Origin: Rhodoluna sp.
GTDB taxonomy: Bacteria > Actinomycetota > Actinomycetes > Actinomycetales > Microbacteriaceae
Assembly: GCA_024645105.1 (NCBI GenBank)
Contig: JAHEGM010000003.1
Location: forward strand, 1-55,827
Direction: 5' to 3'
Length of the DNA stretch: 55,827 nt
The notes under the pieces were generated by a model, which searched no databases, was not told the DNA's origin, and was given only the letters and a program-made list of their open reading frames with translations. Shown piece by piece: positions 1 through 55,827 of this stretch (positions within the stretch are counted from its first letter, which is position 1; each line of letters begins with the position of its first letter). The position numbers and the translations under genes were made by a program.

Positions 1-81
1 CCGCTGGCCGAGCTGGAAGAGACCAAACTAAAGGCCCAAGCGCTATTGCGAGTGTTAAACGCGCCAGACCCCTGGGCCTAG
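1..81 (+). CDS. 3' end (partial) of a chorismate-binding enzyme, anthranilate synthase component I / PabB-like
   Basis: Frame 1 reads [26 protein letters not shown]. The E-x-E-E-T-x-x-K-A motif is typical of the TrpE/PabB C-terminus. Truncated by the window edge. Confidence 0.65.
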
Positions 82-98
82 TTGGTAACCTTATAAGA

Positions 99-2579
99 AT
101 GACTGACGCAACAAACGAAAAAGAGTACGACGTACTTGCAATCCAGGACAAGTGGCTCCCGATTTGGGATGACTTGCGCCTTTTTGCGTCTGGTAAGCCT
201 AATGATTCAAGACCTAAGAAATATGTTCTCGACATGTTTCCTTACCCATCGGGCGATCTACACATGGGTCACGCCGAGGCATATGCGCTTGGCGATGTGA
301 TTTCCCGTTACTGGGTGCAAAAAGGCTTCAACGTAATGCACCCAATTGGTTGGGACTCTTTTGGTCTGCCTGCCGAAAACGCTGCCATCAAACGTGGCCT
401 TGATCCAAAGGGCTGGACCTACGACAACATCGCCCAGCAGCGAGCTTCAATGCGCAGATACGCCTGCTCGTTTGACTGGGACCGCGTACTTATTACCTCT
501 GACCCTATTTACTACCGCTGGAACCAGTGGCTGTTCTTGGAGTTCTACAACAAGGGTCTGGCTTATCGCAAAAACTCAAACGTTAACTGGTGCCCAAGTT
601 GTCAGACCGTTCTTGCCAACGAGCAGGTAGTTCAAGGTTTATGTGAGCGCTGCGACAGCGTAGTTACCAAGAAGGCTCTTACTCAGTGGTACTTCAAGGT
701 CACCGATTACGCCGACCGACTTCTTGACGATCTAGACACACTTGAGGGCAACTGGCCAGCCAAGGTGGTTTCAATGCAGCGCAACTGGATTGGTCGTTCC
801 TACGGCGCCGATGTTGAATTTGAAATTGAAGGCCGCGATGAGCCGGTAACAGTTTTTACAACTCGCCCTGACACTTTGTTTGGTGCAACTTTTATGGTGG
901 TTGCTGCCGACAGCGCACTTGCTGCCGAACTTGCCGCTAACACCGATGCCGCAACCCAGCAGAAGTTTGCCGAGTATCTAGAGATGGTTAAGCAGTCAAA
1001 CGATATTGAGCGTTTGGCAACTGACAGACCTAAAACTGGAGTGAACCTTGGCCGCTTTGCGATCAATCCGGTTAATGGAGAACGAATTCCAATTTTGGTT
1101 TCTGACTATGTGCTTGCCGATTACGGCCACGGCGCAATCATGGCTGTTCCTGCGCACGACCAGCGTGACCTAGATTTTGCCAAGGCACTTGGCCTGCCGG
1201 TTCGCGTGGTCGTTGAAACCGGTGAAGAAGATCCAAATGTTTCGGGAACCGCAACCACAGGTGATGGCTCCATAGTTAATTCCGGGCCACTGGATGGTTT
1301 GAGCAAGAGAGATGCAATTGAAAAAATAATTGCTCTGCTTGAAAAAGATTCAAAAGGTAAGAAAACCAAAAACTTCCGCTTGCGCGACTGGTTGATTTCA
1401 CGTCAGCGCTACTGGGGAACTCCAATTCCTATCGTGCACTGTGAAATGTGTGGCGAGGTGCCGGTTCCGCAAGATCAGCTTCCAGTTGAGTTGCCCTCTG
1501 CCGAGGGTCTAGACCTAAAGCCAAAGGGAACCTCACCGCTTGGCGGTGCCGAGGATTGGGTAAACGTTGCCTGCCCTAAGTGCGGCATGCCGGCCAAGCG
1601 CGATACAGACACTATGGACACCTTCGTGGATTCGTCTTGGTACTTCTTGCGTTTCTTGTCTCCGGAATCAACCACCGAGGCATTCCCTAAGCAGGCGGCA
1701 AAAGACTGGGCACCGGTTGACCAGTATGTAGGTGGAGTTACCCACGCAATCTTGCACCTGCTTTACGCACGGTTCTTCACCAAGGTGCTGCACGACTTGG
1801 GTTATGTAGATTTCCAAGAGCCATTCACGCGTCTTCTCAACCAGGGAATGGTTTTGATGAACGGCAGCGCGATGTCGAAGTCGCGAGGCAACATTGTGGC
1901 TCTCAGCGAGCAACTTGATACTCACGGTGTTGATGCGGTTCGCCTAACAATGTCATTCGCCGGCCCACCAGAAGAAGACATTGACTGGGCCGATGTATCA
2001 CCTGCCGGTTCGGCAAAATTCTTGGCCCGTGCGTGGCGCACAGCAAACGATGTCCAAAGCGACATCGGTGTTGATTTTGCAGCTGGCAATAAAGAGCTGC
2101 GCAAGGCAACTCACACATTCCTTCGTGACTTTGGCCCGCTAATTGAGGGCTTCAAATTCAACGTTGGTGTGGCCAAGATCATGGAACTTGTCAACGCACT
2201 TCGCAAGGCAATTGATGGCGATGCGGGTGCCGGTGACCCAGCCGTTCGTGAAGCTGCAGAGACCGTGGCCAAGGCACTTTCTTTGTTTGCGCCTTATACC
2301 GCTGAAGACATGTGGCAGAAGCTGGGTTACGAACCAGGCGTTGCCTTGGCTCAACTACCTGAAGCTGACGAATCACTGTTGGTCGAGAGTTCTGTCACTG
2401 CCGTGGTTCAGGTGGATGGCAAGCTTCGTGACAAGTTTGAAGTTGCGGTTGATATCTCAGAAGATGATCTGCGCGAAAGGGCGCTTGGCTCTGATGCGGT
2501 AAAACGAGCAATCGGTGAGAAGACGGTTGCCAATGTGATTGTTCGTGCTCCGAAACTGGTGAACATCGCGACCAAGTAA
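99..2579 (+). CDS. leuS: Leucine--tRNA ligase
   Basis: [13 protein letters not shown] (HIGH-like) and AMSKS (KMSKS-like) motifs, FTTRPDT editing domain, 826 aa. Confidence 0.98.
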
Positions 2580-2581
2580 CT

Positions 2582-2601
2582 CTCTGCTCAAGCAGAGTTT
2601 T
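2582..2601 (+). terminator. Probable intrinsic terminator after leuS
   Basis: CTCTGC-TCAA-GCAGAG hairpin followed by TTTT, 2 nt after the stop codon. Confidence 0.55.
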
Positions 2602-2656
2602 CCCCAAAATTGCCAAGGGCGCCCATTCCATCGAGTGGGCGCCTTAGTTTTACCCC

Positions 2657-3262
2657 ATGGACTGGATTCGGCTAAAAGCTGCAGAACTCTTGGGCGCAAA
2701 TCAACCACTAAACAAAAAGCTCTTATTGTTGGTGGGTTCAATCGTTGCCTTAGTGGTTTTTGCCATCAACGGAATGACTAGCAGTCAAACCCAAAAACTT
2801 GAAGCGTTGCCAAGCCTGGCTGCCGATGAGGTTGTGGTTAAAAGCGCCACAATCTTTGTTCACTTAGTCGGCGAGGTAATCAAGCCAGGCATCTATCAAC
2901 TTGAATCGGGCTCCAGAGTGATGGATGCAGTTTTTGCCGCCGGTGGATTCACAAAAAGCGCCGACGATGCAAGCGTGAATCTTGCCCGAGAGATTACAGA
3001 CGGTGAACAAATAGTTATTTTCAAACAAGGTCAGGCACCCCAAATTGTTGGCGGCAACGCAGGTTCTGCAAGTCAAATTAGTTTGAATCGCGCATCTCAA
3101 GCCGAACTTGAAGATTTGCCAGGGGTTGGGCCGGCTTTGGCTCAAAGAATTATTGACTGGAGAGATGCAAACGGTGGATTCAAAAAGAAAGAAGACTTGT
3201 TGAGCATTAGCGGAATCGGAGACAAGTTATTCGCCGGCATTAAAGATCAGGTGACGCTTTGA
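2657..3262 (+). CDS. comEA: ComEA family DNA-binding protein (TM + SLBB + HhH)
   Basis: VHLVGEVIKPGIY SLBB domain; ISLNRASQAELEDLPGVGPALAQRII and ISGIGDK HhH motifs. Confidence 0.93.
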   Translation: MDWIRLKAAELLGANQPLNKKLLLLVGSIVALVVFAINGMTSSQTQKLEALPSLAADEVVVKSATIFVHLVGEVIKPGIYQLESGSRVMDAVFAAGGFTKSADDASVNLAREITDGEQIVIFKQGQAPQIVGGNAGSASQISLNRASQAELEDLPGVGPALAQRIIDWRDANGGFKKKEDLLSISGIGDKLFAGIKDQVTL

Positions 3263-3329
3263 ATTCCTGGATCTCGGCATCACTGCTCTGGTTATTTTTA
3301 TTTGCGCTGTTATTCACCTTGGGGCTAAG

Positions 3330-5501
3330 TTGAATCGGCTTTGGTTAGTTCTAGTGTCAACTCTAGGACTGGGCCTTTGTTCATTTGGAGTGCAGTTTGC
3401 CGCCGCCAGACCTGCACCGCTGATTCAGGCCGTAAATGATTTCAACACCGTGCAGGCTAGCTTCACTGTTCTTGATGTGCCTCGAACTTTTGGAAATTCG
3501 CAACAGTACAGGGTAAACATTAAAATTATTTCGGCTGAGATTGGTAAGGCACATCTCAAATTGAATTCCAGGGGAGAGTTGCGAGGAGGTCAAGAGATTG
3601 CCAACCTTTTACCCCAAGCCAGTTATTCATGTTGGCTGCAACTTCGTCCTGCTAAAGATTCCGACCGGGCCGGTTACCTTTCGCGATGTAAAGACTCAAT
3701 TAGTCAAGTTAGCCAGCCGCCTGAGACCAATTTCGTCATTCACCAAATTCGCAAAGCGTTTCTTGACTCGAGTCGAGGCACAACTCAGGAGTCCAGGGGC
3801 CTGGTAGCGGGTTTGGCAATCGGTGACACCTCAATGCTGAGTGAAGAAACACTTCAAGAAATGAAGACTGTCTCGCTTACCCATCTCACTGCAGTCTCAG
3901 GCGCAAACTGCGCAATTGTGTTGGGGCTGGTGTATTTCTTGACTAAAAGATTAGGCGGTGGCAGATACGTGCGGCTTGTCGCCGGTCTGGTGACGCTGGT
4001 GACTTATGTTGCTTTGGTCGGCGCTCAACCAAGCGTGCTTAGGGCTGCTGTAATGGCGGCGGCAGTTTTGATTGCCGTATCGCTGGGCCGCAAAACAGCA
4101 GCGTTGAACGCCTTGGGTTTTGCAGTCATAGTTTTACTGATTGCTGATCCATGGTTAGCAGTTGATTTTGGCTTTGCATTGTCTGTTGCCGCTACAGCCG
4201 GCTTATTAGTTCTAACGGAACCGCTGGCTAAGAAGCTTTCCAATCACTTGCCAAGATGGGCCGCAATTTCTATCGCAGTAGCCGTAGCTGCACAGACGTT
4301 TTGTTTTCCCATTCTGTTGCAACTTCAAGATGGCGTTTCAACCTATGCCTTGCCAGCAAACTTATTGGCCGAGCCACTGGTAGCGCCAATTACAGTTCTC
4401 GGCATCTTGGCGCTTGCAGTTGCAATACCTTTGCCGTGGCTTGCGATGATGCTTAGTTACTTGGCATCCCTTGGTACTAATTGGATTGCACAGATTGCGA
4501 AATTCTTCTCGGGCTTACCTAATGCCACTCTTTCGTGGCCTGGTGGGCTTATTGGCTTCGGCGCAGCATTGCTAGTGGTTATTGGGTTTACGCTATGGTT
4601 GCGTGCCAAGAAGACAAAGCAACAAAACCTAGGCGTAGTTATCTTGTCTTTGATTTTGTCTTTGAGCGTAGGGACAATTTCATATGTTCAATTGCGCGCA
4701 GCAGCTTGGCCCATCAAGGATTGGCAAGTGGTTGCCTGTGACGTCGGCCAAGGTGACGCGATGGTAGTGCGCTCTAAAGATCTAATTGCTGTGATTGATG
4801 TTGGGCGAGACGACGCCCCGGTTGATGACTGCCTTGCTCACCTTGGCATTAGTCACATTGATCTTTTGGTTTTGACTCACTTTGACATGGATCACGTTGG
4901 TGGAATCCAGGGTGCGCTAAGAGGGCGAAAAGTTGAGACGGTGCTGATTAGCCCATTCAAGGACGAGCGTTGGGGAGCAACCGGAACTAATCTCTATCTT
5001 CAAAAAACCGGGGCAAAAATTATGTTTGCCGAGCGCGGAGTCAGCGGAACGCTTGGCGATATTGATTGGCAAGTTCTATCACCAAATCACGAGGCTCAAG
5101 GAGCAGAAGACTCAAATGACGCCAGCATTGTGATGCTCTGGAGTGCCAAGTATTTTAATTTAGTTACCATGGCTGACATCGGTGAGCGAGGTCAGATGCG
5201 CATGGTTGCCGATTCAAAATGGTGGCAACTAAACACCATAAGAGAACTTCCGATGGTGTTGAAAGTGTCTCATCATGGTTCCGCAGACCAGTATCCAGAA
5301 CTCATCGAACAACTAGACCCTGAGTTGAGTTTGATTTCAGTGGGGGCCAGCAATAGTTATGGTCATCCAACTAACCGAACACTTGGCACCTTGAAAAAAT
5401 CAGGTTCGCAGGTACTCAGAACAGACCAAATGGGGTCAATAGCGCTTTCTGCAGGCGATTCGGGGCTAATCATTGCCAACTCGCCTAGGCTTACAGGGTG
5501 A
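3330..5501 (+). CDS. comEC: ComEC/Rec2 competence protein with metallo-beta-lactamase domain (start uncertain; frame is open back to 3255)
   Basis: HLTAVSGAN, PSVLRA, GFALSVAAT, DVGQGD, THFDMDH, HHGS and NSYGHP motifs. Confidence 0.93.
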   Translation: MNRLWLVLVSTLGLGLCSFGVQFAAARPAPLIQAVNDFNTVQASFTVLDVPRTFGNSQQYRVNIKIISAEIGKAHLKLNSRGELRGGQEIANLLPQASYSCWLQLRPAKDSDRAGYLSRCKDSISQVSQPPETNFVIHQIRKAFLDSSRGTTQESRGLVAGLAIGDTSMLSEETLQEMKTVSLTHLTAVSGANCAIVLGLVYFLTKRLGGGRYVRLVAGLVTLVTYVALVGAQPSVLRAAVMAAAVLIAVSLGRKTAALNALGFAVIVLLIADPWLAVDFGFALSVAATAGLLVLTEPLAKKLSNHLPRWAAISIAVAVAAQTFCFPILLQLQDGVSTYALPANLLAEPLVAPITVLGILALAVAIPLPWLAMMLSYLASLGTNWIAQIAKFFSGLPNATLSWPGGLIGFGAALLVVIGFTLWLRAKKTKQQNLGVVILSLILSLSVGTISYVQLRAAAWPIKDWQVVACDVGQGDAMVVRSKDLIAVIDVGRDDAPVDDCLAHLGISHIDLLVLTHFDMDHVGGIQGALRGRKVETVLISPFKDERWGATGTNLYLQKTGAKIMFAERGVSGTLGDIDWQVLSPNHEAQGAEDSNDASIVMLWSAKYFNLVTMADIGERGQMRMVADSKWWQLNTIRELPMVLKVSHHGSADQYPELIEQLDPELSLISVGASNSYGHPTNRTLGTLKKSGSQVLRTDQMGSIALSAGDSGLIIANSPRLTG

Positions 5502-6487
5502 ACAAGGCAAAGCAATTGGAATGGCGCAAGGCTGCGCCGCACCCAATAGTCTTCGTCTCTGGTGGCGAGGAATACCTGGCTGGCAGATCCATTAGGTCCA
5601 TCAGAGAGCAGCTTCGTGCTCAAGACCAGTCGTTGGAAATTCACGAAATAGACGCAGCCGACTATTCCACCGGCACCTTACTCAACATCACCAGCCCCTC
5701 GCTTTTTGCAGAACCTCGCCTGGTGATTATTCGTGGTCTAGAAAAATGCAGCGATGACCTAATCGCTGACGGCATTGACTATGTCTCGGCGCCAACAGAC
5801 GACACCACTTTAATTCTTCGCCACAATGGCTCAAGTGTTCGCGGTAAAAAACTGGTTGAAGCTATTCGTGAATCGCAGTTTGCCGTGGAAATTGCCTGCG
5901 CCGACATCAAGAAAGATTCTGACCGCCAAGCATTTGTTCAAGGTGAGTTCGCCCACGCCCAAAGAAAAATCACACCCGGCGCAGTCAGGGCACTTCTTGA
6001 TGCCTTCGCCGACGATACGGCTGAACTGGCCGCGGCAATTAATCAGTTGTTATTAGATAGCGCTGAAACAATTTCTGAAGAGCTGGTTGATCGCTACTAC
6101 GGTGGTCGAGTAGAAACAAATGCATTCAAGGTAGCCGACGCTGCGCTTGCGGGTCGTGCGGGGGAGGCAATGGCGCTTTTGCGTCACGCTTTGGCCACAG
6201 GGGCCGACCCGGTGCCGCTGGTCGCAGCCATTTCTATGAAAATTCGTCAGATGGCAAAAATTTACGGAAACCGTTCGGCATCAGCCGCAACTTTAGGCAT
6301 GGCCCCGTGGCAACTTGATAGGGCTCGCAAAGATCTAACTGGCTGGAGCGATGACGGTTTGGCCGCAGCAATCCAGGCAATGGCAACAGCCGACGCAGCC
6401 TCCAAGGGTGCTGAGCGCGATCCGGTCTACTCTCTCGAGAAACTGGTGAATCTAATTTCACATAAGGGAATAGAGCAGGGTAAGTAG
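5498..6487 (+). CDS. holA: DNA polymerase III delta subunit
   Basis: GEEYLA and SPSLFAEPRLV motifs; comEC-holA-rpsT synteny. Confidence 0.93.
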   Translation: MNKAKQLEWRKAAPHPIVFVSGGEEYLAGRSIRSIREQLRAQDQSLEIHEIDAADYSTGTLLNITSPSLFAEPRLVIIRGLEKCSDDLIADGIDYVSAPTDDTTLILRHNGSSVRGKKLVEAIRESQFAVEIACADIKKDSDRQAFVQGEFAHAQRKITPGAVRALLDAFADDTAELAAAINQLLLDSAETISEELVDRYYGGRVETNAFKVADAALAGRAGEAMALLRHALATGADPVPLVAAISMKIRQMAKIYGNRSASAATLGMAPWQLDRARKDLTGWSDDGLAAAIQAMATADAASKGAERDPVYSLEKLVNLISHKGIEQGK

Positions 6488-7683
6488 TGGCTAACCAGAC
6501 TAAGTTCGGCATCACCGGATTCTTGGCAATTGTGTTCATCTCAATTGTTTTGCGACCACCGGTGGCATCCATTGGCCCGCTACTACAAGAAATCCAGACA
6601 TCGTTAGGTGTCAGTGCCGAGCTGATTGGAATTCTTGCGGCAGCGCCCGTTCTTTGTTTTGGGCTTGGAGCTTTTGCGAGCCCTTGGCTGGTTAGCAAGG
6701 TTGGCGTAAATCACGCCATGTTGTACGTGATGATATTTCTTGGCGCTGCCTCAGCGCTTCGCATGATCTTTGGTTATCCAGGTTTGCTTGTTGGCACCAT
6801 TGGTGCAGGTCTTTCGATTGCGATTGCAAACGTTTTGCTGCCAACCGTAGTTAGAGTTCAGTTTCCAAAACACATTGCGCTAATTACAGGTTCCTACACG
6901 ACGCTGCTTGCCGTCTCAGCGAGCTTGGCAGCTTCGGTTGCAGTGCCTTCTAGTAATTTGCTTGGCGGTTGGTCACCTGCGCTTGCGATTTGGATTTTGC
7001 CAACAGCCCTAGCCGTGCTGCTTTGGTTGCCACAAATTAGATCTCAAGAAACTCACGTTGCTCAAGGCGCCCAAGCTGCGGCAGAAGAAAAAGCAGCAGT
7101 ACTTAGATCACCAATCTCTTGGGCGATAGTTGGTTTTTTTGGAATCCAGTCGCTGGGCTTTTACGCACTTCTTGGTTGGATGCCTTCTGCGCTATCGGCA
7201 ATAGGAGAAACACCGGAGGCGGCTGGAAACTACTTAGGTTTTGCCAGCGCAGTGGGAATACCTACCGGCTTGATAATTTCTTCACTTCTAGGACGCTTTA
7301 AGTCCCTGGCATGGTGGGCGGCCGGTACAAGCATTTCTACTTTGGTTGGAAATATTTTGTTCACCATGGTTCTGCAATCTGGTGACACAAAGTGGTTGAT
7401 TGCCGCCTGCATATTGATTGGTTTGGGAATGTCGGCTACTTTTCCGATTTCACTGTCACTAATCAGCACTCGTGCATCAACCCAAGCTCAAACCACACAA
7501 CTCTCAGCCATGTCACAAGGCTGGGGATACCTGCTTGCTGCCACAGGAACTTTCATGGTTGGATTCGTTGCTAATGCCTCAGGGTCTTGGTCTCTGAGTT
7601 TTGCAATCATCACGGTAATGACCCTGATTCAAACTGTCATAGGTTTTTACGTGGGCAAGCCTGGGGTAATCCCAGCAAAATAA
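6487..7683 (+). CDS. MFS transporter, CynX/cyanate permease-like
   Basis: LRPPVASIGPLL start, IANVLLP and LSAMSQGWGYLLAA motifs, about 12 hydrophobic segments. Confidence 0.85.
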   Translation: MANQTKFGITGFLAIVFISIVLRPPVASIGPLLQEIQTSLGVSAELIGILAAAPVLCFGLGAFASPWLVSKVGVNHAMLYVMIFLGAASALRMIFGYPGLLVGTIGAGLSIAIANVLLPTVVRVQFPKHIALITGSYTTLLAVSASLAASVAVPSSNLLGGWSPALAIWILPTALAVLLWLPQIRSQETHVAQGAQAAAEEKAAVLRSPISWAIVGFFGIQSLGFYALLGWMPSALSAIGETPEAAGNYLGFASAVGIPTGLIISSLLGRFKSLAWWAAGTSISTLVGNILFTMVLQSGDTKWLIAACILIGLGMSATFPISLSLISTRASTQAQTTQLSAMSQGWGYLLAATGTFMVGFVANASGSWSLSFAIITVMTLIQTVIGFYVGKPGVIPAK

Positions 7684-7714
7684 AAACTCCCAAACCAATA
7701 GGTCTGGGAGTTTT
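7683..7714. terminator. Bidirectional intrinsic terminator between the MFS gene and rpsT
   Basis: AAAACTCCCA-aACC-AATA-GGTc-TGGGAGTTTT inverted repeat with A and T tracts on the two sides, between convergent genes. Confidence 0.85.
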
Positions 7715-7727
7715 CGTTGCTCTTGAT

Positions 7728-7988
7728 TTATAGAGCTGAAACCTTCTTAGCCAAAGCTGACTTGCGGTTAGCGGCCTGGTTCTTGTGGATTACTCCCTTT
7801 GAAACTGCCTTGTCTAGCTTCTTTGAAGCCAGTGCTAGTGCGTTTGATGCTGCAGCCTTGTCTCCGGCAGCTGCTGCTTCACGAGCCGCGCGAATTGCGG
7901 TCTTTAGCTCGCTCTTTACAGCCTTGTTGCGCTCAGCAGCCTTTAGGTTGGTGCCAATGCGCTTGATCTGTGACTTGATATTTGCCAT
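7728..7988 (-). CDS. rpsT: 30S ribosomal protein S20
   Basis: [10 protein letters not shown] ... [14 protein letters not shown]. Confidence 0.98.
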
Positions 7989-8204
7989 GTTTCACTTTCT
8001 TGGGTTGTCACCCCGCGCGGGGCAACTAAAAGAGTTTTTTGTAGGGATTTGGATGGAGACACTCATCCTTATCGAGTCCTAATGCTACCAGTCCTGCCCA
8101 GGATTAGGCAACCAATTCAGGGGCCTAAGCCTGATAACTCTGGGGTCTGTGCGAGAATAGGGGAACCGAGAACCGGTCTTTTTCTTTCTATCCAGAGGTA
8201 AATC

Positions 8205-10064
8205 TTGTCTCCACGCGCCACCCGCCGCCTTGAGCCGGCGAAGACCGATCCGGCGCTAATTCGCAATTTTTGCATCATCGCCCACATTGACCACGGTAAA
8301 TCCACGCTTGCTGACCGCATGCTTCAGCTCACCGGTGTAGTTGATGACCGCTCAATGCGAGCCCAGTACCTGGACCGCATGGATATCGAGCGCGAACGCG
8401 GAATCACCATCAAATCGCAGGCGGTTCGAATGCCATGGGAATCTGATGGCAAGACTTATGCCTTGAACATGATTGACACCCCGGGTCACGTTGACTTCAC
8501 CTATGAGGTGTCTAGATCTCTGGCTGCCTGTGAGGGAGCGGTCCTTTTGGTTGATGCAGCGCAGGGCATCGAGGCCCAGACTTTGGCCAACCTCTATCTA
8601 GCCATGGAAAATGATCTTCAAATCATTCCAGTGCTAAACAAAATTGACCTACCGGCTGCGCAACCTGAAAAGTACGCTGAGGAACTTGCCAATCTAATTG
8701 GTGGAAATCCAGAGGACTGCCTGCGAGTATCTGGCAAAACCGGAGTTGGTGTTGATGAGTTGCTCGACAAAATCGTTGCTACGGTGCCGCACCCAATCGG
8801 GGATCCAAATGCTCCTGCTCGAGCGATGATTTTTGACTCTGTTTACGACAGCTATCGCGGAGTGATTACCTACGTTCGAATGATCGACGGAAACCTAAGT
8901 CCTCGCGAAAAAATTCAAATGATGTCAACTCGTGCGGTGCATGAACTTCTTGAAATTGGTGTTTCATCACCAGAGCCGGAACCTACTAAGGGTCTTGGTG
9001 TTGGTGAAGTGGGTTACTTGATTACCGGCGTGAAAGACGTTCGTCAATCAAAAGTTGGTGACACCATTACCAACCAGGCTAAACCTGCGGCAGAAGCATT
9101 GAAGGGCTACAAAGAGCCTTTGCCAATGGTGTACTCAGGAATTTATCCAATTGATGGCAGCGATTACCCAGTGCTTCGCGAAGCGCTAGATAAATTAAAG
9201 CTTTCAGACGCAGCTTTGGTATACGAGCCAGAAACATCAGTGGCTCTTGGCTTTGGTTTCCGTTGCGGATTCCTTGGTCTGCTTCACCTTGAGATTATTA
9301 CCGAACGTCTTGAGCGTGAGTTTGGGCTAGACCTAATTGCCACTGCGCCATCTGTGGTTTATGAGGTCACTATGGATGATGGCAAAGAGATTACTGTAAC
9401 CAACCCAAGTGAATTCCCTGGCGGAAAAATCAAGCAAGTTCTAGAGCCAATGGTTAAGGCAACAATTTTGCTACCAAAGGATTACACCGGAACCGTGATG
9501 GAGCTATGCCAAACCCGTCGCGGAACAATGATTGATATGCAGTATTTAGGCGAAGACAGAGTTCAACTCCGATACACCTTGCCGCTTGCTGAAATTGTCT
9601 TTGACTTCTTTGATCAACTGAAAAGCAAGACCGCAGGTTACGCTTCGCTTGACTATGAAGAAACTGGTCTCGAAAAAGGTGACTTAGTTAAGGTTGATCT
9701 CTTATTGCAGGGCGAGCAGGTTGATGCCTTTAGCGCAATTGTGCACAAAGATAAGGCCTATGCCTATGGAGTAATGATCACCGGCAAGCTTCGTGAATTG
9801 ATTCCGCGCCAACAGTTTGAGGTACCAATTCAGGCTGCAATTGGCGCGCGCATCATTGCCCGTGAATCTATTCGTGCAATGCGAAAAGATGTATTGGCCA
9901 AGTGTTACGGTGGTGACATTTCTCGTAAGCGCAAACTTCTTGAGAAGCAAAAAGAAGGTAAGAAGCGCATGAAGATGGTTGGCCGCGTGGAGGTTCCTCA
10001 AGAGGCCTTTATCGCGGCGCTTTCCTCTGACAGTGAGAAAAAAGGCGAAAAGAAGGGTAAGTAG
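8205..10064 (+). CDS. lepA: Elongation factor 4 (LepA)
   Basis: [36 protein letters not shown] and [14 protein letters not shown] motifs. Confidence 0.98.
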
Positions 10065-11299
10065 TGGCAGGCCCACTACCTATCGGAGACCCAGCGCCAG
10101 CAGACGGCAAACTGCCAGCGCAATCTAAAGTTGGCGCGGCCGAACGGTCGTTTCACGCCTATGTTCACATTCCTTTTTGCAGGGTGCGTTGCGGCTACTG
10201 CGATTTCAATACCTACACAGCAAGTGAGCTAGAGGGCGCCAAGCAATCTGATTACACAGATGTCCTGATCTCGGAAATTTTGTTTAGCGCAAAAGTGCTT
10301 GAACAATCTGGCCTGCCAAAGCGAAAGTTGAGCACCGTGTTTTTTGGTGGCGGTACACCAACGCTTCTACCTGCGGCTGATTTGGTGAGAATACTCAAGG
10401 CTCTTGACTCGGCATTTGAAATTTACTCCGCAGCTGAGATCACAACCGAAGCAAATCCTGACACCGTGACGCGCGAATACCTTGACCAACTGCGCGCTGG
10501 CGGGTTCAACCGAATTTCATTTGGCATGCAGTCTGCTGTTCCCGAGGTCCTGGCCACTCTAGAGCGCACGCATAACCCGGAAAATGTTGCGCTTGGGGTC
10601 GCTGCAGCAAAAGAACTTGGCCTTAAGGTTTCTGTTGATCTCATCTATGGCGCCCCAGGGGAAACGCTCGAGCAGTGGCAGCAAAGTATTGAATCAGCAA
10701 TTGGCATGAATCCGGATCATATCTCGGCCTATGCGTTGATTGTGGAAGAGGGCACAAAGCTTGCCCGTCAAATTAAATCCGGTCAACTGAGTGAACCAGA
10801 CGAAGATCTGCAAGCAGATAAATACGAGCTCGCAGATCAGCTTCTGGCCAAAGCCGGCTTTGGCTGGTACGAGGTCAGCAACTGGGCCAATGGTGTTGAA
10901 AATTCTTCGGCGCACAATCTCTCGTATTGGAACTCTCAAGATTGGTGGGGTTATGGGCCAGGAGCGCACAGCCATATTGGTGGTGTGCGTTGGTGGAACG
11001 TAAAGCACCCTTCGGCTTATGCCGCCAAACTAGCCGATGGCAGCTCACCTGCGGCAGGCCGCGAGACTTTAGGGGAGCGAACTCGCTTAGAGGAACGCGT
11101 GTTGCTTGAAATTAGAGTTAGCGAAGGCATGAGCATAGAGCTTGCCAAGCAGGCAAACCCAAATGCCGCAAAGTTAATCGCCGGTTTTATCGCAGACGAG
11201 TTGGTCGAGCCAAAGTCGGCTATCGGTGGTGTTATAAAACTCACGCTCAAGGGCCGGTTGCTAGCCGACTCTCTTGTGCGCCAGCTTTTGGCTGACTAG
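10064..11299 (+). CDS. hemW: Radical SAM heme chaperone HemW (HemN-like)
   Basis: YVHIPFCRVRCGYCDFN, GGGTPT, YEVSNW, HNLSYW; located between lepA and hrcA. Confidence 0.92.
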   Translation: MAGPLPIGDPAPADGKLPAQSKVGAAERSFHAYVHIPFCRVRCGYCDFNTYTASELEGAKQSDYTDVLISEILFSAKVLEQSGLPKRKLSTVFFGGGTPTLLPAADLVRILKALDSAFEIYSAAEITTEANPDTVTREYLDQLRAGGFNRISFGMQSAVPEVLATLERTHNPENVALGVAAAKELGLKVSVDLIYGAPGETLEQWQQSIESAIGMNPDHISAYALIVEEGTKLARQIKSGQLSEPDEDLQADKYELADQLLAKAGFGWYEVSNWANGVENSSAHNLSYWNSQDWWGYGPGAHSHIGGVRWWNVKHPSAYAAKLADGSSPAAGRETLGERTRLEERVLLEIRVSEGMSIELAKQANPNAAKLIAGFIADELVEPKSAIGGVIKLTLKGRLLADSLVRQLLAD

Positions 11300-11652
11300 T
11301 TCTTAATAAAACGAATCGAAACCGGGTAGCGGTAAAACTCGCCAAGACTGGCTCTATAGGCAGCGATAATTCTGAAAACAGTCCAGATAATTGGTGGAAC
11401 CCAAAACAGTAGCCAGCCAATAATGCTTATCGCGAGAATGACGTAAAGCAGCACCATCGTGATGCCAAAATTTAGGGACTCGGTCACGTGGTGGCGAATA
11501 AACGGCCCGCGGTCTTTCAAAAACAAGTAGCCAAGCAAGGGTGCAAAAAACTCTAGAACTATGCCTAGCGCATGCACGGCAATTGCCCAGAGCCTTTCCA
11601 GTTCAGGTGAAAGCGGCTCTTGAGGCAATGAGTATGGGTTGTCGGTTGACAC
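11296..11652 (-). CDS. DUF4870 family small membrane protein
   Basis: ERLWAIAVH ... ESLNFGIT ... GEFYRYP pattern; AAGGAG upstream on the minus strand. Confidence 0.8.
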   Translation of the reverse strand: MSTDNPYSLPQEPLSPELERLWAIAVHALGIVLEFFAPLLGYLFLKDRGPFIRHHVTESLNFGITMVLLYVILAISIIGWLLFWVPPIIWTVFRIIAAYRASLGEFYRYPVSIRFIKN

Positions 11653-11708
11653 GAGGGGCTCCTTACTAGCCTGTTTAGCCTATCTATTGCAAATAACAGC
11701 GGGTAATA

Positions 11709-11735
11709 TTGGCACTCAGAGTGTTGGAGTGCTAA
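11709..11735. promoter_or_regulatory. CIRCE operator (HrcA binding site)
   Basis: TTGGCACTC-N9-GAGTGCTAA, one mismatch to TTAGCACTC-N9-GAGTGCTAA, 23 bp upstream of the hrcA ATG. Confidence 0.95.
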
Positions 11736-11758
11736 ACCATAAGACGAGGGGGTGTTGC

Positions 11759-12778
11759 ATGATTCCAGACAGAAGCCTCGAGGTTCTTCGAGCCATCGTG
11801 CAGGACTACATCGCTAGCAAAGAGCCGGTTGGTTCAAAGTCTTTAGTGGAACGCCACTCGTTTGGCGTCTCAGCGGCCACGATCAGAAACGACATGGCGC
11901 TTCTGGAAGAAGAAGACCTGATTCACGCTCCACACACCTCGGCTGGGCGAGTACCAACCGATAAGGGGTACCGGCTATTTGTTGATCGCCTCAATGAGGT
12001 AAAGCCCCTCAATGCGGCTGAGCGTTTGGCCATCGAAAACTTTATGGTTGGCAGTGCCGACTTAGACGAAACCCTAGGTAGAACTGTGCGCCTCTTATCG
12101 CAGCTCACAAATCAAGTGGCCATGGTTCAGTATCCAACTCTGGGCAAAGCCTCGGTTCGTCACGTTGAACTTATTCCAGCGGCAGAGACCAGAGTGTTGA
12201 TGGTATTAATCACCGATAACGGAAGAATTCAACAGCACGTAGTGGACCTTGGTTCTGCGGTTGATGAAGTATTTGTTTCTGAGCTAAGAGCAAAGTTGAA
12301 CTCGGCACTTATTGGCGCGGCACTAACCGAGGTAAATTCAAAAATTAAGTCAGTCACGGCCGGCATGAAGCCGGAGCATCTGAAAATTGCGAATCAAATT
12401 ATCAAGAATTTGCTTGAGCAAGTAGACGCAAATCGTCAAGAAAAAATCATCCTTGCCGGAACAGCAAATCTTGCAAAGCGCGAAGAAGATTTTCCGGGAA
12501 GTATTTCTCCGGTGCTAGAGGCAATTGAAGAACAGGTTGTTTTGCTCAAGCTCATCAGCGAGATGCAGGCAGAACAGCATGGGGTTAGTCTGCGAATTGG
12601 TCGGGAAAACTCATTCGAAGGATTAGCAAATGCTTCGGTGGTTGTGAGCGGATATGAAAACCAAGGCAGCGAGATGGCCAAGTTGGGTGTAATAGGCCCA
12701 ACCAGAATGGACTATTCGTCAAATATTTCAGCGGTTCGAGCCGTTGCCAGATACCTATCAAAAACCTTAGGCAACTAG
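11759..12778 (+). CDS. hrcA: Heat-inducible transcription repressor HrcA (start reassigned to ATG 11759)
   Basis: EPVGSK, SAATIRNDMA, PHTSAGRVPTDKGYR and GPTRMDY motifs; GAGGGGG RBS before 11759. Confidence 0.97.
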   Translation: MIPDRSLEVLRAIVQDYIASKEPVGSKSLVERHSFGVSAATIRNDMALLEEEDLIHAPHTSAGRVPTDKGYRLFVDRLNEVKPLNAAERLAIENFMVGSADLDETLGRTVRLLSQLTNQVAMVQYPTLGKASVRHVELIPAAETRVLMVLITDNGRIQQHVVDLGSAVDEVFVSELRAKLNSALIGAALTEVNSKIKSVTAGMKPEHLKIANQIIKNLLEQVDANRQEKIILAGTANLAKREEDFPGSISPVLEAIEEQVVLLKLISEMQAEQHGVSLRIGRENSFEGLANASVVVSGYENQGSEMAKLGVIGPTRMDYSSNISAVRAVARYLSKTLGN

Positions 12779-12808
12779 GGTTCTGAATTCATTGAAACAG
12801 AGGATTTT

Positions 12809-13894
12809 TTGAGCGATCACTATCAAGCCCTGGGTGTTGCAAGAGATGCAACGGAAGACCAGATTAAAAAGGCTTACCGCAAATTAGCCCGCGAATTACA
12901 CCCCGATGTAAACCCTGCCCCTGAAGCACAGGAGAGATTCAAGGCGGTGACTCACGCCTACGAGGTTTTGAGTGACGCTGGCTCACGACGTCAATACGAC
13001 ATGGGTGGCAATGACCCCTTTGGCGGAGCTGGTTTCGGTGGTTTTGGTGACATCTTTGACACCTTCTTTGGTGGGGGTTCATCTCGTGGCCCACGTTCGC
13101 GCGCCGAGCGCGGCCAGGACGCGCTTATACGCATTGACCTGACCTTGGATGAAGTTATTTTTGGAGTCACAAAAAGTGTTGAGGTAGATACCGCAGTTCT
13201 TTGCGAGACCTGTCAGGGTTCGTGTTGCCGTCCGGGCACTTCAATGGCAACCTGTGACATTTGTGGTGGAGCGGGCCAAATCCAGCGTCAAGTTAGATCT
13301 CTATTAGGCAATGTCGTAACTTCGCAGCCTTGCGGAACCTGTCGAGGGTTTGGTCAGGTTATTCCTGAGCCTTGCATTGACTGCCGTGGTCAGGGCAGAG
13401 TGCGAGCACGGCGCACGATTGATCTAAATATTCCAGCCGGTGTAGAAGACGGACTTCGGTTGCAGTTAACCGGTCAGGGTGAAGTTGGTTTTGCGGGTGG
13501 CCAAAGCGGGGACTTGTATGTAGACATGGCAGTAAAGGAGCACGACGTGTTCGGGCGCCAGGGCGATGACCTAACTTGTGTTCTTGAAGTTCCGCTTCAT
13601 GATGCAGTTCTTGGCTCACTGGCCAAGATTCAAACCTTTGACGGCGAAATTGAAATTGAAGTTGAGCCTGGCATGCAAACCGGCGAAATCATTAATGTCA
13701 AAGGCAAGGGTGTGCAGCACCTGCGATCTAACGGTCGCGGCGATTTGAAAATTAAAATTCAAGTAATTACCCCAACCAAACTTGATTCAAAGCAAAAAGA
13801 AATCTTCAGGTCGCTGGCTGGCCTGCGCAAAGACGAAAGCATAAGACTTCAAAAGCAGAGTCACGGCCGCTTCGCGGGTAAGCGTAAAAACTAA
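12809..13894 (+). CDS. dnaJ: Chaperone DnaJ (DnaJ2 type)
   Basis: J domain with HPD, G/F-rich region, four CxxCxGx(G/C) repeats. Confidence 0.97.
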
Positions 13895-13896
13895 AA

Positions 13897-14643
13897 ATGG
13901 TTGAACCAATGTTCACTCGAGTTTTCGAGTCACCGGTTGAAGTTGGCGCTGTGATTGACCTGACTGGTCCAGAGGCAAAGCACGCTGTTTCCGTTCGAAG
14001 AATGCGAACCGGCGAAGCTATTCAATTAACCAATAAAACTGGTTTGCGAGTGCGAGGGTCAGTTGAATCAATTATTGGTAACACCCTCCACGTCAGAGTT
14101 GAATCGGTGGAACAAGAGCAAATTCCGCAATTTCAATTAACTTTGGTGCAGGCGCTGGCCAAAGGTGACCGAGACGAGCTAGCGATTCAGGCGGCTACCG
14201 AGCTTGGGGTCATGGCTGTTATTCCTTGGGAAGCCGATAGGTCAGTTAGCCGGTGGATTGGCATAAAAGAGGCCAAGGGCGTTGAGCGCTGGCAAAGTAT
14301 CGTCACGGAAGCTGCTAAACAATCATTGAGTGTTTGGCATCCAAAAGTAGACGCTCCTATAAAGAGTGTTCAAGTCGCCCAACTGGTTGACGCCTATGAC
14401 GCGGTTTTGGTACTTGATCCCACAGCAGAAAAAGGAATTGGTTCAACAAACCTGCCAAGTTCGGGGACTGTGGCATTTGTAGTTGGCCCAGAAGGCGGCA
14501 TTAGCGACCTTGAGCTAGAGGCTTTAGAAAAAGCTGGAGCGGTTCGAGTGAACCTGGGTACACCTATTCTTAGGACTTCAACAGCCGGGGTAGCGGCAAT
14601 CTCCGCGATCCTTGCTCTGACCGGGCGTTGGGGCTCAAAGTAG
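13897..14643 (+). CDS. rsmE: 16S rRNA m3U1498 methyltransferase
   Basis: ATELG, EAAKQS, GPEGG and ILRTSTAG SPOUT motifs. Confidence 0.95.
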   Translation: MVEPMFTRVFESPVEVGAVIDLTGPEAKHAVSVRRMRTGEAIQLTNKTGLRVRGSVESIIGNTLHVRVESVEQEQIPQFQLTLVQALAKGDRDELAIQAATELGVMAVIPWEADRSVSRWIGIKEAKGVERWQSIVTEAAKQSLSVWHPKVDAPIKSVQVAQLVDAYDAVLVLDPTAEKGIGSTNLPSSGTVAFVVGPEGGISDLELEALEKAGAVRVNLGTPILRTSTAGVAAISAILALTGRWGSK

Positions 14644-15005
14644 ACTCAGTGCTGGAGGAAAAATTGATCAACCCTGACTGCATATTTTGCAGAATTGCAA
14701 GCAAAGACATCCAGGCAAACCTGGTCGCCGAGACAGAGCTTTCACTTGCCTTTTGGGATATCTCGCCGCGACAGCCAATACATATTTTGGTTATACCCAA
14801 AAACCACCATGCAAACATTGCAGAGCTAACCATGAACTCTCCGGAGCAGCTAGTTGACTTGATGCAATTAGGCACTCAAATTGCTCTTGAGAAGTCAACC
14901 GGCTCATTCAGGCTAAGTTTCAATACCGGCGAAGAGGCAGGTCAAACCGTTTTTCACGCTCATGGTCACATCACCAGTCGCACACCAAAGGATCAGATTG
15001 CCTAA
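14628..15005 (+). CDS. HIT family nucleotide hydrolase (start uncertain)
   Basis: DCIFCRI, HILVIPK and AGQTVFHAHGH histidine triad. Confidence 0.93.
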   Translation: MGLKVDSVLEEKLINPDCIFCRIASKDIQANLVAETELSLAFWDISPRQPIHILVIPKNHHANIAELTMNSPEQLVDLMQLGTQIALEKSTGSFRLSFNTGEEAGQTVFHAHGHITSRTPKDQIA

Positions 15006-16011
15006 TTCAGCAAAGAAATCTGGAGACAAAAAGTCAGTAACTGAAAAGCTACAGGTTGTTGGCGTTCCAATGGTTGCACTGTTTGGCACTGAAGACCGTC
15101 TTTTGAAAACCCTTGAGCAGACTTATCCAGATGTTGAAGTGCACGCGCGCGGCAATGAAGTAGTTCTAAAGGGCCCAGCGGCCCATGTTGTTGAGGCTAA
15201 AAAATTAATTGAAGAAATGGTTGCCCTCATAGCAAACGGCCAAAATCTTGCTCCACAGGATTTAACCAGGTCGGCGAAAATGATTGAGTCAGAGCTACGT
15301 CCAGCAGATGTGCTAAGTCAAAGCATTTTAAGCTCAAGAGGTAAAAGCATTCGGCCTAAAACCTTGGGTCAAAAGAAATATGTTGATGCCATTGATGAGG
15401 CCACTATTGTTTTTGGAATTGGTCCCGCAGGAACCGGAAAGACTTATCTTGCGATGGCAAAGGCAGTGCAAGCTCTGCAGCGCAAAGAAATCAGCAGAAT
15501 TATTTTGACCAGACCGGCTGTTGAAGCTGGTGAACGTTTAGGTTTTTTGCCGGGCACACTTAACGACAAAATAGATCCGTATCTGCGACCGCTCTTTGAT
15601 GCTCTGCACGAGATGCTAGAGCCGGAATCAATTCCAAAGTTATTAGCAGCGGGAACTATTGAGGTTGCTCCGCTGGCGTACATGCGCGGCCGCACATTGA
15701 ATGACTCCTTCATAATTCTTGATGAGGCGCAGAACACAACCCCAGAGCAGATGAAAATGTTTCTGACCAGGTTGGGGTTTAATTCAAAGATGGTCGTAAC
15801 CGGAGACATAACTCAGATTGATTTACCAACAGGATCCTCTGGGCTGAGAACAGCAGTTGAGGTCTTGTCAAAGGTCGAGGGAATGCATTTTGCAACCTTG
15901 ACCTCAGAAGATGTGGTGCGTCACTCACTGGTTGCAAAAATTGTTGATGCTTACAGTAAGTATGAAGATAAAAAAGCTGCAGTTACAAAGTCTTCGAACA
16001 AGGCGCGCTGA
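14998..16011 (+). CDS. phoH: PhoH family ATPase (start reassigned to TTG 14998)
   Basis: [29 protein letters not shown] and DEAQN motifs; AAGGA before the TTG. Confidence 0.95.
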
Positions 16012-16472
16012 TGACTATTGAGATAAACAACGAATCAACCATTGAGGTTGACGAGCAAAGAGTTTTACGTCTTGCCCAGTTTGCTTTTGCAGAATTGCAC
16101 ATTCATCCAAAAACCGAATTGGCCATTCAATTCGTAGATGAACCTGCAATGGAAGTTTTGCACATTCAGTGGATGGACGAGCCGGGCCCAACTGATGTCC
16201 TAAGTTTTCCTATGGATGAACTAAGACCAGGTTCAGAGGGCGAAATCACGCCCGCTGGTCTGCTTGGCGATATCGTGGTGTGCCCTCAGGTTGCCATCAA
16301 GCAGGCTTCTGCGGCCGGGCATGAGCCGATCAACGAAATTCTTCTGCTCACAACTCACGGCATCTTGCACCTATTGGGCTTTGATCACGCCGAGCCAGAT
16401 GATGAAAAAGAGATGTTTGGTCTTCAAAAATCCATTTTGGATAGTTTTTACAACAGCGAGACTGGGGAATAG
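16011..16472 (+). CDS. ybeY: Endoribonuclease YbeY
   Basis: PTDVLSFP and HGILHLLGFDH motifs. Confidence 0.97.
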   Translation: MTIEINNESTIEVDEQRVLRLAQFAFAELHIHPKTELAIQFVDEPAMEVLHIQWMDEPGPTDVLSFPMDELRPGSEGEITPAGLLGDIVVCPQVAIKQASAAGHEPINEILLLTTHGILHLLGFDHAEPDDEKEMFGLQKSILDSFYNSETGE

Positions 16473-17603
16473 TTGATAGGACTAGCCCTATGGATTGCAG
16501 CTTTGTTAGCAATTTTCACCACGCTAACTGCAGTTGTGAAGGCCGCCCTCGAGGTTGAGGAATCGGCTAAGGCTGAATCACTCAGCTTTGTTAGGTTGGC
16601 ACTCACTGGTGTTTTTGGCGTTGTTGCAGGGCAGGCCCTGGCCCCGGTTGAGGTTGCCTGGTACTTTTCGGCAATCATCTCAACGCTCATGATGGTTGCG
16701 CTGCTTTTTGGTTCGCAGTTCGCAGCGGCAAGACTCGGCCACCATTCATTTGGTCAACGTTTGTTGAAAATAACCCGTGGACCGGTTGATTCAATCCACC
16801 TTTTATTTACGCCAATCTCGCTACCGAAATTAGATGTACCAGAGGAGTTTGAGCAGGAACTGCTTGACTCTGTCGAGGAGTTTGGTGAAACCATAGTTCG
16901 AGAAATCATGGTTCCTCGTATTGACATGGCCACCGTAGTTGCAGATTCAACACTTTCGAAAGCCATGAGCGTATTTCTGAGTCGTGGTTATTCAAGATTG
17001 CCGGTGATTGGTAAAAACATCGATGACATCAGCGGAATTTTGTATTTGAAAGATGTGGCTAGAATCCTCCACGAATCACCATCAAAGATGGACACAACGC
17101 TGGCCGGCGAAATATCCAGACCGGTAATTTATGTTCCCGAATCCAAACCCGTAGATGATCTGCTGCGAGACATGCAGCTAAGTTCCACCCACATCGCCGT
17201 AATCGTTGACGAGTACGGCGGAGTTGCCGGTCTGGCAACCATGGAAGACGTAATTGAAGAAATTGTTGGTGAGATTAGCGATGAATATGATCGCGAAGTT
17301 CCCGACGTCGACGAACTAGGCGACGGGCGCTACCGAGTAAACGCTCGCTTCTCACTTGCGGAGCTTGGTGAACTCTTTGAATTGGAACTTGAAGATGAAG
17401 ACGTAGACAGCATTGGCGGACTATTCACAAAGCAGCTCGGCAGATTGCCTAGCAAGGGTGACGAGGTCTCTGTGGCGGGCCTTGTGATCTCTGCGGATCG
17501 AATCGAAGGTCGCAGAAAGCGACTAATTACCGTAATCATCAAAAAAGATGAAAATTTGGCTGACGCCCAGTCTGCCTTTGAGCAACTGGAACCGGAGAAG
17601 TAA
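16473..17603 (+). CDS. Hemolysin/CorC family protein (TM + CBS pair + CorC domain)
   Basis: VREIMVPRIDM, YSRLPV and VDEYGGVAGLATMEDVIEEIVGEISDE motifs. Confidence 0.9.
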   Translation: MIGLALWIAALLAIFTTLTAVVKAALEVEESAKAESLSFVRLALTGVFGVVAGQALAPVEVAWYFSAIISTLMMVALLFGSQFAAARLGHHSFGQRLLKITRGPVDSIHLLFTPISLPKLDVPEEFEQELLDSVEEFGETIVREIMVPRIDMATVVADSTLSKAMSVFLSRGYSRLPVIGKNIDDISGILYLKDVARILHESPSKMDTTLAGEISRPVIYVPESKPVDDLLRDMQLSSTHIAVIVDEYGGVAGLATMEDVIEEIVGEISDEYDREVPDVDELGDGRYRVNARFSLAELGELFELELEDEDVDSIGGLFTKQLGRLPSKGDEVSVAGLVISADRIEGRRKRLITVIIKKDENLADAQSAFEQLEPEK

Positions 17604-18508
17604 TGTCTGAAATTGAATCAGTGCAACATAGATCAGGCTTTGCCTCGTTTGTTGGTCGCCCCAATGTAGGCAAGTCAACACTCACGAATGCTCTTGTAGG
17701 TGAAAAAATTGCGATAACCAGCGCAAAACCACAGACCACCAGAAGAGCAATTCGTGGAATCGTTCATCGTGACTACGGGCAGCTAATTTTAGTTGACACT
17801 CCGGGGCTTCACCGGCCGCGCACCTTGCTGGGGCAGCGACTCAATGATTTGGTTGAGCAGACCTTGGGTGATGTTGACGTAATTGGATTTTGCATTCCGG
17901 CAAATGAAAAAATCGGCCCTGGTGACCAGTTCATCAACGAACAGTTGAGTGAATTTAGAAGAGCCAAGCTTGTTGCAGTTGTCACAAAGTGTGAATTGGT
18001 TTCTCCAGAAGCTCTGGCTGCGCAGCTTTTAGCGGTTTCTGAACTTCGTAATTGGCAGGCAATCGTGCCAGTGTCTGCGGTAACCGAGGACCAACTTGAG
18101 GTGCTCACGAAAGTTTTGATTGACCTAACTCCAGTTTCGCCGGCTCTGTATCCTGCAGATGCCGTTACCGATGAGTCAATCGAAGCGCGCATTTGCGAGC
18201 TAATTAGAGAGGCCACTCTTGAGGGGGTTCGCGATGAATTGCCCCACTCGATCGCCGTGACTATTGATGAGATTTCAAAACGAAAAGACAAGGATCTGAC
18301 TGACATCCACGCAAACATCTTTGTGGAGCGTGACAGCCAGAAGGGAATCATTATTGGGCACCGCGGTTCGAGACTGATTGATGTGGGCAAGCGCGCCAGG
18401 CTAGAAATTGAGAAGTTGATAGGGCACAAGGTGTTTTTGGGCCTTCGGGTCAAAGTTGCCTCTGAGTGGCAACGAGACCCAAAGCAGCTTGGAAAGCTTG
18501 GTTTCTAG
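17603..18508 (+). CDS. era: GTPase Era
   Basis: GRPNVGKST, QTTR, DTPG and SQKGIIIG (KH domain) motifs. Confidence 0.97.
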   Translation: MSEIESVQHRSGFASFVGRPNVGKSTLTNALVGEKIAITSAKPQTTRRAIRGIVHRDYGQLILVDTPGLHRPRTLLGQRLNDLVEQTLGDVDVIGFCIPANEKIGPGDQFINEQLSEFRRAKLVAVVTKCELVSPEALAAQLLAVSELRNWQAIVPVSAVTEDQLEVLTKVLIDLTPVSPALYPADAVTDESIEARICELIREATLEGVRDELPHSIAVTIDEISKRKDKDLTDIHANIFVERDSQKGIIIGHRGSRLIDVGKRARLEIEKLIGHKVFLGLRVKVASEWQRDPKQLGKLGF

Positions 18509-18551
18509 GCCGCGCTTTGTTTTTAGGGCGGTTAGGGCCTAGTCTAAAAAC

Positions 18552-18575
18552 GTGTTCTTCGGTCTACTACTTAGT

Positions 18576-18593
<18 letters not shown>
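18552..18593 (+). CDS. Leu-rich leader peptide of leuA (LEU element), MFFGLLLSGRGEA
   Basis: GTG TTC TTC GGT CTA CTA CTT AGT GGC CGC GGC GAG GCC TAA; three tandem Leu codons; -10-like TAGTCT 6 nt upstream. Confidence 0.85.
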
Positions 18594-20393
<1,800 letters not shown>

Positions 20394-20453
20394 ATTCCAA
20401 AAGTATCGGCCCCGTTCAAGCTAAACACTTGGATTGGGGCCGATACTTATTTG

Positions 20454-21179
20454 GTGCCCCTATATAAAGACGAAGCAGTGGTTCTTAGAACTCACAAGTT
20501 GGGTGAAGCCGACCGCATCGTCACACTCCTCTCCAGGTACAACGGTCAAGTTCGCGCCGTTGCCAAAGGTGTGCGCAGAACGGCCTCAAAGTTTGGTGCT
20601 CGTCTGGAACCATTCATGGTCGCTGAAATTCAGTTTTACGAGGGTAGAAATCTTGATGTCGTCAATCAAGTAGAAACAATAAGTTCCTACGGGCGCGAAA
20701 TCATCGAAGACTATAGGACCTACACCGCAGCCACGGCGATGGTAGAAACGGCCGAAAAATTAACCGGAGAGGATTCTTCGCCGCAACAGTACTTGCTGTT
20801 GGTAGGTGCGCTCAGGTCGCTGGCTAATAAAGAACACGATGCATCACTTGTTTTGGATTCCTATTTACTCAGAGCATTGGCCATCGCCGGTTGGGCGCCA
20901 AATTTTGGCGACTGCAGCAGGTGTGGTGAGGTCGGCCCGCATCAGGCCTTTGTAATGCAACTTGGTGGCGTGGTGTGTAGAGATTGCCGCCCGGCGGGAG
21001 CCGCCGTCATTGATCCGCTTACCGGCGAACTATTGGGTGCGCTGCTTACCGGTGACTGGGAAATCGCAGATAACTCAACAGAAAACATTCGCGCCTCGGC
21101 ATCAGGTATCGTTGCTGCGTATAGCCAGTGGCACATTGAACGAGGCCTGAAATCACTTCAACACGTGGAGCGCGAATGA
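20454..21179 (+). CDS. recO: DNA repair protein RecO
   Basis: [30 protein letters not shown], Zn-finger CxxC...CxxC. Confidence 0.96.
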
Positions 21180-21961
21180 CCAAGCTGCAGCCGGTAAAAA
21201 AGCCGGGACTCAAAATGCCAAAGTTTGCTTCGGGCACAGTTCCGCAGCACATTGCAATAGTGATGGACGGCAACGGCAGGTGGGCTAACGCCAAAGGCCT
21301 GACTCGCATTGAGGGTCACAAGGCTGGCGAGGCCGCCCTTTTAGAAGTGGTCGCTGGAGCGATTGAAGCCGGGGTCAAGTATTTGACCGTTTACGCATTC
21401 TCAACCGAGAACTGGAAGCGCTCACCCGAGGAAGTGAAATTTCTCATGGGATTCAATCGCGAGGTGCTTAGGTCTAGACGTGATCAGCTAAATGCCTGGG
21501 GAGTCAGAATTCGTTGGGCAGGTCGCCGACCTCGGCTTTGGCTATCGGTGATTGACGAACTAAAGGCTGCCGAAAAGCTAACCGCAAAAAATAAAACTTT
21601 GACTCTAACCATGTGTGTAAATTACGGGTCAAGAATTGAAATGGTTGACGCGGTCAACGCAATGGCTTTCGACATCAAGGCAGGAAAACTGAAGCCCGGT
21701 GCGATTTCAGAAAAGACCATGCAGCGTTATCTGAACACCAACTACCTGCCAGATGTAGATCTGTTTTTGCGTAGTTCAGGGGAGCAGCGAACCTCAAACT
21801 TCTTGCTGTGGCAGTCTGCCTATGCCGAATTTGTGTTCATGGACACCCTTTGGCCTGATTTTGACCGAACATCGCTGTGGCAGGCAATTTCTCACTACCA
21901 GGGCCGCAATCGCCGCTTTGGTGGGGCAGTAGACAAGCCAAAACGCGCCTCGTCAAAGTAG
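21176..21961 (+). CDS. uppS: cis-Isoprenyl transferase (UppS family)
   Basis: [21 protein letters not shown] and [15 protein letters not shown] motifs. Confidence 0.95.
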
Positions 21962-22012
21962 ACTGGGAACTTCGAACAAGTACCAGGCATCCAGCTTGGG
22001 CAAGGAGTTTAA

Positions 22013-23392
22013 GTGGCTACCCCAAATCGTCTAGATTCAGTTATTTCTCTAGCAAAGCGCCGTGGATTCGTATTCCAGGCTGGCGAGATCTACGGCGGAA
22101 GCCGTTCCGCATGGGACTACGGACCCCTCGGAGTTGAACTCAAAGAGAACATCAAGCGTCAGTGGTGGCGCACCATGGTTCAAAGCCGCGAAGACATCGT
22201 TGGCCTTGACTCATCGGTTATTCTTCCTCGCAAAGTCTGGGAAGCCTCAGGGCACGTAAGAGAATTCTCAGACCCACTGATTGAGTGCACCGCTTGCCAC
22301 AAGCGTTTTCGCCAAGACCACCTCGAAGAAGCCTTCGAAGATAAAAAAGGCCGAGCACCAGAATCAATGAATGACATTGCCTGCCCTAACTGTGGCGGCA
22401 AGAACTCATGGACAGAGCCAAAAGCCTTCAATGGCTTGCTGCAGACATTTCTTGGTCCGGTAGCTGCCGAAGAAGGCTTGCACTACCTAAGGCCAGAAAC
22501 CGCACAGGGTATCTTCGTGAATTTTGCAAATGTGCTCGGCGCCTCGCGCATGAAGCCCCCATTTGGTATTGGTCAGATTGGTAAGTCTTTCCGCAACGAA
22601 ATCACTCCAGGAAACTTCATCTTCAGAACTCGTGAGTTTGAGCAGATGGAGATGGAATTCTTTGTTGAACCAGGAACCGATGAAGAGTGGCATGACTACT
22701 GGATCGAACAGCGCATGAACTGGTACACCGATCTAGGCATCAACCCAGACAACCTGCGTATCTTCGAGCACCCAAAGGAAAAACTCTCGCACTATTCAAA
22801 GCGAACCGTGGACATCGAGTACAAGTTTGGTTTCCCTGGCAGTGAGTTTGGTGAACTAGAGGGTATTGCAAACCGAACCGACTTTGATCTCACTACCCAC
22901 TCTCGTGAATCGGGAACTGACCTCAGCTACTTTGATCAGAACAAGAACGAGCGTTGGACTCCATACGTTATCGAGCCAGCCGCTGGTCTGACAAGATCAC
23001 TGATGGCATTTTTGGTGGATGCATATGCTGAGGATGAGGCTCCAAACACCAAGGGTGGGGTTGATGTTAGAACGGTACTGCGCCTGGACTACCGCCTAGC
23101 GCCCATTAAGGCTGCAATCCTTCCGCTTTCTAGAAACGAAGATTTGTCGCCGGTTGCAAGAAACCTCGCACAAGAATTGCGTGGCTATTGGAACATTGAT
23201 TTTGATGATTCAGGTGCGATTGGTCGCCGATACCGTCGTCAAGACGAAATTGGTACGCCATTCTGTGTAACCGTTGACTTCGAGACCCTTGATGATCAAG
23301 CGGTTACCGTTCGTGAACGCGACACCATGCAGCAAGAGCGTGTGGCACTTGGCAAGTTGCGTGAATACCTAGGCGCCAAGCTCGTTTCCTAA
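22013..23392 (+). CDS. glyQS: Glycine--tRNA ligase (alpha2 type)
   Basis: [31 protein letters not shown] and [14 protein letters not shown] motifs. Confidence 0.98.
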
Positions 23393-23405
23393 AAACGGAA
23401 CATAC

Positions 23406-24584
23406 ATGACAGAGCTAAGCACAAAACCTGCGTTGCAATACGGCAAGATTGCCATCGCGACGCCGGTTGTGCTTGCTCCTATGGCCGGCATTACAAACAC
23501 CGCGTTTCGAAGACTGTGTCGTGAGTTTGGCGGTGGACTATACGTTTCTGAGATGGTGACATCCAGAGCGTTGGTTGAAAGAACAGAAGAGTCCCTTCGA
23601 CTAGTTGGCCACCACTCTTCAGAAGAGATTAGGTCCGTTCAACTTTACGGAGTTGACCCAAAAACTATCGCTGAGGCCGTCACAATGTTGGTAGCCGAGG
23701 ATCGGGCAGATCACATTGACCTAAATTTTGGTTGCCCAGTTCCAAAGGTCACCAGAAAAGGTGGCGGTGCCGCATTGCCGTGGAAGCAAGACTTGTTCTC
23801 TTCCATCGTGAACGCGGCGGTTAAGGCTGCAGGCGAGATTCCATTGACCATCAAGATGCGCAAGGGCATTGACGCCGATCACCTTACCTATATAGAAGCC
23901 GGCAAAGCAGCCAGAGATGCCGGAGTCACTGCGGTTGCGCTACACGGCAGAACAGCTGCCGATTACTATTCAGGCCAGGCCGACTGGTCAGCAATCGCAA
24001 AGCTTCGGGAAGCCCTGCCTGATGTTCAGGTGCTTGGCAACGGAGATATTTGGTCTGCCGGCGACGCAATTCGCATGATGCGCGAAACCGGAGTAGACGG
24101 CGTGGTTGTTGGTCGAGGCTGCTTGGGAAGACCGTGGCTGTTTGGCGATTTGCAGTCTGCCTTTGACGAGTATCTTAAAAACCCAAACTCCAACGCGGCA
24201 ATTAATCCAATCCAGCCAAATCTGGGTGAGGTGGCCGATGCCTTTAAGCGCCACGCAGAATTGCTCGTTGAATTTTTCGAAAGTGAAATGCATGCCTGCC
24301 GCGATATTCGCAAGCATGTGGCCTGGTATTTCAAGGGCTACCCAGTTGGGGGAGAGTTCCGCGCTTCACTTTCGCAGGTTGAATCCCTTACACACATGGA
24401 TGATATTCTTGGAACCCTTGAACGCACTCAACCGTATCCTGGCGAAGAGGCCGAGGGTCCACGCGGTCGATTAGGCGGCGCAAAGGTATGTGCCCTGCCA
24501 GAAAATTGGTTGCAGTCGCGTGAGTTGATGGGCGATCAAAGAAAAGTGCTTCAAGAAGCAGAGCTGGGAGTGTCTGGCGGCTAA
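23406..24584 (+). CDS. dusB: tRNA dihydrouridine synthase
   Basis: LAPMAG, DLNFGCPVPK, HGRT, GNGDI and GRGCLGRPW motifs. Confidence 0.95.
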   Translation: MTELSTKPALQYGKIAIATPVVLAPMAGITNTAFRRLCREFGGGLYVSEMVTSRALVERTEESLRLVGHHSSEEIRSVQLYGVDPKTIAEAVTMLVAEDRADHIDLNFGCPVPKVTRKGGGAALPWKQDLFSSIVNAAVKAAGEIPLTIKMRKGIDADHLTYIEAGKAARDAGVTAVALHGRTAADYYSGQADWSAIAKLREALPDVQVLGNGDIWSAGDAIRMMRETGVDGVVVGRGCLGRPWLFGDLQSAFDEYLKNPNSNAAINPIQPNLGEVADAFKRHAELLVEFFESEMHACRDIRKHVAWYFKGYPVGGEFRASLSQVESLTHMDDILGTLERTQPYPGEEAEGPRGRLGGAKVCALPENWLQSRELMGDQRKVLQEAELGVSGG

Positions 24585-25858
24585 TGGACAGAAACTCTTC
24601 AGAACTTGGCTACACCGATTTCGATCGCGAGAGATTTCTAACGGAATCAAGAAGTTCAAACGGTCATCGCGGAGAATTTGCCCGAGATCGCGCTCGTGTT
24701 TTGCATTCTTCCGCGCTCAGGCGCTTGGGGGCAAAGACCCAGGTGCTCTCACCTAGCGGAGGTGACTTTGCGCGCACCCGTCTGACACATTCTTTAGAAG
24801 TTGCACAAATCGGCCGTGAGATGGCGATTGATCTTGGTCTAAATGCAGACATCGTTGACATGGCTTGCCTAGCTCACGACCTGGGCCACCCACCTTTTGG
24901 CCACAACGGTGAGAAGGGCCTAAATGATTGGGCCGCAAACATAGGCGGGTTTGAAGGAAACGCCCAAACTCTGAGACTGCTGACGCGAATTGAACCCAAA
25001 GTGTTTCTAGAAGATGGCACCAGCGTGGGTCTTAATCTAACCAGGGCAAGCCTAGATGCGGCTTGCAAGTACCCTTGGACGCTTTCCGAGGCTGGCGAGA
25101 TGCGAGAGCACTCAATCAAATTTGGTGTTTACGATGATGATCTTGAGATTTACAACTGGATGCGAATTGGTGCACCAAATCGCGTAAAGAGCGTTGAAGC
25201 ACAGGTGATGGATTTCTCTGACGATGTGGCGTATTCGGTTCACGATTTTGAAGACGCAATTGTTTCTGGATACATCAACCTTGAGCAACTAGCCGACCCG
25301 GCCGCACAAGCAGAACTTTTAGAGAAAATTCGTGACTGGAATTCTGATGTGTATTCCACCTCAGTACTCGCAGAGGCGCTGAGCAGGCTAAGGCAGCTGC
25401 CTAATTGGCCAATAAAGTTTGACCGATCGCCTGAAATGCTGGGTGGGCTGAAAAATCTTGCAAGTGATTTAATCGGGAGATTTGTTAGTCAGACAATTCA
25501 GGCAATTGTTGATTCCTCTCCGGTTGAGTCAATGGCTAGATTTGGTTCTCGTCTAGAAGTGCCGGCTGGGGTGAAAGCCGAAATTGCAGTGCTCAAGGGC
25601 ATCGTCTCGGCATTCTTAATGTCACACGAGTCAAGGCGCCCAATCTATGAGTGGCAGCGTGAGCTACTCACCGAATTAGCCGAGGCTCTGCTTGCCGCAA
25701 ACGGCCAAAGTCTTGATGTGTATTGCACCAGCGCCTGGGCCAAGGCTAAAACTGAGACCCAGCAGCGCCGGGTGATTGTGGATCAGGTTGCATCACTTAC
25801 CGATCAGAGCGCAATTACCCTGCACAACCGATTGGTAGTAAAAGGGCCTAGCTTCTAA
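24584..25858 (+). CDS. dgt: dGTP triphosphohydrolase (HD superfamily)
   Basis: RTRLTHSLEV, AHDLGHPPFGH, FEGNAQ and DDVAYSVHD motifs. Confidence 0.96.
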   Translation: MDRNSSELGYTDFDRERFLTESRSSNGHRGEFARDRARVLHSSALRRLGAKTQVLSPSGGDFARTRLTHSLEVAQIGREMAIDLGLNADIVDMACLAHDLGHPPFGHNGEKGLNDWAANIGGFEGNAQTLRLLTRIEPKVFLEDGTSVGLNLTRASLDAACKYPWTLSEAGEMREHSIKFGVYDDDLEIYNWMRIGAPNRVKSVEAQVMDFSDDVAYSVHDFEDAIVSGYINLEQLADPAAQAELLEKIRDWNSDVYSTSVLAEALSRLRQLPNWPIKFDRSPEMLGGLKNLASDLIGRFVSQTIQAIVDSSPVESMARFGSRLEVPAGVKAEIAVLKGIVSAFLMSHESRRPIYEWQRELLTELAEALLAANGQSLDVYCTSAWAKAKTETQQRRVIVDQVASLTDQSAITLHNRLVVKGPSF

Positions 25859-25889
25859 TGCCGCGATTCGAAAGCCTAGGATAAGAGGC

Positions 25890-27761
25890 ATGGCAGGCAA
25901 GATTAGGGCACGCGACATTGAAGAGGTCAAGTCACGCGTAAATATTGCCGATGTCGTTGGGGAGTACGTGTCCCTCAAAAACGCCAGCGTGGGCTCGCTA
26001 AAGGGCTTGTGCCCCTTTCATGATGAGAAATCCCCGTCTTTTAATGTGCGCCCAATGCAGGGGTTTTACCACTGCTTTGGCTGCGGCGAGGGCGGTGACG
26101 TATACAAGTTTGTCCAGCAGATGGATTCCATTAGTTTCACCGAGGCGGTTGAGAAACTTGCCGCAAGAGTTGGCTTTGAACTTAGTTACGAAGAGGGTGG
26201 CGCCAGCATAGATCAAGGCCAGCGCTCAAGAATTTTGGAAGCAAATAATGCCGCTGCCGCTTTTTATTCTTCGCAGCTAATGACCGATGACGCTATTCCG
26301 GGTAGAGATTTTCTAAAAGGCAGAGGGTTTGATAAGGCAGCCGCAGAAATCTTTGGAGTGGGTTTTGCTCCTAAAGGCTGGAGTAACCTAACTGATCACC
26401 TCAAAACTCTTGGCTTCACCATCGAGGAGCTGGTTACCGCAGGCCTTGCGACAAAGAGTGACAGGGGCGCCTATGACAAATTCAGAGGTCGCCTAATCTG
26501 GCCAATCAGAGACACCACCGGTCAAGTAATTGGCTTTGGCGCTCGAAAGCTGTTCGACGACGACCAGGGGCCAAAGTATCTCAACACCAGTGACACCTTG
26601 GTCTATCACAAGTCAGCTGTGCTCTACGGAATTGATCTAGCAAAAAGAGACATCTCAAAGCAGCAACAGGTTGTTGTGGTTGAGGGCTACACAGATGTGA
26701 TGGCTTGCCACCTGGCAGGCATCACCACCGCGGTTGCTACCTGCGGCACAGCATTTGGCGATGATCACATTCGAATCATCAACCGAATGCTCTCTGCCGA
26801 AAAAGACACACCGGCTCAGGTCATATTTACTTTTGACCCTGATGCCGCAGGGCAGAAAGCTGCGATGCGCGCTTTTAATGACTCGCACAAGTTTTCCGCG
26901 CAAACTTTTGTTGCCGTTGGGCCAGAAGGTTTAGATCCTTGTGATTTGAGAAGTCAAAAGGGTGACGAAGCCGTTCGGCTCATGCTTGAGAATAAAAAAC
27001 CGCTATTTGAATTTGCCATCAAGCAAAAAATTGGAAAGTTTGATTTAGCAACGATTGAAGGCCGCGTAGGGGCAGCTCGAGCAGCCGCCCCCGTAGTTGC
27101 TGCCATTCGCGACTCTGCCATGCGCCCGGCTTACATCAGGGAATTAGCTGGCTGGGTGAGTCTTGATGGAAATGAGGTCGCAGCCCTGGTTGATGCCGCC
27201 GGTAAAGAGTCAAGAAGCGAAGCCGTAAAAGATCTTCGACGTGACGCGCAAAGCACAGAGGCCGAAGCTTCGGCTGAGCCAGCTGGTGAATTTGCCATTC
27301 CGAATCTAACTGACCCAATCACGCGCTTTGAGCGCCAAGTTTTAGAGGTGCTGGTTCAAGTTCCTAAGTCTTATTCGAACGATCAAGTAATTCGAATAGT
27401 CAGAGACGGCTTCAGTGCGCCGGCCCACAATGCAATCCTCGAGGCAATCGGTTCAAGTCTCGTGTCACACGGTTCTTCAGATTGGCTAAATGTGATTGGC
27501 GGGGCAACCCCGGCTGAACTTCATTCTCTGCTGCGCTCGATTGCTGCGCAGGCACTTCCGGCGAAGAACGAGGCTGACCTAATTAGATACGGGCAGGGTG
27601 TCGTCTCAAGAGCGCTAATCAACGCGCTGGCACACGAAAAGGCCAACCTGCTTGCAGCTCTTAGGCGCAGCGACATTGCCGAAGACCCTACTGCGAGTTC
27701 AAAGATTCAACGCGAGTTAGTTGAACTTGAAGCGGAGCGCAGAAAGCTTCAAGGAATCTAA
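25890..27761 (+). CDS. dnaG: DNA primase
   Basis: CPFH..CFGC Zn domain, PKYLN, VEGYTD TOPRIM, FDPDAAG, DPCD. Confidence 0.98.
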   Translation: MAGKIRARDIEEVKSRVNIADVVGEYVSLKNASVGSLKGLCPFHDEKSPSFNVRPMQGFYHCFGCGEGGDVYKFVQQMDSISFTEAVEKLAARVGFELSYEEGGASIDQGQRSRILEANNAAAAFYSSQLMTDDAIPGRDFLKGRGFDKAAAEIFGVGFAPKGWSNLTDHLKTLGFTIEELVTAGLATKSDRGAYDKFRGRLIWPIRDTTGQVIGFGARKLFDDDQGPKYLNTSDTLVYHKSAVLYGIDLAKRDISKQQQVVVVEGYTDVMACHLAGITTAVATCGTAFGDDHIRIINRMLSAEKDTPAQVIFTFDPDAAGQKAAMRAFNDSHKFSAQTFVAVGPEGLDPCDLRSQKGDEAVRLMLENKKPLFEFAIKQKIGKFDLATIEGRVGAARAAAPVVAAIRDSAMRPAYIRELAGWVSLDGNEVAALVDAAGKESRSEAVKDLRRDAQSTEAEASAEPAGEFAIPNLTDPITRFERQVLEVLVQVPKSYSNDQVIRIVRDGFSAPAHNAILEAIGSSLVSHGSSDWLNVIGGATPAELHSLLRSIAAQALPAKNEADLIRYGQGVVSRALINALAHEKANLLAALRRSDIAEDPTASSKIQRELVELEAERRKLQGI

Positions 27762-28669
27762 TGTTGCAGGTTGCCATGGAGCCAAAGGCGTTCCCCGAAT
27801 ACGTTCAGGCAGTTTCCGAAGCAGGCGGTGAGGTTGTGCCGCTTAGCCCAAGCGTCAAAGGGCTGATTTGGTTGGACTACTCACAGCCAGAGGCTTTGAG
27901 TCAGACGCTTGATGCAAATCCGCAAATTGAATGGGTGCAGTTGCCTTTTGCCGGCGTTGACGCCTTCGCCGAAATCATAAACCGCCCCATCAGATTCACT
28001 TCGGCCAAAGGCGCATATCGCGAGCCAGTTGCCGAGCATGCGCTAGCCCTGTCACTGGCGCTGATGCGAATCATTCCAGAGAGAGTTCGAGCAACTTCCT
28101 GGGGAAGGCAATTTGCCGAATCGCTTTACGACAGCAATGTTTTGATTTTTGGTGGTGGGGGTATCACCGAGGAGCTCTTGAAACTTCTTGCACCTTTCAG
28201 GGCAAAGGTGACTGTAGTTCGCAATAGAGCCATTCCGCTTTCCGGAGCAACCAAGACGGTAGGTTTCGACCAGTTAGATGAAGAGCTACCACACGCCGAT
28301 TTGGTGATTTTGGCCTCTGCTTTGACCAGTCAAACCCATCATGCTTTCAACGCCGCCAGGTTTGCCCTAATGAAGCCGTCGGCTTATCTGGTGAACGTGG
28401 CTCGTGGGCCAGTGATTCATACTCAGGACTTGATTGCCGCGCTAAATAACGAGGTCATTGCCGGGGCTAGCGTAGATGTGACAGACCCAGAACCGCTGCC
28501 CGAGGGCCATGCACTGTGGAGCGCCAAAAACGTCATTATTACCCCGCATTCGGCCGATACCCGCAAACAGGTGGTTCGCCTATTCTCTGTGCGAATTCGC
28601 GAAAACGTGATTGCCTTTGGTAAAGGTAGCGGCTGGGTTGGCGAAGTAGACCCCAAGTTTGGCTACTAA
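27761..28669 (+). CDS. D-isomer-specific 2-hydroxyacid dehydrogenase
   Basis: VAEHAL, GGGGI nucleotide loop, NVARG, DVTDPEP and ITPH catalytic motifs. Confidence 0.9.
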   Translation: MLQVAMEPKAFPEYVQAVSEAGGEVVPLSPSVKGLIWLDYSQPEALSQTLDANPQIEWVQLPFAGVDAFAEIINRPIRFTSAKGAYREPVAEHALALSLALMRIIPERVRATSWGRQFAESLYDSNVLIFGGGGITEELLKLLAPFRAKVTVVRNRAIPLSGATKTVGFDQLDEELPHADLVILASALTSQTHHAFNAARFALMKPSAYLVNVARGPVIHTQDLIAALNNEVIAGASVDVTDPEPLPEGHALWSAKNVIITPHSADTRKQVVRLFSVRIRENVIAFGKGSGWVGEVDPKFGY

Positions 28670-28755
28670 AGTAGCGATTTAGGCACTCTAATTGGGCCCT
28701 AGACCAATACGGGGCCAAAATGTTTGGTAATGTAGTCCAGTTGCTAAATCAACAT

Positions 28756-28831
28756 TCCTCGGTAGCTCAATTGGCAGAGCAATCGGCTGTTAACCGATAG
28801 GTTCTTGGTTCGAGTCCAAGCCGGGGAGCCA
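28756..28831 (+). tRNA. tRNA-Asn(GTT)
   Basis: TCCTCGG/CCGGGGA acceptor stem, ATCGG-CTGTTAA-CCGAT anticodon arm, GGTTCGAGTCC T arm, encoded CCA. Confidence 0.97.
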
Positions 28832-28858
28832 CTCTTTTTCAATGATCAGGAGGCCACG

Positions 28859-30130
28859 TTGATACGTTGGATCCAAGATCACAGATGGCTCTCTTCATCA
28901 CTCATTTCAGGTTTCGCGTTTCTGCTTTTCGGCGGGATTGACCTACTTGCACAGGGCTATAACGCCCTTATAGTCACCGCAATTCTTTCGGCAGCAATTG
29001 TCTTCGCAGCCACATTCGCTCAACTCAGTATCGTCTTGACAGTAATCGGCACCGTGCTTGAGATCTATTTAGGTCTCTCTCCCGTGATCGGCGGGCTAAG
29101 TGCAGCTATGGCCCTGTTCTTGACCGCAGCTTTTGCTTCGAGAATCTGGTATTCGATCACACTATCTGTGACGATTATTTCCGGGCTGGCAATAGCTTGG
29201 ACAAACACCTTTTTGCTGCCAATCAACAAAGACATCTATGGTCTTTTCTTGCCCACAGAAATGGCAAGGACTACGGCATTCGTCATACTCACTCTGGTTG
29301 TGATCGCAGGAAACATTCTCTTTTGGCTGCTTGGCCGACTTGCGATTACCTATGAGGTTTTCGTTGGTACCGAATTTGACCGCGCGCTCTCGGCCGAAAC
29401 TCAAGCCAAGCTGTCGCTTGAGGTTGCCGAGCAAAATGAACGCTTTGAGATTGCCAGAGATATCAACGAGCTGATTATTCAAAAGGTTACCGCGGTAATT
29501 TCACAAGCCGAGGGTGGCATTTATGCCGCGAAGGCCGATTTGAATTCCTCATTGCGTTCCCTTGAAAAAGTGGGCCTAAGCGCACGGGCAGCCCACGTTG
29601 AGCTAAGGCGTCTTTTTGACATGCTGAACAAGACGCACAGTATTTCAGCGGCGCCTCCAGGCATCGACGAGTTGGATGCTCTTGTGGTGACCTATCGCGA
29701 ATTTGGCTACAGCGTTTCGCTTTCGCACGAGGGGCCAAGATTCGCAATTTCAGAGGGTGCCAGCCTGGCTATTTATCGAATTGTTTTTGATGCATTGGAA
29801 AACGTCAAGAGGCACTGCATCGTTGGAACTGACGTATCGATTGATTTTTCTTGGGTAGCCGAGGGAATGCAAGTTTTGATAAAAGATAACGGCACAGAAT
29901 CTGAGCGTCGTTCCCAAGTGTCACTTGATGAAATATCTTCAGGCTACACAGCCGAGGATGACGTTAGAGCTTTGGTAGAAACTATCAAGGGAGCGGGAAT
30001 CACCGCCATGAAAGAGCGCGCCGCGCTTTATGGGGGCAGCATAGAAGCAACTAGAGTTCCGGGTGTTGGATTCACTGTTTCAGCAATCTTCCCGCACCTT
30101 CGAGCGCTTGCCGGGGTAGATCAAAAGTGA
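28859..30130 (+). CDS. Membrane sensor histidine kinase-like protein (HisKA_3/HATPase_c) lacking the H-box His
   Basis: About 6 TM segments; ERFEIARDINE H-box region, YRIVFDALENVKRH N-box, IKDNG, GAGITAMKERAALYGG; AGGAGG before TTG 28859. Confidence 0.85.
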   Translation: MIRWIQDHRWLSSSLISGFAFLLFGGIDLLAQGYNALIVTAILSAAIVFAATFAQLSIVLTVIGTVLEIYLGLSPVIGGLSAAMALFLTAAFASRIWYSITLSVTIISGLAIAWTNTFLLPINKDIYGLFLPTEMARTTAFVILTLVVIAGNILFWLLGRLAITYEVFVGTEFDRALSAETQAKLSLEVAEQNERFEIARDINELIIQKVTAVISQAEGGIYAAKADLNSSLRSLEKVGLSARAAHVELRRLFDMLNKTHSISAAPPGIDELDALVVTYREFGYSVSLSHEGPRFAISEGASLAIYRIVFDALENVKRHCIVGTDVSIDFSWVAEGMQVLIKDNGTESERRSQVSLDEISSGYTAEDDVRALVETIKGAGITAMKERAALYGGSIEATRVPGVGFTVSAIFPHLRALAGVDQK

Positions 30131-30801
30131 CTCAAGTTCTCAGAGTTGGTTTGATTGATGCCGATTCAGACATTCGATTCGGGCGAAGAATGTTGATTGA
30201 CTCTCAAGAGGACTGCAAAGTATTTTTTGAAGAAGATACTGCTGCCGGTGCGTTGCAAAGAGCACCTGAAGCATTGCTTGATGTTTTGGTTATCGATCAC
30301 CGTGTTAGAGGACTAGACGGCATTCAGTTGGTCGGCAAGCTTATTCCGCTTTACCAGGCAAATGATTCCGAGGTCCCGGCAATTATTCTGACCGGCCCAT
30401 ACTTCAGCTATGAGTTATTGCTGTCTTCTATTGCCGCCGGCGCAACCGATCTTGTCACTCTGGACTCAGATTCCGGTGAACTGCTGAAGTCAATCAGGTC
30501 TTCCTCGGCCAAAGAGGACTCGCTTGACTTTGACTCGCTCAAATCTTTGATGAACCGTGCCGGCGGCGCTGTCTTTGATGTGCCAGATATTTTGGTGAAG
30601 CTTGGTTCGCTAGAAGATCACGAGCCAGAAGTGTTAAACCAATTCAAGCTGGGTAAAGACGATGACCAGATTGCCGCCGAACTCGATCTGCCTAAGTATC
30701 GGGTTAGGCAATGCATGAAAGCTATTCTGGCTAAATGTGGCTTGGCAACCAGGGCGCAATTATTTCTAGCGGTCAATGCGGCGGACGGTAAAAATGGCTA
30801 A
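30127..30801 (+). CDS. Atypical NarL/LuxR family response regulator
   Basis: REC-like DVLVID..GLDG and AAGAT segments; LuxR-like QIAAELDL...ILAKCGLATRAQL; GTGA overlap with the kinase gene. Confidence 0.85.
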   Translation: MTQVLRVGLIDADSDIRFGRRMLIDSQEDCKVFFEEDTAAGALQRAPEALLDVLVIDHRVRGLDGIQLVGKLIPLYQANDSEVPAIILTGPYFSYELLLSSIAAGATDLVTLDSDSGELLKSIRSSSAKEDSLDFDSLKSLMNRAGGAVFDVPDILVKLGSLEDHEPEVLNQFKLGKDDDQIAAELDLPKYRVRQCMKAILAKCGLATRAQLFLAVNAADGKNG

Positions 30802-31489
30802 AAGTTCAACCGTCACATCAATCTCTATAGGAGTGGGCCTAGCAACTGGAATCTACGGCATCTCTTTTGGTGCTCTTTCGGTTGCTGCCGGACTTGATAT
30901 TTTTCAAACTCAGGTTTTGAGTTTGCTCATGTTTAGCGGTGGCTCACAATTTGCTTTTGTGGGCGTGATAGCGGCTACCGGTATTGGCGGAGCGGGTTTG
31001 GGTGCGGCCATTATCTCGGCATGGCTACTTGGAATTAGAAACGGTTTCTACGCCGTGCGAATGGCACCTATTCTCAATCGCGTTGGGCTAGCCAAGCTTG
31101 TGCCCGCATTGCTGACAATTGATGAATCAACGGCCGTTGCAACCTCGCAGGCCAACCTCAAAGATCAAGCCAAAGGGTTTTGGCTTACCGGGGCAGCAGT
31201 CTTTGTATTTTGGAATCTAATGACTTTCGCAGGTGCCATCCTGGGTGACGCTCTTGGCGATCCGCGTGCTTGGGGACTAGATGCAGCGGCAGCGGCAGCA
31301 TTTCTAGGCTTGCTCTGGCCAAGACTGGTTGAACGTCAGGCTCTTGCGGTGGGCGCAGCTGCTCTGATTATCGCAACGGCAACCACCTCGTTCTTGCCAG
31401 CCGGTGTTCCAGTGCTGCTTGCAGGTTTTGCGGCTGTTGTGGTTGGCGCTTTCAATTGGTTTTCTCCAAGTCAGGAGAACTCAAAGTGA
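30794..31489 (+). CDS. azlC: AzlC family branched-chain amino acid exporter subunit
   Basis: GISFGAL, SLLMFSGGSQFA, TIDESTAV and GLDAAAAAAFLGLL motifs. Confidence 0.9.
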   Translation: MAKSSTVTSISIGVGLATGIYGISFGALSVAAGLDIFQTQVLSLLMFSGGSQFAFVGVIAATGIGGAGLGAAIISAWLLGIRNGFYAVRMAPILNRVGLAKLVPALLTIDESTAVATSQANLKDQAKGFWLTGAAVFVFWNLMTFAGAILGDALGDPRAWGLDAAAAAAFLGLLWPRLVERQALAVGAAALIIATATTSFLPAGVPVLLAGFAAVVVGAFNWFSPSQENSK

Positions 31490-31797
31490 CTCTGTGGTTG
31501 GCAATCTTTATCGCTAGTGCTGCTGTTTACTCGTGGAAAATACTTGGCTATCTTGTTCCAAGTTCTGTCTTGAACCACCCAACTATTTCCAGAATCGCCA
31601 ATCTTCTTACAGTGGCGTTGCTGGCGGCGCTACTTGGAGTTCAAGGACTTACCGATAACGGCCAGATAGTTTTTGATGCTCGTATTCCCGCAATTGGCGT
31701 TGCCGCTGTCTTGCTGTATTTTCGTGCGCCCTTTGTTGTAATGGTGGGCGCGGCCGCCCTTGTCGCTGGGCTTCTTAGATTGTGGTTTGGTGTTTAG
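31486..31797 (+). CDS. azlD: AzlD domain membrane protein
   Basis: Small hydrophobic protein with LLTVALLAAL and DARIPA..RAPF; GTGA overlap with azlC. Confidence 0.85.
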   Translation: MTLWLAIFIASAAVYSWKILGYLVPSSVLNHPTISRIANLLTVALLAALLGVQGLTDNGQIVFDARIPAIGVAAVLLYFRAPFVVMVGAAALVAGLLRLWFGV

Positions 31798-32360
31798 GCT
31801 TCGAGTTTGTCTCGACCAGGTAACCAAGAAAGTCCGGGTTTACCCCAGCCGTTGTCACTGATGATGTCCTCGGAAATTTCTTTCCAGGGTTCGGCTAAGC
31901 GGTCAACGTAAAGTTTTCCATCTAGGTGATCAAATTCGTGTTGGAAAATTCTGGCAAACCAGCCATCTGCCTCTATGCGAATTGGATTCTGATCAAGATC
32001 AATCCCAGTCACCACGACGTTTTCTGCGCGCTTAAGCGGAAAGCGTTCACCAGGAACAGATAGGCAACCTTCAATTTCTGTTTCTTCATCGGCTGGCTCA
32101 TCAATAATTGGGCCAACCTCAAGTGTTGGGTTGATGATTACCCCTCTGCGCTCAGTACCATCGTCGTCAGCGTAGTCATAGGTAAAAATCCGAAGGCCAA
32201 CACCAATTTGGGGAGCTGCTAGCCCTACGCCCGGAGCCTCGTCCATGGTTTCGAACATGTCTGCAACAAGGTCTCTGAGTGCTTGGTTGAATTCAGTGAC
32301 TTCGGCTGCGCGGCTGTGCAGAACTGGCTCGCCGGTTATGCAGATTGGTCTTATGGTCAT
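31794..32360 (-). CDS. def: Peptide deformylase
   Basis: GVGLAAPQIG, EGCLS and QHEFDHLDG motifs. Confidence 0.97.
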   Translation of the reverse strand: MTIRPICITGEPVLHSRAAEVTEFNQALRDLVADMFETMDEAPGVGLAAPQIGVGLRIFTYDYADDDGTERRGVIINPTLEVGPIIDEPADEETEIEGCLSVPGERFPLKRAENVVVTGIDLDQNPIRIEADGWFARIFQHEFDHLDGKLYVDRLAEPWKEISEDIISDNGWGKPGLSWLPGRDKLEA

Positions 32361-32422
32361 TAGGTAAATTTACCGCCTAGCCTGACCGGATTCCGGTAGC
32401 AACGGCGATATAGTCAAGTGAG

Positions 32423-33364
32423 ATGTTATTTGGAAGCGATGTAAACCTAGTGGCTTATGGCCCGGGCGTAGACCTACGATTTTTGGCAATTCTTCTTGCC
32501 ATTCTCGCCGCAGTGGCACTGGCATTCGGAGCGCAGTTCCAAAATGACGCCGTTTCAGCCGGCCCAAATCGTAAGAAAACGAACAGCAAGATCAAAGGGC
32601 GCGGCTCTTTGTCTCTTCGCCAGCTAGCTTCATTGCTGGTGAAACCCAGGTGGCTATCGGGAACAGCGTTCATGGCTCTTGGAATTGGGTTGCAGTTGGG
32701 CGCGCTTTCCTTGGCCCCGCTTATTGTGGTTCAACCAATTGGGGCTATCGCGCTTGTAATCACCTCGCTGTTGAACGCCAGAATCACTAAGACCAAATTA
32801 AATCGCGGAACAATAATTGCTATTTCACTTTGTACTATCGGAATCGCGGCCTTTGTGGCCATGGCATCCGGGGTTGCAAACGAGACAGTGCTGAATGATG
32901 ATCGTCTAAGAGAGGTACTCACCGTACTTGGAGTGATCCTGGTTATTTTCACCATCTTGTTTTTCACAATCGGCAAACAGGCAAAGGCACTTACCTATGT
33001 GCTGGGCGCCGGTGTTCTCTATGGTTTTGTGGCAACCCTGGCCAAGGTGGTTATCCAGCGCATTTATCAGGGTGAATTTGAATGGCTCACCGTGCTTTGC
33101 CTGATTGCCCTTATCGGTGCGGTTTTGCTTGGTAGCTGGTTTGTTCAAAACGCCTACGCTTCAGGCCCGCCAGACCTGGTTATAGCCGGTTTGACAGTGA
33201 TTGATCCGCTGGTAGCCGTCAGCATTGGTATCGTCATTCTGGGTGAGGCAACGGCGGCCAGCCTGCCCGTGATGATTGGCTTCAGTTTCAGCGCGGTTTT
33301 GGCCGTTATAGGCGTTTATCTTCTCTCGAAGGTACATCCAGAACTCGTTCACAAGCCTCACTAG
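32423..33364 (+). CDS. DMT superfamily membrane protein (NIPA/Mg transporter-like)
   Basis: APLIVVQPIGA, QNAYASGP and LTVIDPLVAV segments; about 9 TM segments. Confidence 0.75.
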   Translation: MLFGSDVNLVAYGPGVDLRFLAILLAILAAVALAFGAQFQNDAVSAGPNRKKTNSKIKGRGSLSLRQLASLLVKPRWLSGTAFMALGIGLQLGALSLAPLIVVQPIGAIALVITSLLNARITKTKLNRGTIIAISLCTIGIAAFVAMASGVANETVLNDDRLREVLTVLGVILVIFTILFFTIGKQAKALTYVLGAGVLYGFVATLAKVVIQRIYQGEFEWLTVLCLIALIGAVLLGSWFVQNAYASGPPDLVIAGLTVIDPLVAVSIGIVILGEATAASLPVMIGFSFSAVLAVIGVYLLSKVHPELVHKPH

Positions 33365-33406
33365 GGGTAAAATTGAGGGGTTGGGCTATCCCAGCCATTT
33401 CCCCAA

Positions 33407-34918
33407 ATGAAGGCATTCACCTTGACCACTGCTTCAAGCTCTGCGGCTCAACGACCGCTGACAATTGTCCTTGGTTGTGACACCTTTCCGCCTGACATCA
33501 ACGGTGCCGCTCGCTTTGCTGAGCGTCTAGCAGCCGGTTTGGCAAGACACGGGCACGACGTGCACATCGTGGCATCGGCATATGACGACAGCCACGGCTC
33601 CTTCACTGAGATTCACGATGGTGAAGCCATGACAGTGCACCGAATCAAGAGCTTCCGCATTCCGCAGCATAAGACCCTGCGCTACGTTTGGCCGTTCACT
33701 TTGAAGCGCAAAACAGATCAAATTTTGCGCCAGGTAAAACCCGATGCCGTGCACATCCAGTCCCACCTAATCATGGGCCGCTACCTGGTCAAAAGTGCCA
33801 AGGAGCAGGGTATTCGCTTGTTGGCTACTAACCACATCATGCCTGAGAACCTAATCAAGTATTCGGTGATCATCCCCAAGTTCTTTGAGAAGACAGCCAT
33901 GAAAATGGCCTGGGCTGACGCGGGCCGTGTTTTGAAACAGGTAGATGCAATCACCACACCAACTCGTCGCGCTGCAAATCTGTTGGAAGAGGCCGCCGGG
34001 GTAGAGGGCGTACTTGCCATCAGCTGTGGCATTGATGCATCCAAGTTTGCCAATGCAACACCAACTTCAAATGCGGTTCCAAGAATTCTGTTTCTTGGGC
34101 GCCTAGATTACGAAAAGCACATTCACAATCTTCTGAAGGCTGTAGCGATGCTGCCTAAAAAGCTAAACACCCAAGTTGAAATCGTGGGTGACGGTGGTGA
34201 GCGTAAGCATCTAGAAGATTTGGCTCTCGAGCTTGGAATTTCAAAGCAGGTTAAGTTCCTTGGTCACATCACCGAGGAAGAGCTGCCTAAAGCCTACGAG
34301 CGCGCGACTCTCTTTGCGATGCCGTCTATCGCCGAACTGCAAAGTATTGCAACAATGGAGGCTATGGCCTCTGGCAGGCCCGTAGTTGCCGCCGACGCTA
34401 TGGCTTTGCCTCACCTGGTTCACGATGGCGACAACGGCTACCTGTTTCAGCCAGATGATGTTCAGGAATTTGCCGAGAAGCTAAAGAAGATTCTCACCGC
34501 CGATCAGGCCGAGCTTGATCGCCTCTCGGAGAACTCTTTGCACCTTATTCAGTCACACGATATCGAGCGCACCCTTACGATTTTCGAAGGGCTTTACCGT
34601 GGCGATCAGAATGCAGATACAACCTCTGACGACAACAGCGACACTTACACAAAGGCAATCGGCATCCTGCCAGAGCCACTGCACAATCGCGTGGTTGAGC
34701 TTCGTGAGCGGGCGCGTGCCCTTCGTGAGGCGGCAACGGAGCTGCGCGAAGAAGTTCGTGACGAAGTCAGAGAAAAGCTCGAGGACATTCGTGACGAGGT
34801 AGTCGAGCGCACCAAGGCGGTAAACACCAAGGTGAAGAAGACTGCAAAAAAGACTGCAAACCAGGCTAAGAAAGTTGTAAAGAACGCTGCAGAGCGTCTC
34901 AAAAACGACGAAGATTAG
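33407..34918 (+). CDS. Glycosyltransferase family 4 with C-terminal helical extension (start may be TTG 33422)
   Basis: DTFPPDINGAA, GRLDYEK and ELQSIATMEAMASG (Ex7E) motifs. Confidence 0.92.
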   Translation: MKAFTLTTASSSAAQRPLTIVLGCDTFPPDINGAARFAERLAAGLARHGHDVHIVASAYDDSHGSFTEIHDGEAMTVHRIKSFRIPQHKTLRYVWPFTLKRKTDQILRQVKPDAVHIQSHLIMGRYLVKSAKEQGIRLLATNHIMPENLIKYSVIIPKFFEKTAMKMAWADAGRVLKQVDAITTPTRRAANLLEEAAGVEGVLAISCGIDASKFANATPTSNAVPRILFLGRLDYEKHIHNLLKAVAMLPKKLNTQVEIVGDGGERKHLEDLALELGISKQVKFLGHITEEELPKAYERATLFAMPSIAELQSIATMEAMASGRPVVAADAMALPHLVHDGDNGYLFQPDDVQEFAEKLKKILTADQAELDRLSENSLHLIQSHDIERTLTIFEGLYRGDQNADTTSDDNSDTYTKAIGILPEPLHNRVVELRERARALREAATELREEVRDEVREKLEDIRDEVVERTKAVNTKVKKTAKKTANQAKKVVKNAAERLKNDED

Positions 34919-34933
34919 AAGGATGCAGGTTGG

Positions 34934-35010
34934 GGGGAGTTAGCTCAGCCGGTTAGAGCAGCGGACTCATAATCCGTCGGTCACGGGTTCAAGTCCCGTA
35001 CTCCCCACCA
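34934..35010 (+). tRNA. Non-initiator tRNA with CAT anticodon (tRNA-Ile2 or elongator tRNA-Met)
   Basis: GGGGAGT/ACTCCCC acceptor stem, GCGGA-CTCATAA-TCCGT anticodon arm, TTCAA T loop, encoded CCA; lacks the initiator C1:A72 and the three G-C anticodon-stem pairs. Confidence 0.93.
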
Positions 35011-35072
35011 GAAGTTAAATTGAACGGGACTTCGAAAGACACCTGTCGGTGCCTTTCCATACTCCCCACCAG
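34999..35072 (+). repeat. 13-bp direct repeat of the tRNA 3' end (att-like)
   Basis: TACTCCCCACCAG at 34999-35011 and again at 35060-35072. Confidence 0.75.
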
Positions 35073-35094
35073 TGAACCCCATGAATGGAACCAG

Positions 35095-35601
35095 ATGATT
35101 TTCAGACTTCCGGAAATGAAAGACGAATCCGTTCTAAGAGGCGCTCACGATGAACTTAAAGGAGAGGGCTCGAATTTTCTGCTTGACGGGTTCAGTCAAG
35201 ACCTAGCATTCGAAGAGTACATTTCCAGAGTTCAAAACAGTCAAGCCGGGGTCCATCTTTTAGAAAACCGGGTTCAATCAACCTTTTTACTGCTTGAGGT
35301 GGCAGGCGAGATTGTTGGCCGGGTTTCAATTAGGCACGAGCTTAACGACTGGTTGACCACCTACGGCGGCCACATTGGCTATGCGGTAAGGCCAGGACAT
35401 CGCCGCAAAGGCTACGCAAAACTTTTACTTGCTGAGGGATTGCGTTTGTGCGCCAGTTTAGGAATCTCGAAAGCACTTCTAACCTGCAACGATTCAAACC
35501 TTGCCTCCGCGAAGGTAATTGAGTCAGCCGGTGGAATTCTCGAGAATAAAATTCAAGACTCAGGAACTTTGCTCAGGCGCTACTGGGTTGCGACCAGCTA
35601 G
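35095..35601 (+). CDS. GNAT family N-acetyltransferase (start probably ATG 35095)
   Basis: VGRVSIRHELN, GGHIGYAVRPGHRRKGYA and NLASAKVIE..GG motifs. Confidence 0.9.
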   Translation: MIFRLPEMKDESVLRGAHDELKGEGSNFLLDGFSQDLAFEEYISRVQNSQAGVHLLENRVQSTFLLLEVAGEIVGRVSIRHELNDWLTTYGGHIGYAVRPGHRRKGYAKLLLAEGLRLCASLGISKALLTCNDSNLASAKVIESAGGILENKIQDSGTLLRRYWVATS

Positions 35602-36830
35602 TCAGTAATCGCAGCTCTGAGGTTTCGAACACTCGGAAAACTAAAGGCCACCAAGAGTGCACAAATTGAAATACAGGAGCCAATCACCAGTGCGGTTCCA
35701 GGACCAATCTGCATAGCTACGGGGCCGGCAATCGCAACGCCAAGCGGACCAAAAACGTATGAGCCAAATGTGTCGTAGGAATTCACCCTAGACAAAGATT
35801 CCTCTGGCACATTCTGCTGAATGGTGGTCATCCAGATTACGTAGAAAACATCCAAGGCGATTCCCATGCAAATTGCAGAAATTAGAACAAATAGCAGCGG
35901 GGCGCCAAGGCCAAAGAGCAACAGGAACACTGGCTCAGCCAGCATCAGCATCATGATGAATCTGAGTGGCCTTCGCGGGCGTACTCGATTTGCAATCAAG
36001 GTGCCAAGCAAGAAGCCAACACTCATTAAACCAAGAATCAAACCCCAGCTTGCCGCCCCGTCATATGCTTCAAGGGTTTGCAGTGCTCCCAGCACAGCCC
36101 AGGTAGCCTCAAAGCTTAGGTTTACGAACGCAAAACCCAGAACAATGATCACTAGCCATGATCTTGACGAAAACTCTTTCCAGCCAACCTTGAGCTCGTG
36201 AAGAAAGCTCACTTTGTCTCCAGCTGTTACCTGGCCAGGTTGCGGTAATTTCGCAAGTGGCAAAATCATGGCACCGGCAACCAAGAAGGTAAGCGCGTCA
36301 ATTCCTAAAGCCCAGCCGGTGCCAAGTGTGCTAACCACCAAGCCACCGCTTGCGGTGCCAAGCATGAACGCAATGTTTGATCCAAAGCCAATTGCAGAGT
36401 TTGCGCTTTGAAGTTTTTCGTTTGGCACGATGATTGGGGTAAGTCCTGAAAATGCCGGGTACCAAATGCCATTCAGAATTCCTGAGAGCACGCCAACTAC
36501 CACCAGTAAAAGCACGCTGGGCGAGTCAACGATAAAAGAAGCTGCAACTATCAGAATCAAAAAGCCCAGCAATATGTCGGCCCAGCCCATGGTTTTGGCC
36601 CGGCCAAATTTATCGGCAAATGTTCCACCGGCCAGAAGTAACAGCAACACCGGCAGGGTTCTGCTAACCATTACCAAACTCAAAGAGCCAGCATCGGCAC
36701 CATCAATTGCTAAGACGCCAAAGGCAAGGGCGACAGGTGAAATCCCATTACCAAAATTTGAAACGGTTCTGGCGAAAAATAATTGATAGAAGTGTGGAAC
36801 CTTGCGCAGGTCACGAAGAGTTTGAATCAT
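35598..36830 (-). CDS. MFS transporter (DHA3/MFS_3-like efflux)
   Basis: GTFADKFGR motif A, LQSANS, QQNVPEESLSRVNS; about 12 TM segments. Confidence 0.88.
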   Translation of the reverse strand: MIQTLRDLRKVPHFYQLFFARTVSNFGNGISPVALAFGVLAIDGADAGSLSLVMVSRTLPVLLLLLAGGTFADKFGRAKTMGWADILLGFLILIVAASFIVDSPSVLLLVVVGVLSGILNGIWYPAFSGLTPIIVPNEKLQSANSAIGFGSNIAFMLGTASGGLVVSTLGTGWALGIDALTFLVAGAMILPLAKLPQPGQVTAGDKVSFLHELKVGWKEFSSRSWLVIIVLGFAFVNLSFEATWAVLGALQTLEAYDGAASWGLILGLMSVGFLLGTLIANRVRPRRPLRFIMMLMLAEPVFLLLFGLGAPLLFVLISAICMGIALDVFYVIWMTTIQQNVPEESLSRVNSYDTFGSYVFGPLGVAIAGPVAMQIGPGTALVIGSCISICALLVAFSFPSVRNLRAAITD

Positions 36831-37423
36831 TTAGATTTTTCGGCAAAGTAGCAGGTTGGGCAAAGGGACTCATAGGTCACGTGCACGCCATCGATTGCAA
36901 CCTGTTCGCCATCAAAGACAAACTTGCCATCAAGCTTTCGGCCGTTGAACATGGCCTTTCTGCCGCAGCGGCAAATGGTTTTTAGTTCCTCTAGAGAGTG
37001 TGCAATTTCTAGCAACCTTAGCGACCCGGGGAAGCCGTTGGTGAGAAAGTCCGTGCGAATTCCATAGGCCAACACCGGAACACCATCAAGCACTGCTATT
37101 TCGAGAGCCTGATCAACCTGGTCGCGACTTAGAAACTGTGCCTCATCAATCAACAGGCAGGCAATGTCTTTTCCGGTTGCCTTCTTGAATTCAGCCACGC
37201 GGTTAGAAAATTCATGACGAAGATTTAGCTGTGGGGTGATTAGAAAGTCGACTTCGCGGTCAACACCCAAGCGGCTGGTGATAGCTTTCTCACCCTTTAC
37301 ATCAATTGCCGGCTTTGCTAACAGAACATGCTGGTCGCGCTCTTCGTAATTGTGGGCAGCCTGAAGCAGAGCGGTGCTCTTGCCACTGTTCATGGCACCG
37401 TGACGGAAGTAGAGCTTGCTCAA
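36827..37423 (-). CDS. tdk: Thymidine kinase
   Basis: GAMNSGKST, IDEAQFL, YGIRTDF and KTICRCG..YESLC motifs. Confidence 0.96.
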   Translation of the reverse strand: MSKLYFRHGAMNSGKSTALLQAAHNYEERDQHVLLAKPAIDVKGEKAITSRLGVDREVDFLITPQLNLRHEFSNRVAEFKKATGKDIACLLIDEAQFLSRDQVDQALEIAVLDGVPVLAYGIRTDFLTNGFPGSLRLLEIAHSLEELKTICRCGRKAMFNGRKLDGKFVFDGEQVAIDGVHVTYESLCPTCYFAEKSK

Positions 37424-37427
37424 GGAC

Positions 37428-38669
37428 TTAGCCCTGGTAGCTGCGGAAGGCGATTACGGCGTTGTGTCCACCGAAGCCAAATGAGGTGCTGATTGCCAAG
37501 ATTGGGCCGTCTGGAAGAGCACGAGGAGAGGTGACTACATCCAGAGGAATAGCAGGGTCTTGGTTTTCAAGGTTGATGGTTGGCGGCGCAGTGCGTTCGT
37601 GAAGAGCAAGCACTGTAAAGATTGCCTCAATTGCACCGGCTCCACCAAGCAAGTGGCCGGTTGAAGATTTGGTTGCTGAAACAGCAATGTTGCTTAGGTG
37701 ATCGCCAAAGACGCGAAGCAAAGCGGTGTACTCGGCAATGTCGCCAACCGGAGTTGAAGTTGCGTGCGCGTTGATGTGCACCACATCTTCTGGCTTGGCA
37801 TTTGCCTGCTTCAGCGCTGCGGTAACTGCGCGTGCAGCTCCGGTGCCCTCAGGGTCTGGAGCGGTGATGTGGTGAGCGTCAGAGGTTACTGAACCCCCCA
37901 CAAGTTCTGCATAAATCTTTGCGCCACGCTTCTTAGCGTGTTCCTCGGTCTCAAGAACCAAAGCTCCAGCGCCTTCACCCATAACGAAACCATCGCGGTT
38001 CACATCGTAAGGACGTGAAGCCTTGGCTGGGTCATCGTTGCGCTTTGAGAGTGCGTGCATTGCAGCAAAGGCGGCAAGCGGAAGCGGGTGAATTCCGGCC
38101 TCGCAACCGCCGGCAACCACAACGTCAATCTCACCTGAACGCAAGCGAGCAATAGCGTTGGCAACCGCTTCGGTAGATGAAGCACAAGCGGAAACCGCGG
38201 TGCGAACACCGCCGCGAGCCGCAATATCCATACCGATAGCCGCTGCCGGGCCGTTAGGCATCAGCATTGGAATAGTCATTGGCAGAACTCTGCGCGGACC
38301 TTTTTCTTTCAATGCGTCGTATGCATCAAGAAGGGTCCAGACGCCACCAATACCGGTGGCGTATTCAACCGCGAGACGCTCGGGCACAACATCGGGTGAA
38401 CCCGCATCTGCCCAAGCCTCACGTGCTGCAATTAGGGCAAATTGACTCGAAGGGTCTAGGCGCTTGATTTCCTGCGGAGTAAGCACCTCTGCCGCGTTAA
38501 CCTTTGCCTGACCAGCAAAAGTTACCGGCAGCTCGTACTTGGTAACCCACTCTTCGTTGATGGTCGAGATTCCCGACTCACCAGCCAGCAGGGCCTTCCA
38601 GGTTGAGCGCGCGTCACCACCGAGTGGGGTAGTAGCGCCCACACCGGTGACAACGATTTTCTGAGTCAA
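37428..38669 (-). CDS. fabF: Beta-ketoacyl-ACP synthase II
   Basis: SACAS, NAHATST, GHLLG and SFGFGG motifs. Confidence 0.96.
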   Translation of the reverse strand: MTQKIVVTGVGATTPLGGDARSTWKALLAGESGISTINEEWVTKYELPVTFAGQAKVNAAEVLTPQEIKRLDPSSQFALIAAREAWADAGSPDVVPERLAVEYATGIGGVWTLLDAYDALKEKGPRRVLPMTIPMLMPNGPAAAIGMDIAARGGVRTAVSACASSTEAVANAIARLRSGEIDVVVAGGCEAGIHPLPLAAFAAMHALSKRNDDPAKASRPYDVNRDGFVMGEGAGALVLETEEHAKKRGAKIYAELVGGSVTSDAHHITAPDPEGTGAARAVTAALKQANAKPEDVVHINAHATSTPVGDIAEYTALLRVFGDHLSNIAVSATKSSTGHLLGGAGAIEAIFTVLALHERTAPPTINLENQDPAIPLDVVTSPRALPDGPILAISTSFGFGGHNAVIAFRSYQG

Positions 38670-38686
38670 TTTGGATAAACCTTTAA

Positions 38687-38932
38687 TTACTGAGCGTTTG
38701 TGATGAAGTTAACTGCGTCGCCAACGGTGACTAGGTTCTTTACTTCTTCGTCTGGAATCTTTACGCCGAACTTGTCTTCTGCGTTTACAACGATGGTCAT
38801 CATTGAGATTGAGTCGATGTCTAGATCGTCAGTAAATGACTTGTCTAGCTGAACTGCGTCTGCTGCAATGCCGGTCTCGTCGTTAACGATCTCTGCTAGG
38901 CCTGCAAGAACTTCGCTCTGTGAAAGTGCCAT
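38687..38932 (-). CDS. acpP: Acyl carrier protein
   Basis: DDLDIDSISM phosphopantetheine site, acidic 81 aa. Confidence 0.96.
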   Translation of the reverse strand: MALSQSEVLAGLAEIVNDETGIAADAVQLDKSFTDDLDIDSISMMTIVVNAEDKFGVKIPDEEVKNLVTVGDAVNFITNAQ

Positions 38933-38971
38933 TGGGTTTCTCCTTTAGGGGTTATTTGACCGAGGTTAAGT

Positions 38972-39976
38972 TTACGGTAGGACTACTACTTGGGCGCCGA
39001 AGGCAAGGCCGGCCCCAAAGCCTATTTCTAGAGCCAAACCACCCGATTTGACCTCACCAGACTCCAACAGGGCGTGCATAGCCAGCGGAATAGAGGCGGC
39101 AGATGTGTTTCCGGTGTAAATGATGTCTCTGGCCACGACCACATGATCTGGAACCTCAAGCTGCTTGGCCAATTCATCGATGATTCGAATGTTGGCCTGA
39201 TGAGTGACGATTGCGGCTAGATCCTCGGCTTTTACACCGGCGACCTCAAGTGCCTCACGGGCAACCTTGACCATTTCCCACACTGCCCACTTGAACACGG
39301 TGAGACCTTCTTGGCGAAGAGTCGGCCAGGTGTGCTCGCCGTCGCGGAATTCTAGAAGGGATGCGTTCATGCCAACCGCATCCCAGTGCGAGCCATCCGA
39401 GCCCCAAACCGATGGGCTGATGCCCGGGGTTTCTGACGGGCCAACAATTGCAGCCCCCGCGCCGTCACCGAGCAGAAATGAAATTGTGCGGTCGGTTGGG
39501 TCAATAAAGTCAGAAAGTTTTTCGCCGCCAACAACCAAAACGTACTTGGCCACGCCAGAGCGCACCAAGGCATCGGCCTGAGCGATGCCATAGCAGTAAC
39601 CGGCACAAGCTGCAGAAATATCATATGCGGGCGCAGGGTTTGCGCCAATCTTGTCGGCAAGCAAGGTTGCCGCTGATGGAGTCTGAAAAGGGTGCGTGAT
39701 TGTAGAGAAGATAACCGCGCCAATTTCAGAAGGAGCAATGCCTGCCTTCTTGATTGCCTCGTTCGAGGCCGAAACGGCCATGTCCATCAGACTTAGGTCT
39801 TTACTTGCTCGCTTACGCGTAATAATTCCGGTGCGCTGGCGAATCCATTCATCGCTGGAGTCAATCGGACCGGCGATGTCATCGTTGGTTACGGTCAGGT
39901 CGCCTCGAGCTGCGCCAAGAGAGTAGATACGAGAGAACTTGACGGTCTCGTATTGGTTGAGTGTTGGTTGTGACAT
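38972..39976 (-). CDS. fabH: Beta-ketoacyl-ACP synthase III
   Basis: AACAG, HQANIRI, GNTSAAS and GFGAG motifs. Confidence 0.96.
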   Translation of the reverse strand: MSQPTLNQYETVKFSRIYSLGAARGDLTVTNDDIAGPIDSSDEWIRQRTGIITRKRASKDLSLMDMAVSASNEAIKKAGIAPSEIGAVIFSTITHPFQTPSAATLLADKIGANPAPAYDISAACAGYCYGIAQADALVRSGVAKYVLVVGGEKLSDFIDPTDRTISFLLGDGAGAAIVGPSETPGISPSVWGSDGSHWDAVGMNASLLEFRDGEHTWPTLRQEGLTVFKWAVWEMVKVAREALEVAGVKAEDLAAIVTHQANIRIIDELAKQLEVPDHVVVARDIIYTGNTSAASIPLAMHALLESGEVKSGGLALEIGFGAGLAFGAQVVVLP

Positions 39977-40018
39977 CTTGCCTCTCCTGCGGATACTTCT
40001 AAATTTACCGTCGAATTT

Positions 40019-40945
40019 CTATCGATGGTTGTTGATAAGCGACAAAGCCGCCTCAAGATTTTCTGGTGTCTTCACAGCGAGGGTTTCGATGCCGGGCATC
40101 GCTCGCTTGGCTAGACCAACCAGAGTTCCTGCCGGTGCCAGTTCAATTAATGCGGTGACTCCCGCCTCAACCATCGCTGCCATGCAAAGGTCCCAGCGAA
40201 CCGGTGAGGAGACCTGGTTCACCAATAATTCAACAAACTCAGAACCCGATGAAACTTCGCGGCCGCCGTTATTGCTCCAAAGCTTCACGGTTGGATCTTG
40301 AATCGCGACAGTTTCTGAGTAAGCCCTCAGGGTCTCTACCGCTGGCTTCATGAAGCGAGTGTGAAACGCTCCGGCAACCTGAAGCGGAATAACTCTGGTG
40401 CCCGCTAATGGATTTGCCTGCAACTCGTTGATCGCGGCTACCGAACCGGCGGCAACTATTTGGCCTGAGCCGTTGTAGTTTGCAGGTTCAAGTTCAAGTT
40501 CTGCAAGTTTGGCCTCAACCTCTGATTGGTCACCACCAAGAATCGCGGCCATTGAGGTTGGTTCAAGTGCCGCAGCCTTTGCCATTGCTTGACCGCGCTC
40601 GTTTACAAATTTAATTCCGGTTTCGGCATCGAACACTCCAGAAACGACTGCGGCAGTGATTTCCCCAACTGAGTGACCTGACACTCCGGCAATGCCCGCT
40701 TCGTGTGCAGACTCACCCTGCAACAGAGTTTGCATCGTGGCAACCCCGGCGGCCACGATCAATGGCTGTGCTACGGCGGTGTCGCGAATAGTATCGGCAT
40801 CGCTAATGGTGCCGTGAGAAACAAGATCAATACCCGATGCGTTCTGCATCAACTGGATTGAAGATTTGAACTCTGGAATTTCTAACCAGGGTGCTAGAAA
40901 GCCAGGAGTTTGTGAACCTTGGCCAGGGCAAACGACAACAATCAT
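40019..40945 (-). CDS. fabD: Malonyl-CoA:ACP transacylase
   Basis: PGQGSQ, GHSVGE and GAFHT motifs. Confidence 0.96.
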   Translation of the reverse strand: MIVVVCPGQGSQTPGFLAPWLEIPEFKSSIQLMQNASGIDLVSHGTISDADTIRDTAVAQPLIVAAGVATMQTLLQGESAHEAGIAGVSGHSVGEITAAVVSGVFDAETGIKFVNERGQAMAKAAALEPTSMAAILGGDQSEVEAKLAELELEPANYNGSGQIVAAGSVAAINELQANPLAGTRVIPLQVAGAFHTRFMKPAVETLRAYSETVAIQDPTVKLWSNNGGREVSSGSEFVELLVNQVSSPVRWDLCMAAMVEAGVTALIELAPAGTLVGLAKRAMPGIETLAVKTPENLEAALSLINNHR

Positions 40946-40947
40946 CT

Positions 40948-42120
40948 TTACTTTCTCTTTCTAGTTTCTGTTTCAGTCATTGAACCAAGGACCATGGCTA
41001 CTTGAAGCACAAACGCCTCGCGTGAACCGGTGGCGTCCCAGCCGATGATTTCGGAAATTCTTTTTAGGCGGTATCTAACGGTGTTTGGGTGCACAAACAA
41101 TTCCCGTGCAGTTGCTTCCAACGACCGGCCGGTATCTAGGTAGGTTGAAAGTGTTTCCAGTAGCTCAGGGGAGTTGGCGCTGAGCGGGCGATAGATTCTT
41201 TCAACCAAAGTCTGCTTTGCCAGCATATCTCCGGCCAGAGAGCGCTCTGCCAGTAGGTCCTCTGCGGAGATAGGCCTAGGTGCTTTGGGCCATGTCTTCA
41301 CTACCGCAAAACCTGCAAGAGCGGCTTTTGCCGAACGGTTTGCTTCGGCAACTGAAGGAACCTCTGGACCCAAGACCATAGGGCCGGCACCAAAGTATCG
41401 GTCTAAGCCTTCGGCAATTTTCATAAAGCTTGGCGACTCAGTTTCCGATTCAGGATTCTCAATTCGGCCGATGACCACAATCAGGCGGTTGCCGTGAATT
41501 CCAATCAGAACATCGGCACTATTTTTTCTGGCGATGCGCCTGAGTGAATCTTGGTCAACCGGTTCCGAAGCCACGCCAATCAGTGCAACTACTGAGCCAC
41601 CTGCTCGCCAACCAAGCGCGGCAATTCTTGACGCTAGTTCTTCCTCGTTCTCGCCACTGAGAATTGAGTCAACTACCAAGGCCTCGAGACGGGCATCCCA
41701 CAGTCCTCTTGCTTCGGCTGCGCGGGCATAAACGTCTGCGGCCGAAAATGCTATTTCTCGAGAGTAAAGAAGTACGGCTTCTCGCAGCGATTCGTCTTCT
41801 TGAACCACTCGATCTTCAACCACTTGCACCACAACACGAATAAGTTGCAGAGTCTCTTGCAGTGAGATGGAGCGCAATAGCTCACGCGGTGCGACGCCAA
41901 AAACGTCTGCGGCAACCCAAGGTTGCGACTTCGGATCTTTGTACCAAGAAACAAACGAAGAAATGCCGGCTTGAGCTACCAGCCCAACCGAAGATCTGCG
42001 TGAGGCCGGCATTTGCCTATACCAAGGCAAAAGATCGTCAAGCCTCTTTAGAGTTGTGGTCGCAAGTTCACCCGAAATCGACTTTAGCCAGTCGAGAGTA
42101 GCTTGCTTAGTTCTCGCCAC
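40948..42120 (-). CDS. fasR: PucR/CdaR family regulator of fatty acid synthesis (FasR)
   Basis: [21 protein letters not shown] and [15 protein letters not shown]; sits directly upstream of fabD. Confidence 0.88.
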
Positions 42121-44833
42121 CGGTTGATCCAGAGGTGCCAGCGTTCACGTCATGCAGACGGTACTTGTCGATTGCTTGCTGCGGAACACTTGGGTCCATT
42201 TCGCCGCGCTCAACAAGTTGCTCAAGTACGCGAACCACGATTGACGGGCCATCGATCTTAAAGAATCTGCGGGCCGCTGCACGAGTGTCTGAGAAACCAA
42301 AGCCATCTGCACCAAGGGTTGCGTAGTCACCAGGTACCCAGGCGCGAATCTGATCTTGCACTGCATGCATAAAGTCGCTCACGCCCAAGAAAGGCCCAGG
42401 GGCGTTCTTTAGCTTTGCGGTTAGGTACGAGTCTGGAATTTCGTGATTAGGGTTTAGGAACTTCGCCTCGTCACGCAGTAGACCATCGCGGCGCAATTCG
42501 CTCCATGAGGTTACTGACCAGATGTCTGCAGATACGCCCCAGTCGTTTTGTAGCAACTGCTGAGCTTCAAAAGCCCAAGGCACAGCAACACCGGATGCAA
42601 GAATTTGGGCCTTGCGTCCTTCGCTGTGGTTTTCTGAAACAAGATAGATGCCGCGAACAATACCTTCAACATCAACGTTCTCTGGTTCTGCTGGCTGAAC
42701 GTAAGGCTCGTTGTAAACAGTTAGGTAGTAGATGCAGTTTGGGTCTTGGTGTTGACCGCCGTACATGCGATCGATTCCACTCTTTACGATGTGAGCAATC
42801 TCGTATCCAAATGCAGGGTCGTAGCTGATAACCGCATTATTTGTTGATGCGATTAATGGAGAGTGACCATCGGCGTGCTGAAGACCTTCACCGGTTAGAG
42901 TCGTGCGACCTGCTGTAGCGCCAATCAAGAATCCTCGTGACAGTTGATCGGCCGCCGCCCATATGGAGTCAGCGGTTCGCTGGAATCCAAACATTGAGTA
43001 GAAGACGTAGAACGGGATCATCGGCTGACCCTGTGTTGCGTAGCTGGTAGCAGCTGCGGTGAAGCCCGCAATTGAACCCGCCTCATTGATTCCGGTGTGC
43101 AGAATCTGACCTGAGGTGCTCTCTTTATAGGCAAGCAACAGTTCGCGGTCTACAGAGATGTAGTGCTGACCTTGTGGGTTATAGATCTTCGCAGAAGGGA
43201 AGAATGCGTCCATACCAAAGGTGCGAGCCTCATCAGGAATGATTGGCACAATGCGCTCACCAAATTCTGGTGAACGTAGCAAGTCCTTGAAGAGACGAAC
43301 AAACGCCATTGTGGTTGCTACTTCTTGGGTGCCTGAGCCGCCCTTTGCAGACTTATAAACATCTTCTGCAGGAAGTTTGAAGTCAACATATTTGCTGCGA
43401 CGTTCTGGCAGGTAACCACCTAGTTCGCGACGACGCTCGTGCATGTATTGAATTTCCGGAGCGTCTTGACCTGGGTGGAAGTATGGCGGCTGGTAAGGGT
43501 TTTCCTCGAGCTGCGCGTCAGTGATTGGAATACGAAGTTCGTCGCGGAATCCCTTGAGGTTATCTAGAGTCAACTTCTTCATCTGGTGGGTAGCGTTGCG
43601 ACCTTCAAATGATTTACCAAGCGTGAAGCCCTTGATTGTCTTGGCAAGAATCACTGTTGGTTGACCCTTGTGTTCCATTGCAGACTTATAAGCGGCGTAG
43701 ACCTTGCGGTAGTCGTGACCACCGCGCTTTAGTCCCCAAATTTCCTCGTCGCTCATGTGCTCAACAAGTTTTGCGGTTCGTGGGTCGCGACCAAAGAAGT
43801 TTTCGCGCACGAATGCACCATCTTCAGTCTTGTAAGTTTGGAAGTCGCCGTCCGGCGTCTTGTTCATCAAATCAACCAGTGCGCCATCGGTGTCGTTGGC
43901 AAGTAGCGAGTCCCACTCGCGACCCCAGACAACTTTGATTACATTCCAACCGGCACCGCGGAAGAAAGATTCAAGCTCTTGAATAATTTTTCCGTTGCCT
44001 CGTACAGGACCATCAAGACGTTGGAGGTTACAGTTCACAACAAAGGTGAGGTTATCTAGGTTGTCGTTAGCGGCAAGTTGAAGTGCACCACGTGATTCAA
44101 CTTCGTCCATCTCACCATCACCCAAGAAGGCCCACACGTGCTGTTCTGCGGTGTCCTTAATTCCACGGCCAGCAAGGTAGCGGTTGAATTGCGCCTGGTA
44201 AATGGCATTGATTGGACCAATACCCATAGACACGGTTGGGAACTGCCAGAAGTCTGGCATTAAACGTGGGTGTGGGTATGAAGAAAGCGATCCGGCTTGG
44301 TGAGACTTCTCTTGACGGAAACCATCCAGTTGATCTGCGCTTAGGCGACCCTCAAGAAAAGCTCTAGCGTAAGGGCCAGGAGAGGCGTGACCCTGAATGA
44401 AAATCTGGTCGCCACCAGATGGGTGATCTTGACCCTTGAAGAAGTGGTTGAAACCAACTTCATAAAGTGAAGCAGAAGAAGCAAAAGTTGAAATGTGACC
44501 ACCAACACCAACGCCCGGACGCTGCGCGCGGTGAACAAGCATCGCCGCGTTCCAGCGCATCCAAGCGCGATAGGTTCGCTCAATTTTTTCGTCACCAGGG
44601 AACTCGGCTTCATTCTCTGGGGCAATGGTGTTTAGGTAGTCGGTCGTCGGAACGATAGGAACATTCAGTTGTAGCTCGTGAGAACGACGCAAAAGATTCA
44701 ACATGATTTCGCGGGCACGACCACGACCGTGCACACGTGCTACGGCGTCTAGCGATTCAAGCCATTCGCTTGTTTCTTGTGGGTCAAGGTCCGGGGTGTT
44801 GACCGCGTATGCATCATTGTTGTTAATTGACAA
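42107..44833 (-). CDS. aceE: Pyruvate dehydrogenase E1 (homodimeric)
   Basis: GGHIS, SYPHP, GDGEMDE TPP motif, [15 protein letters not shown]. Confidence 0.98.
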
Positions 44834-44978
44834 CTGACATCCTTTTCGTGGGGGATGGACAAAGGAAACTCAAAAGCTTTGGTAAAGCCTCTAAAAGTTT
44901 ACGCTGAGGATGGGATGCAAAAGTGTGGTTTGCTGGTTGCTATAGCCAAAGCCACCATTTTTTACAGAGGAGAAACAA

Positions 44979-45437
44979 TTGAGCCTGATTATCGGCGATC
45001 CAGCCCCACAGTTTGAGCTAATCAACCAGTTTGGCGAAACAGCCAGCTTGGCTGATTTCAAGGGTAAGAAGCCAGTTGTGATTGTCTTCTATCCGCTGTC
45101 TTTCTCAGGCATTTGCACCGGAGAGCTCTGCGAGATTCGCGATAACTTTGCCAAGTTCGAGAACGAAAATGTTGAGCTGCTGGCAATATCGGTGGATTCA
45201 AAGTACGTGCAGAAGCAATTCGCCGAGCACGAGGGCTATAAGTTCAGCGTTTTGGCTGATTTCTGGCCTCACGGGGCGGTCGCCAAGCAGTATGGCGTCT
45301 TCATTGAGGACGCAGGCATTGCCAATCGCGCGACTTTTGTGATCAACATCGATGGCGATTTGGTTGCCAAGTTCGTGACTGCGCCAGGCCAGGCACGCAG
45401 CCTAGATGAGTACGATAAGGCGCTTGCATCGCTTTAG
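44979..45437 (+). CDS. Peroxiredoxin (AhpE-like)
   Basis: FYPLSFSGICTGELC, ADFWPHG and RATFVI motifs. Confidence 0.9.
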   Translation: MSLIIGDPAPQFELINQFGETASLADFKGKKPVVIVFYPLSFSGICTGELCEIRDNFAKFENENVELLAISVDSKYVQKQFAEHEGYKFSVLADFWPHGAVAKQYGVFIEDAGIANRATFVINIDGDLVAKFVTAPGQARSLDEYDKALASL

Positions 45438-45521
45438 GTCAAAAACCAGCCCAAATTGGCGTAAACCCGCCAAAATGGGATAGGCTCTTCGAGTTGCAGT
45501 TCGCTGCAAACCTCGAAAGAG

Positions 45522-45594
45522 GGGCCTTTAGCTCAGCTGGTAGAGCGCCACGCTTACACCGTGGATGTCATCGGTTCGATCCCGGTAGGGCCCA
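45522..45594 (+). tRNA. tRNA-Val(TAC), CCA not encoded
   Basis: GGGCCTT/AGGGCCC acceptor stem, CCACG-CTTACAC-CGTGG anticodon arm, GGTTCGATCCC T arm. Confidence 0.96.
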
Positions 45595-45602
45595 CGCAAG
45601 TG

Positions 45603-45630
45603 AATCCCCAGTCCTTGGACTGGGGATTTT
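45603..45630 (+). terminator. Intrinsic terminator after tRNA-Val
   Basis: AATCCCCAGTC-CTTG-GACTGGGGATT perfect 11-bp stem ending in a T run. Confidence 0.88.
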
Positions 45631-45697
45631 GCTTTAAAGGTGTCAACCAGAGAACCTCCAAGCCAGTCAAATCCGGCCTCGGCATTAGTATTTGGGT

Positions 45698-47875
45698 ATG
45701 GATTCGACTAATTTCACCCCTCCAGCGCGCCGCTCAATGACCGATGCCCAGATTCAAGAGGCTTTAGGCAATGCTCAGGCAGATGAGGCCGGCATCACCG
45801 CCGCAATGGAGCTGCTTGAGACGCAGGCTCAACTTCGCGACATAGAGAAGATGGAGTTTTCGTCTTGGGTGATTGAAATGGAGCGAATCGGCTCGCCAGA
45901 GGCCTTGCTAGCAGTTGAGAATGCCAAGCGTGCCCAGCAGGGGCTTGAGCCGCTTGAGGCGCCTACCGTGGTGCCTCAAGTAATTGAACCTATTGAAGAT
46001 GTGGTCTCGCGCCTCAATGACATGTACGCCAATCAGGTGGCAGTTCCTGAGGTTGTTGAAGAACTGGTTGTTGAAGAAGTGGTTGTTGAGGAAGTTGCAG
46101 CGGAAGTTCCAGAAATTGCGCCGTTCTTTACTGAGCAGGCAACTGAAGAGTCAGCTCCTGAGGCATCAGCTCCTGAAGCATCGGCTCCTGAAGAATTGGA
46201 TGAGTTTGAGAGATTGCTGGCTGCCGACACTGTTGTTGGCGCCGAAGACGAATTGACTGCTCTTGAAGAAGAGCTTCTCGAAGACCTTGCCGTAGCCCCA
46301 GTTGCCTCGGCCCCGGCCTTCGCTGAGGAATCTATGACTGTTTTAGAGACCAACCCTGGAGTTAGTTTCAAGACTGCCTCTCCTATTGAAGAGGTCTCAA
46401 TTGAATCAGCACCAAAAACCAGCAGACGAAGTAATTCTGTTTCGCAGTTCTGGGCTTGGTTGACATTAAGCGGCTCGGTCTTGCCGCTTGGTTTAGCTTG
46501 GTTCGTTTTCGATGCCGGAATTGCATTCACACAGGCGGTCTTGGCGATCTTCTTGGGCGCGACTGCTTCGGCAATCGTGATTGCGGTTGGCGCACTGGCC
46601 GGAAAGCGAAGCGGCTTGCCAACCCTGATGATCTCTCGTGCAGCATTTGGTGTTTATGGCAACGCAGCACCTGCTTCTATTCTCACCGTGGTTCGAATTC
46701 TTTGGTCCGCTGCAATCCTGGCCGTTGTGGTTTACCTAGGAAATGAATACTTCAGCGTTGAGTCCATTACTGATTACACCGATAACAACACCATCACATT
46801 AGGACTTGTGGTTCTAGCGCTTGTGATTGCTTCTGTGACCCTTGCGATTTTTGGTGGCAGAGTTCTTTATCGAGCGCAGCAGGTAGCCGGCATCATTGGC
46901 GTGCTGACAGTTGCAACTTTGGCAATTGCCACAGCGGGTGGAATTTCAGTTGACGATTTGCTAGCGCAGTCAACTTCAAGTTGGCCGGCAACGTTCGGTA
47001 TAGCCGTAATGACTTTCTCTATTTTTGGTTTGGCTTGGACTTCGGCCGGTGCAGATTTTGCTCGAAAGCTATCAACTCACGCGCGCGGCGCTGCTGTAGT
47101 TGGTTGGGGCGCACTAGCTCTAGCGTTTGTGCCAACTTTGGTTGCAGCATTTGGGCTAGCGCTGCTTGGATCAGCGCCGCAAAAAGTAACTAGCGGGTTG
47201 ACATCTTCAGGCTTCTACTCAGTTTCTATGCTGCAGGAGTTCTCTGCGTTGCTTGCACCTTGGCTTGGGTACACCCTTGCAGGTTCTGCCGCGGTGACAA
47301 TCATCGTGGTACTTGCGATGTCACTGTATTCATCGAACCTGAGCCTGCACTCAATTGGTGCGAAACTGAAGCCAGCTTTGGCTCAGCCAATCTTGGGTCT
47401 TATCTCCGCAGCCGCGGCCGTTGCCGGAGTTATTTTGATTCCAGATCTGTTGAGTCTGATCAGAGACTACGCACTATTAATTGGCGTTCCGGTTGCGGCG
47501 TGGTCTGGAATTTTCGTTTCGGATATTTTGATTCGTCGTATCGCGTATCACGAGATATCCCTCAGCCGCGCATACGGTTTCTATAAATCCGTAAATTGGG
47601 TTAACTTGTCTGCTTGGGTAGTGGGTTCAGCGCTTGGCTACGGATTGATTTACAGCGAGCAGGCTGGATTTGGCTGGACCGGATACCTTGCTGACCTAAT
47701 GGTTAATCAAGAGTTTTGGGCCACAACATCGTTCGGTCTGATTATCGCGTTTGCGTTTGGTTCACTTATCCCTGTTGTCGCCGGTATTCCAAGAATCAAG
47801 CGTCAAGAAGCAGAGGTTCTTGCAATTGAATCGCGTCGAGATGACCTAAAAGACATCTTTGGCCTGGCTGAGTAA
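45698..47875 (+). CDS. NCS1 purine/cytosine permease-like transporter with long acidic N-terminal extension
   Basis: GKRSGLPTLMISRAAFGVYG, ADFAR and SLYSSNLSL motifs; about 12 TM segments after residue ~250. Confidence 0.85.
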   Translation: MDSTNFTPPARRSMTDAQIQEALGNAQADEAGITAAMELLETQAQLRDIEKMEFSSWVIEMERIGSPEALLAVENAKRAQQGLEPLEAPTVVPQVIEPIEDVVSRLNDMYANQVAVPEVVEELVVEEVVVEEVAAEVPEIAPFFTEQATEESAPEASAPEASAPEELDEFERLLAADTVVGAEDELTALEEELLEDLAVAPVASAPAFAEESMTVLETNPGVSFKTASPIEEVSIESAPKTSRRSNSVSQFWAWLTLSGSVLPLGLAWFVFDAGIAFTQAVLAIFLGATASAIVIAVGALAGKRSGLPTLMISRAAFGVYGNAAPASILTVVRILWSAAILAVVVYLGNEYFSVESITDYTDNNTITLGLVVLALVIASVTLAIFGGRVLYRAQQVAGIIGVLTVATLAIATAGGISVDDLLAQSTSSWPATFGIAVMTFSIFGLAWTSAGADFARKLSTHARGAAVVGWGALALAFVPTLVAAFGLALLGSAPQKVTSGLTSSGFYSVSMLQEFSALLAPWLGYTLAGSAAVTIIVVLAMSLYSSNLSLHSIGAKLKPALAQPILGLISAAAAVAGVILIPDLLSLIRDYALLIGVPVAAWSGIFVSDILIRRIAYHEISLSRAYGFYKSVNWVNLSAWVVGSALGYGLIYSEQAGFGWTGYLADLMVNQEFWATTSFGLIIAFAFGSLIPVVAGIPRIKRQEAEVLAIESRRDDLKDIFGLAE
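46151..46195 (+). repeat. 15-bp in-frame tandem repeat x3 (SAPEA)
   Basis: TCAGCTCCTGAGGCA TCAGCTCCTGAAGCA TCGGCTCCTGAAGAA. Confidence 0.85.
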
Positions 47876-48696
47876 TGGCAGTTGAGCTAAAGCAACTCGT
47901 CTCTGCGTTTGAGCAGATCTGGCCACTTAGTGGGGCAGAATCTTGGGATGCGCCCGGCCTAGTATCTGGTGAGCAAACTCAAAGAGTTTCTCGGGTGCTG
48001 TTAAGTGTTGATGTAACTTCCGAGATTATTTCGGAGGCACAAGATGGCGAATTCAATCTTGTGTTTTCACACCATCCCTATTTGCTGCGAGGTGTGCAGA
48101 GTGTTGCCGAATCTGGCGCCAAGGGCTCTGTATTGGCCAAGGCAATTAGATCAGGCGTTTCAATTTATTCTGCCCACACCAATGCCGATGTAGTTGAGTC
48201 CGGGGTGTCAGATGTGCTTGCCAAGGCCTTTGGTCTGCGGGGCACAGTTCCTCTCGTTGCAAATTCAGATTCAAATACGGGTCACGGCCGAGTCGGAGAT
48301 CTTGTTCAGCCCATGAAATTGGGTGATTTTGCTCGCTTTGTTTCTAGAATTCTTCCGGCTACAGCAAGTGGCATTCGTGTTGCCGGTGATTACGAACAGA
48401 TCATTCAAAAGGTTGCTCTTTGCGGTGGAGCCGGCGATTCCTTCATTGCCGATGCCTTTGCCAGCGGGGCAGATGTTTATGTTACCTCTGACCTTAGGCA
48501 CCACCCAACCCAAGACGCCGTTGAGCAGTCAAGAGTGAACGAAGCACCCATGGCGTTGATGGATGTTTCACACTGGGCGAGTGAATGGGTTTGGCTTGAT
48601 GTTGCCGCGGCACAATTGAGCGAGCTGTTTCCGACTGTGCAATTTGTAGTTAGCCACATTCGTACAGACCCGTGGGAATTTACTGTCACTCAGTAG
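47875..48696 (+). CDS. Nif3-like dinuclear metal center protein
   Basis: AESWD..GL, HHP, HTNAD, DLRHH and HWASE motifs. Confidence 0.93.
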   Translation: MAVELKQLVSAFEQIWPLSGAESWDAPGLVSGEQTQRVSRVLLSVDVTSEIISEAQDGEFNLVFSHHPYLLRGVQSVAESGAKGSVLAKAIRSGVSIYSAHTNADVVESGVSDVLAKAFGLRGTVPLVANSDSNTGHGRVGDLVQPMKLGDFARFVSRILPATASGIRVAGDYEQIIQKVALCGGAGDSFIADAFASGADVYVTSDLRHHPTQDAVEQSRVNEAPMALMDVSHWASEWVWLDVAAAQLSELFPTVQFVVSHIRTDPWEFTVTQ

Positions 48697-48745
48697 TAAT
48701 GCTTCAAGGTAGTTTTGTAGAGACCAATTAAAAAGAGAGAATTCA

Positions 48746-49459
48746 ATGAAAGCGTCTGAGAATCAGCAAGCTGAATTGCTTGGTCTGGCCAATCTTGATT
48801 TGGAAATATCTCGCACTCGCACCTATCTAACCAACCTGACCAGCGGAAATGCTTTTTCCGATTTGCGATCCGCCCAACGTGATTGCGCTGCACAGCTTAT
48901 TGAGAGCAGAAATGCACTTGATCAGGTTGAACTTGACCTAGCTCGAGCCGAGGCAGATTTGAAGTTGGTTGAACAGAGAATTGAAAAAGACGCGGCAGCG
49001 TTGAACGCCACAAGTTCTTCAAAAGATGCACAGGGAATTCAATCAGAGCTTGAAACGCTAAAAAAGCGAAAATCTGAGCTTGAAGATCTAGAGTTGGCAA
49101 TCTTAGAACGCAAAGATGAAGTTGAGGCTACCTACAAAACAGTATTGACCGATAAGCAAGCAATTGACGAGGAACTAGCGGCAAAAGAGTCAGCCAACGA
49201 AGCAGAAATAATGAAGTTGCGTTCAGGTCTTGACTTGAGTACTGCGCAGCGTTCGCAACAAGCTTCCAGAATTGATGCGGAGCTAATTGCGCTGTACGAA
49301 AAGAAAAGCTCTAGAGGATTAGCCGTTGGCAGATTGCTCGGCCGAGAATGTGGTGCTTGCCGCATGACTATTGGGGCCACGGCCTTGGCTGAAATTAATG
49401 CCATGCCAAGGGATGAAATTGCCACCTGTCCAGACTGCCAGGCAATACTGATCCGATGA
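48746..49459 (+). CDS. Coiled-coil protein with C4 zinc ribbon (DUF164-like)
   Basis: Long coiled coil ending in CGAC...CPDC; Nif3-Zn ribbon-RNase H synteny. Confidence 0.9.
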   Translation: MKASENQQAELLGLANLDLEISRTRTYLTNLTSGNAFSDLRSAQRDCAAQLIESRNALDQVELDLARAEADLKLVEQRIEKDAAALNATSSSKDAQGIQSELETLKKRKSELEDLELAILERKDEVEATYKTVLTDKQAIDEELAAKESANEAEIMKLRSGLDLSTAQRSQQASRIDAELIALYEKKSSRGLAVGRLLGRECGACRMTIGATALAEINAMPRDEIATCPDCQAILIR

Positions 49460-50613
49460 ACACGCCAGCCAATTTAATCATCGAGGCAGACGGCGGCTCT
49501 AGGGGAAACCCGGGCCCGGCTGGAAGTGGCGCAGTTGTTATCAATGCCGACAGCGGAGAAGTGATTCTTGAAATAGCAAAATTTATTGGCATCGCCACTA
49601 ACAATGTTGCTGAGTACCTTGCGCTCAAGGCTGGTCTCGAAGGCGCAATAGAAATTAATCCCGCCGCAAGGATCTTGGTGCGCATGGATTCAAAACTCGT
49701 GATCGAGCAAATGTCTGGCACCTGGAAGATCAAACACCCAGACATGATTCAACTTGCCAGCGAGGTTCAAAAAATTGCCAAGGGTCACGAAATTAAATGG
49801 ATGTGGATTCCAAGAGAACAGAACTCAAGGGCTGACGCCCTGGCTAATAAGGCTATGGATGAATCTGCCGACTCTGTTGTTTCATCAGAGGGCCAAGCTC
49901 TTCGTTCTCCAGTTGCCGAGTTCAATCAGCTTGCGCCGAGTTCCGTTCGTGCACCGGGGGGTGTCACAGAGCCTTTGACTACTGTCGTGTTGGTGCGTCA
50001 CGGGCGAACACACTTGACCGAATCCAAGCGAATCTCTGGCAGGGGAGGCGAGGACCCTAAACTTTCCGATCTCGGCAGGCTTGACGCCAGGTTGGTTGCC
50101 GATGCGCTAAAGCAGATTGGGAATTCGGGTCCCTGGTCTTATCTAAATCCAATCTCGGCAATTGTTGCCTCGCCGATACAGCGAACCCTAGATACTGCCA
50201 ACATCATTTCAAACGAGTTAGGCCTTGGCGTTTCAGTCAATGAAAACATCGCCGAGATTTCTTTTGGTGATTGGGATGGCCATACCAATGACGAAGTCAA
50301 AGCCAAATGGCCCCAAGAATTTGCCGCTTGGCAGGGCTCCTGGGACGTTGCTCCGCCTCACGGAGAATCGCTTGCCGAGTTTGATGCTCGCGTTCTAAAG
50401 GGTCTCTATGAGATTGTCGAAGAGCACCAGGGCAAGAGTGTTGCCGTAGTTAGTCACGTGATGCCGATTCGTGGGATGACTAGAAAAGCCTTTGAGGGCG
50501 GCATTTCAGCATATTGGGCACCGCAAATCTCACCTTGCTCCATCACAATTCTGCGCTTTTGGGGTAAGCAAGCCGCTGAAGTTCTAACAGTTAATTCAAC
50601 TTCGCACCTTTAG
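49456..50613 (+). CDS. Bifunctional RNase HI / histidine phosphatase (Rv2228c-like)
   Basis: ADGGSRGNPGPAG, NNVAEY, DSKLV (RNase H); RHG, SP..R, E..FG.W.G, VSH (phosphatase). Confidence 0.93.
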   Translation: MNTPANLIIEADGGSRGNPGPAGSGAVVINADSGEVILEIAKFIGIATNNVAEYLALKAGLEGAIEINPAARILVRMDSKLVIEQMSGTWKIKHPDMIQLASEVQKIAKGHEIKWMWIPREQNSRADALANKAMDESADSVVSSEGQALRSPVAEFNQLAPSSVRAPGGVTEPLTTVVLVRHGRTHLTESKRISGRGGEDPKLSDLGRLDARLVADALKQIGNSGPWSYLNPISAIVASPIQRTLDTANIISNELGLGVSVNENIAEISFGDWDGHTNDEVKAKWPQEFAAWQGSWDVAPPHGESLAEFDARVLKGLYEIVEEHQGKSVAVVSHVMPIRGMTRKAFEGGISAYWAPQISPCSITILRFWGKQAAEVLTVNSTSHL

Positions 50614-50654
50614 GCATTTCATTGCCACCGATTATTGGGTCAAGTAGTCTTTAG

Positions 50655-51006
50655 GTGGATGGGTCGGCAAGGCGATCGCGATGGAAACATCGAGGAACGT
50701 CCGGGCTCCAAAGAGCACGGCGGTGGTTAACAACCACCCGGGGTAACCCGCGAGAAAGTGCAACAGAAAGTAAACCGCCGAGCAATCGGTAAGGGTGAAA
50801 CGGTGGTGTAAGAGACCACCAGTGGGGCGTGTGAGCGCCTCAGCTAGGTAAACCTCGCTTGGAGCAAGGTCAGACAGGGATCGCATAGAGCTGCTCGCTC
50901 TTGGTCTCGGGTAGGCCGCTCGAGGGTGTTGGCAACAACACCCCTAGATAGATGATCGTCACCTGGAAACAGGCACAGAACCCGGCGTAATAGCCGGCCC
51001 ATCCAC
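50655..51006 (+). ncRNA. rnpB: RNase P RNA (type A)
   Basis: GAGGAACGTCCGGGCTC, AGTGCAACAGAA, GGTAAACC and ACAGAACCCGGCGTA conserved regions; P1 GTGGATGGGTCGGC/GCCGGCCCATCCAC. Confidence 0.96.
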
Positions 51007-51009
51007 TTT

Positions 51010-51765
51010 CTATTTAGAGGCTTTTTTGGCCAGGGCAGCGGCCCCAAGAATTCCAGCGTTGTTGCGCTTTGCGGCGGGCACAATTGGGGCATTGAGTTTC
51101 AGCAGCGGTAAAAATTCTTCATGCTGCTTCGAAACTCCACCGCCAACGATAATCAGGTCTGGCGTAAAAAGGCGCTCAAGTGTGGAGTAGTACTTCTGCA
51201 GGCGTTCGGCCCACTGTTGCCAACTTAAGTTCTCTCGTTCCTTGGCCGCAAACGATGCCTTGGATTCGTAGTCGACGCCTTCTATTTCTAGGTGGCCCAA
51301 TTCGGCATTTGGCACCAGTTTGCCGTTGATAAAAAGTGAAGAACCAATACCAGTTCCCAAGGTCGTCATGATTACCAGACCGTCAACATCTTTAGCCGCG
51401 CCAAATTTAATTTCGGCTACTCCAGCCGCGTCTGCATCGTTGATTACGTGCACCGGACGCCCCAGAGAGCTAGTGAACAGTTCATCAGCGTCTAAGCCAA
51501 TCCAGTCTTTTGAAACGTTTGCGGCTGACATGGTCACGCCGTTTCTTGTGATGGCAGGAAAACAAATTCCAACAAGCATGTCTTGTTTGGCATCAGGAAG
51601 CTCAAGAACCAGTTGAGCAACAACATTTGCGATATCTTGTGGCTTGCCACCAGCTGGGGTCTCGTAGCGAACTCGTTCGCCGATTAGGGAGCCGGTTTTT
51701 AGGTTGACAACCGCACCCTTTATTCCGGTGCCGCCAATGTCGATGCCAATTGCCTTCTTGCTCAT
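51010..51765 (-). CDS. ppgK: Polyphosphate glucokinase (ROK family)
   Basis: GIDIGGTGIKG, NDADAAG, LGTGIGS, ELGHL, GGGVSK and NNAGILGAA motifs. Confidence 0.93.
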   Translation of the reverse strand: MSKKAIGIDIGGTGIKGAVVNLKTGSLIGERVRYETPAGGKPQDIANVVAQLVLELPDAKQDMLVGICFPAITRNGVTMSAANVSKDWIGLDADELFTSSLGRPVHVINDADAAGVAEIKFGAAKDVDGLVIMTTLGTGIGSSLFINGKLVPNAELGHLEIEGVDYESKASFAAKERENLSWQQWAERLQKYYSTLERLFTPDLIIVGGGVSKQHEEFLPLLKLNAPIVPAAKRNNAGILGAAALAKKASK

Positions 51766-51779
51766 AGATACCTATCTTG

Positions 51780-52649
51780 CTATGGAAGGGTCAAAATTTC
51801 AGGACCATCCTCGGTGATGACAATGGTGTGTTCGAACTGCGCGGTGATGCTTTTATCTTTAGTCACTACGGTCCAGTTGTCTGGCCACATGTCCCACTCG
51901 TGAGTGCCCAGGGTCAGCATTGGTTCAATGGTGAAGACCATGCCAACCTTTATTTCTTCGTTGTATAACGGAGCCGAGTCATAGTGCGGAATGATCAGAC
52001 CCGAATGGAATGATTCGCCAATGCCGTGACCGGTGAAATCGCGAACCACTCCGTAGTTGAAGCGTTTGGCGTAGGTTTCAATTGCTCTACCAATGATGTT
52101 TATTTCGCGACCCGGGAGAGCGGCGTTGATCCCGCGCATCATGGCCTCGTGGGTGCGCTGAACCAAGTCTTTGATTTCAGGTTTGACCTCACCAACCATG
52201 AAGGTCTGATTGCTGTCCCCGTGGAATCCATTCTTGAAAGCGGTGATGTCAATGTTGACGATGTCACCCTCTTTTAGCACGGTGTCATCAGGAATTCCGT
52301 GGCAGATGACCTCGTTCACCGATGAACAAAGAGACTTTGGATAACCGCGGTAGCCCAGGGTTGACGGGTAGGCACCGTTTGCAACTAAAAATTCGTGGCC
52401 AATTCTGTCTAGTTCATCGGTTGTGATTCCCGGCTTGGCATTTTGGCCAACCAGTTCAATCGCTTGCGCCGCAATCTTGCCTGCCGCACGAATCTTTTCA
52501 ATTTCCTCGGTGCTTCGAACGTCACCTTTGGTGTTTTTAGCTGGGGCTGGTTTGCCCACGTACTCGGGGCGCGCAATCTCCGTTGGAACAAATCGGGTTG
52601 GGCTCAATTTACCTTGGGTCAGGTACCCGGTTTGTGAATCGCGTGGCAT
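51780..52649 (-). CDS. map: Methionine aminopeptidase (start reassigned to ATG 52649, MPRDSQ)
   Basis: [29 protein letters not shown] and QFEHT motifs. Confidence 0.96.
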
Positions 52650-52661
52650 AGAGTTCAGTCT

Positions 52662-52847
52662 ATGCAAGAACAAGAGCTCGAATACTGGTTTAACACCCAT
52701 ACCGGACAGGTTGAAGAGGGAAAGCAATCCCTTGCTCTGCATAGGCTAGGGCCATTTGCCACTCGCCAAGAAGCTGAGCGAGCCCCAGATGTCATTGCGC
52801 AGCGAGCGGCCGCTTGGCGCGAAGAAGAAGAGAAAGAACGCGATTAG
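52662..52847 (+). CDS. Small conserved actinobacterial protein (61 aa), function unknown
   Basis: [28 protein letters not shown] pattern; fills the map-panB gap; own -10-like box. Confidence 0.75.
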
Positions 52848-53668
52848 TTTTCGAAAGAGTGATCTTTTGAAGGAAACACTCCAGAAGCGACTTCGTTTCG
52901 ATATTCTTTGGCAGCAGCCAACAGTTCGTCTTTGAAGTTTGCGTACAGTTTCACAAACTTTGGAACAGTACTGCCGTTCAAACCAGCAAAATCCGTCCAG
53001 ACCAGAATTTGACCATCGGTCTTTGATCCGGCACCAATTCCAATCGTTGGAATTTGCAACTCCTCAGAAATCTTTTGCGAGATAGCAGTAGGGGCCATTT
53101 CAATCACCACGGCAAATGCACCAGCTTCTTGCACCGCTAGAGCATCGGAAAGCAGTTCAGCGGCGTTATCACCGCGGCCCTGAACCTTGAAACCGCCAAG
53201 GCCATTTACGCTCTGCGGTGTGAAACCAATGTGTGCCATCACCGGAATTCCAGCCTCAACAATGGCCCTAATTTGCGGCACGCTTCTTTGCCCGCCCTCA
53301 AGTTTCACTGCGGCTGCGCCGGTTGCTTTCATGATGTGAATTGCATTCTTAAGGGCGTCCGCCGGGCCGGTCTCGTAAGAGCCAAAAGGCATGTCCACGA
53401 CAACCAATGCGCGCTTTGCAGCGCTTGCGACCGCGCGACCAAAGATGACCAACTCATCAACCGTAATTGGCAGAGTGCTGGTGTAGCCCAAAGAATTGTT
53501 TGCAGCTGAGTCGCCAACCAAGATAACTTCAATGCCTGCCTCGTCAAAGATGCCTGCGGTCAAGTGGTCGTAACTTGTTAGGCAGGCAAACTTATGGCCT
53601 GCGTCCTTAAATTCTTTTAGGTGTGCCGTGCGCACTAGCTTTGGATTTGGTGCTGAGTTTGTGGTCAT
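52844..53668 (-). CDS. panB: 3-methyl-2-oxobutanoate hydroxymethyltransferase
   Basis: LTSYD, ILVGDSA, DMPFGSY, VKLEGG, HIGFTPQ and IGIGAG motifs. Confidence 0.97.
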   Translation of the reverse strand: MTTNSAPNPKLVRTAHLKEFKDAGHKFACLTSYDHLTAGIFDEAGIEVILVGDSAANNSLGYTSTLPITVDELVIFGRAVASAAKRALVVVDMPFGSYETGPADALKNAIHIMKATGAAAVKLEGGQRSVPQIRAIVEAGIPVMAHIGFTPQSVNGLGGFKVQGRGDNAAELLSDALAVQEAGAFAVVIEMAPTAISQKISEELQIPTIGIGAGSKTDGQILVWTDFAGLNGSTVPKFVKLYANFKDELLAAAKEYRNEVASGVFPSKDHSFEN

Positions 53669-53671
53669 TTA

Positions 53672-54064
53672 CTAGGCGCGCTTCCAAGCATCTACTTCAA
53701 TTTCAACCAGCATGTCTTTATTAATGAAATGGATTCCGGCGAGCATGGTTGCTGCCGGGCGAATCTCGCCAAAAATTTCACCGTGAGCTTTACCAACCAA
53801 GTCCATATCCTCAGCGTTTGCCAGGTACACGCGTGATCGCACAACGTCGGCGAGTGTGTAACCCACCTGCGCCAGAGCCTTTGCAATCACTTCGTTCAAG
53901 GTGACCAAGGTTTGGCCGTAAGCGTCGCCCTTGTGCTGCAGCTCGCCGTCAACTGTTGCAGTTGAACCTGAGACGTGAACGTACTCACCGGCAACGGTTG
54001 CGCGAGAGTAACCAATTACGGATTCCCAAGGACCTCCGCTAGAAATAAGTTTGTCAGCTGCCAT
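53672..54064 (-). CDS. Rid (YjgF/YER057c/UK114) family protein (start reassigned to ATG 54064)
   Basis: SSGGPWESVIGYSRA, VSGST, IRPAATM and LVEIEVDA motifs; AGGAG upstream. Confidence 0.9.
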   Translation of the reverse strand: MAADKLISSGGPWESVIGYSRATVAGEYVHVSGSTATVDGELQHKGDAYGQTLVTLNEVIAKALAQVGYTLADVVRSRVYLANAEDMDLVGKAHGEIFGEIRPAATMLAGIHFINKDMLVEIEVDAWKRA

Positions 54065-54086
54065 GATTCTCCTGTTGGTTAGGTGA

Positions 54087-55745
54087 TTATTTTGAGTGTG
54101 ATTGATTTGTAATTGGAAGCCTGCGATCGCGACCAAAAGCCATGCCAGTTATCTTTGGGCCAATTGCTCCCTGACGTCGTTTCCACTCAGCCCGGTCAAC
54201 GAGCGAAATTATTCGGTCTACTATCGCTGCATCAAAACCGCGTGCCAAGATCTCTTCACGGCCTAGGCGGCGTTCAATGTAGGCATCTAATAGCGAATCT
54301 AATAGGTCATATTCGGGCAAGCTGTCTTGATCTGTTTGATCTGGGCGAAGCTCAGCTGAAGGAGGCTTTGAAATTGAGTTCTCGGGAATCGGCGCAGTTT
54401 TGCCCGCTGCTTCAGCAAGCTCGTTTCGCCATTTAGCCAATTTCCAAACCAAAGTTTTCTCAACGTCCTTGATTGGGGCAAAGCCACCAACTGAATCTCC
54501 GTAGATTGTGCTGTAGCCAACGGCAAGTTCTGTCTTGTTACCTGTGGTTAGGGTCAGGTGCCCCTCGGCATTGCTTAGCCCCATCAAAATAACTCCACGC
54601 ATGCGAGCCTGAAGATTTTCTGCCGCAACGCCATCTAGTCCAAGTTGATTTTCAAAAACCGATACAAAATCTTCGATTGGCTGGGTTCTAAAATTCAATC
54701 CGATTCTGTCGGCGGAATCTTCGGCGTCACTTCTTGAATGCCCAGAAGAATATTTGCTTGGCATTGAGACACCAAATACTCGTTCGGCGCCGATTGCATC
54801 TGCTGCAATTGCGGCACAGACGGCTGAGTCAATTCCGCCGCTTAGCCCCAAAATGACTGATTTGAAATGATTCTTTTCCACGTAGTCCCGAAGACCTAGT
54901 ACCAAGGCATTCCAGATCTGGGCAAGGTCATCAGTTTTTTTGACTCGCGGCGTTGAGACGGCTGCGATCTCACTCTTTGACTCAATGTCGAAAAGCACCA
55001 GGTCAGCCTCAAATTGTGCGGCACGGCCAATCAGTTGGCCAGCGCTATCAACCAATAGGGAATCGCCGTCAAAGACCAGGTCGTCTTGGCCGCCAACAAG
55101 ATTTACGTAGGCTACTGCTGCATTGCTTGAGGTTGCCAAATCTCGAACCAGTTCAAAACGCTTATCGTCCTTATCAATCTCGAACGGTGATCCGTTTAGC
55201 ACGAGTACCACATCGGTGTTTGAATTCTGCAGCTGGGCCACTGGGCCGCCCTTTTGCCAGATGTCTTCGCAGATCAGAGTAGAAAACTTAAGCCCCTTGA
55301 ATTCAAAAGACAACAGGTCGTTGCCCGGCACAAAGATTCGATATTCGTCAAACACCGAATAGTTAGGCAGGTGGTGCTTGGCGTATCTACCCAAAGATTT
55401 CCCACCAAGCAGCACGCTGGCGCAGTTCTGAGCAACGGCCCAGTTATGCGTCTCGCGCTCTGCAGCTAGCCCTGGGTGGCCAATAATTACCGCAATGTCG
55501 CCGTAGCCACCTGTCTCAAGTTTTTGAGCCAATTCTTTGATCGCAACCTCGGCCTGCGCAACAAAGGACTCACGGGCGGCCAGGTCTTCAATTGGGTAGC
55601 CGGTTATTGCCATTTCGCCAAATAGCACCAAATCGGCACCAGCTTTGGCCGCGGCCGCAACGGCTTCGAATGCCCGGCTCGAGTTTGCGTCAATGTCGCC
55701 AACGATGGGGTTGGTCTGAGCCAGAGCTAGGCGAACTTTCGGCAT
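54087..55745 (-). CDS. nadE: Glutamine-dependent NAD+ synthetase (start probably ATG 55745)
   Basis: Nitrilase domain (E, K, ICED) plus LSGGIDS, ENLQAR, TGNKTE and PPSAEL motifs. Confidence 0.97.
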   Translation of the reverse strand: MPKVRLALAQTNPIVGDIDANSSRAFEAVAAAAKAGADLVLFGEMAITGYPIEDLAARESFVAQAEVAIKELAQKLETGGYGDIAVIIGHPGLAAERETHNWAVAQNCASVLLGGKSLGRYAKHHLPNYSVFDEYRIFVPGNDLLSFEFKGLKFSTLICEDIWQKGGPVAQLQNSNTDVVLVLNGSPFEIDKDDKRFELVRDLATSSNAAVAYVNLVGGQDDLVFDGDSLLVDSAGQLIGRAAQFEADLVLFDIESKSEIAAVSTPRVKKTDDLAQIWNALVLGLRDYVEKNHFKSVILGLSGGIDSAVCAAIAADAIGAERVFGVSMPSKYSSGHSRSDAEDSADRIGLNFRTQPIEDFVSVFENQLGLDGVAAENLQARMRGVILMGLSNAEGHLTLTTGNKTELAVGYSTIYGDSVGGFAPIKDVEKTLVWKLAKWRNELAEAAGKTAPIPENSISKPPSAELRPDQTDQDSLPEYDLLDSLLDAYIERRLGREEILARGFDAAIVDRIISLVDRAEWKRRQGAIGPKITGMAFGRDRRLPITNQSHSK

Positions 55746-55784
55746 AACCATTAGCCTAGTAGGAGCAAGAGAGAGGATTTCCCG

Positions 55785-55827
55785 ATGGAAAGACAGCGCG
55801 ATTTCGTACTTCGCACAATTGAGGAGC
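55785..55827 (+). CDS. glnA2: 5' end (partial) of glutamine synthetase, GlnA2 type
   Basis: MERQRDFVLRTIEE matches the actinobacterial GlnA2 N-terminus; GAGAGG RBS; divergent from nadE. Confidence 0.8.
   Translation, partial: MERQRDFVLRTIEE

Follow-up and report, generated by a model that had tools for sequence, protein, structure and literature searches.

The closest solved relative of the locus described here is the DesK/DesR pair of Bacillus subtilis, which likewise combines a multi-helix HisKA_3 sensor, with a Gln at H+5 in its DHp domain, and a NarL-type regulator. Unlike the pair described below, DesK keeps its phosphoacceptor His and DesR a full receiver pocket. As set out in the accessible text of a 2025 review, phosphotransfer requires the His, and receiver chemistry requires the residues DD, D, T and K (PMC12632262). 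DesK activates DesR D54A and D54N in a signal-dependent manner in vivo (PMC4251995, section 11 of the source), which shows that the closest solved family can work by docking alone. That phosphate-free mode belongs to engineered mutants; in the genus pair the chemistry is naturally and universally absent. Canonical actinobacterial pairs of a DUF7134-HisKA_3 kinase and a NarL-type regulator share the architecture and gene order of the locus, and these kinases are the nearest relatives of both the membrane domain and the kinase core, within and outside the family. They differ in that the His is kept in 7/7 kinases and the receiver pocket in 6/6 regulators, with no acidic lid signature.

Degenerate partners are known singly. 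PsmA and the ChrS frameshift variant have a kinase fold without kinase activity and act by protein contact (PMC12963549, PMC9491836, accessible text), as do the pseudokinases DivL and RocA; in the same texts, none of the four apparently shares an operon with a transcription factor of the pseudo-receiver type. The Streptomyces atypical response regulator WhiI lacks the Lys and one paired Asp, as does the regulator described here, but it is an orphan and works as a BldM heterodimer (PMC4125116, accessible text), whereas the genus regulator has a sensor of its own encoded beside it in every case. In the portion of the 2025 review available, 18 of 20 atypical regulators are orphans, the exceptions being CmrT and FrzS, and few HisKA_3 domains lack the His (56 of 16,025; PMC12632262). 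In the accessible full-text literature searched, which included the general review PMC12471899, neither an operon pairing a pseudokinase with a pseudo-receiver nor any mention of the present pair was found. The accessible text of the genus paper (PMC12422013) treats MtrAB only and leaves this pair unmentioned. Pseudokinases and pseudo-receivers are each known as kinds, and the operon described here pairs the two.

The window, the whole 55,827-nucleotide stretch of Rhodoluna sp. DNA that was analysed, has a GC content of about 50% and is, from labels given by inspection, what we take to be a housekeeping region (leuA, recO, glyS, dnaG, def and fab genes). Two full-length open reading frames joined by a GTGA overlap had been reported in the initial annotation, and both were recovered open and full length: the kinase-like frame at 28859-30130 (+; TTG start, 423 aa) and the regulator frame at 30127-30801 (+; GTG start, 224 aa), with the overlap at 30127-30130. 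The features of the locus were as follows.

28725..28733, + strand: putative extended -10 promoter, TG-N-TAATGT, ahead of tRNA-Asn, read from the sequence
28756..28831, + strand: tRNA-Asn(GTT), constant upstream neighbour of the kinase-like gene across the family
28848..28853, + strand: ribosome binding site AGGAGG before the TTG start, with similar sites in genus loci
28859..30130, + strand: His-less HisKA_3 pseudokinase, 423 aa, with six predicted membrane helices (DUF7134-like), DHp and HATPase domain
29465..29467, + strand: N203 at the phosphoacceptor His position (AAC codon; HMM alignment to DesK)
29480..29482, + strand: Q208, counterpart of DesK phosphatase Gln193 (HMM alignment to DesK)
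29894..29989, + strand: acidic ATP-lid insertion, orthogroup signature (Y363, D368, L372; alignments and column counts)
30127..30801, + strand: atypical NarL/LuxR-type response regulator, 224 aa, predicted pseudo-receiver plus LuxR-type helix-turn-helix
30794..31797, + strand: azlC and azlD, members of the branched-chain amino acid export family, co-oriented with the regulator and overlapping its end

The tRNA-Asn gene lay upstream in 29/33 genus loci, the remaining four being cut short, and in 20/20 wider family loci. An element similar to the putative extended -10 recurred 5' of the tRNA in most genus loci compared; the element at 28725-28733 was absent from the promoter consensus-scan output. 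The tRNA-Asn promoter likely drives the tRNA together with the pair, since the gap between tRNA and start codon is 27 bases, no terminator is listed there and RNA-library contigs span the junction. These contigs, from relatives, extend from the tRNA into the kinase start, where DNA carry-over is possible. No conserved operator was seen by eye upstream of the operon among the genus loci. Downstream, azlC was found in 21/33 genus loci and def came next instead in 10; azlCD also stood behind family orthologues without the regulator. As azlC is present in only 21 of the 33, azlCD was rejected as an obligate target or part of the system. Elsewhere in the window, the frame at 33407-34918 is glycosyltransferase-like; its C-terminal tail is long, charged and probably coiled, and the syntenic family homologues are about 80 residues shorter.

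A DHp and HATPase_c fold behind membrane helices was present in the kinase-like protein by Pfam, DesK alignment, AlphaFold2 and Foldseek. Pfam matched HisKA_3 (E 1.2e-3) and HATPase_c (E 1.6e-5), both under the cut-off; among 31 orthologues, HATPase_c was matched in 31, HisKA_3 in 30 and DUF7134 in 9 at E<=0.1. In the AlphaFold2 model (pLDDT 78.9), six helices at the N-terminus precede a long pair of DHp helices and a HATPase domain, and Foldseek returned kinases for this model, DesK among them. Among proteins of solved structure, DesK was also the one that the kinase profile matched best by sequence (E 3e-11). HMM alignment of the orthologue profile placed N203 (AAC, 29465-29467) on the DesK phospho-His, as first proposed, and Q208 on DesK Gln193. 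The N, D and first two Gly of the ATP boxes were retained, and the ATP lid contained an acidic insertion, conserved and about 25 residues long; these features, like Q208 and the receiver residues D57 and T89, had escaped the initial annotation. On these residues the protein is best described as a histidine pseudokinase, a kinase fold minus its catalytic residue and under selection, and it would fall outside the canonical HisKA_3 kinase class.

The regulator matched Response_reg (E 1e-7, over the cut-off) and GerE (E 0.028, under it). Its AlphaFold2 model (pLDDT 92.0) comprised a receiver and a four-helix domain, and Foldseek returned LiaR, NarL and DesR. Alignment of the regulator profile to DevR, NarL and VraR put A12 on the second acidic residue (DD2) and L112 on the conserved Lys, in agreement with the DA for DD and the Leu for Lys noted initially; D57 and T89 were retained. 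Lacking DD2 and K, the protein would be a pseudo-receiver, or atypical response regulator, as the accessible text of PMC12632262 defines one.

The kinase-like gene was found in 171/183 genus genomes (0.7-1.6 Mb), nearly always in single copy, and in 46/46 near-complete ones (>=90% complete); named homologues at 59-75% identity were Rhodoluna sp., which makes Rhodoluna the likely genus. Of the 171 loci, 113 were examined, 33 from homologue searches and 80 picked for diversity. The regulator followed directly in 113/113. The His site was occupied by Asn in 66, Ser in 26, Thr in 20 and Ala in 1, with His in 0/113 and likewise in 0/121 rows of the protein-database set; DD2 was acidic in 0/113 and the Lys present in 0/112, one locus ending at a contig end. 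No intermediate with His or Lys occurred among the 113. Phosphotransfer between the two proteins thus appears chemically implausible, because a His is needed on the sensor and DD, D, T and K on the receiver, and both sides fail; canonical phosphotransfer would be lost, as had been proposed.

The loss might reflect incipient pseudogenes or an assembly error, a reading we consider hardly credible. Low Pfam scores, the fast divergence of the regulator and the loss of its C-terminal domain in some lineages speak for it; the gene's presence in all 46 near-complete genomes, low dN/dS and confirmation of the codon speak against it. The AAC codon at 29465-29467 was unchanged in contigs of 4/4 DNA runs from four studies, taken from 14 runs that matched at half the words or more, and one RNA-library contig also covered it with no difference listed. 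In RNA runs, short contigs covered the kinase-like gene in 4/4 and the regulator in none; at this low depth such contigs indicate neither expression level nor absence, and DNA carry-over is possible. dN/dS was calculated by the Nei-Gojobori method with a custom script over 23 disjoint pairs (22 for the regulator) at dS 0.05-1.5. The kinase-like gene gave a median of 0.066 (maximum 0.16) and the regulator 0.11 (maximum 0.26). By part, medians were 0.033 for the DHp, 0.049 for the HATPase domain and 0.109 for the membrane part, and 0.112 for the receiver and 0.092 for the regulator's C-terminus. Among near-identical strains, 13/15 differences were synonymous. Sequencing error and decay are refuted by the DNA runs, the genome distribution and dN/dS. 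The double loss of phosphotransfer residues is confirmed as a genus-wide core trait; the initial view that it is not random decay therefore holds, with His and Lys absent across the genus at dN/dS far below 1.

The pair's degeneracy is not general decay, since the other pairs of genome G000 are canonical: its 8 other whole regulators are so, with a ninth seen in part, and 6/6 whole kinases beside other regulators keep the His. A genome-wide habit of degenerate pairs was accordingly rejected. Directly behind one canonical regulator-kinase pair, G000:C26:13779-12805 (-) encodes a 325-residue membrane protein with a coiled segment and no H box, which may be a degenerate kinase-like accessory. The regulator diverged faster than core canonical regulators, at 71% vs 88-98% identity to G013 and 47-48% vs 82-96% to G168 and G243; the divergence rate of the kinase-like protein was inside the range of other membrane kinases.

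Within the ATP site, N315, D343, G345, G378 and R387 were invariant (113/113), and in the lid D368 was kept in 113, L372 in 111 and Y363 in 107. Some His-less GHKL kinases phosphorylate Ser or Thr, and the invariant residues would suit a HATPase domain with such other ATP chemistry, for instance Ser/Thr phosphorylation of the partner. This is very improbable: G380 of the ATP loop was lost in 46/113, the third loop Gly was Ala in 89/113, and no invariant Ser/Thr acceptor stood out in either protein.

The sensor might alternatively act as a phosphatase only, the regulator or another NarL-type regulator being phosphorylated by acetyl phosphate or cross-talk and dephosphorylated via Q208. HisKA_3 phosphatase activity requires the Gln and not the His (PMC5231405, PMC12632262, accessible text). 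The H+5 site was Gln in 86, Glu in 26 and Asp in 1 of 113, and the phospho-Asp site Asp in 79, Glu in 24 and another residue in 10, Q208 and D57 occurring together in 70. Against this, the metal-binding Asp and the Lys are, by the sequence test, gone in all members, D57 is replaced in 34/113 and Q208 in 27/113, and family one-helix forms have His, Leu or Gln at the site matching Q208; we regard the reading as improbable. Both Q208 and D57 were replaced, mostly by Glu, in 18/113 loci (L022-L025 and kin), probably one clade.

Other Microbacteriaceae have an orthologue at the same locus, behind tRNA-Asn and before azlCD and def, with the same acidic lid insertion but one membrane helix; the best 80 of 273 relatives were kept. 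The orthogroup (L034-L075, L199-L278; e.g. L063, 7051-5972 and 5968-5567, -) encodes a HisKA_3 kinase of about 295 residues whose C-terminal tail is conserved; in 35/97 loci a canonical stand-alone receiver comes next, and no description of this combination was seen in the literature. It thus differs from the genus form in its single helix, in having the His in 53/99 distinct rows, and in a receiver that is canonical without a DNA-binding domain (Lys 35/35, DD2 33/35) or absent. A stand-alone receiver followed 34/51 His-bearing vs 1/46 His-less rows, two rows lacking room. The counts fit a correlated loss of His and receiver, but the His state changed about five times, and the 5 independent pairs are too few to show a correlation (sign test p of 1). 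Matched loss, as initially proposed for the genus, and co-evolution of the losses are unsupported: the genus shows one ancestral event and no intermediates, and 45/46 His-less family rows have no receiver gene behind. In 9/17 wider family loci (L059-L066, L075) tRNA-Asn and the one-helix gene were separated by a canonical pair of kinase and regulator, frequently accompanied by a small gene; the pair had no obligate link to the one-helix gene. L279 (G085:C1), in a 1.4 Mb genome, is a very divergent orthologue without His, predicted membrane helix (open frame) or receiver behind.

A quick tree joined the genus and family forms (support 99, starred) and placed the genus as sister to all one-helix forms (support 85, unstarred; long branches may contribute), the joint clade nesting inside canonical multi-helix kinases. 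A quick receiver tree of 110 rows could not group genus receivers with stand-alone ones. Outside the family, 13/189 genomes matched at E<=1e-45, and all 7 fetched were canonical; no orthologue-level match was found in genomes G070, G308, G097 and G129, and the sequence-cluster atlas gave generic kinase clusters only. Fusion of the membrane part of a tRNA-adjacent canonical kinase to a one-helix gene was not supported. The N-terminal profile matched no tRNA-adjacent canonical kinase at E<=1 and 34 rows of another canonical subfamily, a test that is partly circular because those rows were chosen by likeness to the query. It is likely that a canonical pair was first fixed behind tRNA-Asn and that most genera then shed the sensor helices and DNA-binding domain, while this genus kept both and shed the chemistry, a history that lacks confirmation from the receiver tree.

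The kinase-like protein can persist without an adjacent partner, since 45/46 His-less family orthologues have no receiver gene behind. The pseudokinase may serve a third protein as accessory or scaffold: it could form heterodimers with another kinase, or act on a protein of the envelope or of polar growth, the receiver being an adaptor or tag-along and transcription secondary. Besides those receiver-less orthologues, the lid insertion common to all forms whatever the partner, the precedents ChrS pseudokinase, PsmA and DivL (PMC9491836, PMC12963549, accessible text) and a dispensable helix-turn-helix, absent from the family's stand-alone receivers, would fit this. The recognition helix was gapped in 27 rows, comprising 2 contig-end cuts, 22 eroded helices and 3 natural receiver-only genes, so that it was lost or eroded in 25/111 complete regulators. 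Nonetheless, the receiver is kept alongside in 113/113 under purifying selection, including loci with an eroded helix; G000 and four complete genomes yielded no further kinase of this subfamily; and no third conserved partner gene was linked to the pair in the genus and family neighbourhoods. We hold the scaffold role to be rather unlikely. In the receiver-only loci (L020, L322, L333) def follows directly, helix-turn-helix and azlCD being deleted, a state that parallels the stand-alone receivers of other Microbacteriaceae.

Docking and allostery alone, in a DesK/DesR-like manner, is the mode of action that we think somewhat probable. The residues that pass phosphate are lost in both proteins while both remain intact under purifying selection, so they likely signal by binding alone; sequestration or allostery had been inferred at the outset. 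Sensing of a membrane-level cue would fall to the six-helix domain, which would then shift the DHp dimer from one DesK-like state to another, any bound nucleotide being probably a structural ligand. The pseudo-receiver is predicted to dock through helix alpha1 on the DHp helix; one DHp state may hold the regulator at the membrane or mask its dimer face, and the other release or activate it. Output would likely be transcription via the LuxR helix-turn-helix in about three quarters of lineages.

The complex model scored 0.64 against 0.00 for the best of three controls, at a mark reached by 116/157 solved complexes and 2/215 mismatches, and may pass by likeness to solved DesK-DesR complexes. Runs agreed in >=95% of contacts (partner pLDDT >=84), with receiver helix 1 on DHp residues 207-226. 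Covariation at the predicted contacts was weak (mean z 0.53, with 1.9% of shifted patterns as high); positions 219/19 were G/G in 73 and A/A in 24 of 113, and none of the predicted contacts was among the 25 top covarying pairs. The predicted interface was no better conserved than the rest (kinase 0.58 vs 0.65 for other DHp positions; receiver 0.48 vs 0.45). R20 (window 30184-30186), inside the predicted interface, was Arg/Lys in 112/113 regulator orthologues at a helix-1 site where canonical relatives have a hydrophobic residue, and may serve a function specific to this family.

Several observations count against docking alone. The His-less, receiver-less one-helix orthologues imply that the protein does, or at least can, function independently of a partner. 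Erosion of the helix in 22 of the 111 regulators and absence of the C-terminal domain in 3 would sit poorly with it, as would the regulator's faster divergence and retention of G380 in just 67/113. That the pair is a natural, genus-defining two-component system without any phosphorylation, whose sensor controls its cognate transcription factor by signal-dependent docking, is a serious possibility that falls a little short of an even chance.

How bacterial pseudo-receivers switch is called a mystery in the accessible text of the 2025 review (PMC12632262). When a pseudo-receiver is invariably accompanied by a pseudokinase of its own, it has a direct candidate input, which makes the switching question testable. 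Parallel tests could draw on the family, in which a single gene occurs with its His, without a receiver and in doubly degenerate form. That the pair is retained as core genes in streamlined freshwater genomes of about 1.3 Mb indicates that its function matters. If the docking reading is true, the allosteric step of the DesR mutants would suffice for an entire natural pathway, and one orthogroup would have met two opposite fates, the chemistry kept with the sensor and DNA-binding domains shed, or the reverse.
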